A DNA stretch of 63,559 nucleotides, counting the filler, from Salisapilia sapeloensis CBS 127946 (Eukaryota > Protista > Oomycota): the NCBI GenBank assembly GCA_023334545.1. It is 14 parts of 14 records of this genome, joined end to end, with 100 filler letters (N's around TTAATTAATTAA, not from the genome) between each part and the next. Parts side by side here need not be neighbours in the genome. Positions count along the whole stretch, not along the records: positions 17,505 to 32,554 come from JAADVB010000377.1; 13 more parts are not named here. One strand, given 5' to 3'. The position numbers and the translations under genes are program-made. Under the pieces are notes generated by a model. That model was not told the DNA's origin. It saw only the letters and a program-made list of their open reading frames with translations, and did no database searches. This document shows, piece after piece, positions 1 to 63,559 of this stretch. The stretch's first letter is position 1, and each line of letters begins with the position of its first letter.

Positions 1-2
1 CG

Positions 3-3000
3 TTTCTCCATCGCCTCGCGTCCAGCTGCCCCAGTCTGCTGCTCGAACGCAGTCAGCAAGTGACCACGAGCGTGCTACAGCTCCTCTGGACCATCCAGCT
101 CTACTGCTCCGTCGAAAGCTTACGCCTTACGCGACAGCTGCGAGACTTTTTCCTCGAAGGCCTACGCGCTCCTTTCGGTCAGCCGCTACGGCAGCAACTG
201 CTGAACGAGTGCATCGACGGACTGAAGGCGTCGGCTGCAGGAGAGACGACGGTGGAGGAGGAGCCGCTACTGACGCCGGATGAAGCCGCCACCAAGTTCC
301 TTGAGCTGCTCAAGTTCCTCGTCGAGTCCTATCGAGCCGACCAGGCCGTCATCGTCGAAGAGCTCGAGCAGCAGCATGCGCTCGTGCAGCTCTTGTTCCA
401 GGAACTCGCAGCCTTCTCGTCTCGATCCACCGACAAGACGTCCATGGCGTATCGCAACGCAATCGGCCATCGCTTAGAGCTCCTGCACTATGTCCACGTG
501 ACATCCAGTAAGCTAGAGCTGTCGGTTTCGCAGATCGAGGAGCTCTGGGGCATCCTATCGTCTCCTACCGAACGAGAGTTCTGCCTCATCTTCTTCAACC
601 AGAGCTGCGCCAAACCCCCCTCTTCATCCTTCACACCCGACACGTCCACGCCTCCTTCTGCGTTCGGCGTACAAGTTTGTCAGCATGTCTTCCAGCTCCT
701 ATGTGAACAAGTCGACTTCGAAACACTCAGCTCCGTCGGGTACAAGTGCTTCCACACGTACTTTACGCGCCTCAACGCTGCTCCGACTCCTTCTGCCGAG
801 AACGCTCTCCAAGTCGTCGGTCTAGATGCCCTCTGGCGCATCGCCTTTCGTGCTCCTGTCGACGTCTCGGAGCTCGCGACGAAGGAACTGCTGAGCGTCT
901 ATGAAGGCTATGCGGCCGACCAGCAGCGACTCGGCAGCGCCCAGGCCGTCGAGACGAGCGTCAAGGACTTCCTCGACCGCGTCTTTGAGCAGCTCGCGAC
1001 CGTCGAGGACGCTTCACCATCCAGTCTGCTGCTCGTACAGCAGTGCACGAGTCTCCTGGACGGCCTCGTCGCCACCACGCGCATCCCGCAGGCCTTTGTG
1101 TCGCACGGACGAAGCGGCCGCGGCGCAGAGTTCACGCTCAAGGTCGTCGTCCAGCGCATCCCGGCGTCGTCTTCCGGAGCGCCTGGCGGTCCCCTGAACT
1201 CGTCCGACAATGCCGTCCGCACCATGTTCATCACCGTCCACGCGAACGAGACGCTGCAGCAGTTGCGACAGAGCCTCGAGACCAGTTTGGGCCATCCGCT
1301 GCAGCAGACCAAGCTCCTGAGCAGTGGCGCGGCCGTCACAGGTGACAAGAAGACGCTGTCGGAGCTCCGGCTGACAGATGCGAGCGAAGTCCGCGTCCTG
1401 CTCTTCCAATGGGTCGTCCAACGTGCACCTGCGTCGCCTATCGACCACACGATGGACTCGAGCTCGGAGGACGTCGAACACCCGGCAGAGGTCCTCGCGA
1501 GCGACTTTGCCTACTTTGAAACGTTCTTCCGCGTCCTCGACCTTATGCCGACGCATGCAGCACACACGCAGCTCTGGGAGTTCCTACGCAAGATCCCGAC
1601 AAACAAGCAACTGCTGGAACGCGTCTCGACCATCGGCAGTCCATCGGACACGTCCGACTGGTCGTCTGTCCTGCAGAACGTCCCGCAGCATCAAGCAGTC
1701 TACACGCTCCAGATCATGGACGCACTCCTCCTCCCGTCCGATCCGCGCAAGACAGAGTTTGCGCAGACGTACCTCGAACGCTTTGCCAGTGGAGGAGGCT
1801 TCCGACAGGTGCTACAGTTCTTCCTCGACGCAGACCTGCACCAAGCGTCCTTCAATCAAGGCCCGGCCGTCGCACTGCGTATCCTCAAGTTCGGACTCTT
1901 TGACCATGCAAACGACCGGCTGACGGATGCAGACGATGACGTTCCGACGCTCCACTTGGACGTGACGACGGAGGACTATGCGCATCTGGCCGCCAAGATC
2001 GGACAACTCGTCGTGTCCGAGCATCAAGGCGCGAGCGATGACCAGGAGATGGCGCGCACCATGACGAACGCGCTCAAGATGGTCCAGTCCATCGTCCACG
2101 CCGCTCCGTCTGCCGCAGACGCGTTCCTGGCGGCCGACAAGCTCCAATCGATCGTCGTTAGCGTTCTCCTCAGGACCCAGAGCGACCTCGTGCGAGACCA
2201 CTGGGTCGCGACGCTCCAGTCCATGTGCACCGCCAGCAGCAGCGCCGCCGACGCCGTCTTTGCCCAGTTCGTGCACTCGGTCCCGCAGCTAGAAGAGCTT
2301 GACGCTCCGTGCGAGCAGTACGTCCGCATGCTCCAGTTCCTCGCGCGCATTGAGGCAGAGGAAACCAAGTGCCGGACGCTGGCGCACGACGTCCTCTCCA
2401 AGCTTCAACGAGGCTTCTCGAGCAAGTTCCTCGCCTGTAACGAGTACGCGCCAGAGCTGCTAGTAGGTCTTTTAGATTTCTTACGTGACGTTTTGCATTG
2501 CCACGTTGCCATACGCAAAGAGATGGCGCACGAGGTGCTGCACGTCATGTATGACGACTGTCTCTTCGCTCTCCCGTCTGCGCATCGTCGACGAGGTCCT
2601 CTGTGCGTCTCGCTGGACGCTCGGCGTGCTGCCTTCAAAGTCCTCGCGACAGCCGTGTCGACGGACGTGGAGCGCATGAGCCTCTTGCATGAAAAGCTCG
2701 AGAGCCTGTTCTCCAAGTGCGACAGTCGGGAGCTCAAGTGGGGCCACGAGAGCCACCAGATCGAGACGAGGGGCAACGCAGAGCACGTCGGCATGAAGAA
2801 CCAAGGATGCACCTGCTACATGAACTCGTTCATGCAGCAGCTATTCATGTACCCTCGCTTGCGCCAAGGACTCTTGCGCGCACAAGTGCCTCCTCGACCG
2901 TCGCCAAAGGAGCCGACGGACAGCGAAGTCGAAGTCGACCCGTCGAGACTCGTCGGCTGTCGCGTCGCGCTCGAGTGTCTCGGCAATCGCGTCTACGAAG

Positions 3001-3305
3001 CGTCTGTCGTGGCGTATGATGAACTGACGGGACAGCACACTGTCCGTCGCGAGAATGGTGCAGAATCCACCTTTATCCTGTCGGAAGGTCGTCCTGGCAA
3101 CGAGAATGGACGCTACGCGATCCTCCCGACGGAAGTTTCGGACCAAGAAGCGACGTTGGAGGTCCTGCGGCAAGTCCAGCGCACCTTTTGCTACCTCCGA
3201 GACAGCGAGATGCGCTACTTTGACACCAAGGCGCTCGTGGAGGCTTGCAACTGCCTCAACCTCGAGTTCAGCGTCTACCAGCAGAACGACGCGAGTGAGT
3301 TTTGC
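3..3305 (+). CDS. Ubiquitin C-terminal hydrolase, USP9X/USP24/USP34-like (partial at both ends)
   Basis: Frame is open from position 3 to the spacer. Helical region, then a ubiquitin-like domain (~1215-1404, ...TLSELRLTDASEVRVLL). USP Cys box GMKNQGCTCYMNSFMQQLF (catalytic Cys codon 2814-2816) and QQNDASEF box just before the gap. Confidence 0.9.
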
Positions 3306-3405
3306 NNNNNNNNNNNNNNNNNNNNNNNNNNNNNNNNNNNNNNNNNNNNTTAATTAATTAANNNNNNNNNNNNNNNNNNNNNNNNNNNNNNNNNNNNNNN
3401 NNNNN
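3306..3405. other. Artificial contig spacer (44 N + TTAATTAATTAA + 44 N)
   Basis: Fixed 100-bp layout with stops in all six frames; repeated identically 13 times in the window. Confidence 0.98.
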
Positions 3406-3431
3406 AACACAACTTTTGTCAGTGCACTTAC

Positions 3432-3595
3432 ATTGTCGTCGTGTTACGTGGAAATGTCATGCTCGATAGCTTCTTATCGTCGATGCCTTGATTAGCATAT
3501 TTCCCATAAGAAGATTGGGTATGCTCAGCATAAATGCCTGCAAATGCCGAGAGCAAGAGGAAAGCATATATGATTTCTCGACTGATGTACTTCAT
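3432..3595 (-). CDS. First exon of a putative secreted protein (remainder lost in gap)
   Basis: ATG at 3595 gives MKYISREIIYAFLLLSAFAGIYA (signal-peptide-like). Inr-like TTCATTCAACC lies just upstream. GTAAGT donor at 3431 is followed by a CTGAC branch-like motif. Confidence 0.4.
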
Positions 3596-4393
3596 CGTGG
3601 TTGAATGAACGAAGTGGTTGCTGATGAGAACATCGTGAAGTGAGGATAATGAACAATGTTCAAAATGTCGATCAATGCAGAGTGAGACATCGGAGGGAAA
3701 TCTCACTTCGAAAGGTACAATGCGTTGATAGTATATCAACGCTTAAGCTAAAGTCACGTTGGTCGAAGTTCTTTCGTGCCATGTGCGGTCGGGAACCTAT
3801 ATAATGCATCATCGAACGCGCTCAAACAATCTATAAATAAACTTGTTCATCAAATTGAATGGCGGAATCAAGTTGAGTACCTTCTAGTAGCATGAACGAA
3901 GGAATCTGTGCCTATCCTAAAATTTTGTACCCGCAATGATATTTATCGAGCATTGTATAGATATAGAGCCAGACGGGCGGAGTTTGCCTGGTGTAAAGTC
4001 TTTTGAGGTAAAATAGAAATTGATACGTTTAATTTCACCTTCGAAATTTATATGTAGTCGGCGAAAATGCTGTCAACCGTCGACAACTGCGTCGTCGAGT
4101 TAGACGTAAAGCTACACATTTACAACGATGGCATCAGCAAATCAGAGCCGTTGCTTGCGAAATCAATGTCTGCTCATTGATACATCACCTAGAACTTTGG
4201 ACGAAATAGCAGGTCTGGCGGATAGTATATTCATAAATACGCAGAGAAGCTTCTAAGCTCTCGTGACTGTTCCGCGTACAGCGTTTACTAGTGTACAACG
4301 ACGGATGTCTAAATACATTCATCAATGGTATCGCTACGGGCCCTCGGCAATCTGAGACCCGACCAAGACCCCAGGGAAGGTCTTCCTACGTTT

Positions 4394-4560
4394 GGAGGGG
4401 AAATATGTTGAGACAAACTCGACCCCAACCGGTTATTCTCATTCACTTTGCTTGATCAATATTGTCTAGATAAGTAGTTACGTAATAGATGGTTGGTTTT
4501 ATCTCATTTATAAATATACCTATAGAAAACATAAAAACAGGCCATTAAGAGAAATTAACC
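4394..4560 (+). mobile_element. Possible LTR-retrotransposon 3' relic (PPT + LTR start)
   Basis: Purine tract GGAGGGGAAA followed by TA-TGTTG and AT-rich TATA-like sequence. No second LTR or coding sequence seen. Confidence 0.2.
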
Positions 4561-4709
4561 CATATGCATGTTTTAAATCAGCAGGTTACCATTAAAGTTG
4601 ACATTGAGAATCTGAGGTCATCACATCCCATCATGAACTCAAGAGCTAAAATTGACATCTTTAAATCCATTTTATCGTTCAATTCTCCCTACACTGTCCG
4701 TATAATGTG

Positions 4710-5661
4710 CTAGATCCACAAATAAATGTCTGATACACGGAGGAAAATCCCAGGAGCTTTCCCACAGATTCCAATCACCGCCTCGCGATTCTAATTTGCT
4801 TACCTTGATACATTAATGGGCCGCCGGAGTCTCCGTTGCATACCCCTGTTTCAGGTTTTGGTAGACCTCTCCACTCACCCATACCGGCGCAAAAATAATT
4901 CAAGTGAATTTGGTCTCCCAACCATGTCTGGCACGATTTCTTTGTCCGAAGCTTTAGTCATGTATGTTTTAGTCGATCTGGATATGAATATGCTAGCGGT
5001 GAATCGCTTCTCTTCTATATAGTCTTGATGGCCCCCAGCCATATGCATCCGCTTCTGGTGCATGCGGATGTGTCGATTCCTCTGGCTTATTATATGATGT
5101 CGCATATCTGGCGAATCGACGATACTTCTTAGATACCGCGCGGCAAAGCACAAGGACACCTGTGTCGTATTCAGCAAGATCACTCTCCCTGTCCATTTTA
5201 TATTTGGGATAAGGTATGATTTCGCTTACTTTGATCCGTTCGCCGACGTCGACTCCGGAACTGGCGTTGCTACCAATGGAAGCGTATAGACTGTTTAGAG
5301 TTTCATAGCCCGCAATAACTCCTTTTCCATTCAAAATGTCTTCGGTTATGCAGTGTGCTGCTGTTAAGACTAGTCGATTTGTGAGAAGTGTTTCGCCACA
5401 AACGTTCGGCCCATCTATTGCTTCGCGTATGCCGACCATGAAAGGAACCAATTTCCATCGAAAGTTTTCGCCAGTATAGATTCGGTTAATGGCATCATGT
5501 GCTGAGGTAGGATCGACTTTTCTCATTAAATCTCTACTTGAAGCGCTTTGAATTATCTCACTTTTTGTTCCGCTTGTAACTTTCACAGTAGTGAAGACAA
5601 GATAGATTTTGAAGAATAGAAGGCTCGAAATACCACGATGGAGTGCACGTCTACTTTGCAT
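4710..5661 (-). pseudogene. Trypsin-like (S1A) serine protease pseudogene
   Basis: Signal-like N-terminus, LTAAHC (His 5353-5355), YDTGVLVL and GWG. Then a frameshift, an in-frame TGA (DRLKHT*LKL), FCAGMG and CNGDSGGPL (GDSGGP 4817-4834). A second frameshift precedes CGKAPGIFLRVSDIYLWI. Confidence 0.88.
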
Positions 5662-6455
5662 TGTATAGTTGCTGTGGCCTCACCCGTTTTAATATCGTAC
5701 GGGCTTTGGTTTCAATTACGTGAAAAATCTATAGTGATCATTCAGCAATGTATGCACGGTATCCAGGGGTGTATCGCCGCAATGAACGGTAAATTAATGC
5801 TTTGGATTTAATGGCAAACTAAACCGTGGCCTCATTACCACGATTGATAACACAAATCTTAGTTTTATTCAAACGTAGACGATATGTGTTTCAGACTCTC
5901 GTTTCAGCCTGTATAAAACGAATATATAAATCGAAATTGAGTGCACACATTGCATTTGCAGAACAAGGTTTAAGCCAAAGTCTTGAGGTTATGCATTCAC
6001 TAGCCTTGTCTCTTCCTTCAATTTTACTTGTACGCAGTAAATTGCGTTTTTGTCAATACGAGGAGAAGACATCGACATCTCATGACGCAATACAGATGTC
6101 TTCTAATTGACAAATGGTCAGAGAAAGGTATTCTTCCGATTGACGCTATTAGTTACAAGAACTAAATACCTTATTTTATGGAAATCAAAGGCCAATGCTT
6201 GTACCAGCATCATCGGTCTATTTGATTTGAGATTAATGAATACGGATTTCATGCATGTGTCACACATGTAGCAGCATCAAGAGTGGCGCTATAGTGCCGC
6301 TTTTCGAGACACTTTAATCAAATATTTTTTAACTTGAATAGTCCAGCATTTTACATATAGGTAAGCGTAAGGAGCTCCAATCCTTTGCAACAACAAAAAC
6401 CGTGCGCTAATCGTGTGGCAAAATATTGATCCTATCATTTTCAATATAAAAGTAA

Positions 6456-6535
6456 TGGCCACTGTGGGATTCGAACCCACGCCCTTTCGGACCAGTGCCT
6501 TAAACTGGCGCCTTAGACCGCTCGGCCAAGTGACC
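6456..6535 (-). tRNA. tRNA-Leu(AAG)
   Basis: GGTCACT/AGTGGCC acceptor stem with discriminator A. D-arm TGGCCGAGCGGTCTAAGGC; anticodon stem CCAGT/ACTGG with loop TT-AAG-GC; long variable arm; T-loop GGTTCGAATCC; T-run terminator downstream. Confidence 0.96.
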
Positions 6536-6986
6536 TTGTGATAAAGTTGCAGTCAATGTAGTATAAAAACAACATTATTGAACAATTACTTTGCTAGATT
6601 CAACTTTTTTAGCTCGCTTTGTACAGGTAGCTTCAAATGGATGCAAAAGCTTGGATATTTCCTTTAGGTATAAGACGCTTCGAGAATGCTGCTGGAGACT
6701 TGGTGACTACACCTACTCTCACCTGTCATGGACAGATCGAAGCAATTGATGTGGCATGCTCAAAAAATCACGAACAAAAGCACATGGAACTTTAGAAAGC
6801 ATTAAAACTAACAAAGAGCTCTACTATAGTTATGCTAGTCTACCAGGAAAAGCAGTAAGTACTCAGGTAGACACCAAAAGTAAACTCGAACGACATTTCA
6901 CCTTGATCGCAGTTTACGCAAACATGATATAGCCCTTTCAAATCGAATACTCGTACAAGTCAGATCGGCGTATCAAAGAGCTCACA

Positions 6987-8636
6987 ATGCACCGACTACC
7001 GCGCCTCCTCTCCTCTCGCGCCGCCTCCAAGGCTTTTGTAATCTCGACTACGGTCGCACTAACTTCCCTTCCATTGCTGACTGTGAACACATCTTCCAAT
7101 GAAGGCATGTACGCGGCCAGTGAGCAATCGAAGGGCACGAATAACCTCCAGGATTTCCTTCCGTCACATCTTCGTGCAGCTTTATCTAAAAAAGAAAAGT
7201 CGGAGGCATCTACCCAGCTGCGGCTGTACAAGCAGAGGAGTCGGGAGCTGAATGGTGTGCGCCAACGATTTAATCGATTCGCTTCGTCAAAGACAAAGGG
7301 CAAAGATGGCCAAGAAGTTGCTGCGATGACCTATACAGACTTTGTCCAGTCCATCACGTTGCCCCATTTCCACATGAAAGAACCTGTGCGTAGTCCTGCA
7401 TACATTATCTGCAGAATTGTATTTAAGGAGGTTTCTATCATGAACGTATGTAGCACCCGGATGTCGAGTACAAGTGTGGATTCGTGGGGAATGCGGAGGG
7501 ACTCATCACGTATGAAGAGTGCTATCTACTCCTCCATCTCTTACAACGTACTAGCTACTCGAGTCGTACTACTAGATCGATCCTAATCGTACCATCATAG
7601 TGCCACTGGAACACTTTGACGTCGCGTTTCGGATGTTCGATCTGAACGGAGATGGAAACGTAGACCGAAAGGAGTTTTTGGAAGTTATGGAGAAGATTCT
7701 GGAGTCCATCGTGAAGAATCATCCGGATGCAGTCTACAAAGCAGGCATTCACCTCTCTCCCTCCGGTACATTTGCAGAACATTCTTCTTTTCCCCACTCT
7801 CTCATTCATCCGTTCTGTTCCATAGATGCGATGCCTCGATTCGTACGAAAGCTGTTTGGTCCGTTTGGAAACAGTCGTATTGAAGCCTCCGAACTGGATT
7901 CTCTCCTAACGTCCTTGCGCCGAGACATTCTTCGAGCTGAATTCGATCTGTACGCGTTTGAAAATGCCAAGAAAGAAAAGGTGATTTCCGTCCATGACTT
8001 TGCCGTCACGATGCTGTCTGCGTTGGAAGCGGATCGATTGGAACCTTTGCTACCGAAGCTGCAGGACCTCGTACATAGCGATGTAAGCTGCATGTCAAAA
8101 GCTGTGGTAGCTACATTCTCATGCTTGGTGATAGGAGGTGGTTACGTGGGAGGACTTTTATATGTTCCATAGAACCACTGCGTCGTATGTGAACGACATT
8201 CGAATGGCTTTTGATGTGGTTGGGAAGGAAGAGATCACCGAAGGTACCTTTGCTATGACATTTGACGAGGGCAAGTGCTTTATACGATGTCCTAGATGAC
8301 TTTTTACATGCCGTGAAAGTTGTGACGGGTGTGCAACTGCCGATCTCTGCCGTTAAACTCGCTTTCCATGTCTTTGATATGGATGGTAAGGGACTAGATG
8401 ACGCTCTCTAGGCGAGTAAAATTCTTATCTGTGGCTATAGAGGACATGACGTTAGACCGGAAGGAGTTCATGCGAGTGCTGGAGCGTCGTAGTCACATCA
8501 CGTTAGATCAAGTGAGTCGATTTCTGTTCCTAGACAGGAGATAGTACTGATGGAAGTTTTTATATAGGATGAAGATGGATCTCGCATGAGACGCTTCTGG
8601 AAGTGTGTGAAAAAGGCACGAAAGGAAATGTTTTAG
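6987..8636 (+). CDS. MICU1: Mitochondrial calcium uptake protein 1-like EF-hand protein (multi-exon)
   Basis: Arg/Ser/Leu-rich presequence, AAMTYTDFVQSI, EF-hand DLNGDGNVDRKEF, ISVHDFA and terminal RRFWKCVKK...MF*. Short GT-AG introns, e.g. 7386-7453, 7548-7600, 7766-7825. Confidence 0.85.
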
Positions 8637-9156
8637 ACATGTTCGCAGTTGTGATCTGAATACTTTTCATGAAATGAGAACATTTTGTTTTGTTTCTGTG
8701 AAGATAGGATGGAATTGGAGATGGATTGTACTGCCATAAAACCGCCTCGTATCTGTCTGTCGTTGATATTAGTGTACTTACACCTAGCCATCCTCTCATG
8801 TATGTAGTAACACCTTCTGTGATCGAGGTGCTTTCAAAACGAGGTACGCACGGCATTTCAAGCGCATCCCAGCCTACCAGTTCGTAATCTGCAGATAGGT
8901 GAGGCTGTTGGAGGGTTTGAAGGAGGATAGTTGAAGTATAAAGGCACGACTATCGATAACATAGGCGAATTAGTATTTTTATAAATAGCTTGATATTTGT
9001 AGGATCTTGATGGATGAGTCAGTGGTACATGAGGAATAGGATGTAGTTCAAGTCTTTGAGTTGTTCATGTGGCAGCAGGAAGCCTTTGGATACTCGATAC
9101 AGACAGAATTGTCGCCATGAGTCTCACTTGATGGAAATGTCTGACCATTTACTCAT

Positions 9157-9256
9157 NNNNNNNNNNNNNNNNNNNNNNNNNNNNNNNNNNNNNNNNNNNN
9201 TTAATTAATTAANNNNNNNNNNNNNNNNNNNNNNNNNNNNNNNNNNNNNNNNNNNN
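9157..9256. other. Artificial contig spacer
   Basis: 44 N + TTAATTAATTAA + 44 N. Confidence 0.98.
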
Positions 9257-9835
9257 CTCCGGTGGTCAAGTTCTCGAGCGAGCTGAGTAAGAAGGCGACG
9301 TTGTTGTTGCTTAAAGGAGGGTCTGACAGAAAGACGTTTACACTTAATGGTAGCTAAGATCATTTTCCGATTTTCGGTTTTGAAGTCTTCCCATGCTGTC
9401 ATAGCAGTCTGTGCTGTAAGAGGGGTTTCGCTGTCGGTTGCGGCAATTAGAAGGCTCTGGAGCGTTGCGATTGTATTTTCTCTGATAGCCTCAGCCGCAT
9501 AGACAGGAGGGGGTGAATGTTCTGTGGTTTCTGCGTCCGGATCGGGTCTGTCGGCGATACTAGATAAATCTTCACCCCACTATGATCTGACATTGAGACG
9601 GCAGGAAGAACGTCTAGCTGACGTGTCCACAATGCGGCGCCACTCGATAAATACCATCTATCTAATCTGCTCGATGCATTAACTCCTCCTTGTCGATGGT
9701 AGAAGTACGTGTGTGAGAGATTGCTAGACGAAGCGTTCGGCGAGTGTAAGCGGAGATGGGTAGCGGCATCAAGTAATCCCCATCGTTCAAGTAACAATCT
9801 TAGTTTCGGCGAATCATGCCCATTTGAGGTACTAG
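9257..9835 (-). mobile_element. L1/Tx1-like LINE fragment: C-terminal half of AP endonuclease plus linker, degenerate
   Basis: LERWGLLDA...HTYFYH...SSRLDRWYLS...SMSDHSGV (EEP motifs DR and SDH), followed in a shifted frame by the typical linker AWEDFKTENRK. Confidence 0.8.
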
Positions 9836-9837
9836 GA

Positions 9838-11514
9838 TGGCTGCACCAACTAGAGCTTCTAATCGAATTGCTCATCGTGAATTACCCACCACTTATGATG
9901 GAATCACTACATGCATCCACAGTGCACTTTACGACCAAGCAAGCTACGGATGTGACCGCAGCTATTTCAAACATGGAACTGTCTGTGTCACTGGAGATAG
10001 CAATCGACAATACAGAGGTTTAAACATATAGAGTTACAGCACATGAGGAGCTTAGACAGCGACTGCAATTACATATAGCGCACCCGAATATATTGCTGAC
10101 GATACATCCACATCTGACGCTAAGTCGTTGTGTGTGTGTGTGTCTGTGTCTGTGGATGGGGAATCAACTCTGGGCACAGTCCAGGAGAGTACAACGACAG
10201 CATTACAAGAAATGGGCAACCAGACACTTGCGTCAACAGGGCAATGTGGATTTGCTCAGACGCAAAACTAAATGGAAAACAGCACACTTAGAAGTATTTC
10301 AAGGCCTTAAAATGCTAGACTGGAAACGCATTCGTCGTATAGATGGTATCAGCGCATGGACAAGTCAGCTACTCTATAGGATAAAGCTACATGCATTATC
10401 CCTTTACAATCCAGCTACAGGTTCCAGTGGATGCCCACAAGTTTCATGTGGGCAACTTCGCAACATCGATCTAGGCCACATATTTTTGTTTTGTCCAGCA
10501 GCGCACCGACTGAAGGAAGCCTTCCAACGCGGATGGTGTGAGCTGGGCATGGAACAAACTAATATCATCAAAGCGGTTTTCTCATTGACACTCCACACTT
10601 TCCCACGCGAAGTATTGAATTTAGCGCCTGAAACGAACCTACTAACGACCGAAGCGATTGCAGATTTCAATGAACTGGTCACGGCCGTCCTAGACAAATG
10701 CTGGGCGGACGGAGCAGCAACAATGCTTCACGCGATCTGGAGATGGAGAACAGAACACTTTAATGATAATTCACCAACAAATGAGAATGTGCAAATGGCT
10801 CGAATGCATTACCGCTTACGACAATGCTATACGAATATTCTATACACACTTCCACAGCATAAAACCACTCAGGTTCATCGCTTAGCACTTTGCACGGTTC
10901 ACAGAGCGCTGCCAGGTCAGCAATTTATACCCAGTCATCTACCACCACAGCACAGTGACAAATATGTCATGTTTGTCACTGGTGTCGTCGAGGGAACTAA
11001 AGCAAGTGGTGGCATTGGAGTGGTTATCGTAAAGTTGAGTGCAACCACTACAATGACTCAGGTCTGTTGGGCCACAGGTCAGTCTGCCAACACTGATCAA
11101 CCCATCACCATTTTCGGACTACTTCACCAGGGCTTTTATCTTGGAATCCAAACTTGTATTGCTCGCGACTGGGGACCTCTGCACGTCGCCACCGAGTCGA
11201 AAGCTATTGTTTTCTAATACTCACGACGTAAGCCACCTCGAAGGAAATATCTTCGAAATGCTTTCTGGACATGTTTGCGCTTAGCAGACACCCACAAGGT
11301 CGTCTCTTGGACCGCCACTGACAAGACCTATAATGAGACTGCGTATCGGCTTGCAGCCGACGCGCACAAGGTTCAAGCGTTGATCACGATTGATCTGCAA
11401 ATAGTTGGAGTCCAAGTTCCGATGCCAGACTCGCTCAATCCAATCGTTGCGGGGGATCTTAGCCGATGGTTAGAGCTCACGGACAATGGAGATGTAGAGC
11501 GTAGGCCAACCTAA
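9838..11514 (+). mobile_element. L1-like LINE 3' fragment: zf-RVT zinc finger plus degenerate RNase H
   Basis: CPQVSC-x7-HIFLFC zinc finger and AIWRWR. RNase H-like segments YVMFVTG...GGIGVVIV, LHVATESKAI and TYNETAYRLA with catalytic acidic residues lost. Stops at 10021 and 11215; a (GT)n tract lies inside. Confidence 0.75.
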
Positions 11515-11607
11515 AGATTATGCGTAATGAACGGCGGAGCCAGTGTGATGGCATATGAATAGCGTGTACTGTGAAGGACATTAGACATCGTAAATAACTC
11601 GACGTCA

Positions 11608-11707
11608 NNNNNNNNNNNNNNNNNNNNNNNNNNNNNNNNNNNNNNNNNNNNTTAATTAATTAANNNNNNNNNNNNNNNNNNNNNNNNNNNNNNNNNNNNN
11701 NNNNNNN
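11608..11707. other. Artificial contig spacer
   Basis: 44 N + TTAATTAATTAA + 44 N. Confidence 0.98.
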
Positions 11708-11848
11708 TCGGCATATCCGGCGGTCGGGTCCTTCACAGTCATATCGGTTGCCGAGAGACTTGCGGTCGAGAGGGCCAAAGCTGGAATGAGGAGAAGAGGA
11801 GAAGAGGCGGAGCAACCGGAGCGAAGGAGCGAACGGAGACACAGATGG
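11708..11848. repeat. 141-bp perfect inverted repeat, left arm (contig terminus)
   Basis: Exact reverse complement of 12917-13057; identity stops at the next base. Confidence 0.95.
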
Positions 11849-12975
11849 CGTCAGAAGAGATACCAATCGTTATCTTCAACGGTTGAAGTTGGGTTCAGTA
11901 CGGCAAGAAGTGTCTGAGAGATCGACACGTTAGGCTTTCGTCTGCAAAGGTCCGAGTGCATAAACAAATTTCTAATAGATCAGTTGATGCAGGGCAGATG
12001 CGGCGGGAGGAATATCGTCCCGATCAGTTGCTTTGATACCCATTCTAGGTCCAGGTTACCAAAAGAACGGTTGAAGTCGATGTCAACGAGATGACTTGCC
12101 GCAGCATTGCGTTTCGGAAGCTGAGGAAGCAGACTGCAGGAAAGAAAGAAGAATCTGCTCCTTATATCGCTCTTTTTCTGAAGTGCAATCTCACTGTGAA
12201 GCTGCTGCAGGATTCATCTTGCGCTTGGCCAAGGTGACCCATGGAAGAAATATAGATGTATATTTGGAGGCGTTATTTCGGGACTTGCTTACGCTTTTTA
12301 ATTGTTGCATCACTACCATGCAAATGCCTGTTGCATGCACATATAAGCATGCATGCGTTCCTCATCTTTCTCCACATCTGTCATATGCCATTCCGGTTCC
12401 GTGGCAACCGTGCACGGCGGAAGCGCAAGGTGTATCTCGACTGCGACTATAAATTAAGTTCGATCTATCAGACAAGACGTCATTGAAGTAGTCAGCCAGC
12501 CGAACTATTAAAAGCAGCTGTCTCGAACTATACAAATGTCAAGTGATGTTGGTCAAACAGTGCCGGAAAGCGAACCCACTTCAAGTAAGCAACTAAAAAT
12601 ACTTGGTCCATGCGCGCATCGAGCGCGACGACGGGATCCACGCAACGCAACGCACCATACAACCCAGCGCTATGATCGCAAGTGATAATACGCATGCCTT
12701 CGTCGTGAATGACGTCATGCCGAAAAAAGCAGTCAAGCAGCAATCCTCGCCCTGTCTTTACAGCATTGCACATCCAGTTTCCTCCGGTACCGCCGGCCTG
12801 TCAACAGGTTTGGCTACGCTCACCCAATTTCCAAGATTAATTTATCCCTCCTGACAGCTCGACCCACGCACAATGAAACGCAAAGTTGCAGTTTAACACC
12901 AATGTCGGCTACACGACCATCTGTGTCTCCGTTCGCTCCTTCGCTCCGGTTGCTCCGCCTCTTCTCCTCTTCTCC

Positions 12976-12991
12976 TCATTCCAGCTTTGGC
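12976..12991 (+). promoter_or_regulatory. Oomycete Inr+FPR core promoter (mirror copy 11774-11789, minus strand)
   Basis: TCATTCCAGCTTTGGC, about 30 nt upstream of the ATG at 13023. Confidence 0.5.
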
Positions 12992-13022
12992 CCTCTCGAC
13001 CGCAAGTCTCTCGGCAACCGAT

Positions 13023-13057
13023 ATGACTGTGAAGGACCCGACCGCCGGATATGCCGA
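13023..13057 (+). CDS. 5' end of an unknown gene (MTVKDPTAGYA...); identical copy at 11708-11742 on minus
   Basis: ATG after an Inr-FPR element, reading outward into the gap. Confidence 0.4.
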
Positions 13058-13157
13058 NNNNNNNNNNNNNNNNNNNNNNNNNNNNNNNNNNNNNNNNNNN
13101 NTTAATTAATTAANNNNNNNNNNNNNNNNNNNNNNNNNNNNNNNNNNNNNNNNNNNN
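13058..13157. other. Artificial contig spacer
   Basis: 44 N + TTAATTAATTAA + 44 N. Confidence 0.98.
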
Positions 13158-13731
13158 AGTTAATGTACGCCTGCCAGTCCGGTACGTGCATCGCAAGCCA
13201 GATCGTCTGCAACATCTTCTTGCCCTCACACTTCGACTTGTCATACGGAAGCTTGGCGGGGCTGCCAGGGTAGTTCACGGAACAGTTGTCATCCTGGAAA
13301 GCGAGCTCATCGTCACACCAGATCTCACACGGACCTTCGTGCGAGGGCGATAGCTCAGTCCACTCGACCTCATCCGGAAGAGGTTTCGGGCTGCCCTCCT
13401 CGCCGAAACCACACTCGAACGTGGCGCCGCTCTCAAGCACGATGTTGTCCTTCACCATGTCACGCATCGTCTTGTACGAGCTCTGCTTGAAAGCAGCTTC
13501 GTAAGCAGCAACGTTCTGGTCAGCACCGTAGTTGTAGCCTTCCGGCGTGATCGGGGCCGGGCCAAGAGCCTTGGGACCGTTAACAATACCCATTGGGCTG
13601 TTGCTGCAGTAACCAGAAGAGCACGTTGGCTCCGGAACCGTCTGTACAGCGTGGGCGTTGATGGTAGGCATCACAGCGGCTGTGGCAACGGCGGCGACGA
13701 GCAAGCCAGAGTAGGAAGAAGTAGAGACCAT
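13158..13731 (-). CDS. AA17-family lytic polysaccharide monooxygenase (3' truncated by gap)
   Basis: ATG 13731; signal peptide ending INA|H (His1 codon 13651-13653). SHEGPCEIWCDD (second His) and WLAMHVPDWQAYIN (axial Tyr region) match the oomycete AA17 pattern. Confidence 0.88.
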
Positions 13732-13764
13732 TGTTGTTGTTGGAAGTGACTTAGGACTTCGGAA

Positions 13765-13782
13765 GCAGATTTGGGAATGAGC
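13765..13782 (-). promoter_or_regulatory. Inr+FPR core promoter of AA17 gene
   Basis: GCTCATTCCCAAATCTGC, about 35 nt upstream of the ATG. Confidence 0.65.
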
Positions 13783-15461
13783 ATTTCCCTGGCCAACCTT
13801 TAATAACGACGCTATGCTGCGATTAATATACAGCCGCTCGTGATGAGCTTCCAAAATACCATACGGCTGGAATGATCTGACGACAGTGATAGAGTTGACC
13901 ACAGGGATATATTGTACACGTATAGAGTAATTCACCAAGGAATTAAATTAGTTATCAGATATAATCTAACGACTGGATGGCTGCTAAAGATGTCTACGTA
14001 CCGATCACATTATTGAACTTACTATACGTCCTTCCTCCATACTCGCATGGATAGAGAGAATGCCGTAGGCATAAGAAGGCGTTTAACTGATAGTCGGGAA
14101 ATCTCCGACGCAACTTGTTTTCGTTGCTGTGTTTAGTTGTGGTGACTACGCTCTCTCGATCGTATGGGGATTGTAAGGGGTTCATGCTTGACAGTTGGTG
14201 GACGAGACTTATTTCGTGCTTTCAGGCACTCGTGTGGTCGGATGCGTTGTATTTGTTTGAACCGCCGAAAGATAGTACGGTGAAGATTGGGAACAATAGT
14301 AGCAATGTTGAAGTCACCCATCTATACATCTATGTTTGCAGCTTTCCAGAGACAGTTTCGTACGCTGAAGAAAACGGCAGGAAGATTCGTTTAAATGCTA
14401 GACGGTGACTCTCGTTATGTACCTAGTATCGTGGTGACAGCACCGTGTATTGCTTGGCGTCGTGAGAGAGTTAGAGAGCGTATTGTAATCGATACGCAAA
14501 AACAGACGAGATGTGTACCTATTAGCAGGAGCGCTACGTTGCGCAGCTTTTCGCTAAACGACAAGCTGCGATCTAGAAAATGGACCTTACTATTGACACA
14601 GATTTCATTCCCACAAACCACAAGATGTAGTCGAAGAAGACCAATCTAGGTCTTTACGCTATCCTGGCATCAGATTTTCCTCATAGTCCTTCGTTGCAAA
14701 AGACTGGTTGCAGGCAAATTTGTCATCTGCGAAAAATGAGAATGATGTAAGGATTACATTTATGTTATCCGAGCAAATGGCGCTTAGGAATGCTAACAGC
14801 TTTTGATGGGAGATGAATACGATGTATTATCCACGCTAAAAGGACTTGGTAACGTGTCCAGGGTGTGTCGTTAAATTGCAATACATTTCAACGCTCCGAA
14901 AACGACCAAGCATTTGGCACGTCGAAATTGGCGTACATCTTAAGGCTTGCTTCTTCGAATCGACATTACGTATTGCATCAAAAAGATTATGAACTTATAG
15001 GAGCAACAATGTATAAACATGCCAAGCGGTCTACTGCTAGTCTCTGGCTTTAGCTTTCAACAGAACACTCCATCAATAAATAAAGGCACGTCTCGATCAA
15101 GCTTAGCCAATGGACTAGCGATAGTGTATATCTTGATGGATTTACATTCCCTAGCTAATATTCCTAACGCATTGTAACCGATATCTAGCTTGAACAATTT
15201 CAGCCTCTAGTCGAACAAGTAAGCACCACCAAACGAAAATGAGAAATGAACTTTAGTCAGATCAATCTTTTATCATGCCAATTAAGATCCAAACATGATT
15301 TGTATTGAATGGTTACGCACACATGGTAATCAAATGCAAGGTCTCATGCCTAGGCTATTCCTTCGAATGGCCTAGTTGCATACCACGCTACAGAGCGGAC
15401 GTACTAAAGTATGCACATGGCAGTCGTATCAAAAATGCAACAGGAGTTCAAGTCCTTTCGC

Positions 15462-16298
15462 TTAGTTGCGACGGCGCTTGGCTGCACAACCAGTGGACGG
15501 CGCTTCCGGCGTGGAAGGCGCAGCGTTACCACCGGTTTCGGCAGATCCAGCAGCAGGGGAAGGCGTCAGGTCTCCAGAACTACTAGCGGGCGTTTCGAAG
15601 CCAGCTTCACTGGCATCAGTAGCAGGGGCACTGGTCACTGGAGCCTCCATGTCGGCACTTCCTTCCGCGCTTTCACTGTCGTCCGTCGCGGGAGGCGTAG
15701 CAGCGCCGCTTCCAGAGATCACAATGTCAGCGCACGTCGGGTAAGTCTGGTCGGCAATGTCTGAGTGCCAGTAAAACTGGAGCACACATGCACCAGGAGT
15801 TTCACAGCCCGTAACATCTTCCGGAAGAGTGACAGTCGTAGAACCATCACCACCACCGGTCGCAAAGTCGTCCATCGTTTTCAACTCGACGTCCGGCTCG
15901 TACTTGGTAAGAGCGCCGTCCTGCGTGGCACGTGCAATGCTAAGACGAAGGTAACCAGGGTGGGGAGCTTGAATCGTCCACTCCACGTCGATTTCCTCTC
16001 CAGGCGACACAGTGGTGACAGTCTGCTCATCCGTAAAGTTCGTTCCACGGCATCCGTTCATGGCGTCGAAAGCTTCGCTAGGTAGACCACCCTCCTGCTT
16101 ACGCTGGATGAGCTGCTCTTCCGGAGAGTATCGGAGTTCCTGGTCGCCGGCTCCTTCAAGGGAGACGCCGCAATTTTCACGGTACCAGTCGTCAATCTTA
16201 CGCGGGGTCGGCTTGGTCATCTCACCGTGTGCAGACACAGACGTGGCGACAAGCGCGGCAGTTGCGACGGCAAGTTTGCATACGTTAAGAGCGTTCAT
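15462..16298 (-). CDS. AA16-family lytic polysaccharide monooxygenase with Ser/Thr/Pro/acidic tail
   Basis: Signal peptide ending VSA|HGEMTKPTPR, then NGCRG, WTIQAPHPG and PGACVLQFYWHSDIADQTYPTCADI, matching the AA16 His-brace pattern. Confidence 0.85.
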   Translation of the reverse strand: MNALNVCKLAVATAALVATSVSAHGEMTKPTPRKIDDWYRENCGVSLEGAGDQELRYSPEEQLIQRKQEGGLPSEAFDAMNGCRGTNFTDEQTVTTVSPGEEIDVEWTIQAPHPGYLRLSIARATQDGALTKYEPDVELKTMDDFATGGGDGSTTVTLPEDVTGCETPGACVLQFYWHSDIADQTYPTCADIVISGSGAATPPATDDSESAEGSADMEAPVTSAPATDASEAGFETPASSSGDLTPSPAAGSAETGGNAAPSTPEAPSTGCAAKRRRN

Positions 16299-16328
16299 AG
16301 TTGTCGTTAACGGCTTCGGAAGCGATGA

Positions 16329-16346
16329 GCAAAATCTTTAATGAGG
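16329..16346 (-). promoter_or_regulatory. Inr+FPR core promoter of AA16 gene
   Basis: CCTCATTAAAGATTTTGC, about 30 nt upstream of the ATG. Confidence 0.6.
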
Positions 16347-17096
16347 AAAAGTGTCAAATTGGTGAAACGAAGGAGTCCATGATACAGGCGGTGCTAAGGA
16401 ATCGGATGGTTCTTATATGATAGGTTACGTTGCAGACCATGAGCACATCGCTTCGTCGCTTTGCTACATTGTTGCTTTCGGCTTTTCATATGACAAGAAC
16501 CATTGTCACGACTCTACAGCAGAGAGCATCCTGCTCTTCTCGACAACCGCCTGCTTATGATTAGATGCCACGAATGATGTTTGATCTTATTCAAGGCTGT
16601 AGCATCGTACTCAGAATTCCCTTGATGATCAAGTGCATATTAGTACGTGCATTTGCAAGTAGATACCCAGAAAGATAGAATAGTTTCGTATTCGACAGTA
16701 GCTAGAGCAATGTAGAGATCAGAGCAAGCTGGAGGAACAACTTCCATTGCATCCTCTGTCATCAAATTCTTATCATACGTAGTAGGCATATGCTGCTTCT
16801 AGCAAAGCCTTTCCAGCTTACTGCTTAAACAATGGTATCCAAGAATAAGCAATTGCATTAATTCCAAAAGATTCAAAACTTCATTGCATCATTGCTTTTG
16901 TATTAGCTCCATTAGCGTCCTTCCTACGCCGCCCAAGTCCCATTCCCCAAACAGCATTATCAAAAGATAAAGTAGGACACTATGTTTATCCTTAAACGTT
17001 GATCCCAAAAACTGAACATGCACTCGTGAAGCCGATCTCTTCCACAACAAAACTTACATGTAGGCCGAGCTACACAGCGAATGCCACTCCAGTGGT

Positions 17097-17402
17097 TTAG
17101 TAGTCACCACCGTTGACCTTACCAGCGCCAGCATTGTCCTGGGTGTAGTCGTCGAAGCCAAGGTCGTCCGTCTTGCCAGAGTATTCGTCTTCTTCAGCAG
17201 CGGACTCTTCGGCCATACTGAAGGAGCCGCAGTCTTCCTCATCCTCAGCCATACTGAACGAACCGCAGTCTTCCTCATCCGCACCATCAGCGTTACCATC
17301 AGCAGGGGCACCACCGTCGTTGCCAGCGTTGCCAGCGTTGCCGCCGTAGCCACCGTTTCCGCCGTTGTTAGCGTTACCATCATCAGGAGCACCACCGTCG
17401 TT
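17097..17402 (-). CDS. C-terminal Gly/Asn/Asp-rich repetitive tail of a probably secreted protein (5' lost in gap)
   Basis: Frame not in the ORF track: NDGGAPDDGNANNGGNGGYGGNAGNAGNDGGAPADG...DEEDCGSFSMAEDEEDCGSFSMAEE...GKVNGGDY* (stop 17097-17099). It has internal tandem repeats. Confidence 0.75.
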   Translation of the reverse strand, partial: NDGGAPDDGNANNGGNGGYGGNAGNAGNDGGAPADGNADGADEEDCGSFSMAEDEEDCGSFSMAEESAAEEDEYSGKTDDLGFDDYTQDNAGAGKVNGGDY

Positions 17403-17404
17403 GC

Positions 17405-17504
17405 NNNNNNNNNNNNNNNNNNNNNNNNNNNNNNNNNNNNNNNNNNNNTTAATTAATTAANNNNNNNNNNNNNNNNNNNNNNNNNNNNNNNNNNNNNNNN
17501 NNNN
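17405..17504. other. Artificial contig spacer
   Basis: 44 N + TTAATTAATTAA + 44 N. Confidence 0.98.
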
Positions 17505-19445
17505 ATTCGATTTACTTGCAGCATTGAGCTCTTCGCCATTTCATTGGGACGGAGTACAGTGCGAGTCGCATATATCTCTTATTATTTCGTCTACTACTGT
17601 GCTATTCTTGTTCCGAAATAATAGCGAAGAGCCCACCCAGCCTTTCGCGCGCTTTTTCAAATGTGCACACTTCGAGCACCAGGCATGCCTTAAAGTCTTC
17701 TCGAAGATGGTTTACGCTCGATTGCATTAAAGACCAAGACAGAGACAGACCAAAGATATAGAGTGGCATCTCCATTGGCAGTACAGAACACTCGCTTATG
17801 CATTTGATGTTGTGGAAGAATGTTAAATTGAATTGCTGCGTTAGATTTCGATATCACGAAGCTTATCCGAATCGGCTATTCTCAGCGAACGCGGGATTGC
17901 CCAATTCGATTATCATAAATAGAATTACAAAAGGAGAATCTCCAATGTTGCCGAATCGATATCTAGCGCGAACATGGCCTAACTGTTTTCCCAGAGCAGA
18001 AGTGTGCCACCGATCTAATAATGAAAAATCTGATTTTATTAAGCTAGAACTAGCTTTCAACCGACAACTACACCTTCAGCGAGACGCGGAATGTGATGCA
18101 ATTATGTGTGAAGATTAATTCATGCCATGTGTACAAGTCGGTTGAGTAGCTCTATGGAAATCACCATCAGTAGACAATGACACCATTATGGATTGAGTGG
18201 AAACACAAGCGTTCACATATTCTACATAATTATTTTCCAATCCTGGTTACCACAAGTTACCTAATATACGATAGATATTCACAAGTAATGATATAGCATA
18301 CAGCTGGAAGACCTTTCTTGCATTCCCAGCTGCTCGTATCTAGGACGGACGGTCGTTTTACTCATCGTAAACAATACTTAATCAAATCAAATGCATGCTC
18401 AGTTCTCCGGCATCGATGAAGCGATTGCAGACAGCCGACTTTCTTCTTAGCCGACGCGTAAGTAGAGTTTAAATTTTACTTTAGGCTGCATAGTGTCGCT
18501 GTAACTAAGGGGGCTGGTTAATTAGGTCAAGACCGTACAGCGACACAAAGCCTGATCGAAAGACATTTTAAACGCTTCGTCTTGAGCCTAAACTTTCGAC
18601 TCTTGGTTCTGCCTATTCAATCTGGTATTCTTGTCAACTTCAACGCCATCGCCATAGAAAATGAGAGACCATTTAAAAGGGGAATAAAAGAAGTGGAAGC
18701 GCATTTTTCACAGGCGGCCTACATATACTTAAGCTAGGTTTAGTCGTAGAGGAACAACATCATAAGAGTTACCTATTTCGCAGCAGAAAAGCGAAAGAAA
18801 TAAAGAATGACATGTGTATGTTGGATTCAAGAAATACATTATGCTTTAAAACTCATGGTGCAAACTCGCATGGGATCGAGAGTATGGAATGGACGACAGG
18901 TTGTAAGCTCTTAAAGTAGCAACTTCAAATAGAGCGCTACTATAAAACATCTACCTCACAAATTACTTTCAGGTGAAAGCTTTGTCACTATAAGGAACTA
19001 TATAAGCAGCTTACAAGTTGTAATTCCTCCTGACCACCAGCAAGCATAAATCTAGCCGTGTATGCGACAGCAAGCGCAGCTAGCGATATATGATCATTAT
19101 ATAATTATATAGGACAATTCGACAATGATCTTTTCTAGCATACTAAACTGTAAAGAAGGCACCGAACTTCATAATACAATCAATTAGAAGGGATAGAATT
19201 TTGTTCTGCTCTCCTCGCGTATACTTTGCATAGGAAATCTAGTTTATCTTCCTCAAACGCTTCCCTTTTTGTTCAGAAAATATAGTCCAGAAACGCATAC
19301 CTTACTCAAGTTATTATCATGCCCAATACCACTAAAACTATGCCATTTCGGTGATCGCTATATATAAAACTCAAGTACTTTGCAGTCGTACCAATACTAT
19401 GGCCTTTATTACAGGACGAACAGACACAATATCACAAGTCTCAAA

Positions 19446-19824
19446 ATGAGTGACGACCAGAATGAATTGCTACGGAACCCGCCATGCCTCCGTACTGGAT
19501 TGTTGTGGGGCATTGCGACGGGAACCTTGATAGGTGCGCATCATTACCGCACTTACAGAAACATCACAAAAGCAAGTGATTCTGCTGTACTCGTCTTTGG
19601 AGCTGTCGCCGGCATCTCATGGTATGCTAAAGCTCTTTATCTCATGGCTGACACGCATTAACATAACATCAAATTGTAGGCTCGTTTGCTCGATGGGATA
19701 CCGTACTAGGAAGTCACAGACTCGGCAGTTTATGGAAACGATGAACAATCCAAATCGCAGCTCCGAGGCAAAGGAATTCCTGAATTCGCGAGTAGAACCA
19801 AAGAGGGAAGATGATAGCAAGTAA
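19446..19824 (+). CDS. COX20: Cytochrome c oxidase assembly protein COX20-like (2 exons)
   Basis: NPPCLRTGLLWGIATG...AVLVFGAVAGISW|LVC with two hydrophobic helices. Intron 19622-19679 restores the frame. Confidence 0.75.
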
Positions 19825-20381
19825 TAGACGACCTAAAAGGACTTGGTTGATGGACACTTGTACAAGTTGTTTGGATGGAATTTAGTTAACTACACTACTT
19901 TGCAAATCTGCTCATGCTAAACTCGCTATGTGTCCGCCAAAGCAGTAACTAAACACATAGATCGGATCTTTCCAGTGCTAAAGATTGTAGACATTGAGGT
20001 AGCAAGACTTCTAATGTACCATATGTGGTTGGTATCCTGATTAAAGCAAGTAGCATAAATGCAAAATTCAATTCAAGAGGTCTATTTCAGCTCATATGTT
20101 GCGACACTTTCGCTGTACAAATATGAAGAATCAGTCCTGTCTACGCTTTTAAACATAGCCAAATAATTCTACTTAGTAGAATTATGTGCATGATTGGATC
20201 AATCTAAAGTCTGTTATTTTATCATAAGACTACATCTTCTCAAATATGCACATACAAGCATGTCAATTGATAAAAAACACAATTCCATACACAACCCAAA
20301 TATGAGACGGAGCCATATGCGTAAGATGCCAAAAGTAAAAGTTTGCAATTCTCGCCAATTGCGACTTTACCAACCTACCAA

Positions 20382-22181
20382 CTAATATTCAAAATCCATC
20401 GAAGTATCTCGATCTCCAAAATACGTCTCTGCATCCTCCACCTCTTCATTCGGATCAAACGGCGGTTCCATCTCGACATCTTCTTTCGCCTTTTCATTCG
20501 TTCCTGATTCGGCCACTTCCTCCGTCACTTCCTCCTCCGCTTCCTCCTCCTCCTTACTCTTGTTTCTCTCCTCTGCCTCCTTATCCACCATCATCTCCAT
20601 CGTATCCATCATCTCCGTATCCATCGGCGCACTCGAAACACTCAGCGCCATTTCGATCAAACGACGATTTTTCCTCTCTTCCGCCTTGAACTTTCTCTTC
20701 AATTCAGTCCGAGCTCGATCTGGAAACAACGTCGCAAGCATCCCAAAGTCCATGCCTACTTGACTTAAACACTAGCTACACATCAGTCTCTACAGTTTAC
20801 TAAAGGCAAAATTATATAAAATACATAATAAAACTGCTTCGTCTCTTCTTTCGTCCATCGACGTCTCGACTGCACTGGTTTCTCCACTTTCTTCACCTCC
20901 TCTTCCTCTGCTTCCACCTGTACACTCTTTTGTGTAATCACCATTTGGCCATTAATAATCTGGACACTCGGTTGCAACACGGTATTTCCATCTGCACTCG
21001 GAGCATCGTTTCCGAATTCAGGCACCTCCACTTCCTCCCCATTCTCCTCTTCCGTTCGTTCGCGAGTCCGTCGACGTGGAATCGATAGGGCTAATTGACG
21101 CATACTCATGATCGGCAGATCATCCGGTAGTTCCGTCTCTTCTGCAACAGCTTCTGATTCTTTCTTTGCCCTTCGGACTCTCGGAACCGGTGGGTTCGTC
21201 CATAGCGACTGCGCATACAATCGAGCTCGTTCACGCACTGGCACAGGCTACCAGAAGAGCTTAGTAACTACTTATCCACAGAATGCCATCCTTCCTACCT
21301 CTTCAACCGGCACAATTTCTTTTCTTTTACTTTTCTTTTTCGGAGTTGCTCGACTTCTCTTGTCCGTTTTCTATCTTGATGTAAGTATAGAGGACGGATA
21401 GATGTACGGTAGTAAACATACGGATTTGCTAGATAGAGTGGCGAGACGAGGTCGAGCTTTCGGTTTGTCCTGCTTCTGTTTCTTATGACTGTCCGTCTCT
21501 GTCTCTTCATTCCGTCGCTTTGGCGTTTGGAACGGTGATTGCTCCGTATCACGCTGTTTACTGGTTGATGATGCCCTCTGACTCGGAGGCACAGAAGGAT
21601 AGTCTGGAGACTCTGGTACGTCTTCACTATCATCATCCACTTGGATGGGTGTAAACGTCTTGGATGGCTGCGTGGTTGGAGTCACCTGCAGATTGGATGG
21701 AGTCGACCGTGCTTTGGACGGTGTTTTAATCGGAGATGGGGTAGGAGCAGCCTGTGTAGGTGCTGTGTTGGTCTGTGGAGTACTAGACTCTGTCTGTTCA
21801 GTGTTCTGAGTACTTGGAGGCGACTTTGTAGGCGTAGCAAATGTGTCTAGAGGTGCATCCCACACTAATGACGCGTCTCGTGACTATTGTCATCGTTCAT
21901 ACCAATATATCAATATCTATTATACCAAATATACCTGTGCAGCTGTAGCAAACTCCTCCGCCGTAGTAGCTGCATTTGTGCTTGCTTCGCTTCGTGCTAC
22001 TGGCCTCGCTATCCATCAATTCGTCATGAGAACCACTTCTTCTTCCTCTATGATAGCCCATACACTATATGCGCCAATAATAAGTACCTTTACTCTGAGA
22101 AGGCTTTGCTCTGGGTGCAATGGGCAGTCGTTTACTCTTCTTGCCCTTTCCTTTCGGTAGCAATGGCACGCGAGAGCTCAT
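20382..22181 (-). CDS. BDP1: TFIIIB B'' subunit (Bdp1-like, SANT domain), multi-exon
   Basis: RRRWTKEETKQFY...GMDFGMLATLFPDRARTELKRKFKAEERKN. PSVQIINGQMVIT upstream; first exon 22088-22181 (MSSRVPLLPK...). Confidence 0.82.
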
Positions 22182-22400
22182 CTCTGATACTCGAGACACC
22201 AACTTCCTAATTAGTGTCCAGTATTCGTGTCCAATTGGTTGAAATAGTCCAATTTCAGCCAATCCTACAACTTTCCTTTCATAGAAAGAAAGCCATATCG
22301 TATGATTGGAAGAAATGTCGAGAAACATTGTTTATTGGCTGAAAACAAGTGCACAAGAACCACCCGCACTCTACGCGATAGAAAACGAGTGAAAACGACG

Positions 22401-24465
22401 ATGGCTGACCTGCAGGACCCGGTAGCTCGCGCTCGAGCAATTGCGGCTCGACTGGCCTCGACGTTGCCTCAGAACGCCCTAGGCAAACGCAAAGACCGCG
22501 GCGAGGTTCGTACTTGTCTCCCATCCTGCCTACTCGATTGAACCGTCACCGACCCTCCCATTCTTTCATACTTATGCCCTCATGCCCATTCCCGACCCCA
22601 TCCTATACTAAATATACAGGATGATGGTAAGACATCTAGTATCAATCGATCCTGCTCTTGGAGCACCATCTAAATTTACTTTTCCAATCATTGCAGATGA
22701 CCTGTTGGCAGGCAAGAAGCGAAAGAAGGTGTATATTCCAGTGGATAAGTATCCCGATGTCAATTTCATGGGTATGTCTACCTCTCTCTTTCTTGACCTT
22801 TCTTATTTTCTAAGAATTTGCACTCAGGTCTCTTGATCGGTCCCAAGGGTTCGCATCAAAAGCGTATGGAAGAGGAATCTGGCGCGCGAATCCTCATTCG
22901 AGGCAAAGGGTCATCGAAAGACCCGTCAGGGGAACCGGATGGAGATGAAGAGATGCACGTACTCATTACAGGCGACACGGACGACGCAATTGCACGTGCA
23001 CAGTCTTCGGTCGAAAACATTCTCTACAACCCGCAAGAAGCGCAACGTCTCAAGTCGGAACAACTGAAGCAGTACGTCTACTTCCATTTCCATCTCGAAA
23101 CCATCCTTCTTTTGACAACTAAGACGAAAACTATCCATATCATACAAAGAAATTCCATAAATACACATACTAACTATAAAAACTCCATAGATGGGCAGAA
23201 ATGAATGGTACATATAATGAAAACTACCGTGCGTCTGCATATGCGCCGGAAGGAGACTCGTCGCACTATGGTCCCGCCTCGACATCCGATACGTCCGTCC
23301 AGACGGAGATGGAAGTGCCTCGAGAAATGGTCGGATACGTCATCGGTCGAGGCGGAGAGACTATTCGCGACCTTCAGACCAAGTCCGGAGCACACATCCA
23401 GGTCATCCGAGAAGATGATGGCGCGCCATTAACCGCCTACCGCTCTCTGTCCATGTCCGGTCCTCAAGACACGATCGACAAGGCCAAAGCTCTCGTCCAG
23501 CAGCTTATTGACGAGCGCATGTCGCTTAACCAACAAGGGCCTACCACGACCTCCACTTCCGCCTCTTACAAGAGCTCTTCTCAGCCTCCTGCTAGTCACA
23601 CGAATCCGGATGGTACGGAAAGTATCATCTTGATGATCCCAAATGACCGTGTCGGTCTTCTCATCGGACGTGGCGGAACGACGATCAAGAGTCTCCAGAT
23701 GCGGACACAAGCAAACGTCCACATTCCGCAGACACCAGACGAATCCGATCCGAACATGCGTCGTATTACTATCAGCGGCACGTACGACCAAAAGGAGAGT
23801 GCTCGACAGGAAGTCATGACACTCATGAGCACGAGCGACTCGGCTGCGGGAGGCCAAGGCGCTGCACCACAATACGGCAACGCTGTCGTGTACATGACGA
23901 TCCCGAACGAACGCGTTGGTGTCGTCATCGGCAAAGGCGGCGTGACGATCAAGAGCATCCAGGAACGGTATCAGGTCAAGGTGCAGATCCCGCAAGTGCC
24001 GGATCCAGGCTCCAACCCGCCTGTACGGACCATTGGCATCCACGGACATAACCAAGAGTACGTCAACCAGGCCCGAGGCGAGATCGATCAGATCGTGATG
24101 CAAGGTGCTGGTGGCGGTGGAGGATACAACTACTCTAGCGTGGACCAGTCGAGCCACTACGCGCCGTCGTACGACGCGTCGGCGTACTATGGACAGTACT
24201 ACCAGGAGGCACAGCCAGCGTCGACGGAGGAGACAGCGGATGATCCGAACGCCTACTGGAATGGCTTCTACGACTATGCGGCGTACTATGGCATTGAAGC
24301 TGCGAATGCCGCGTGGGGTGTCACGGGTGAAGCAGCGCAGCAGAGCGTTGAAAACTATCGACAGTACATGCAGCAGACGGAAGAGGTACGTTTGCTATAT
24401 TGATGTATGATAAAGATATGAGTATGAAGAATTAATGACAAAAGTAGACGTCTGGTACGTCGTAA
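22401..24465 (+). CDS. Four-KH-domain RNA-binding protein (SF1-type KH + three FUBP-type KH), multi-exon
   Basis: N-terminal DPVARARAIAARL. KVYIPVDKYPDVNFMG|LLIGPKG...IRGKGS, then VIGRGGETI, LIGRGGTTI and VIGKGGVTI. Tyr-rich C-terminus; last exon 24448-24465. Confidence 0.88.
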
Positions 24466-24515
24466 GGTTGTGCTCGCTCTTTTTTTCGAAAACAAAATGG
24501 TATTTTCGTTTCGTT

Positions 24516-26127
24516 TTATTGGATCGTGCAATTCTCCTTGGTCTTGGTCTTTTCGCTTTCGATCAAATCGGCTTGCGTCATGGATGCTGGACGTACGCAC
24601 ATTTGCAAAAAGAGTTTAAGTGTCTATTCTAGTTACGAGCAAAAGAACAAGCGCAACATACGATTAATACTCATGAGGAAGGCATCTCGAGCAATCGTCT
24701 CGAGCGCGTCCATCGTATTCTCAGCTGTCTTGGCACTCGTTTCTAGGTGGCAAGGAAGACGCGTCAATTTGCAAATTGGCACAAGTAGAAATGTTGAGGA
24801 GTACCAAGGAAGCGACAATTGTACTGCTGCGCAGTCTTTCGACCTTCTTCCGACCCGACGACTCGATTCGGTAAATCGATCTTATTTCCAACGAGGAGCA
24901 TTCCCGGTATATTCGGAGAAGAGTACTGTTGGATATTGTTCATCCAATACCCCACATCTACGAAAATACATTAAAGTCCATACACGTCCATCTCCTAACA
25001 CCAACGTACTATCAAATGACTTGCGATCACTGACGTCATACACGAGGACAATCCCATTCGCGCCCTTGTAATATGCTACATACACCATCAGCCTCGTCCC
25101 TACTCGTACACAAACCAAAAAGATATCTACTAGCTGTGATCCGATGGAAACGTTCTTGGCCGGCAGTGTCCCAGATTTGTAGCGTTATATCCTCTTCTTC
25201 AATCTGAAAATGCCGCAATTTGAAATCCACGCTACAAGCACTTGAGTACCTCCATACAAACACATAGACAAGTAGCTGTACCCTGCTGTCGCCAACATGG
25301 ACTCTGAGAAAGAGTCACCTGAAAAGACGCGCATCAGACTCGTTTTGCCCACACCTATCGGCAACGTTAACTTGATGACAGCAACATGTCCCAACAAAAC
25401 TGCACGTACCGCTATCGCCGAGTAAAAGTAACTTAAGCTTATGCTTCTTCGTACTCGACTTGGTAATCGGTGCGGCTGGCGGCTTCACTTCCTTTTCCAC
25501 TGCTGGTGCCTCGAGCTTGGGTTTCGCCGGAATCGCCTCTTTCTTACCAGCCATACTGAAGCGAGGCATGCTCTTGGAAAACATTTTCGATGTAAAGCTC
25601 GAGGCGCGAGATGTCAATGTATTTCGAGATGACTTTTCCACCTTCATCTTGGTTTCCTCCTCTTCCTCCATCTCTTTCTCTGCCAACTCGGCTTCTGTTA
25701 AGCCATCGATCTCATCTTTCTTCGGGGATACCGTCGACTGATGCAGGCCTTCCGATAGTAAATCCAGTGTCTTGGCAGACAAAGCTCCCGTCGGCTGTGG
25801 CACCTCGACTTTCGTCGAGCTCTGTTTGACATGGGACGGATCGACTGGTTTCGACCCGGCGAGATACATGCGAGACATGGAAGCAGCTCGTTTGGCTACA
25901 TCCTCATCCTCCTCGCCTCCGGCGCTGTCATTCTGGTCGTCTGACGTATCAAGAGGGGGTGGCCCGGACGTGAAGGAACAACTGCGTCGCCGGTCACTCC
26001 CGCCTTGCACATCCTCAGATCTGTCCTGACTTTCACCAACGATGGACCGACTGCGAGTCCGGCCACGACCTTCCATGGCCATTTCCATCTCTCGCTCCCA
26101 TGCCCGCTGTGCGTCGTCTTCGCTCAT
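24516..26127 (-). CDS. Rab8/Sec4-like small GTPase with long N-terminal extension, multi-exon
   Basis: KLLLLGDS|GVGKTS, WDTAGQERF, YYKGANGIVLVYD, GNKIDL and ETSAK. Splicing predicts a C-terminal CaaX (ENCTIQ*, stop 24516-24518). Confidence 0.88.
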
Positions 26128-26444
26128 GAAACGTCGATGCTGTTACTATCCGATGCAAGTGCTGCTCGCCACGTCGGGCGTAAAGTGTCTTGGTATCCTT
26201 CTAATAAATACAGGACGTGGGGAACGCCAAGGACTCGCAAATGCTACTGACGCTGCGCCTGCCTTCTCGTGGCCTGTAGAGTGATTTCTAACCAATCCAC
26301 ATGCTGGATTTTGCTTTATAGCCAATCTCAAATGAGAATCGCGTAACAAATGAAATGCTCGTCGATTACTGCCTTTCGGTGGACCTTTAGCTGTACGCTC
26401 GAGGTGCCAATGGCTTTCCAAAAATATACTTCTTTCATGCACAT

Positions 26445-27107
26445 ATGAGACGTGTGGAAAAGTTCGAGTGCAGGTTTAAAGGCGAGTCGTACCCACCGTA
26501 TGTTGTCAAGCGGCCGACGACCAAGACGAGCTCGCTGCCAGTCAATGAGCCACCTGACGTTTCCAATCAAAGCTTGCAGCCTCGACGAGTGTATCAACCT
26601 ACGCCACCTATAACTTCTGTACCTGTTACTAGCCCACCACGCCATCGTCGTCCGTCCCTATCGGAACAATTGCAGCAAATAGGTAGCAAAGTTGACGCCA
26701 TTACGGCAAGTCTAAAAGGTTCGAGAACTGCCCAAGTGTCCTCTTCCACCTCGACTCATGTGGCCGACACTGCCACAGCTACGTTGAAGCTGCAGGCAGT
26801 GCATGTGCGTGTCGGTCGGCTCGACAGTCGACTATCTAGCACCGTGCATTTCTATCGAGACCGATGCGAGTACCTCTTCCTACACCCATTTCGAGATGTC
26901 GAGATCTGCATGGTCATGTACTATCGTGACATGCGACAGCTTCATTTCCAAAAGTCGACTCGGACCTTGAAGTTTAAGGTCAATCGGCGACTACAGCACT
27001 TTGGGGAAGATTATCAACCAGAGAGCGTCCATCACTGGCTCGAACTTGCTTTTCTATCCGTCGATGACGAAAGCAAGCTCCGATCTGTTGTTCCATTTTC
27101 CAAATAA
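26445..27107 (+). CDS. Hypothetical protein with globular C-terminal domain
   Basis: 220-aa ORF: Pro/Ser-rich N-half and a well-formed beta-rich C-half (VHFYRDRCEYLFLHPF...MVMYYRDM...TLKFKV...HFGEDY). The 3' end could include an extra short exon. Confidence 0.6.
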   Translation: MRRVEKFECRFKGESYPPYVVKRPTTKTSSLPVNEPPDVSNQSLQPRRVYQPTPPITSVPVTSPPRHRRPSLSEQLQQIGSKVDAITASLKGSRTAQVSSSTSTHVADTATATLKLQAVHVRVGRLDSRLSSTVHFYRDRCEYLFLHPFRDVEICMVMYYRDMRQLHFQKSTRTLKFKVNRRLQHFGEDYQPESVHHWLELAFLSVDDESKLRSVVPFSK

Positions 27108-27446
27108 AGAATTTATCTTGTCTTTTTCTTAGATCAGAAAGTAGTACTTGAAGACATCAAGGCGGTTCATAGACTAGAGATTAATCCATACGCGCGTGGA
27201 CAGGCGCGAGGTACGAGTTATGGCGAAAACACAGGCAATTGGCATTCGATATCTGTGTTTTGGAGCTGTGCAATGGATTTCTCACAAGGTCTCTGCTACC
27301 TCACGCTATCACTTCTTCCCGTCGCAGTGTCTACGCCAGACTACAATGTACCTACGTCAGGGACGAAAATCCGATTCAAGAAAATGGAAGAAAAAAAAGC
27401 TACAACTGCACGACTTGATTCCTGCCGTGGATCCTGGCGCCACCAA

Positions 27447-27464
27447 GCTCATTCTGCCTTTCGC
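27447..27464 (+). promoter_or_regulatory. Inr+FPR core promoter
   Basis: GCTCATTCTGCCTTTCGC, about 30 nt before ATG 27493. Confidence 0.65.
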
Positions 27465-27492
27465 GCTCGACCTCCCAAGTACTACATACAAG

Positions 27493-27963
27493 ATGCAGCT
27501 CCGCAACGTCCTCTTCTTTGCCGCCATGGCCGTCACCGCCGTCTACGCTCAACAAGACACGACTGGTAACCAAGAACCTGCGGTCACTCCGACGGATGCT
27601 AGCGCCCCTGCTGCAGGAACGAGTGCATCGGGCACGATGGAAGCGTCGGGCACGAACGCCGAGGCCTCGACGGCAGGGTCCGTTAGCGAATCCGAAACCA
27701 CACCTACAACCGAAGATGCTGATGAAGACGCCACAGCGCCTGAAGACGACACTACCGAAGATGAGGCTCCTGTAGATGGCAGCGAAGAAGAAGAAGAAGA
27801 AGAGTCGATGCCTGGATCGGAAGAGACGGAAAGCGAGTCTGGCAGCGGCGAGACTTCTGACGCCTCGGGAGACTCAGGCAGCGGCTCGGACTCAGCCGTC
27901 TCCATGACGAGTGCCAGTGCTGTCGTGACGATCGCGACCGCCACGGCTGCGTACTTCTTGTAG
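27493..27963 (+). CDS. Secreted Ser/Thr/Glu-rich GPI-anchor-like protein (cluster member 1, 156 aa)
   Basis: MQLRNVLFFAAMAVTAVYA|QQD signal; low-complexity body; SGSDSA followed by a hydrophobic tail ending TAAYFL*. Confidence 0.85.
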   Translation: MQLRNVLFFAAMAVTAVYAQQDTTGNQEPAVTPTDASAPAAGTSASGTMEASGTNAEASTAGSVSESETTPTTEDADEDATAPEDDTTEDEAPVDGSEEEEEEESMPGSEETESESGSGETSDASGDSGSGSDSAVSMTSASAVVTIATATAAYFL

Positions 27964-28116
27964 ATCGCCACGCTACATGTGTCCGAAATGAATCCATTTT
28001 TCTTTTTCGTGCTCTCTCTTGTCTGATTATAACTTCACATTCACTTCAACATGTATCTTGTAGGGATGTAGTCAGCACTACTATCCTTCGACGTCAGTAG
28101 AACAACTGATCTGGTC

Positions 28117-28413
28117 ATGAACACCCAAGTATATTTTCTCACTGTACTAGTTCTCTGGACGATATGCTGGGCTGAAAAGAGCGTCATGCTGTCAAGCGAA
28201 TCATCGATCGTGCCCGGTGGACCTGGTGCCGGCGCAAGTGCTTCAAATGACAGTGACGTGCTCGATCGCATTGAAGGCTCTGCTAACGGAGAAGCTGGCC
28301 CTGCTGGCATTGAGAGCAAAGATTTAGACGACTCTGGTTCGAATGCTGCCTCGATATTCACGGGCAGTACCGCCCTTGCGACGATAAGTACCTTGGCTTT
28401 CTACTTGGCTTGA
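28117..28413 (+). CDS. Secreted GPI-anchor-like microprotein (member 2, 98 aa)
   Basis: MNTQVYFLTVLVLWTICWA signal; DSGSNAA followed by a hydrophobic tail ending LAFYLA*. Confidence 0.75.
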   Translation: MNTQVYFLTVLVLWTICWAEKSVMLSSESSIVPGGPGAGASASNDSDVLDRIEGSANGEAGPAGIESKDLDDSGSNAASIFTGSTALATISTLAFYLA

Positions 28414-28889
28414 GCAGTAATTTGAAACACGCAATAAGAATTTGCTTTTAACGGTCTATGGATGTTGCTTTCCCGATCGGTCTACAGTAGCGAACACCAG
28501 CCACTGGTGTACTAGAGGTCCCTTTACTTGCTCCATGCATGAAAGTCCCGATAGTCCATCTTCTTGGTTAAAATCGTCCAAGTTTGATTGATCATTGCTT
28601 CCAAGGTCATAAGGTCACTGCATGCTCTTGTGAAGCGCTTGGCTAAGCACAAACCAGTATGGTCGAAAGAGGAGTATAAGGACAAACCAAGTGGGGAAAA
28701 CTTGGTCTTGCTTTATTCGAGAACTTGTCTTCATTCCTAATATAAACGACATGCATACGTGCATAGTTTGACAAGCTAGTAAACAGCTAAAGTACAAGAC
28801 AAGCAGTAGCATGATCACAAAAAGGGTTACTTACCAAGCTAGGAACGCATAAAGGGAACAAATGAATAACGCGCTGGTATTAATCTTGA

Positions 28890-29168
28890 TTAGAGATAGT
28901 ACGCTAGAGCGGATGCAGTCATGAAGACCGTCGCACCAGCATGCACCATTGTTGCAGCGTCCGAGTCGTCGGACTTGTCCGAGCTTTCGGCGCTCATATC
29001 GTCGACATCAGAAGAATCCATCGACACACCGGTTGTGGAATCAGCTTCACTCGCAGCATTCGAGAGGATACTACTAGCCGTTTCAGCTTGGCGACCGTCA
29101 TTGTCCTGTGCTAGAACGCCTGCTAGCATGATCAAAGCTAGTGAAAGCAGAAAGAGGCGAATGTGCAT
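28890..29168 (-). CDS. Secreted GPI-anchor-like microprotein (member 3, 92 aa)
   Basis: MHIRLFLLSLALIMLAGVLA|QD signal; DDSDAA followed by a hydrophobic tail ending LAYYL*. Confidence 0.8.
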   Translation of the reverse strand: MHIRLFLLSLALIMLAGVLAQDNDGRQAETASSILSNAASEADSTTGVSMDSSDVDDMSAESSDKSDDSDAATMVHAGATVFMTASALAYYL

Positions 29169-29870
29169 CGTCGTCTAGCGAGAAGAAATGGAAAGTGTCA
29201 AAGTCGTGGTACGCAGGTCGTAGTCAGATTTGAAGGGAACGACAAAGAAGTGCTTTTGAAAGACAGAAGTAGCCTTTGAATACTAGATGATCTTCTTCCC
29301 AAGCTACCAATCTAGAGAACTCACTGAATCTACTCGAGCGTGCATGCACATCGCTTTGATCGCTTCCGAGTGACTCTATGTCTATCAGATGTATATGCGA
29401 AGTGTCATGGGTCTTGAAGAGGAAGCAATCCGTCTACAGAGATTCGATTAGTCCGTACGACATCCAATCTAGTGATCTGCTCCAGGTAGGTACAAGTAAA
29501 GATCATGCACGGTCAGGACATACGATATAATCGCTTCTTGGTGCCATACGAGCACTTGCTACGGTACTATAGTCGCCTCCTTGGACGTAGCAGCAAGAAA
29601 CATCATGGCACCAAAGGCATTTCCACGTCAAATTTCGAGTCGAATGCTAGACCTAGTGACTATGTACTCTCCACTAACACAAAGAATTAACCTACATTTG
29701 ACTGCGAAAATAAAAAAAACATCCTCGGTAACACGCATCCTTGAATATAAACACCACTTCGTACTCCCATTTACTCTTGTAACTAGTATGCATCCTCTTT
29801 TGTCATATCCCTCAGTTTGGATGCACCCGCGTCAGTCACTTCAACCAGACAAAAGATCGTCTTTTTATTT

Positions 29871-30294
29871 TCAAAGGAAAAATGTAGCAGCAGTGGCTAT
29901 GGAGACTGCAGCACTAGTGATACGACCCATGGCAGCATCTGAGTCACTTCCTTGCTCGCTGGCTATTTCACTTCCACTGGATTCCTCGTTGCTGCCAAGC
30001 ATCGAATTCATACCACTGTTGGAAACCTCGGATCCACTCTCTTCGCTCGTCTCGCTCTGACCAGACCCGGTGGATCCATCTGCGACTATCTGGTCGGTGT
30101 CATCCAGCGGGGTCTTTGTCAGGTCCAAATCCACGGCTTGAGAGGCACTAGTATCGTGTAAATCTCACATCACAAAGCGAGAGCCAAGTTTTCATGATAA
30201 CATACCTTTCGCCATCATTCGGGTCTGGGGCTTGGCCATGTGCTGTACTGGCGAATGCGAGTACGGCGAATCCAAGTATTGGCAAGAACTTCAT
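29871..30294 (-). CDS. Secreted GPI-anchor-like microprotein (member 4, 2 exons)
   Basis: Exon 30206-30294 (MKFLPILGFAVLAFASTAHG|QAP), GT-AG intron 30148-30205, exon to 29871 ending SDSDAA...AATFFL*. The ORF track splits it into two ORFs. Confidence 0.82.
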
Positions 30295-30308
30295 GAGCGT
30301 AAAAGCGA

Positions 30309-30324
30309 GTAAAAGTGGAAATGA
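30309..30324 (-). promoter_or_regulatory. Inr+FPR core promoter
   Basis: TCATTTCCACTTTTAC upstream of ATG 30294. Confidence 0.65.
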
Positions 30325-30407
30325 CTTCTCATCCAAGAGGATGCATCCTAGAGCACAAAAATTCCTCACCGTTCTGTCCGAGTTACCAGATAAAGTGTCC
30401 GACCACA

Positions 30408-30423
30408 TCATTTTCAATTCTAC
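30408..30423 (+). promoter_or_regulatory. Inr+FPR core promoter
   Basis: TCATTTTCAATTCTAC upstream of ATG 30438. Confidence 0.6.
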
Positions 30424-30437
30424 TTTTCAACACGCAA

Positions 30438-30734
30438 ATGCATTCCCAAGTACTCTTTACGACCGTGGCAGCTGCGCTCGCCATTGCCTCTGCTCAGTCC
30501 ACGTCTGGTAGCGAAGGTGCCAGCAGTTCCGGCTCTGGAGCGGCCCCTGCTGTGTCCAACTCACTTACGGATAGTGAAAGCGCGAGTCTTGAGCAAGCCA
30601 TGTCCTTCATCCAGGACAGCAGTGGTACATTCGAATCCATGTCCGGGTCGTCTGGAAGCGATGGAGCGCCGACATTAACGGTAAGCGGCGCCGTGGTCAC
30701 TGTCATGGCCGCGACGGCAGCTTACTTTGCTTAA
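30438..30734 (+). CDS. Secreted GPI-anchor-like microprotein (member 5, 98 aa)
   Basis: MHSQVLFTTVAAALAIASA|QST signal; SGSDGA followed by a hydrophobic tail ending TAAYFA*. Confidence 0.82.
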   Translation: MHSQVLFTTVAAALAIASAQSTSGSEGASSSGSGAAPAVSNSLTDSESASLEQAMSFIQDSSGTFESMSGSSGSDGAPTLTVSGAVVTVMAATAAYFA

Positions 30735-30834
30735 TACAGTACCACTTTTCTTTTCTATCGACTATTCTTTCTTTTTCTTGATTACGGAAGATGGAGGTAG
30801 AGTGTTGGTAAAGATAATATATTGCATGTAGCAT

Positions 30835-31353
30835 CTAGAGGAAGTACATGGCAGTGGCCGCCACAACAGTCACGGCAGAAGTTTGCATCACACTGGCGCC
30901 GTCGGAGCCATTGTCTGCTGAAGAATCGGACGAAGAGGTCTTGGATGAAGATGGCTTGGCCAAGTCCTTCTTGATACCGTCCAGGAGACTTCCAGCGCCA
31001 GACTTCAAGTTACCCTGCGCATCCTCGATGCCGGAGCCGAGATTCGCAAGTGTTTCCTTGGCATCCGACCCGAGGTTTTTATACGCTTCCTTGAAGTCCG
31101 ATCCACTGTTATCGAAGAAATCAGATATTTCCTCCATCACCTTTTCGGTATTGCCCTTGATTTTAGAGCCTGCTCCGCTGGCAGCATCCGCCAGAGTCGA
31201 GCCTATTTTTTCCGCAATCTCTTTCGCGTCAGAGCCACCTTCGTCCAGTTTATCCTTGGCATCCGGTAGAGTGTTTTTGATATCCTCAGTGTCTTGTGCG
31301 TACACAGTCGAGATGGCGAGCGTCGCGAGAACGAGAATGGAGCGGAGTTGCAT
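30835..31353 (-). CDS. Secreted GPI-anchor-like protein (member 6, 172 aa) with amphipathic-repeat body
   Basis: MQLRSILVLATLAISTVYA|QD signal; GSDAKE/GSDFKE repeats; NGSDGA followed by a tail ending TAMYFL*. Confidence 0.85.
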   Translation of the reverse strand: MQLRSILVLATLAISTVYAQDTEDIKNTLPDAKDKLDEGGSDAKEIAEKIGSTLADAASGAGSKIKGNTEKVMEEISDFFDNSGSDFKEAYKNLGSDAKETLANLGSGIEDAQGNLKSGAGSLLDGIKKDLAKPSSSKTSSSDSSADNGSDGASVMQTSAVTVVAATAMYFL

Positions 31354-31380
31354 GTTGATAGTAAAGACTTGAGACGTTGC

Positions 31381-31400
31381 GAGCAAGTGCGAGAATGAGC
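31381..31400 (-). promoter_or_regulatory. Inr(+FPR-like) core promoter
   Basis: GCTCATTCTCGCACTTGCTC upstream of ATG 31353. Confidence 0.55.
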
Positions 31401-32554
31401 TGAGAGTATCATCTCGAGATCGTCATCCGATCAACGTAGAGATGCGATTGGATGAAATGCGGCATAGTATCCATCCGAATGTTTCTTCGAAAAGAATTCA
31501 ATGGTTTTCAAGGCGGATTCTTTGCCGCGGTTCGGGTGGATATGCTTTCCGTCATGATCTCACTGCGGTACGAAATGTACTAGGTGCGTGGGAATTTTTA
31601 TCACCATCCAATATCGTTTGACATGCGAGCTGGAAATTTCTGGCATTGCATGCGAGCGAGGAATATGGAGCTACCAAGATATGAAAGATTATGAAAGCGA
31701 GCGCAAAGTCTCGTAACCTAGGACGTATCCAATTTATTCCATTACATGGTTCCGTTTCTTTGCCGTACCACGCGTCAATAGTATCGTTTGCAAGTGTAGA
31801 GCATAGCATATTCTATAAAATGAACGCAAGTGAGTAGAAACAAGTCTTCTTTCCCGTTTTCAATGTCATTCTTTGTCGTCGAACAAGCCTTTTGAGCAAG
31901 AAAGAGTTGTCTTGCTATACAATATTGGGGGCTGATGCCGACTACGTACTCTTCCATCTCTCTCGAGACAAGCTATATCTCTCGCACCGTCAAGGGTAAG
32001 CTGAGACGCAGTGGATTGTGCTGCGTAGGATGCTGACGTATTGTACCTTGTCAAGGGAACACGAACCCAACACTTTTATTACAAACGTAGACGACGGGCA
32101 AGAGAATGCAATGCTTTCTCCTTTGCATCCCGCTAGAAGGTCCGTCTACGAGGGCAAAATCGAAATATTCAGGAGATGTTGCAACTAAAATAGCTAAAAG
32201 AGAGTGAAATAAAGAGCAGAAAGTTGAGACTAATAAGTAAGCTGCTTAAGCTCGGGAATTCAATATACAACACTAGATGGAAGTTCTCGACAATGCGCGC
32301 TCAACTAAAATTCTTGGATGCTGAGAGACATGGGGATTCATGCTTTACCTACATATAGTCGATCTACTAGGATTAGAAAGACGATGACCACTCAGCAGTA
32401 GGTGCGCTACCCCCATGTAGTTGAAGCTTTCGGCACCCAGAAAGTGGTGGACACTGATACCTCTACTTCCAAGATTTTCCCGAATAGTTTTACTACTACA
32501 CGATTATCCGGAAGCCTAGTATCTGGTCTGGAGGAACAATAAAGCCCAACGACC

Positions 32555-32654
32555 NNNNNNNNNNNNNNNNNNNNNNNNNNNNNNNNNNNNNNNNNNNNTT
32601 AATTAATTAANNNNNNNNNNNNNNNNNNNNNNNNNNNNNNNNNNNNNNNNNNNN
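32555..32654. other. Artificial contig spacer
   Basis: 44 N + TTAATTAATTAA + 44 N. Confidence 0.98.
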
Positions 32655-33056
32655 AGATACGCCATTCGAACTGGCGTCACCGGAAATGTGGAGACCTGAG
32701 ATCTAATCTAGCGGAGAAGTAAGAGACAGTAGGCAACAAACGTACGCATGCAACACTCACACCTGTCAGAACAAGAGAATAGCCTACTTGGCCACCCACC
32801 CTCGCGGAAAACGCTCAGCATCCTGTTGATAACGTTTGCCTAGGCACATTCAGTCAATGAGTCAACTTCAACCTACAAGAGTCCGCACCTAGACTTCAAT
32901 ATTTAAAATACTTTCGAGCAGGAATAAAGAAAGAAACGAATGCCATCCTACGAGCACGACTGCAATGCTGTTGAACGGCAAAAGTCACTTTGGTATTGAC
33001 GTTATAACTATAGGAAAGCGGCGACTCCACCCCGACCTCGAAAGGTTCAGTGGCGT

Positions 33057-33307
33057 TTAGTAGTACGGGCCGAACGGAGGGCGGCCCCAATAGGGAGAGT
33101 AGTAGGGGCGATAGTAGAGAGATCCACCGTAGAAGAACTCTTGGTTCTCTGTGCAAAATGTGTCAAGCAAACTATGGCATGAATATTGTATAAGTTACCT
33201 TTGGTCGCAGCATTCTCCTGTGGCATGTTGCTTGTTCCTTCGTCTGCAATTGCGGGCGATGCGGCATACACAAGCGCAATAAAAGCGAAGATAGAAGAGG
33301 TCTTCAT
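33057..33307 (-). CDS. 66-aa secreted Tyr/Pro/Gly-rich peptide precursor (2 exons)
   Basis: Exon 33199-33307, 50-nt GT-AG intron 33149-33198 and exon 33057-33148 give MKTSSIFAFIALVYAASPAIADEGTSNMPQENAATKENQEFFYGGSLYYRPYYSPYWGRPPFGPYY*. Confidence 0.8.
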
Positions 33308-33358
33308 GGTGTTCAGGCAGTTGTATGAAACTCGTAGGTCGTTCTTGAGCTGGTGGGG

Positions 33359-33376
33359 GCCAAAAGCCAAATGAGC
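33359..33376 (-). promoter_or_regulatory. Inr+FPR core promoter
   Basis: GCTCATTTGGCTTTTGGC, about 50 nt upstream of ATG 33307. Confidence 0.65.
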
Positions 33377-33435
33377 TGATGCGGAGCTCCTGTAGCTGAA
33401 GGCAGTGGTCACTTTTAGTTGAAACCCGCACTGAA

Positions 33436-33795
33436 CTATCTTTCTTTTCTCCGATCTTTCCTTTCAGTCTTTGTCCTAGTCCAGGACATTTCTATCGCTA
33501 GCAAGCTCTTCTTGGAGAATCTATGCTTTGCCTTCAGTCGATACAAAGTTCCCAGTCTTTTCCATCCATCGTGGACATCAACTACGTACAATCGTCGATA
33601 AACTTGCAGTCTTGCTCTGCAAATGATGCAGCCCGACCAGATATCGGATCCCGTCAGAAAGAAATCTTGGTAAAGGCTCAAGTCGATCGGATCCTGCATG
33701 CTTCGGTAGAAGCGCTCAGTATAAGTGAGCGGTGCAATAACGTCAGAAGACATCTCATGATGAGGATCATCTTCTTTCGAGACGTGCACACACAT
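33436..33795 (-). CDS. Hypothetical protein (possibly last exon of a longer gene)
   Basis: Protein-like composition (YRRLYVVDVHDGWKRLGTLYRLK); no family recognised. Confidence 0.3.
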   Translation of the reverse strand: MCVHVSKEDDPHHEMSSDVIAPLTYTERFYRSMQDPIDLSLYQDFFLTGSDIWSGCIICRARLQVYRRLYVVDVHDGWKRLGTLYRLKAKHRFSKKSLLAIEMSWTRTKTERKDRRKER

Positions 33796-34966
33796 TCACT
33801 ACTTTAGAACTGTATAAAGCATACTGCACTCGGCATCACTTCAAATGAGGTATCAGTAGTCTTACTAGGCAAGCGAGTGCTCAACAAACGTACCACACCG
33901 CGAGCTACCACACCCATCTGCACAATATCTACATCTATTGCAATCTGCTATCGCTCTTCCGCCCCAATGATACCGAATGTAAAGCAAACAAGAGATACCG
34001 CAGCCCCCATACCAACGCGAACCCATTTTCGAATTTTCTACATTCGTATTTTGTGTCAAGCAAAGACTTTTGAGTCCGATAATACAATTTCAATGTACGT
34101 ATGTCAATGCGCACTTCCCTTGCACCCCAAACACGCCAAATCGAGCCATCATCCCTCTACCTTTTTGAAGCGCTTTCTCCATAGTCATGAAGATGTGCTC
34201 AAGTAGTAGCTACTAGAGTCCCAAGCGTCACGCCAGCCAATGAAAGCGGTACAAGTTTCTGACAGTTTCTTGTGGAGCAGCTCCCATGAGATTAGCTAGT
34301 CACGCACTCTGTTGCTTACATATAAACGTGTCGATATCCACACAGGTTTTAATCAATCCACTAGCCACGTCCCTATATCGAATGCCTCGCGGACTAAGCA
34401 CTTTCCGGTGAAAACCTAGGGCTACGTGTGCACCAATTTGGAACGCGAGCCAGGTAGCGTCGACACGACGCAACTCCCTGAATGGTTATCTGGCCGTCGG
34501 AGAGTCGGAGTGGGCGACGAGCATGGGAGAACGGGTCTTCCCTTCGCCCGTGTTGCGTAAATTTTCGTCATCAACCTCTCTTCGTATCCCTCGTAATCAC
34601 CAGGCAACTAATCCTTTACGTGACAGTTTCCGTGTTTGGGAGGAGTCATGCAAAACGGCGAGTAGAGTCGTTTTCAGTGCTCGCGGCTTGACGTCAATCT
34701 CTCGAGAGTTGTCCTAGTGAGTCACCTATAAAGCATGGGTTGTCGCAAGCGCAGTGCCCTGTTCTGCCGTCGTGTTTTCGCTCTTGCAGTCTACCATGTT
34801 GAACTAATGGACAACCATCCATCGCCACGATCCATTTCGCTTCGGCCATTTCCGGCTCAACAAACGGAGAGCTGTCCCGTGTATGTGAAACGATCCTCGC
34901 GTACACCTGGTGTCCCTTGGTCCACTGCGTCATACATTTTCCGCACTATTCGGACTGCCCTTGTCT

Positions 34967-36409
34967 ATGTCCACTCGAAACTCTGAGATGGAAGTTGCCA
35001 GCAGCCTCGGTGAAAGGCAACCTGCAGTGAATCCCAGGAGACACAACTCGAGGCGTCGACGCCTTCAAAACACGCACGAAGCCGAACAAAACAAAAAGCT
35101 CGAGGAAGAAAATTTCCACTGGTTCCATTCTCCGATTCGCCTCGCGCCAGACACACATATATCCTGCGGTGACAGAATGATGCGCATGACGGCTACCGTC
35201 GACGCACTCCCGAACACGACACACAAGCGTCCGCGAGAGGACGAACTGGCCACATTGGCGGCGCGCGCCTCCCAGGCACGGCGGCTGGAGAACACGGAGT
35301 ATGCTCCGCAGCGCCAGACGCCGGCGCTACCGAAACTCTCTCAGTTGCTCCACCAGAACACTTCGTCGCCTCCGCCAGTGCTGCGGCCACCACACTGCTA
35401 CCAGGGAACGGACCCGCCTACCACCGGCCGATCGACGCTGTTGCCGAGCTTCCGTGTCCCGGAAGACCTTCCCTCCAAACAACTTTCGCCCAAGTCAGCC
35501 ATGAGTCGCAAGGTCGAGTTCGACGATTGCAGCGCTCCGAGCCAGCAGGAGGCATGCGAAGAAGAAGACAAGACACCTTGGCCGGATGCAGAGCAGTACT
35601 ATGACCTTTTACAGAACGTCGGTCGCAACGGCATCCCGGTGTACGACCTGGGTGTGGATCCTCGGGGCGTTCCGCTCCACCCGGAGGACATCTACAGCCA
35701 GCCAAAGTCTTGCATGTACTTCCTCAAGTGCAGCCAGTTGCTCGGCAAGGGCTCCTTTGGTTTCCCTCGCAAGCGTCGACAGTCGGCAGCGGAGGCCAAC
35801 GACAAGAAGCGCAAGCTCAAGGGCAGGAAGGAGTCGAGCAAAGAGTTTGAGTGGCGCAAGATGAGCTTCGTGACGGGTCTGCCGAAGAAGCAGCCCAAGG
35901 TCCGCTACGTGACGGCGACGTGCTACAGCCGCGCGACGGCTGTGAGCGACAAGAAGAAGGTGTACCGGATGCACGCGGTCATGCTGGCGGACGAGAGCGG
36001 TACGGGTGAGGATGGGGACCACGTGCTGGTGCACATCCGTGCAGGCGGGAGCAAGCGGACGGGCGTTCGCCCGTTCTCTCGCAGCGACGTGTCAGAGCCT
36101 TTAGTGGTTGCCGGCGCGCATCGCCCAGTCTCTCCCCCACCGTCAGCGGTGTCGAGTCACTCTGCGCAAGAGCAGGCGTCTTCTGCGTCTCCGCACAACA
36201 AGAAGCTTTTGCACGTGGACTTTGGCTCGGCGGCGGAAGAAGCTGCTGCGTCGAGCGGGCGTCACGCGAACTTTGACAAGATGCAGGAGATGGTGTTGCA
36301 GAACGTATCGACGGAGGAGGACTTGAAGCGGCTCTTTGCCAACCTCCAGAACGCCATCAAGACGAACTCTCCGTCGCGGTCGAGTGGAGATGTGCAGGAC
36401 GCGTACTAG
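34967..36409 (+). CDS. Putative transcription factor with divergent CG-1/NAC-like DNA-binding domain
   Basis: Long ORF (ATG 34967 assumed). Globular block 35576-36040: QPKSCMYFL...FEWRKMSF...YRMHAVML...HVLVHIR, flanked by disordered Pro/Ser regions. The coding call is solid; the function is inferred. Confidence 0.7.
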   Translation: MSTRNSEMEVASSLGERQPAVNPRRHNSRRRRLQNTHEAEQNKKLEEENFHWFHSPIRLAPDTHISCGDRMMRMTATVDALPNTTHKRPREDELATLAARASQARRLENTEYAPQRQTPALPKLSQLLHQNTSSPPPVLRPPHCYQGTDPPTTGRSTLLPSFRVPEDLPSKQLSPKSAMSRKVEFDDCSAPSQQEACEEEDKTPWPDAEQYYDLLQNVGRNGIPVYDLGVDPRGVPLHPEDIYSQPKSCMYFLKCSQLLGKGSFGFPRKRRQSAAEANDKKRKLKGRKESSKEFEWRKMSFVTGLPKKQPKVRYVTATCYSRATAVSDKKKVYRMHAVMLADESGTGEDGDHVLVHIRAGGSKRTGVRPFSRSDVSEPLVVAGAHRPVSPPPSAVSSHSAQEQASSASPHNKKLLHVDFGSAAEEAAASSGRHANFDKMQEMVLQNVSTEEDLKRLFANLQNAIKTNSPSRSSGDVQDAY

Positions 36410-36509
36410 NNNNNNNNNNNNNNNNNNNNNNNNNNNNNNNNNNNNNNNNNNNNTTAATTAATTAANNNNNNNNNNNNNNNNNNNNNNNNNNNNNNNNNNN
36501 NNNNNNNNN
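36410..36509. other. Artificial contig spacer
   Basis: 44 N + TTAATTAATTAA + 44 N. Confidence 0.98.
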
Positions 36510-36888
36510 AGTGACATGAATACTCGGAGCAGTCGCGAGGAATCCACGCCAAGGAAGCGCCTCTGTCCGAGTGATTCGCTCAGCCCCAACCAACAAGCTA
36601 CTCGATGCACCTGGTCAGCAAGAGTCTCCGAACTGCGATGCTGTCTTCATGGCAAATTTTAGTCGTCCTTTGATACCAAACTTGTGAAGACCCAACGAAC
36701 CTCATCGTCATTCGCATGAAACTCCCTTTCATTACCCTCCGAGTCAACGGCTCTGCTGCCACTATCCAATCAAGCTCCTACGGTTTCCTTCTTTTCGTGC
36801 CCGTTACTCTGTCCAGGCCACGGATGCGATTGTGCAGTGGCCAACGCCGGCGAGAATCGGCTTCCAAACGCCAGCAACCTTTTCTACT

Positions 36889-36904
36889 TCATTCTCACTT
36901 TTGC
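36889..36904 (+). promoter_or_regulatory. Inr+FPR core promoter of CBEL
   Basis: TCATTCTCACTTTTGC, a near-consensus match about 35 nt before ATG 36939. Confidence 0.75.
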
Positions 36905-36938
36905 TTCGTACACGCCAACCAACACAAACACCCCCGAC

Positions 36939-37802
36939 ATGAATCCGATCGCATCCAAGTCCTTCTTGGCCTTTGCCCTGACTGTCGCCGCCGTCTCTGC
37001 TCAAGACGAGTGCGACGTCGAGCCGTATGGAATGTGTGGCACTGACGCCATCGTCGGGTGCTGCCCGGAGAACTACTATTGCCAGCCATGGAATCCTGGC
37101 TTCTACCAGTGTATGGATACCATCGAAAAGTGTCCGGAGCAGCAAACCAACATGGACTACCCTGGAAACGACCTCTTCACCGTCTACAATATCAACCCGA
37201 CCGAGTGCTGCGACGCCTGCGCAGACGAACCGGACTGCGTCGCGTACACGTTCGTGAATGTGGGTGCCATGGGACCCGCCTGTTACCTCAAGAGCAACGC
37301 GACCGAGGGCGTTGAGAAGAGCGGTGTCGTCTCCGGTATGCTGCACAGCATGTACAGGTCCGCGTCCGGCTCGGGCTCCTACCCGTCTGTCGGGGATGAC
37401 AGCATGTCTGGATCGAGTGCCAGCGTGGACGCAGGGGATAACAGCACGTCTGCCTCACAGGAATGTGAGACGAAAGCCTATGGAAGCTGTGGTGACAGCG
37501 AGAGCACCAGTTGCTGCCCGGAAAGCTTCTACTGCGTCCCGTGGAATTCAAACTACTACCAGTGCATGGAGAAGCCGGCAGAGTGCAGCGAGCAGGAGAC
37601 GGATGTGGACTACGTTGGCCATGACATTCGTGACGTGTCCGTTGGTGAGCCTTCGCTGTGCTGCGCCGAGTGCGCCAAGACAGAGGGCTGCAACGCCTAC
37701 ACATACGTGAACAGCAACGCGAACGGACCCAGGTGCTACCTCAAGACCTCGTGGGAGGGAGCCGTGGAGCTAAAAGGTGCCGTTTCCGGAAGACTTGACT
37801 AG
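36939..37802 (+). CDS. Cellulose-binding elicitor lectin (CBEL)-like: 2x [CBM1 + PAN/Apple]
   Basis: Signal peptide, then YGMCG...CC...YCQPWN..FYQC (CBM1) + DYPGNDL...ECCDAC...CVAYTF...CYLK (Apple). A Ser/Gly linker separates this from a second complete CBM1-Apple unit. Confidence 0.92.
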   Translation: MNPIASKSFLAFALTVAAVSAQDECDVEPYGMCGTDAIVGCCPENYYCQPWNPGFYQCMDTIEKCPEQQTNMDYPGNDLFTVYNINPTECCDACADEPDCVAYTFVNVGAMGPACYLKSNATEGVEKSGVVSGMLHSMYRSASGSGSYPSVGDDSMSGSSASVDAGDNSTSASQECETKAYGSCGDSESTSCCPESFYCVPWNSNYYQCMEKPAECSEQETDVDYVGHDIRDVSVGEPSLCCAECAKTEGCNAYTYVNSNANGPRCYLKTSWEGAVELKGAVSGRLD

Positions 37803-38340
37803 AAAGATACTTAATAAAGATAACCGTCTAACTCTCTCCTGGCACACCATTTCTTTAAGCGTCCCTTACTACCCGTCGTCCCCCGAAGCTGCTCAGTTCG
37901 TGCAGCGGCCCAAAGTCCGCCATCACGTCCTTCTTCCATGCCTCCGCCGGCACTCTTCCTTCATCTGCCACCTTGGCAAACGCAGTCGGAATGTACGCTT
38001 CCTTCGGCTGGTCGTTGTGGCACCGACCTTAATCCAGCTCGGCCACCACGAATTATGCAGTACGGAAGAACAGAGCAATCACCTGTCACTTCGTTCTAGA
38101 TGTCCACATCAATCCTCTGACAGAAATGAAACCACTTTAGTCATGGTTGGTAAGCATACCACTTGAGACGTGGTTTGCAATCGAGGAAGAAGAGATCCCG
38201 AATTCTTGAGGTAGTAATGGATGCAGTAGGCGCACATGATTGAAGTGGAAGCCTCTACATGAGGCAGCTGCAGTGGCACCAAGTCAAGCGTAATCGGCAC
38301 TTCTCCATTTGCTACGGCTCGACCAAGTTACTCCTCCCAA

Positions 38341-38440
38341 NNNNNNNNNNNNNNNNNNNNNNNNNNNNNNNNNNNNNNNNNNNNTTAATTAATTAANNNN
38401 NNNNNNNNNNNNNNNNNNNNNNNNNNNNNNNNNNNNNNNN
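38341..38440. other. Artificial contig spacer
   Basis: 44 N + TTAATTAATTAA + 44 N. Confidence 0.98.
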
Positions 38441-38666
38441 CACGCACAGGGTCGGTCAAGAATGCCTCGAAAACGTCGTTCATCCTGCTCTTCCTCCGAT
38501 CCGATTGTTCATGTCCGGATCTAGTGACCAGGGTCAAAATACCAAAAAACAAGTAGAAATACTAGAGTATCATGCAAATCGCTTGAGCTAAGACGAAGCA
38601 ACGAGTCGTTTTGGAAGCCATTTTTTGTTTAACGATTTAAGTCCCACCACCATTTAACTCCTGTCC

Positions 38667-40769
38667 ATGAAGGTGGATCCATTGGCATGCGTACAAGTTG
38701 TGGTGGATGCGAAACATAGGACGCTTCCATGCATAGGCGAAGACATCGCTCGACTCATCTCGAACTTCGTGGATGTGACGCAGTATCGAACGCTGGAGAA
38801 AGCGGCAGGTCTCGGTTCCGTTCGTTTGATGGAAAGGTGGCTCCAAGTGGTGAAGCGAAGCCTCCGATATGACGAATGGTCCGCAGCGATGGTATGTGCA
38901 GCTCAACTGGGCCAATTGGAATCCCTGCGATGGCTACGTGAACTCCAGCCTTATCGAACGGTTCCTCAATCAGCTTTGAATGCTGCAGCTGCAAGTGGTC
39001 ATCAGCAATGTACCGAATGGCTATATACCCTACGACCTCATGGATTCACTAGCACTGCCATCGACGGTGCGGCTGCAAATGGACACAAAGACATCATTTC
39101 ATGGCTACAGAGCTTGGGCGAAGAGAGTGGAGCGGATGCTACCTATCGTGCCATGGACAACGCTGCAGGTGGAGGACATCTAGACCTTGTCAAATGGCTA
39201 AGTGTAAGTCGACAAGAAGGCTGTAGTGCGGACGCGATGGCTCAAGCTGCTGCTCAAGGTCACAGGAGCATTTTGGAATGGCTAGACACAAATACATCTA
39301 TTGATGTGCACATGAAAACATTAAAGAAAGCTGCATCGGCTGGCCGTCTAGATGAATTGAAGTGGCTCAAGTCCAAGTTGATCTCTGATACAGACTGGCC
39401 AGAAGACATCGTGCTGTTGGCAGCCAAAAACGGTTGTCTCGAAATCGTCCAGTGGATAGCAGGCACCTTTTCTCATATCCTTTCTCGAGACTTTATAATC
39501 GCCTCTGAACTTGCGGCTCGAAATGGTCATCTCGATGTGATCCGGTTCCTCTATCCTTTCGCCAGTGATCCCGGCTTCCCCTCCATCAATCGACTTGGAA
39601 GAGTACCGGAGATGTCCGTGTCATCTGGTAACCTAGATCTTCTGCATTGGTGGTATGAAGAAGTAGCTATGAAGCATCCAGACGTGCCATCGTTGATGCG
39701 TGTGGATGCGTTGTTTCGAATGGCAGCAGCTGGAGGTCACCTTGAGACGATGGAATGGCTGTATCATCAACTTGGCGCAAAAGCAACACCGAAAGCGCTG
39801 GACTGGGCGCTCATAAATGGACATGACAATGCCGTCCGGTGGCTGTATGATCACTTTTGTCTCCACTGTCAGTCCTTTTCGATACAAAAAGTTGCTGCAC
39901 GAGGCTCCCTCGACATTCTTCGTCTGATAGCATCCCATTCACATGACGCATTCAGTACTCGTGCACTGGAGCATGCAGCAGCGTATGGTCATCTACAAGT
40001 TGTTCAATTCCTCATGGAGGAAATGCATGTAAATTGTTCCGTCGGTGTGGTCGACATGGCTGCTGCAGCGGGTCACCTGCATGTTGTCCAGTACTTGCAT
40101 ACGTCTGGTTGGAACCACTGCACTTCATTTGCAATGACTGGTGCAGCCTCAAAAGGATGTCTGGAGACTGTCCAGTGGCTGTATTGGCACTGGGCAGACG
40201 ATTGCGACGTGACTGCGGCTGCAGATGCTGCGGCAATGAAGGGACATTTAGCAATACTTCAGTACCTACATGAACAAGATACGATCGAAGCAACGTCGAG
40301 AGCTATGGATGAAGCGAGTGCGTGGGGACACTTGGATATATTGATTTACCTTCATAACCATAAGATTGGTGGCTGCTCCACTCGTGCGATGAACATGGCA
40401 GCATCGAGGGGTTTCCTCGATGTCGTTCAATGGCTTCATTTCAATCGCCAGGAAGGATGCACTACTGAAGCGATCGATAGAGCAGCCGAGCACGGGCACT
40501 TCCATGTGATCAAATGGCTCCACCAGCATCGAAACGACGGGTGCTCTCGCGCTGCCATGGACCAAGCCGCCGGATCCGGTCATCTGCATATTCTAAAGTG
40601 GCTGCATGCCAACCGAAGCGAAGGGTTTTCTCCCGAAGCCATCTACTTGAGTTCTGAACGAGGTTTCACACAAGTCGAACAATGGTTACGTCTGCATGAC
40701 CCGACACCTCGCTTATGTCGAACTTGTTGTACAGATACGCCAATGACGACGTCCAGTTCATTTCTTTGA
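38667..40769 (+). CDS. Oomycete-type ankyrin repeat protein
   Basis: Many short repeats of A[MI]DxAAxxGHLx[VI]VxWL across a 700-aa single-exon ORF. Confidence 0.9.
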   Translation: MKVDPLACVQVVVDAKHRTLPCIGEDIARLISNFVDVTQYRTLEKAAGLGSVRLMERWLQVVKRSLRYDEWSAAMVCAAQLGQLESLRWLRELQPYRTVPQSALNAAAASGHQQCTEWLYTLRPHGFTSTAIDGAAANGHKDIISWLQSLGEESGADATYRAMDNAAGGGHLDLVKWLSVSRQEGCSADAMAQAAAQGHRSILEWLDTNTSIDVHMKTLKKAASAGRLDELKWLKSKLISDTDWPEDIVLLAAKNGCLEIVQWIAGTFSHILSRDFIIASELAARNGHLDVIRFLYPFASDPGFPSINRLGRVPEMSVSSGNLDLLHWWYEEVAMKHPDVPSLMRVDALFRMAAAGGHLETMEWLYHQLGAKATPKALDWALINGHDNAVRWLYDHFCLHCQSFSIQKVAARGSLDILRLIASHSHDAFSTRALEHAAAYGHLQVVQFLMEEMHVNCSVGVVDMAAAAGHLHVVQYLHTSGWNHCTSFAMTGAASKGCLETVQWLYWHWADDCDVTAAADAAAMKGHLAILQYLHEQDTIEATSRAMDEASAWGHLDILIYLHNHKIGGCSTRAMNMAASRGFLDVVQWLHFNRQEGCTTEAIDRAAEHGHFHVIKWLHQHRNDGCSRAAMDQAAGSGHLHILKWLHANRSEGFSPEAIYLSSERGFTQVEQWLRLHDPTPRLCRTCCTDTPMTTSSSFL

Positions 40770-41121
40770 TTATCTTTTAGTTAGGAATCTTCATATTGGA
40801 TAATGCATCCCAAAGTTTCCATATCAACGCAAAAGACGAGTATTGTCCTGTGAAAGGGAAGCATGGACAGACTTTGAACGATTGTACACTTTGTATTGCT
40901 GGAAAGCAGTTTCGGTCATTCACATGAACAGTTGCGACTCCGCTATGAAGAGACTTTACGCATACCGACTGATCTCAGGCGCTGCCGTAACATCTGACGC
41001 AGCACAACAAGACAGATCGCTTTGGATTGAAAGTGCTCATTCGGCTTTTACAAAGGAGAGGTCGGACGGATTAAATGGTACTCTGGTCAAGAACATGTAC
41101 GAGTAGCGTTCAGTCGTGACA

Positions 41122-44100
41122 ATGTCGTCCACTGAAGCTGCACTGCTGGTCTCGCTTGTGGGGCAGCCTCATCATCGAGCCCCATCTTCGGACTAGTCAG
41201 CTCAAACATGTAAGCTTTTGGCAGAGCGCTTCACAGAGTTTGTAAACACCATCGAGCCAGTAAAAGACTCCAAAGCCGTAGAAGACTGGGAACATTTGGC
41301 GGAGGATCCGCTGGTAACCGACTGTAAAGTCGAGGTGAAGCAGTTCTCTCAAAACGAAGTGCAACTTTCAAAAGCTGCTTGTGACCTATTAGAGCCGAAA
41401 GCAGAGACCAAGAACGGCTTTCCGAGCGAAAGTAAGAGTGAGTTTCGTTGTGTTTACTGGTTGCCGCAGTATGGCTGTGTGATTCAGACTCAGGCAGCCA
41501 GCGCTTTCAGTGTAAACGTGCGAGTGGTCTATCCTGATAGCTGGAAGCGTGTCGTGCATGTACTATCGTCTGAAAATGCTATCCGCACCGCTGTGCCGGA
41601 GACGGTGTCTGTGATTAGTTGTCATACGATCGAACTGTCATCGCTAGAAAAGTTTTACGAAGCGTTCTGGGCAGAGTTGGAGAAGGCGCAAAACCGCCAC
41701 AAGTCAGAGTGAAGTGCTGCCGCAAACGATATCGGACATCAGAAGACTGCACAGTTTATTGCTTGCTTGCTAACGGAAGCGCTGAAATCATTACCAAATC
41801 ATACAGGTGATACCTTTGGGCCTCGAGGCGGTACGACGGATGTTGGGCTTCACACTGGCGGACAAGCACGTGATACATGCTGGGCTTTGGTATGGGCCGC
41901 AGTGAAGCAGAGCTTGCCCGGAAAAGGCGCTCTTTACGACAAAGTGATGCTGATTTTTGAGCTTCATGTGCTTTCGATGTACGCAAATTTCATTTGCCCG
42001 TTTATGTATGAACAGCCTTCACCACTTTGGTATCTATTGGAAAATGCCATTGGAATGCTTCAACGCGTTGTTGTGAAAGGCGTATCATTGCATGACGGCG
42101 GCTACAATGTACAAATACTTGTGGAGCGATGAGGCCACATCCGTTCGATATTAGATAACATTAAAAGACTTTTTCGCATCGGATTTAAGTCCAAGTGGCA
42201 ACTCCACACTAGGGCTAGCTTATAACAAGCTGCAGAGGCATTCAAACACTTTGAGCTCGAAGACTTCGACTATCAAGAAATCTACTTGACACCTCCCGAC
42301 CTGGAAAAAGTACTAGCTCGGCAACTGCCGATGCTGGAGTTCTCTACCCTTTGTGACGGTTCGACTTGTACTATACAAGAACTTTTTACCTGGGTAGGCG
42401 TCATCGCGTCCGAGCACTGCGCCGAGACTACGCGTATTCTGCAAGTGCTACGAGCGATTGAAATATACACCTTTACCCAAGCCAGGCGTGTTTGTGATAG
42501 CTCTGGATCGCCTGAGGCTCCATCTGCAGAAGACTTGCTGAATGTTGTGAATTACCACACATCGCATTTCGACAAATGTGCTGCCAATAAGAAGCTGTCT
42601 GAAAGCCCCGTCAATGTTATGAATCAAATAAGCCGGCATGTACTTGTCTGCTGGATTGCGTTTGCTCTGACACACCAGCAAGTGGCTCGAAAGTGGGCCT
42701 TTACGAAAGATTACAGCGTAGCACTGAATTATAAGGATCTTGAGCATCTCGTGCTGCGGGATAACGAGGCGGTTGCTGCCCTTTGTGATGTGGCTTCATA
42801 CTTGCGATTGTGGACGAATGGCAAGGATCCGATCTTTCATCTAAGTGAGCTACGAGGAACACTGGACTTTGGAAGAAAAATAGCGGAAGTCGGTATATCA
42901 TACAGACCAATCCGTTGTAAAGTAAAAGAAGACATCCAGGACAACGTTAAGCAAATATGGGATGAAGTGGTCGCGAAGAAAGCCGAGCTCGAACGTTTAA
43001 GATCTGCACTAATCGAAGCGGAAGCGGAGCTGCCGATTGTTCGTGCTAATTTTGATGCGAAAAAGGAAGAGCTTGCTGAACTACGTGCTGAGTTTCCTTA
43101 TGATTAGCACTCACCAGAGGCCGTCAATGAAGCTCGACAGATTTATGGCGATTTAAAAAAGCGGATTTCTCCATTATCGAGAGCGATTAAAGCCGCAAAA
43201 GAAATGCCGACATTTATCACAAGCCCGCTACCTTCTCTACAGACCCAATAATCACAGGTTTGATCTATATTCACATGCCGCGACAGATTGAGCTACTCGG
43301 TCAACTTTGTATGCTATCTCAACAAGCACTTGCTATGTCATGCGATATTGAGGATGTGGATGGTCTGAACTGGCGCAATCACTTCAATGCTTATAGTTCT
43401 TATTCAGTAAAGGTCAATTCGTTCACGACTGTTTCACCTGACCTCGAAATTCCAACCCACTACGGTCCATCTTTAGTTGATGTAGATACGCTTGATGATA
43501 TTGCTAGTCGATGCGTTTAATATCCTCCGGCAAGCGGAATGAGACTGAAATGGGCAGATAGATATGGCACTTTTGTCAATCCGTTTACTATTAAACGAGA
43601 GTCGTCCGTTGCTTACTTCACTTCGAGAATGACGAAAGAGTACGAGAAGCTTCAGTGGGCGGTGGATGCACCTGGAGGGAATAGTCATGGCAACTATTCG
43701 TATGCTAAGTTTGATGAGATACCTGACGAAGATTTTGAGCGTCATTCATTCATTGCAATGGGATCGTTGCGAGCTTTTTCGAATCAGCAAATGAGAAAGA
43801 TTTGTGCTGTCATCAAGGAAAATAAGCTACCTTGGGCACACCCGGCAGTGAAGATAATCATTCAACAAGCCGTTTATCATGTAGGAGAGCTATCTGATGA
43901 GGAGCGACCAGCATTGGTGTAGAAGTCAGATATGACCAAGCACAAAGGATACAAAGTGCTGCTGCAAGCGTTAAAGAGCGCAACCGAGAACTTGTCGACG
44001 ACACTTCGCCACTTTACGTCGATAAAACTGTTGAGTAAGCTTACTGGGTGGCTCTCTCAATATAATGAAGGCACAATTTCAATCGTTCGTGAGTACGTCG

Positions 44101-45009
44101 CAATGTATCGCAAGTGGGCTACGAACTGTCCAACGGAGTACAACGCAAAGAAGTAGTACAAAGCGAGTGAAGTCGCTGAACCTCGCACGATGGAGTGTGT
44201 ATTTTAAGATTATGCCATTCTAAGTATGTCTGTCGGTGAGCCAGACGAGCACTCGAGTCGTGAGATTTGTGAGTTGATTGTGCTCTACCACAATGCCAAG
44301 TTCTGCTCTGGTGATTCGTCGCAATGGAGTACCTTCCAAACGCTGGAGACGGAGGTCGAAGAGATGGTAGCGCGCCATGGTGCCCACATCTTGAATAATA
44401 TCAACCAGATGATCCTTTGGGGCGTACAGGTATCTCAAACTGCTCATCGACGTGCTCAATGGAATCGTGTTGACCGACGGCGCAGAGCCCGGGGATGTTC
44501 CATCTTTCATCCGGAAGATGGCAGCATTCCAAGATTTGCTTGGTGACCGCGACTTTGAAGTTTCAGGAAGTAAGGGCATGCACACATAATTTCGTTTAGT
44601 TGGCGGATGCTACTACAAGGTCACACATCTCAAGTCAGACGATTTGTACGTCGAAGGGAGTGCTACGAGCGACTTTTCCTCCGGCAGGTTCCAGCTTTGC
44701 CAGCCAGAGTGGCGCGAGAAGTTCAAATTGACGTACCCACCACGACTATACGAGTTGTACTCCCACTGGTACTCTGTGGATGAAGGCTGTGTCGTATTGC
44801 GTCCAAAGTCTGCCCTAGATCGCTCCATCGACTACGTCATCCAGTTTGGTATCAACGGAGAAAGTTTTTGCTACGAAGTGCCTCGTGCAGAGACGGACTG
44901 GTCGCTAGATAAGATCATGAAGAGGCTACAGGACTACGACGCATTGGTGCGCGATGAAAAGAATGTGTGCTGTGCGCTCAAAAAGTTTGAGTCGCGGGAG
45001 CTGATCCAC
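41122..45009 (+). pseudogene. Decayed N-terminal part of a giant protein (resembles DUF3638/DUF3645-type family)
   Basis: Eight track ORFs fall into two alternating frames with protein-like sequence continuing through the stops (41194, 41710, 42130, 42221, 43105, 43518, 43920, 44154, 44544). Frameshifts near 43250 and 44550-44640. Motifs HTGGQARDTCW and GSLRAFSNQQMRK. The pseudogene call is solid; the family call is tentative. Confidence 0.75.
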
Positions 45010-45109
45010 NNNNNNNNNNNNNNNNNNNNNNNNNNNNNNNNNNNNNNNNNNNNTTAATTAATTAANNNNNNNNNNNNNNNNNNNNNNNNNNNNNNNNNNN
45101 NNNNNNNNN
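45010..45109. other. Artificial contig spacer
   Basis: 44 N + TTAATTAATTAA + 44 N. Confidence 0.98.
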
Positions 45110-45238
45110 TGGCCGGAGTACACGACAGAAGATCCGCAAATGATCTTCTTCGATACCAACGTGACTGATTTGGCCTACACTGACTACGATGTGTACCGTG
45201 CTGAAGCCATCGACTACATCTTTGATACTCTGCACTAG
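45110..45238 (+). CDS. 3' end of a carboxylesterase/lipase-like gene (copy 1)
   Basis: WPEYTTEDPQMIFFDTNVTDLAYTDYDVYRAEAIDYIFDTLH* resembles the type-B carboxylesterase C-terminus (WPxY...DxF/YR). Confidence 0.5.
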   Translation, partial: WPEYTTEDPQMIFFDTNVTDLAYTDYDVYRAEAIDYIFDTLH

Positions 45239-45250
45239 ATATGTCGACTG
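45110..45250. repeat. 141-bp perfect inverted repeat, left arm (contig terminus)
   Basis: Exact reverse complement of 46089-46229. Confidence 0.95.
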
Positions 45251-46088
45251 ATGACTATAAATGTGTTAGAATAGAGTAACGAACCTCGCTGAGGAGGCTT
45301 TTTGAAGAAAAGAATATTTGGACTGTATGGAGCTTTTCTAAACAAGTAATTGCGGTGCAACAGGATCGTCGTCAATAAATAATTTATTGCTTTTAAGATG
45401 GAAATAACGAAAGCAAAAAATAGCATTATGTTAGACTCATTACACAACTCATTGGCGCTGAACCCTACGGAGGTTTAAAAACGTCGAGCTACCGTCGCGA
45501 TAAACCATTACGATTCGCGTACCGTTAGATTGAGAGATACTTCTATAGACGTCGAAGAAAACTTGATATCCATTGCTGTGGTAGTAGAAGTGGTAGTATC
45601 AAAGGTAGTAGATAGTGCCAATGGTAACTTAGACATAGGCTGGTATTAGTGTGTCATGTGGTAGAAAGCGCAAATGACAATAGTAGCTATGCTTGTAGTC
45701 TTGCATGGATGTTTTAAGTCTACAAGTACTACTGCGTATTTCTCACTCTAGCTACAAAATACTTGAAATTTGCGAATTACGATGAATAACCGGAATGAAA
45801 GCTAGATCAAGAAAACATATAAGTATAAAATAAATATATTGTGTGCCCTTCGCTAGCCTACACTTAATGCAAAGATTTTTTAAATCCATGATACAAAGGC
45901 TTTATTCTCAGCACGAGAAGCATCAACATATTTTACTTCATCTTCCGACTATATTGTTGTTGCTGTTGGTACTTGACCTACACGTCCAATTTGCGTAAAT
46001 TTTCTTTCATGAAAAATAAGCGCAACGTTATATTCGAATCTACCCTCAGCTCAGCTAATTGCTTCTCCAAGAATAACGTCCCACTCAC

Positions 46089-46229
46089 CAGTCGACATAT
46101 CTAGTGCAGAGTATCAAAGATGTAGTCGATGGCTTCAGCACGGTACACATCGTAGTCAGTGTAGGCCAAATCAGTCACGTTGGTATCGAAGAAGATCATT
46201 TGCGGATCTTCTGTCGTGTACTCCGGCCA
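46089..46229. repeat. 141-bp perfect inverted repeat, right arm (contig terminus)
   Basis: Exact reverse complement of 45110-45250. Confidence 0.95.
46101..46229 (-). CDS. 3' end of a carboxylesterase/lipase-like gene (copy 2, identical)
   Basis: Mirror of 45110-45238. Confidence 0.5.
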   Translation of the reverse strand, partial: WPEYTTEDPQMIFFDTNVTDLAYTDYDVYRAEAIDYIFDTLH

Positions 46230-46329
46230 NNNNNNNNNNNNNNNNNNNNNNNNNNNNNNNNNNNNNNNNNNNNTTAATTAATTAANNNNNNNNNNNNNNN
46301 NNNNNNNNNNNNNNNNNNNNNNNNNNNNN
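46230..46329. other. Artificial contig spacer
   Basis: 44 N + TTAATTAATTAA + 44 N. Confidence 0.98.
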
Positions 46330-46331
46330 AT

Positions 46332-47932
46332 TCGCTCGAGTTTGACGACCTTCCTCCGCACTTGCAGCATGCCTTCCTCTGGGATTGTGGACTAGTACCA
46401 AAGTACAGTGACCTCGACAGCCATTCTCAAGTGTACACGAGGTGTGGGAAAACCATGGCTTCTATCGCTGTATCGCTCGACGAATATAAATCTACTGGCT
46501 GTACGACTCGAGATTGTGATGATCCGAGTGGAAACGTCGATTTTGTCTACCGGACGTGGAATTGTTCTGAAGAGCAAATGATAACAAAAGTCCGATGTGC
46601 TGCCGAGAACGGTGTGGCTCACAAGCATTCCTCTATGTGGGCAACAGGTGGATCTGATAGTTCTATCATTATGCCAAACATGATGTACCATGCGTGGGAT
46701 CAAGATGGAAAAAGACAAGAAGTAAACGCCATTCATACAGTAATACCAGAGCATACGTGGGATTACTGTCCATCAGCAGACTATGAAAGCTCGATGATTA
46801 TCCCTTGCGTCCCTAAAAATTTAACGGACGATGGAGATGACTGGTGTATTCCCGAACCAGGTGATCTAGTTGAGGCGTGGCTTACAAGTGTTGCGGAAGA
46901 TAGGGACACGGATTCTGACCATGAAAGCGAAAGCACCAACGGAGATGACAAAGACGAATCTGGCGATAAGAAATCGCCTTTGTGGGCTTCAAGTAATGGA
47001 CCACCGCCTGAAGTCGGTGATGCTTTATTGGAGTTTTATGACGAGAGCTACGAATACACGGGTGAAAGATCTGAGTTCGAAAAGCAATACTTGCATCGAT
47101 ATATGAAAGGAGATTTTGTGGACAAGCTTGGCGTAGGAGAATACGATCTTCCAAAGCAAATCAGAGATCGACTTGATGAACAAAACGTCAAGTTTAGTGA
47201 TTTACACGGACTACTGCAGCGAGCTCTACTGTGGGATAGTGGCTATATCTTTACGATCGAAAATAAACTTGTGCGCGTCCAAACGGAAGGCGGAAAGCCC
47301 ATGTCCGAGATCGCAGTGCCTGTCACGTTTTTTGAAGGAGTCTGTAGTAGTCAGCAATGTTCGGACGCAAAAGCGACCACCAGTCGTCGATCAGAGATTT
47401 GCACTGGAAAGGATATGATGGAAGAAGCTGTATGCGCCATCGAAAGCATCCCTGCGGGAGATAGTGGGAAATCTATGTGGGCGGCTGGAGGTAACATTAA
47501 GGACATTCCAAATCCAGTTGCACAGCGTCATGAATGGGATGACAATGGTACGCAATATCTTGTCTTTGCCATTCATACGGTTCCAGCAAAGCATGAGCCT
47601 GTGTGGGGCGAGTGTGAAACTACTGCTGGTCATTATGCTGGTCCAGTTATTCCTTGTGTAGCGTTGAATGACGAGACAGATGCAGCTGAAGGCCTTGATA
47701 AGAGACGTAAGCTTCAAGGTAGCAATTGGAAAGACCCAAAACCTTCACGACTCGTGGATGCGTGGCTCAAGGATGCAGCCAATGGGTCTAGCAATTCTAC
47801 TATGTATTTGATCATAGGAATCGTAGCCGCTTGTGTGGTGCTCATTATTGTTGGAGCTGTGTGGAGGTGGAGATACAAGGCAAAGTATGGGACAAAAGAT
47901 GGAGTGGACGCCAATTTCGACGGTATACCAGA
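46332..47932 (+). CDS. Single-pass receptor-like protein with two tandem Cys-rich ectodomain units (partial; kinase may follow)
   Basis: Two homologous units (LQHAFLWDCG...GKTMASIAV and LQRALLWDSG...GKPMSEIAV), each ending IIPCV...W..P.P..LV.AWL. Then a TM helix MYLIIGIVAACVVLIIVGAVW and basic RWRYKAK. Open at both gaps. Confidence 0.8.
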
Positions 47933-48032
47933 NNNNNNNNNNNNNNNNNNNNNNNNNNNNNNNNNNNNNNNNNNNNTTAATTAATTAANNNNNNNNNNNN
48001 NNNNNNNNNNNNNNNNNNNNNNNNNNNNNNNN
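47933..48032. other. Artificial contig spacer
   Basis: 44 N + TTAATTAATTAA + 44 N. Confidence 0.98.
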
Positions 48033-48669
48033 CAATTGCGATACTCAATCGACGCTTCTGACCACCAGATAAACCTTTGTGGAAGAGATCACCCACGAGC
48101 GTGTGCTCGCAAGTAAGAAGTCCCATCTCTTCAATGACCGACTCCACACGGGTAACAATCTCCGAATGCGTGATGCGTCTAGGTAAGCTGATTTTGGCTG
48201 CCATCATTAGCGTCTCTTTGACGGTGAACGATCCAAGTAGTGATTCCTCTTGGGCAACATAGCTAGCTACAGCTCGGAACGTTTTCGAGTGACGAGGCCT
48301 TCCGTTCAGATCGATCTGACCGTCAAGCTCGCCCGTGCTAATGCGATCAGCCAAGATGTCCAGTAAAGTCGTTTTACCACCTCCAGAAGGTCCCAAGACG
48401 GCCGTCAAGGTACCAGCAGCACATCTTCCAGAGACATCGTGAAGAATGGTCTTTTTGCCCGTTGGATTCTCTGTTGTCTTCTTCATTTGCACTGTGTAGG
48501 TAATATTGGACCAGCTAAGCGCACACGGGGTGGTAACTGTTTCAGAAAGTATCTTCATTTCTGCGCCTAGGCTCCGATCATCACCCTGCATAACGTAGGG
48601 AACGATTGGAGACGAGCTCGTTGTCGAGGGCGGTTTATCGAAACTGTGACGAGAAGTCGGACTTTGCAT
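48033..48669 (-). CDS. ABCG/White-family ABC transporter, N-terminal NBD (3' truncated)
   Basis: LSWSNITY, Walker A GPSGGGKT, YVAQ Q-loop and signature LSGGQKRRLSIA; ATG 48669 assumed. Confidence 0.92.
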
Positions 48670-48945
48670 ACTATAGCCCAAAACAAGACTTTGCGAATGA
48701 TGGCAATGGTAAGGCGAACGAAATGCCCATAAAGTTTGCTCAGCTGAAGACATAAATAGACACAGGAGGGGGCGCATCCGCTCTGGAATTTAAATATCTA
48801 TTTACGGAACGTCCCTTGTATGAAAACGGAAAGAGTCACTGATGGGATGTGCTTGTCTTGCTGTCTGTTTTCTTATCTCCTGAAACGACCTGCCACCATT
48901 GTGTGTATGATCATTTCCAAAAAAGCTACCAACCCGAAACGAAAC

Positions 48946-49080
48946 ATGTGCATGAAAGTTGAATGCCCGGAGTGCAAGAAGCCGACCTGGAAAGGTTGCG
49001 GACAGCATATTGAATCCGCCCTACAAGGCGTCCCAGAGGCTAATCGATGCCCGGGCTGGAAGACTGGCAAACATGAATAG
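48946..49080 (+). CDS. 44-aa Cys/His-rich (putative Zn-binding) microprotein
   Basis: MCMKVECPECKKPTWKGCGQHIESALQGVPEANRCPGWKTGKHE*; Inr-like TCATTTCC at about 48910. Confidence 0.75.
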   Translation: MCMKVECPECKKPTWKGCGQHIESALQGVPEANRCPGWKTGKHE

Positions 49081-50452
49081 CTCTTTCAGATGAAGTACTG
49101 GGCTGAAGAATCCAAGTTATAGCAAAGCATAACAAAAATGAACATGGAGATTCTTTATTCTCTGAGCAGTCGAGTGTCGTTATTCCTTATTAGATTGGTC
49201 TATAGCCCTGTCTCACGGAATCCTCTATTATCCATGCATCATTTGCCATCGCAAAGAACGCATTTTGCTTCTTCACAACTCAGTGCCTCTGACACACCCC
49301 AGAAGTGGTACAAGCGTGCACTTGTGCATCTCTATGCGGCACACCGAGGCAGTATAGCGTACAATCTCTGCTAAGTTAGATCATGATGGCGAGAATCATC
49401 TCCACCGCTTAGTTACTTTTCATCTATATTTTGATTGCGATACAAGACGATGCTGTATTACGCCAAGCCATGGAGCGAAGCAAATATTCCGATGATATGC
49501 CTTTCCTTGCTTCACACAACACTGCATACCAACCTGACATCAAGTGGGGGCATGTGGTCTTTATGTATCTGTCAAAAATTCTATATTTAAACTCTGATTA
49601 GGCATTTCCAGCACTTCATAAGATAGCGTTTTGTCATGTATAGATGGCAAAGGCTAGAGTCGAATATCGCACATACTATCACATTATTCGGTGTGTATGT
49701 TTATATTGCCAGACTTGATAAGCTATAATAAATCACGAGCAAGTTCTTCCATGGAATTCGCCACAGTTGAGACAAAGTCGGCTAACTCCATTCTTACACA
49801 AGCATCTTAGAATATTACTAGGACGGATGATATGGCCATTAAGAGCTCTTCAAAAATAAATATCTATTCATTAGTCTCCAGAGAGAATAAACAATACAAC
49901 TATAGAACTATCGATGATCTCGAGATCGTGACTACACACGCTTGGCAATCTCGGACAGCAATCGAGCCTACGAGCACTCGGTGCACCTTGAACGGTCGTA
50001 GACATACTTTGATCCTTTTTGAGGTGAAGGAACGTCTTCTAGACACTCTAAACCAGTCCACTAGACACTTTTGAGCATTCTCTACTCATAGGTGCCAAAA
50101 TTGGGAGTTTGAAAAACAAGAGCTTGGTCGTCGACTCGATCTCGCTACTACTATCCTGACGTTCTAGGATGTTGTGTTGGCGGCTTGGCTCTTCCGAGAC
50201 ATACAAAAAGCTAGTCACTCAAGCCAACAGCGCTGACTGTAAGAAAAGTGTTGCGAACTCTGGACTCACTAGCTTTTTGTATGATCTCGAACAGTCGCGG
50301 ATCAAGCGAACACCAGAGTATGCCGACAACGAGGTAGCGATCTTGAGTCAACCACCAAAACCTTTGTTTTTCAAGATTCCAATTTTAGCATCTATGGATA
50401 GAACGCACTCCAAAGTGCCTAATAAGATGGTTTAGAGTCTCTACATGTCATC

Positions 50453-50552
50453 NNNNNNNNNNNNNNNNNNNNNNNNNNNNNNNNNNNNNNNNNNNNTTAA
50501 TTAATTAANNNNNNNNNNNNNNNNNNNNNNNNNNNNNNNNNNNNNNNNNNNN
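50453..50552. other. Artificial contig spacer
   Basis: 44 N + TTAATTAATTAA + 44 N. Confidence 0.98.
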
Positions 50553-50553
50553 G

Positions 50554-51042
50554 GGATACCAGAAGGATGAGTATCATCCTAAGGAGTACGACTACGGCTA
50601 CCAGGACTACAAGAAGTATGATTACTATCCCAAGGATTATGGCTACGGTTATGGTTACAAGGACTACAAGAGGGATGACTACTATCCCAAGAACTATGGC
50701 TATGACTACGGTTATGGCTATCAGGACTATAAGAAGGACGACTACTATCCTAAGGATTATGGCTACGGTTATGGCTACCAGGACTACAAGAAGGATGACT
50801 GCTATCCTAAGAGCTACGGTTATGGCTACAAAGACTACTACGGCGGTGGTTACAATCCCAAAGACCACGGTTATGGATACAAAAAGTATGACTATTATCC
50901 GAAGTACTACTACGATGGTGGCTACGGTAGTTATAGTAGCTACCCTGGCTACTACTACGATGACTTTAATGACTACGGAAAGAAGTACGCATACAAGGAC
51001 TACGGCTATGGCAAGAAGTACGACTATAGCTCGTACTACTAG
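50554..51042 (+). CDS. Tyr/Gly/Asp/Lys-rich tandem-repeat protein, C-terminal part (5' lost in gap)
   Basis: Frame absent from the ORF track: GYQKDEYHPKEYDYGYQDYKKYDYYPKDYGYGYGYKDYK...SSYY*. Repeat of about 19 aa (YQDYKKDDYYPKDYGYGYG) with nucleotide variation concentrated at third positions. Confidence 0.88.
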   Translation, partial: GYQKDEYHPKEYDYGYQDYKKYDYYPKDYGYGYGYKDYKRDDYYPKNYGYDYGYGYQDYKKDDYYPKDYGYGYGYQDYKKDDCYPKSYGYGYKDYYGGGYNPKDHGYGYKKYDYYPKYYYDGGYGSYSSYPGYYYDDFNDYGKKYAYKDYGYGKKYDYSSYY

Positions 51043-51176
51043 ATCTGTACATTTCAAGTAGCATTCGCCAGTTCAATGTAGCAAAAGGAGCAAGTAAGAG
51101 TCACAGGAATAGCAAACGCATTTCGTTAAAACACTCCCTCGCCTCATATCTTACTCATTGATACACGATTGTGTCG

Positions 51177-51612
51177 CTATGGATAGTCGGAATAGTCGAA
51201 CTGGAAAGACGGATCCATACCTATGTCAATGCAAAAGTCAGTATCTTTGGTGCGAGTAGCGTGCCTTAATAGACCCAACAGACGTACCAAAGTGAGGATA
51301 TGGAAACTGTGTCACATATACAAGGATCAAGAGCGACCTCGCGAAAACGACGCTACCTTGCGCTTCAAAGGTAAAGCCCAGCAGCTTGGCTGGACTAAAC
51401 CCAAACTTCCATTGAATGTACGCGGAGAATGCTACGAATGAAAGAAGCTCCAGTCCACCGTACAGGGCGATATTGTAGATAGAACTGTACAGCGTCTCTT
51501 CGGTTAAATGTCGAAAGTTGGCATGGTACTTGACGTTCGGCAAGTGAAACAGGGCCAGCATGTAAATGATATAAATGAAAGGCACCACAAACTCTACATA
51601 CTCTAGCGACGC
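51177..51612 (-). CDS. C-terminus of an oomycete multi-pass membrane protein of unknown function
   Basis: EYVEFVVPFIY...LFHLPNVKY...YGGLELLSF...KFGFSP...HFG|MDPSFQF. Intron 51221-51287; stop 51177-51179; open at the gap. Confidence 0.75.
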
Positions 51613-51614
51613 CA

Positions 51615-51714
51615 NNNNNNNNNNNNNNNNNNNNNNNNNNNNNNNNNNNNNNNNNNNNTTAATTAATTAANNNNNNNNNNNNNNNNNNNNNNNNNNNNNN
51701 NNNNNNNNNNNNNN
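51615..51714. other. Artificial contig spacer
   Basis: 44 N + TTAATTAATTAA + 44 N. Confidence 0.98.
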
Positions 51715-52127
51715 AGGCACTTGAGTAGTAGAAAGCAAAATTGCAACTGAATTGAAAATGTTAGGAAGCTAGACTATGTCCTATCTTGTCCTACCTTGTT
51801 GGTTGGCTGAGGTCGTCTAGCTGCAAATGCATACTGAAATCGAATGTCTTGAATTGCGTCATGGGTAGCGCACACTGACGTCATCGTCTGTGTTTCCATG
51901 GAATGTTCTCCGCCCTGTCTTTTGTGCTCCTTCAATGCCTGTCCTTCAAGCATTGCCGCATGTCTCTGTCGCTCATCCTGTGACACATGTCGTCGCACGA
52001 CTTTCTAACTTCTCCTGATAACGGCTTCAACATATTAGCCTCTGGCAATTGGAATGATGACGCGTGCATCATCACTTCCGCCTCACTTCGTATGTATATG
52101 TACGAGATCATCGGGAACAATTGTCAT

Positions 52128-52166
52128 TGTGTCCTTTGTAATGATTAGCCCATTACAAAGGACACA
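52128..52166. repeat. Perfect 16-bp hairpin with 7-nt loop
   Basis: TGTGTCCTTTGTAATG-attagcc-CATTACAAAGGACACA. Confidence 0.9.
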
Positions 52167-52389
52167 GATAGTGGAAGCAGGAATAAAGAGTAAGGACGGG
52201 TTACAAAAGGGTAACCAAGATGATAGGAAGTAAGAAAGAAGATAGAGAAACAGTCAATCTCAGTTCGGAATTTGCCCTCAAGACCTCAAGTGCTTGTGCA
52301 ACCAGTGTCGAGAAACTTCTTTCAAGTTTACCTGCAATTTCAGTCTATCGGACTGGTACTTTCGTGATATCAGGTCTGGTACTTGATAT

Positions 52390-53020
52390 TTCTGTCCGAA
52401 CGGCTCAGGGGGAGCTTATGGACGCTTCATATTTTGAGAGAGAGAGGGGGCGAGAGAGAGGAGCTACTGTACTGCGTGATACGTCCTCGCACCAGTTCGT
52501 ATCAGTACCGCAGAATCCACGAGAGGGGTGTTAGTAAACCTCGTGTCAGACGCTTTGTCCCCGGTCGAACCACCGGTTGGTTAGACCTGGTCCCTTGCTC
52601 ACTCCGAGCAGGGTAGACGCTTTGTCGGTCAAACCGCTGCTGGTTCAGCAGGCGTAAGAGCCTAGACCTTTGCCGCTGCTGGTCCTATTGTCAGAGAGGC
52701 CAGGGTGAAGTATTCGCTATCTGCTGAAAGCCACTATTTCAGGGTCATAATAAGTTTGGACTTGGTGCGTGTCTTTTCTTTTCAATTCAAAGAGGACTCC
52801 ACACCAGCAACCAAGGTCACCGTCTCGGTACACCCCCGCCGGTAATAGGTTACCAGCGAACTCGTGGTTGTTACCAGTTTGTACATTGGGCTGGTCAAAT
52901 CGAATCCACCGGGTTATACTCTCCAACGAGCGAGTCTACCGCTGTACCACACCCCCTAGTGGTACGGGTTGAAATTGTGAGCCCGCGTCACCACAACTAC
53001 CAGTTCGCACTCGTACACAA
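52390..53020. mobile_element. Possible LTR-like relic
   Basis: Non-coding GC-richer block with a GA tract, a 12-bp direct repeat AGACGCTTTGTC and G-run tracts on the minus strand, next to a chromodomain relic. Boundaries are uncertain. Confidence 0.25.
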
Positions 53021-53185
53021 CCCCCATCTCATTATGGAAAAGTTATTTTATTGGATTCCAGCGATTCTCTTTAGGGGATAGAAGTAGAAAGAAATAATCA
53101 ACGCTGGCCGACTCAGATACAAAACGTGAACTGAATTTTTCCATACCTCTCCCATCGTCATCTATCCTACATCTTCATCTTTAAC

Positions 53186-53531
53186 GTGACTGAAGCGCAA
53201 CTACGTATCTGTGTTCTTTGGCCTCAGCTGATTCACACTTCTGGCACCTTTGAAGTACACGGTAGCCGATCGAAGTTTTTTAGCGATGCGTCCTTGGAAG
53301 CATCGAAGAAGATAACCAATCTATTTTTTCCAAGGGATGGAATTAGGCCTGAATGGTATCTTGGATCACAATTACAACACTCAAACAGATCGATGGGAGT
53401 TGCTTGTCAAGTGGGTAGGACTAAAGCGAGGTGTCGCGCCCTGGAAGCCCTTACATTCCATATTCCGAGATGTGCCACAGATAATCAGAACTTACGCAAT
53501 AGCGTTTATGAACAGCCCTCGTGAGCTTTAA
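53186..53531 (+). mobile_element. Ty3/Gypsy chromovirus relic: integrase C-terminus + chromodomain, frameshifted
   Basis: FEVHGSRSKFFSD in one frame; ILDHNYN...WELLVKWVGL...WKPLHSIFRDVP (chromodomain) in the next frame. Confidence 0.72.
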
Positions 53532-54734
53532 GCCAAGCTTGGTGCTGCCTCGTCCGCGTGGATTGCTATGAGAGGCACTATCACGATCTTTGTGCATTCA
53601 TCGGCATCTAGCGTCGGAGAAGCGTGGCAGAAGAATCGAATTTGCGCGGTAAGCCCTTATGGCCAGTTATTAAAATCAGAAGCGCGCACGTGGAGCGGCA
53701 GACGCACTAGGATGGTCCTAGTCGCTCGAAGGTCTGTGCTCTGCAGAATAGAATTTAGCCAGACCAATGACACAATAATTGCTCTACGCCCAGGAAGCAA
53801 ACGCAAGACTACAAAATCTACCGACGATTTGACGCATCGGTCCTTTGGAAGGCTAAAACCATTTCTACAACACGCTTCACCAATTCATTACGATGCTTTA
53901 CTGTAATACACTCCACCCATTTCCAACAAGTGCGAATGTTTATTTTCTGGATGTGGACTAGTCCTATTTTGGCTATGATCGCCTATTCTTTCCGCTAATT
54001 TTAAACTCATTATGCTTATGAAATCAAATGCTACTCTATGGAACAGTAAGATTTTACTAAACTGTACAAACATTGAAGATGGATAAAAGCTAACTTGATC
54101 TACGCCGAAAGAATACGAAAACAGTCATAGAAATCACCATGCATGGAATTATTTCACTTATTTCACTTATTAATATTGCCATCCATTGCATTGGAATAAC
54201 TACTAAAAAGGTCCCGTGTGTGCGAATGCAATAGAGTATTGTATTCTGCAGGTCCTGTCCGTCATCTGGTATTTAAAATCTACAAAGCAACCACTTTGGA
54301 CCAAATGATACCCTGTCCGAGTGCTAAGATTGCGTCGTAACCACTAGACAATACCGACTTCTGGCCAATTGTCATTTAAAAAAGCAATCAGCCTCGTAGT
54401 TTCGATGCAAATTCCCACTCGCTGGCTCCTCATCGTAGACGACTGGCGATCACACGAGCTTCGACTCCTCGACAAATGTAATCTGAAGTAGCTGTAACGA
54501 TCGCTTAAAAGCACATGGCTTGAAGCGATTTGCAGCAGGAGTAGGTCAATTTTGTGAATGTGAATTCCTCTGATCGCTCGGCTGAGATCGAAAGCTGCCG
54601 AGGGAAAGCAGGCGCACGTACATTGCATATGGTTTAGCTCCTATGGCGTAAATGAAAGCTCACATTCACATTTTGCATGTACCGAGCAGGCCACGAGATT
54701 GCACACTTCGAACAGATCGACTGGAAGCTTCAGT

Positions 54735-56087
54735 ATGGGACGCGTCACGGCTTACAGAGGCATCATTGTGCACTCTAAGGGATTGAATGACCTGGAAGTG
54801 CTTAACCCAGGTTTCATCGGTGTCGATGGCTCAGACGGAACGATCACCTTTGTCGAAAAGACCCTTCAGCCGTCCTCCACATCAAACTCTCACTACGACG
54901 AGGTAATCGACTGTGGGGATAACTTGATACTGCCTGGTTTTGTGGACGGCCATGCACATGCTCCTCAACACTCTTACCTGGGTGTCGGGATGCACTTGCC
55001 ACTGCTCGACTGGCTTAACACATATGCTTTTCGCTACGAAGCCAAGTTTGCGAATGCCGAGTATGCCCAGCAAGTCTATACAAGAGCAATCAGAAGGCAA
55101 GTTGCAAACGGCACGACCACGTGCTCGTACTTCGGCAGCACGCACCTGGCAGGCAACAAGGTTCTCGCAGACGTTATCGAGCATGCTGGACAACGGGCTT
55201 ACATTGGGAAAGTAAACATGGATCGCAACTGCCCCGAAGACTTGCTGGAGGACACAAACCAATCGCTTGAAGACACCAAGTCCTTCGTCTCCTATGTCTT
55301 CGCCAAGAAGAACAAGCGCTTGACGCCAGCGCTTACACCGCGATTTGTACCGAGTGTGACGGCAGAGTTGATGAAAGGACTTGGAGAGCTCTCAAGACAG
55401 CACGAGCCTTGGCTACCAGTCCAGTCTCACCTATCTGAAAACATTGGAGAGATTGAGTGGGTCAAAAACCTACATCCCGAGTATGAGAGCTATACCGATG
55501 TGATGAAGCAGCATGGACTACTCCACCATCGCTCCTACATGGCACATTGCATCTGGTGCAGCGACAGCGAGCGAGAGATACTTCGAGACGCTGAAACGGC
55601 AGTCATTCATTGTCCTAACTCGAACTTTTCTCTCCTCAGCGGTGTCCTCGATGTCCGACGGCTGCTTGACGAAGGAGTTACAGTCGGTCTTGGTACTGAC
55701 GTCAGTGGAGGCTACAGCGCTTCGATGCTAGACGCTATTCGTCAAGCGGCGATTGCATCCAAGTTGGTTTCTATGGGCAACGGAAGCAATTCCGAAGGAG
55801 GTGAAAACCACGCTCTGAGCTTTGACGAGGTCTTTTACCTCGCAACACTCGGTGGCGCTCGAGCGTTGGATCTTGGTGACACAATCGGTAACTTTATAGT
55901 CGGCAAGCAGTTCGATGCACTCGTAGTCGACGTGTACACGGAAGATGGTCCGATTGACCGACCTATCGACGACGACGACAAGAGCCCAGAAAAAGACACG
56001 TTACGAGATTTTCAAAAGTTTCTTTTCAATGGAGACGATCGGAACATCCGACAAGTGTACGTCGACGGCCGTCGGATCAAAGGGTAG
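54735..56087 (+). CDS. GDA: Guanine deaminase
   Basis: Amidohydrolase motifs PGFVDGHAHAPQ, NGTTT, TPRF, QSHLSEN, MAHC and GLGTDVSGG. ATG 54735 follows CATTCACATTTTGC. Confidence 0.92.
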   Translation: MGRVTAYRGIIVHSKGLNDLEVLNPGFIGVDGSDGTITFVEKTLQPSSTSNSHYDEVIDCGDNLILPGFVDGHAHAPQHSYLGVGMHLPLLDWLNTYAFRYEAKFANAEYAQQVYTRAIRRQVANGTTTCSYFGSTHLAGNKVLADVIEHAGQRAYIGKVNMDRNCPEDLLEDTNQSLEDTKSFVSYVFAKKNKRLTPALTPRFVPSVTAELMKGLGELSRQHEPWLPVQSHLSENIGEIEWVKNLHPEYESYTDVMKQHGLLHHRSYMAHCIWCSDSEREILRDAETAVIHCPNSNFSLLSGVLDVRRLLDEGVTVGLGTDVSGGYSASMLDAIRQAAIASKLVSMGNGSNSEGGENHALSFDEVFYLATLGGARALDLGDTIGNFIVGKQFDALVVDVYTEDGPIDRPIDDDDKSPEKDTLRDFQKFLFNGDDRNIRQVYVDGRRIKG

Positions 56088-56275
56088 ACAGTATGCGAGC
56101 GTCTGATCGATTAAACTCTAATAAAGCAAAACTGCCAAATTGCTGCCGGATTGTTAATGCACTTGTCTACGATTGCGATACGAAAGCCAGCACTTGATGT
56201 ACGACACAAGGCGTTTTCAATTAATTAACGTCGTACGGTACACCTCCGAGTTTACCAGTCGAAAGGAGAGGGATC

Positions 56276-57853
56276 CTACCGCGTGGCCGAAAGAAACTCG
56301 CTGCCGTGGGCGTTCGTAGCTTCTGCATGTCTTAGAAACGCCCCAAGAGCTCCCAAGTACCCTTCGTGCTTGCAGAAGAGAGCTTTTTTCTCTCCATTGG
56401 ACCAAAAGTCAATGGCGTATGACAGCGTCTTGGCAGATATGCGGTTGTGCCGAAGGAAGTTGCCGACGAAGAAGATGCGGTCAGTGTTGTAAAGACAAGC
56501 GTTCAGGAATGCAATCTGGCCAATGTTCTGCGTTACCATGACCAGGAGAGAGCGCGCAAGATCAGCATCCGTCACCTCCGACTTGTCGCGCGAGATCATT
56601 TTGCCAAAACTACTGGCGACCGTCGTAGCCGGGAGGGAGAACTTATCATAGGAGCCGCCGTAGATATCCTTCACTAGCATGTCGACTTCGTGATGCGAAC
56701 CTTGAACGCACAAGTCAAGCGCCTCATCATACGAATTGCAAGAGGTTAATAGCCGACAGAGGCCCCAGTACGTGCCTCCGCCAAGACTACTACCACTCAC
56801 TCGCTCATACTCCCTCGGACCTGTCACATACAACACGCTGACGCCAGAGCCGATGCTGACCAAAAGATACGGAAAGACCTCTTCCGAAGCACTGTACTCA
56901 ATCACGCGCATGTGAGAAGCAGACATGGTCTTGATGTCCACGTCCTACACAACAAAATAGTTTGTTAGACATAAACATAGCAAGTCAATACCAAATCATG
57001 TTGCACCTCGAACGTGTACACTTCGTCCGACAGCGTGGTAAGTAGCAGACTGAGACCGTCGACGATGCATTCAATTTCATCATGCTTTTCCAATTCAATG
57101 GCGGCCAAGTCTCGAAACGTATCGGCGTACTAGATCGCATTTGCTATTAGGTTAAGCCCCCTAATTTGCAGTGCATGCCACGCACCTTGTGAGCTCCTCC
57201 GCCGGTGCAGGGGAGAGCGCGAACAGACTGGTGAATGCCCTTACTGGCAAGATAGTTGACCGCATCAGCCGTCTGCTGCGTCTCGAACTGAATAAAATGG
57301 AAGACCTACATGAAGGCGGTAAAATTAAAACGATGACATTGGGACCGCTAGCAAGGGCAAACCAACCCCGGCAAGCGCCTTGGAGTAGACACGAAGACGA
57401 ATGTCTTGCACGCCCGTCTCGCCAAATGCAACATTATCTCGCAGGAACTGATCCATTTCACCGGCCGCAACCTCGTGAGACGATGATCGCGGCCGTTTCT
57501 TCCTCTCCTCTCGATTCTCAAAGTACACGATTTTGGCGAGTGTTCCTCCTGCGTCGTAATGATTGCATTGATCACATCACCGATGAACGCTTGCAATAGG
57601 CAAATGCACTTACCTATATCCAGCCCGAAGCAGTGGCCCAAGTCCGAGCTACAGTATCACGTCAGCTGCAATCGGTGTATGTGATGGAGTCTGCTTTCGA
57701 TCCTTACTTTTTAGAGATCTTCTTGAACGTGACGCGCTGGTTCCAAGCAGACACTCGCTTCGTCTTCCTTTGTAAACAAAGAGTCATCACAACCGACGAG
57801 AAGAGCAAGAAGCCGCCAGTGACGATGACATGGTGCGGTACCACCACCTGCAT
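56276..57853 (-). CDS. PANK: Type II (eukaryotic) pantothenate kinase, multi-exon; start uncertain
   Basis: CFGLDIG|, YLLVSIGSGVS, RVSGSSLGGGTYWGL, DMLVKDIYG, ASSFGK, FVGNFLR and HEGYLGALGAFL. Confidence 0.92.
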
Positions 57854-58295
57854 GAGGTTTGACGTGAGGTGGGCTTGTGAAAATATTAGAGTATATTTAG
57901 TTATGCGCGTAATTTGCTAAATATGTTAGAACAGAATGGCCACGTCGGCCAGCAAGAAATAGGCCCAAGTTTCCAGATATTCTACTCGATCTTCATCCGG
58001 TGATCCATCCACACACCGGCAAATGACCGATCCTTCCTATTAAATATAAAACTGTCTAGCTTTATCAGTCAAATAAAATATCGAATTCAACAATCAGTTT
58101 GCTCTGTTCTACAATTTACTTGATAAGGTGCAAGTTGCTAATTTTCCTCAGGCTTGTGTGTTGATGATTTTAGCATGTTTGCATTTGAGAATACCTATCT
58201 ACTTTACGTGCGCTATTTTAAGACAAAGTAACAAGCTGTACCTCGCGTTTCCGTTTTCAATTGCTCTATCTCTAAAGCTGCATTGACGTTGAAAG

Positions 58296-58834
58296 ATGGA
58301 CCTAGCGCTAGACGAAGCTGGTGCACAAATTGCAGCATCGACCTCTTTCGATGCAAATTACCCTCCTAGTAACGTACTCGACGGGTATGTGTTGTAACGC
58401 GACAAAATATACCAAAATTTAACCGTATCCGACTCGTAGTGATCAAGCAACAAGGTGGCTGACAACCGGGAGTTTCCCTCAAGAGATTATCCTTCAGCTT
58501 GCAACTGCGGGATCCATCTCGAGAGTGAAACTCTGGGGTACGAATGTGAAAGAGGTAGCGGTGGAAACGTGCGCAGGACCAACACCAAGCAAATGGGAGA
58601 GATTGTACGAAGCTAGTACGTAGAAACCAACACTTCTATCAGTTGGCTGTGGACGTGCTACTAACTGCGCATACTGGAACAGAGTTTGCTGAAAACGATG
58701 GAAACCTGCAGATGGGTACAGAAAATGTCAAAACAACAAACGCTTCGTTTGTCCGGTTCAAGGTTCTTTCCGGTTGGACGAACTTTGCAGCTCTCCATCG
58801 TGTGAGTGTCGAAGGCATGGCTTCCCGCAGGTGA
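58296..58834 (+). CDS. IFT25: Intraflagellar transport protein 25 (HSPB11), 3 exons
   Basis: ASTSFDANYPPSNVLDG|...WLTTGSFPQEIILQL...FVRFKVLSGWTNFAALHRVSVEG. Confidence 0.85.
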
Positions 58835-58878
58835 TAAAGAACAACATTTATTGTGGAAGCAGAAATATATCTACATGG

Positions 58879-60027
58879 TTATTCCTTTTTACCGAAAAAC
58901 GACGTAAGTGACTTCATACCGGACCTATTGACGTTTGCAAGCTTGCTCTTTTTCTTGTTTGCAGCTGCAGAGGTGGTACCAGAGGGTCGTTTCTTTTCGT
59001 TTACACCATTTCGATGATCAAAGCGTTGCGTATTGACGCTGCCAGTATCCACCTGCTTTGGTTCTTCTTTTGGAATTCTATGCATGCAATCGATACGCAT
59101 CAGTTAGATGAATATTAACAGAGATAGCACGGACTTACTTGTATTCGGTAAAAAGCTTGTCCAGCCAGTCAGACGGAAGATATTCGGACACTATTTCGAT
59201 GGCCTGACGATAGTACCTGGTCTTATCTACACAAGCGTTCTGATCGTCTCTGCCACTCGACTTATCTCCGGCGACGTTAAAGTTAGCATCAAATCCGCCA
59301 TTGTTGGATGCTATCGCGTGGGCTCTCATCTGGTTACCCAATGTCTCGGCAAGCTTTTCCACCTATATCCGATCAAACAGTCCAATAAAACATCTTGTAC
59401 TGTAGTACCATGCACAGAAGGGCAAACCTTGGCTTTTGTCCATTTCATAATCTTCTCCTCATTTGCTTTGATAAAGATACCATCAAGCTCGGCAGACTGT
59501 ATTTCTTCCTCCGGACTATCCCCAGTGGTCGACTGGATGTCAAACACGAGTGCTATCCGGCTCCGGAGGTGGGCAGTGGCATTAATGCCCAGCCACCATG
59601 TATTGTGACTTCGCGATAGAACGTCATAGATAGAGTAGAAGCGGCTACGGTCCGCCCAAGCAGCATCAACGAGCACGAATAATGGATCCATGGGTGTCAT
59701 TACCACGGCACTACCGTCTACGTCATAAGCAATAAGTACCAAGTTGGATGCATGGGCAAATGTAACTTTACCTCGTTGCACAGTGTCATTGACGAACCAG
59801 CTCCTAGCTTTATCTGGTTCGTGCAAACGCTGCATCTCCAATAGTGTAGCTTTATCGCTATCCAAGGCTAGCTGCCTCCGCCTGGCGCATGATCCATTTT
59901 CGGCACTGGTTGTCATCGCCCACGTGACAATCGTGAACAACGGTTTATCCTGAGCATCGCGATGGAAGCGTTGGAGAGTTTTGTCGTCAGGTAGCTGAGG
60001 AACGATGAGCACGCTCTTCCTCCCCAT
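58879..60027 (-). CDS. RNASEH2B: Ribonuclease H2 subunit B, multi-exon
   Basis: LLEMQ...RSWFVNDTVQ|DGSAVVMTPMDPLF, EKIMKWTKAK and C-terminal PIP box GMKSLTSFFGKK*. Confidence 0.88.
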
Positions 60028-60250
60028 TGTCGATGCTTGCTGCGTGCACAATTGTCAATCGAGCCAAAACGCGGCAAATTCGAATTACTTCCCGCCAAAC
60101 TCGATCTATAATAATAGCTTTATTTGATATATATAATATAAGACTACATACCATACATGTATGCAAATATACAAGACAGAACACGAAACGGCCACAAGCT
60201 AAACTCATCTTCTCCAGGCCATCGCTTGTGTGGATACTAGGAGCGCATCT
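60028..60250. promoter_or_regulatory. Putative bidirectional promoter between RNASEH2B and LIG1
   Basis: 223 bp between divergent ATGs; AT-rich core with TATATATAATAT. Confidence 0.5.
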
Positions 60251-63200
60251 ATGCCGGCTCAAGGTAAATAATGTTAGATATAGACGCATGAGTTGCGCTT
60301 ACTGATGGATGCCATTTGTGTATGTGTCTTGTAGCAAGTAAAGCCAAGTCGCAGCAGCCGTCCATCATGTATGTATCATTAGCCTCTATGACCATCTAGA
60401 TTGGCATGCTCAAATTGCTTTGATTATAAATAAAGGTCCTTCTTTGGTGGTGCAGCTGCTACTTCGACAAAAAAGCGTAAGGCTGTAGAGGAGGAACATG
60501 AAGAAGCGTCATCTCCACCAAAGCCTAAGCAGGCAAAAACAGTAAAGATAAAAAAGACCAAGAAGGAGGAAGAAGATGCATCTGATCAAGCCGAAGAGGA
60601 ATTGGAAGAAAATATGGGTCAGGACGAAGAAAGTAAAGAGAAAGAAGAGCAACCCGAGGCGGTAATGGAGGAGGATGAGTCGCCAGAGCCTTCACCAGTG
60701 AAAACCAAGCCTAAAGGTATATTCATGCGTAGCTCATGCCATCTACTACACCACATCCAACTTATGATACAATAATTTAGACGGCCGACGGAGACTTCGG
60801 CAACGCGTTGCGGAGAAAAGTGATGAAAACTCGGATGACGAATTGGATTTCATCAGCGCATCCAAGAACAAGAAAGAGCCTTCATCCAAAGCCGATCCGA
60901 TTGCGATTGCTTCCGATGATGACGATGATGACGATGATGAGGTAGTAGAAACAGTTGCGACCAAGGAAGAGACTTTCTCTACAGCGGAGGAAACAACTAA
61001 AGATGAGCCTAAACAATCACCCAAGCAGGAAACTAGTAGCAGAAGCGTAGCCACCAAGTCACCCGTCAAGCCGAAGAACAATCCAGCAGAAAAGTCTAGC
61101 TCTGCTCAGTCACCTTCAAGAGACCAACAAGAGCAGAAAGCTACATCAAGCACTCCAGTTAAGGCCGATAAATCTCCTTCGGCTACCAAAAAAGCCAAGT
61201 CGAGCTCTTCAGCCTCGAGCTTTTTCTCTCCGAAACCCACTTCCAAGGTCAAGTCTTCGTCGAATGCATCTACGCCGTCCAAGAAGCAGGCGGAACCTCC
61301 AGCAGTGTCGGATGGAAGCGACACAGCCGTCGCGTACAGTGCGCTGGCTGAATTATTCACGAAGATTGAGGAAGCGTCAAAGCGGTTGGAAATCCAAGAC
61401 CTTTTATGCGACTTTTTCCACACTATCATTCAAGACTATCCACAGGATCTGCTTTCGACTATTTACCTGTGCGTTTGCACGGACCTCAGGCCTCCGTTTG
61501 AAAACCTCAAGATTGGCATTGGCGACTCCATTTTGATAAAAGCCATAGGAGAGGCCACAGGCACCAACGTCCGCTTCATCAAAGAGACTTACCAGAAGGA
61601 GGGTGACTTGGGAACACTGGCCATGTCTGCTCGGTCCAAGCAGCACACGATTTCTTTTGGAGCAGCATCCGGAGCACCTAAGAAAGCAAACACACTGACC
61701 GTGCAGAATGTCTACAATCAGTTTGTCAAGATCGCTAAAATGACCGGCAACAATTCTCAGCAGCAGAAATGTTCGATCATCAAGAGTCTCCTCGTCAAAT
61801 GTGAAAAGGAGGAAGACAAAGGAAGAGCAAAGGCAGCTGCCAAGTTCATCATCCGTGGACTGCAAGGAAAGCTGCGTATTGGGCTGGCTGAAAAGTCTAT
61901 TCTCATGTCTCTTACCTATGCTTTCATGCGCCCGAACGACCGCAAAGACAAGGAGAAACAGGCCAAGGCTCTAGCGTACGTGAAGCGTGCTTTTGCCGAA
62001 TGCCCTAGCTACGACGCACTCATTACAGCATTCCAAGAGACGCAAGCGACGTTGGAAGAACCGAAATTGTGGCTTCGAGTGGAAGACTTTGAGACAGTGG
62101 CGAACAAGTGTCTTTTGACACCCGGCATACCCGTGTCACCGATGCTTGCGAGACCGACGAAGGCGTATGCTATGGTGTTTGACAGATTCCAGAACATGCC
62201 GTTCACATGCGAGTACAAGTATGACGGCGAACGAGCTCAGATCCACTTGCAATCCGATGGCACAGTCTCCATCTTCTCTCGAAACTTTGAGAACTCGACG
62301 GAGCGATTCCCGGACGTTTGTCGCGTTGTCAAGGAGGCGGTCAAGAAAGGTCAGTTGACGAGCTGCATTTTGGACGCAGAGGTTGTAGCAGTCGACAGGG
62401 CCAGCAAGAAGAGACTACCGTTTCAGATTTTGAGCACTCGGTCGAGAAAAAATGTGAAGGAAGAGGACATCAAGGTTCCAGTTTGTATCTATGCGTTTGA
62501 CCTGCTCTTCCTCAACGGAGAATCGCTGCTCACAACGCAGTTGCAGCGACGTCGTGAAATGTTACGCGATTGCTTCGCAGTGAAAGACGGTGACTTTGAG
62601 TTCGCCACATCGATGGACGTCGAGTCTCACGTAGCTCAAAAAGACGGCAAAGACGACGCCGAGGCACTGGAGGCAGCTGTGGACACCATCCGCACCTTCC
62701 TAGAGAAGGCTGTTGAAGAAAACTGCGAAGGTTTGATGGTGAAAACGCTCGAGCAGGAAGCAACGTATGAGCCAGCCAACCGGTCGCACAAGTGGCTCAA
62801 GGTGAAGAAAGACTACCTCGACGGCATTGGCGATTCGACTGACTTGGTCCCGATCGGAGCTTTCTACGGTAAAGGTAAGCGGACGGGGGTGTACGGGGCC
62901 TACCTCTTGGCATGCTATGATCCGGATACAGAGTTGTTTGAGCCCATCACAAAGCTCGGAACTGGACTGAGCGACGAAGTCTTGAAGCAGTTCTTCGAAC
63001 AACTCAAAGAGAGTACTGTGGACAAGGCCCCAACCGAGTACTCTATTGGCGACGGAGCCATTAAGCCGGACGTATGGTTCGAGCCAAGTACTGTGTGGGA
63101 GATTCTAGGGGCAGATCTGTCCATTTCGCCCAAATACACTGCTGCAATGGGCCACGTGGCTCGTGACAAAGGCATCTCTCTTCGCTTCCCGCGATTCATA

Positions 63201-63393
63201 CGAGTTCGGGATGACAAGGATCCAACGCAAGCTACAACATCATCTCAGGTATAGCTATGATTGATAAGTTGTCTCTATCTAAAAGGTTATTGACAAGAGC
63301 AATATGTCTATTTAGGTGGCCGACTTGTATCGCGCGCAGGGGACTGTGACGGCAGCAGGAGCAGATGATGGTGACGACGACATGCTCATATAA
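60251..63393 (+). CDS. LIG1: DNA ligase I, multi-exon
   Basis: Spliced N-terminal PIP box QQPSIM|SFF; EYKYDGERAQIH (adenylated Lys 62217-62219); EGLMVK, WLKVKKDY and SLRFPRF. Last exon 63316-63393. Confidence 0.96.
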
Positions 63394-63511
63394 ACCCTCA
63401 ACCATATTGACAGTACCGTCTACTCGCTTGTTGTCAACCACAATCATGTCGCGCCGTACTAATCGAAATCAATCCCCCTGACCATATCGTATCCTCATCG
63501 CTCTTGTCGGC

Positions 63512-63559
63512 CTACATGTTCATGCCTTCTAAATCCAAATCTACCTCGTCCTTTTTCAC
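63512..63559 (-). CDS. Possible 3' end of a gene entering from the window edge
   Basis: VKKDEVDLDLEGMNM*; too short to verify. Confidence 0.25.
   Translation of the reverse strand: MKKDEVDLDLEGMNM

Follow-up and report, generated by a model that had tools for sequence, protein, structure and literature searches.

Six clustered oomycete genes for small acidic proteins with predicted GPI-attachment signals, probably divergent HAM34-like members

We describe six small genes from an oomycete that lie close together on mixed strands and share both protein ends. The best explanation, to which we give a probability of about 0.68, is that they encode GPI-anchored acidic proteins of the cell surface or wall, are probably divergent HAM34-like proteins, and form a tandem, strand-mixed set of six old paralogues. 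The window, meaning the whole stretch of DNA analysed, comprises 63,559 nucleotides joined from 14 parts of the Salisapilia sapeloensis CBS 127946 assembly (GCA_023334545.1). All six genes lie in one 15-kb piece of it (JAADVB010000377.1).

Results

Six related coding genes

A previous sequence-only reading of this DNA proposed six genes of 92-172 aa on alternating strands. All six open reading frames are present as proposed, between positions 27493 and 31353, in the strand order +,+,-,-,+,-. Some details of that reading change. The fourth gene is split by a 58-nt intron, and the proposed start at 27447 belongs to the region of the first gene but marks its core promoter, its coding sequence lying elsewhere. 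No seventh family copy was found in the 15-kb piece. The genes are:

27493-27963, + strand: g1 coding sequence, 156 aa
28117-28413, + strand: g2 coding sequence, 98 aa
28890-29168, - strand: g3 coding sequence, 92 aa
30294-30206 and 30147-29871, - strand: g4 coding sequence in two exons, 121 aa
30206-30294, - strand: g4 exon 1, encoding the signal peptide MKFLPILGFAVLAFASTAHG, then Q + 9 residues
30148-30205, - strand: g4 intron, 58 nt, GTATGT...TAG, read directly in the sequence
29871-30147, - strand: g4 exon 2, encoding an acidic body, omega D100 in DSDAA, a 21-residue tail ending ATFFL, and the stop codon
30438-30734, + strand: g5 coding sequence, 98 aa
30835-31353, - strand: g6 coding sequence, 172 aa

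A frame check confirms that splicing restores the reading frame of g4, whose signal peptide is encoded on its own first exon. In alignments g4 is represented by exon 2; its joined translation was used for length, composition and comparison within the window.

The six genes form one family, related through both ends of their proteins. For the last 24 amino acids the mean pairwise score is 29.9, compared to -3.3 +/- 2.4 in shuffled tails (z = 14). When the hydrophobic and polar zones are shuffled separately, the similarity still reaches z = 11. Hence, the tails are homologous rather than merely hydrophobic. The bodies between the ends are not alignable among the six genes, which bears out the earlier view that the ends are conserved and the bodies are not.

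Identity among the paralogues differs between codon positions: it is 47% at position 1, 51% at position 2 and 32% at position 3. The proportion of synonymous differences is saturated (pS 0.75), while pN is 0.50. This pattern argues for real coding genes. Since synonymous sites are saturated, the genes are old paralogues under amino-acid constraint.

Signal peptides and mature parts

By rule check, each of the six proteins begins with a signal peptide. Its hydrophobic core reaches a mean hydropathy of 2.6-2.9 over the best 8 residues, positions -3 and -1 are occupied by small residues, and cleavage is predicted at residue 19 or 20. Five of the predicted cleavages fall before Gln, as previously claimed, and that of g2 falls before Glu. 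Apart from g4, described above, the proteins are:

g1: signal peptide 1-19 (VYA, then QQ); mature part about 114 aa, net charge about -34, with a run of eight Glu (E8)
g2: signal peptide 1-19 (CWA, then EK); mature part 57 aa
g3: signal peptide 1-20 (VLA, then QD); mature part 50 aa
g5: signal peptide 1-19 (ASA, then QS); mature part 56 aa, 41% Ser+Thr
g6: signal peptide 1-19 (VYA, then QD); Lys/Asp/Glu-rich body, then a Ser-rich stalk

Predicted mature lengths range from 50 to 132 aa. All six mature parts are acidic (pI 4.05-4.41, net charge -7 to -34), contain 20-41% Ser+Thr and have no Cys. The proteins had been called Cys-free, which holds for the mature parts but not for the g2 precursor, whose sole Cys sits within the signal peptide. 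With no Cys and no Pfam match, the mature parts also lack the elicitin domain with its six conserved Cys; across all six proteins Pfam returned only sub-threshold low-complexity matches.

Tandem peptide repeats, the hallmark of repeat-type mucins and procyclins, do not make up the bodies. TRF detects only a (GAA)6.7 run in g1 and two weak 15-nt arrays of two copies. The g6 body contains reiterated GSDxKE-like motifs and is Lys-rich, unlike the other five, a point that counts against the best explanation given above. A single-sequence AlphaFold model of g6 (pLDDT 50) suggests a helical body at low confidence.

A predicted GPI-attachment signal at every C-terminus

All six proteins carry a predicted GPI-attachment signal. 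An S-[D/N]-[S/A/G]-A site is present in each, with D or N as the omega residue and Ala at omega+2. It is followed by 21-23 residues, and the GPI rules expect about 17-30. For g4 the details are given above; the other tails are:

g1: omega D133 in GSDSA; 23 residues, ending AAYFL
g2: omega N76 in GSNAA; 22 residues, ending AFYLA
g3: omega D70 in DSDAA; 22 residues, ending LAYYL
g5: omega D75 in GSDGA; 23 residues, ending AAYFA
g6: omega D151 in GSDGA; 21 residues, ending AMYFL

After the site comes a short polar spacer and then, in 6/6, an uncharged run of 15-23 residues that reaches the last residue. The last 14 residues have a mean hydropathy of 1.35-1.81, which is below that of a stable membrane helix. 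Both the C-terminal ends and the site match the earlier description exactly. The architecture it proposed agrees, in all six proteins, with every GPI-attachment rule that can be checked by hand. Attachment itself, a surface location, any O-glycosylation and the earlier idea of a variable glycocalyx are putative.

An aromatic C-terminal end of the form [YF][YF][LA] is conserved in all six. Among the 311 stop-terminated frames of the piece, exactly these six have an uncharged hydrophobic tail with an aromatic end. One other frame has an aromatic-pair end, with two charged residues and low hydrophobicity.

Oomycete core promoters

Oomycete core promoters contain the motifs INR (YCAYTYY) and FPR (MWTTTNC), whose combination is reported to be oomycete-specific and associated with above-average, stage-regulated expression (PMC3599244). 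We scanned both strands of the 15-kb piece (30,100 strand-bases) for INR+FPR, allowing at most one FPR mismatch. The combination occurs four times, always in sense orientation and 30-45 nt 5' of g1, g4, g5 and g6 (P ~1e-6). At least four genes had been said to possess their own Inr-FPR, and four do:

27449-27464, + strand: g1 core promoter, INR TCATTCT, 2 nt, FPR-like CTTTCGC (1 mismatch); ATG 44 nt downstream
28041-28047, + strand: g2 INR alone, TCACTTC, 76 nt before the ATG; second INR at 27994
29185-29191, - strand: g3 INR alone, CCATTTC, 23 nt before the ATG
30309-30324, - strand: g4 core promoter, perfect INR+FPR (TCATTTC CA CTTTTAC); ATG 30 nt downstream
30408-30423, + strand: g5 core promoter, INR TCATTTT, 2 nt, FPR-like ATTCTAC (1 mismatch); ATG 30 nt downstream
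31383-31398, - strand: g6 core promoter, INR TCATTCT, 2 nt, FPR-like CACTTGC (1 mismatch); ATG 45 nt downstream

The g4 and g5 promoters lie in a common divergent intergenic region of 143 nt. A scan for bacterial-type promoters and terminators gave background levels and is irrelevant to an oomycete locus.

Homologues and genomic context

A neighbouring gene encodes a KH (FUBP-like) protein with 45-53% identity to orthologues from Phytophthora, Pythium, Albugo and Bremia, and no match exceeds 53%. The neighbours also include a Rab-like gene. Because of these orthologues and the INR+FPR promoters, the piece is of oomycete origin. Judged by its protein sequence, the KH gene places it in an oomycete without a close sequenced relative.

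Sequence searches with the family itself returned no homologue. An exact look-up of 15 candidate models for g1, g2, g3, g5 and g6, which took in alternative starts for four of these genes, found none in a collection of 15 billion proteins. As the matches of the KH neighbour stop at 53% identity, the whole genome is apparently missing from that collection. A word-indexed homology search with g6 found no homologue, and a profile of the six sequences gave one chance bacterial match (E = 8.6) at E <= 10. Exhaustive HMMER with a 40-aa C-terminal profile gave 0 matches at E <= 0.001 among 1.84 billion representatives, a search that needs about 41 bits and has low power for motifs of 30-40 aa and low-complexity bodies. 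In the JGI metagenomes g6 had no match, and the KH neighbour, sought for synteny, had relatives at 27-32% identity only.

In the ESM Atlas the cluster nearest to g1, among 7.7 million, is named "HAM34-like membrane protein". It has 52 members, all from Oomycota, and a representative of 172 aa. The score of 0.85, with 144 of 256 features in common, is below the tool's line of 0.9, and by the tool's own rating such a match is a lead only. The Atlas neighbours of g6 (suprabasin and an ascomycete cluster) score just 0.80 and were taken as chance.

The annotation name "HAM34-like" is present in the literature; a sequence or description of the HAM34 protein was not found in the literature searched. 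The six proteins fit the HAM34-like descriptors: they are small, acidic (pI ~4), Ser/Thr-rich and of oomycete origin, and have a rule-based signal peptide and GPI signal. The six genes are probably divergent HAM34-like members, with a putative homology to HAM34. The earlier expectation that annotation would dismiss such genes does not hold, since the Atlas cluster nearest to g1 already has this name.

Discussion

A model for the six proteins

If the genes are expressed, the N-terminal signal peptide would direct each pre-pro-protein into the ER. There, GPI transamidase would cleave at the D or N of the S-[D/N]-[S/A/G]-A site, so that the Ala/Thr/Val tail of 21-23 residues is removed and a GPI lipid is joined on. 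The mature product of 50-132 aa, with a pI of about 4, Cys-free, rich in Ser/Thr/Gly/Ala and probably largely disordered, would then reside on the outer face of the plasma membrane or be handed on to the wall. In either place it may add to a hydrated, negatively charged coat.

Alternative explanations

The frames could be chance openings in low-complexity, GA-rich DNA and no genes at all. Antisense frames of similar length do overlap g1, g3, g5 and g6, and the exact proteins of the five genes looked up are absent from the collection. Yet signal peptide, common tail and sense INR occur together in 6/6, conservation differs by codon position, g4 contains a canonical frame-restoring intron, all four INR+FPR of the piece stand 30-45 nt before an ATG, and the collection apparently lacks the whole genome. 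This makes chance frames a very remote prospect. It is improbable, too, that the C-terminal segment stays in place as the membrane anchor of a type I protein lacking a cytoplasmic tail, or that it is a propeptide for sorting or retention that carries an aromatic terminal motif and can be removed. In favour of such a role, the [YF][YF][LA] end is not among the recognised requirements of a GPI signal and is kept across saturated paralogues, which suggests a specific recognition event. However, the tail is short and weakly hydrophobic (Ala/Thr/Ser-rich), nothing follows it, and the small-residue site 21-23 residues earlier has the look of a transamidase substrate.

A further explanation, unlikely in our view though the least easily dismissed, accepts the GPI anchor and takes the resemblance to HAM34-like proteins in architecture and composition as convergent, as with procyclins or the small mucins of trypanosomatids. 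The genes would then be a lineage-specific coat family. A more far-reaching version, equally unlikely, is a lineage-restricted, rapidly diversifying coat locus, independent of HAM34, with selection on the two trafficking ends only. No sequence search returned a homologue, the bodies are unalignable even within the six, and the Atlas match is below threshold, all of which fits convergence. Against it, those searches have little power for such short motifs and low-complexity bodies, and the best of 7.7 million Atlas clusters is an oomycete-only one with an exactly matching description. In the more far-reaching version, the oomycete GPI transamidase or a factor for ER exit would recognise the [YF][YF][LA] end, while the exposed bodies would be free or driven to change. 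The locus would then be a stramenopile counterpart of the trypanosomatid procyclin and mucin loci.

Significance

Small low-complexity GPI proteins, which the preferred reading takes these to be, are readily missed or mis-modelled by gene callers, yet some of the most plentiful molecules on a cell's surface can be of this type. The six paralogues have diverged strongly and come from an oomycete lineage with sparse sampling, and they show which residues of the signal peptide and GPI tail stay fixed despite synonymous saturation. They offer a natural data set to define the oomycete GPI-attachment signal. The four compact INR+FPR promoters, including the 143-nt divergent pair, could become expression tools.

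Comparison with known systems

The precursors of procyclins (EP/GPEET) and TcSMUG-type small mucins are short: a signal peptide is followed by a disordered body, acidic or rich in Ser/Thr, and a GPI signal ends the chain. In trypanosomatids these proteins are encoded by multi-copy loci and form a dense surface coat. The six genes resemble them in being multi-copy and in this layout of short precursors, the GPI signal being predicted here. In contrast, the procyclin and mucin bodies are built from tandem peptide repeats, where our locus has only the GAA run in g1, and they belong to an unrelated lineage without sequence similarity to the six genes.

Ser/Thr-rich GPI proteins of fungi, for example SGP1 of Ustilaginoidea virens (PMC8079714), likewise combine a signal peptide, a Ser/Thr-rich body and a GPI signal and are found at the wall or surface. 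However, these fungal proteins are usually larger and not strongly acidic, and homology is not indicated.

Among oomycete proteins, the mucin-like CAR and the INL proteins of Phytophthora are surface or secreted and Ser/Thr-rich, like our six. Octapeptides repeated in tandem make up the CAR proteins, and TRF finds no counterpart of them in the six genes. INL proteins (GPI-anchored serine-rich elicitin-like) bear a GPI signal, as predicted for the six genes, but need a six-Cys elicitin domain, for which the Cys-free mature parts without Pfam match leave no room.

The closest likeness is to HAM34-like proteins, a class already named in Phytophthora; our locus resembles it and thus opens no new class of system. 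Both are oomycete, small, acidic, Ser/Thr-rich and of GPI type, a likeness in their descriptors. In a 1990 paper ham34 is reportedly named as a "highly abundant message". A strong core promoter is common to both as well: oomycete vectors use the ham34 promoter as their standard for strong constitutive expression (PMC4696810), and the six-gene locus has its four INR+FPR. Six strongly diverged copies are clustered here, with a conserved aromatic C-terminal end, and these features may set the locus apart from HAM34-like proteins.

The gene cluster

A piece of about 15 kb (window positions 17505-32554) carries six short genes, g1-g6, between 27493 and 31353, in the strand order +,+,-,-,+,-.

Genes of the cluster (window coordinates, strand, gene, product length)
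27493-27963, +, g1, 156 aa
28117-28413, +, g2, 98 aa
28890-29168, -, g3, 92 aa
30294-30206 and 30147-29871, -, g4, 121 aa
30438-30734, +, g5, 98 aa
30835-31353, -, g6, 172 aa

This confirms, with small corrections, the six-gene cluster noticed in the sequence-only reading. That reading took g4 for a single ORF. Read directly, the minus strand shows two exons instead: exon 1 holds the signal peptide, and removal of a 58-nt intron (GTATGT...TAG, 30205-30148) restores the frame, as checked by translation. In alignments g4 is represented by exon 2; the joined protein was used in local scripts only and left out of database searches.

Conserved ends and divergent bodies

All six products have a signal-peptide-like start with small residues at -3 and -1 (rule check). 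Cleavage is predicted before Gln in five, the number counted earlier, and before Glu in the sixth, g2. Each C-terminus consists of S-[D/N]-[S/A/G]-A and then a tail of 21-23 uncharged residues, the final three being [YF][YF][LA]; g2 has one extra Ala. The predicted mature parts (bodies) of 50-132 aa are acidic (pI 4.05-4.41, net charge -7 to -34), contain 20-41% Ser+Thr and hardly any aromatic residues, and lack Cys. Hence the proteins are Cys-free, as had been claimed, in their mature parts; g2 has a single Cys inside its signal peptide.

In the six-frame translation of the piece, 311 frames end at a stop codon; we scanned the last 30 residues of each. An uncharged, hydrophobic, aromatic-ended tail occurs in six frames, and these are g1-g6 only. 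An aromatic pair also closes one other frame, which has two charged residues and low hydrophobicity. No seventh copy was found in the piece by tblastn with each tail, which recovered the other five every time. The last 24 residues have a mean pairwise BLOSUM62 score of 29.9, compared to -3.3 ± 2.4 for shuffled tails (z = 14) and 1.7 ± 2.5 for shuffles that keep polar and hydrophobic zones apart (z = 11). For the signal peptides z is 7.5. Because the tail scores lie far above those of the shuffles, the tails either share a common ancestry or are kept to a single pattern, and so differ from the generic hydrophobic ends that the sequence-only reading had considered as a refutation. The bodies do not align among themselves, and so its description of unalignable bodies between two conserved ends stands.

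Synonymous sites are saturated over the last 22 codons (pS 0.75, pN 0.50), and pairwise identity is 47%, 51% and 32% at codon positions 1, 2 and 3. This is the pattern one would expect of coding sequence under amino-acid constraint, and the copies are old at the DNA level. Saturation of pS and the codon-position pattern rule out that recent duplication, or gene conversion, made the tails similar.

Among the bodies, that of g6 stands apart: Lys, Asp and Glu abound, and GSDxKE / GSGxED-like motifs recur at a spacing of about 11-15 residues. It has weak, sub-threshold Pfam matches to apolipoprotein-type, ApoLp-III and YtxH-type amphipathic helices. Residues from about 24 to 132 are modelled as all-helical with low confidence (pLDDT 50), followed by a Ser-rich stalk. 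The sole notable tandem repeat in the bodies, (GAA)6.7, codes for a stretch of Glu in g1; two further 15-nt arrays of about two copies are weak.

Predicted surface anchoring

Substrates of GPI transamidase have a cleavable signal peptide, a terminal hydrophobic segment and a small-residue site about 20 residues upstream (Eisenhaber and Udenfriend rules). The hand-checkable GPI-signal rules hold in all six products. Because the tails are Ala/Thr/Ser-rich and weakly hydrophobic (mean hydropathy 1.35-1.81), a transient GPI signal is a better fit for them than a permanent membrane helix. From the rules and the weak hydrophobicity we infer that the products are surface peptides with a GPI anchor, strongly acidic and for the most part disordered. 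The earlier interpretation is supported in part: the GPI-type family and the promoters hold, and the products may also be glycosylated and form the proposed variable glycocalyx.

The products would enter the ER via the signal peptide, and GPI transamidase would attach the anchor. Anchored products would either remain on the plasma membrane or pass to the wall, jointly making up a hydrated anionic layer.

Promoters

The oomycete core promoter pair consists of INR (YCAYTYY) and FPR (MWTTTNC), separated by 2 nt; it is reported to be oomycete-specific and is tied to above-average, stage-regulated mRNA levels (PMC3599244). We searched both strands of the entire piece for INR followed by FPR, allowing at most one mismatch in FPR. 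There are four such pairs, all in sense orientation. They lie 30-45 nt upstream of g1, g4, g5 and g6, counted from the start codon, and the pair at g4 matches perfectly; this agrees with the earlier statement that at least four genes own one. The probability of this placement at four of six genes is about 1e-6. INR alone lies 23 nt upstream of g3 and 76 nt upstream of g2.

A divergent intergenic region of 143 nt is common to g4 and g5. In its middle lies a 10-bp palindrome, GGATGCATCC (30339-30348), and GGATGCAT occurs again once downstream of g4 (29788-29795). GGATGCAT has three strand-matches against 0.48 expected, a number reached in 2 of 100 shuffles. These sequences may be a shared regulatory site.

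Other features of the piece

Long antisense ORFs (70-174 aa) overlap g1 (27549-27971, -), g3 (28921-29178, +), g5 (30494-30706, -) and g6 (30848-31372, +). None has a signal peptide, a tail or an INR upstream; they arise as a side effect of coding sequence that is low in complexity and GAN/AGC-rich, and can mislead gene callers.

A KH-domain FUBP-like gene (22818-24403, +) has three KH_1 repeats and a last ORF of 400 aa (23201-24403). Its protein is 45-53% identical to orthologues from Phytophthora, Pythium/Globisporangium, Albugo, Bremia and Peronospora (Peronosporales, Pythiales, Albugo), and about 37-42% to those of Saprolegniales. By these levels the piece is not human but comes from an oomycete lineage to which nothing in the protein collection is closely related, which explains why none of the exact protein sequences tried is on record there.

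A Rab-like small GTPase gene (about 24760-26127, -) has an acidic or low-complexity N-terminal extension of roughly 250 aa. Its G-domain (GDSG.. / VGKTSL / WDTAGQE / NKIDL) is spread over several short ORF pieces, implying at least four short introns, unusually many for a peronosporalean oomycete. A 220-aa ORF (26445-27107, +) without Pfam match or record in the protein collection adjoins the cluster upstream. Positions 17505-20400 have low GC (37-44%) and almost no ORFs of at least 100 aa; the remainder of the piece is gene-dense with 47-59% GC.

Relation to known proteins

The single positive lead comes from the ESM Atlas: of its 7.7 million clusters, "HAM34-like membrane protein" lies closest to g1, with 144 of 256 features in common and a score of 0.85, below the 0.9 line. 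All 52 members of this cluster are from Oomycota, and its representative is 172 aa long. Every descriptor of the HAM34-like annotation agrees with the computed properties of g1-g6, a comparison by description only. We give a probability of roughly 0.6 to g1-g6 belonging to this class. The main rival is a convergent, lineage-specific family. No homologues were found in Pfam (all six), by a g6 word search, with a six-sequence profile, with a 40-aa C-terminal profile or in JGI metagenomes; such blanks are weak evidence, as reaching E = 0.001 in the library takes about 41 bits with a profile of 40 positions, and the word search was limited to the 8000 candidates that had the largest number of shared words, chiefly low-complexity ones.

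The HAM34-like class is already in use as an annotation, contrary to the earlier expectation that annotation ignores such genes. Three features stand out: six genes lie in one cluster, they diverged very long ago while keeping their ends, and they share a conserved aromatic C-terminus. The HAM34 class has also served as an RNAi spray target (PMC13725644; PMC8554022), and ham34 of Bremia lactucae is the source of the standard strong constitutive promoter in oomycete vectors (PMC4696810).

As families, repeat-type mucins and procyclins are excluded because g1-g6 have no peptide repeats, and elicitin-like GPI proteins because Cys residues are absent. As coats, all of these may still work like g1-g6.
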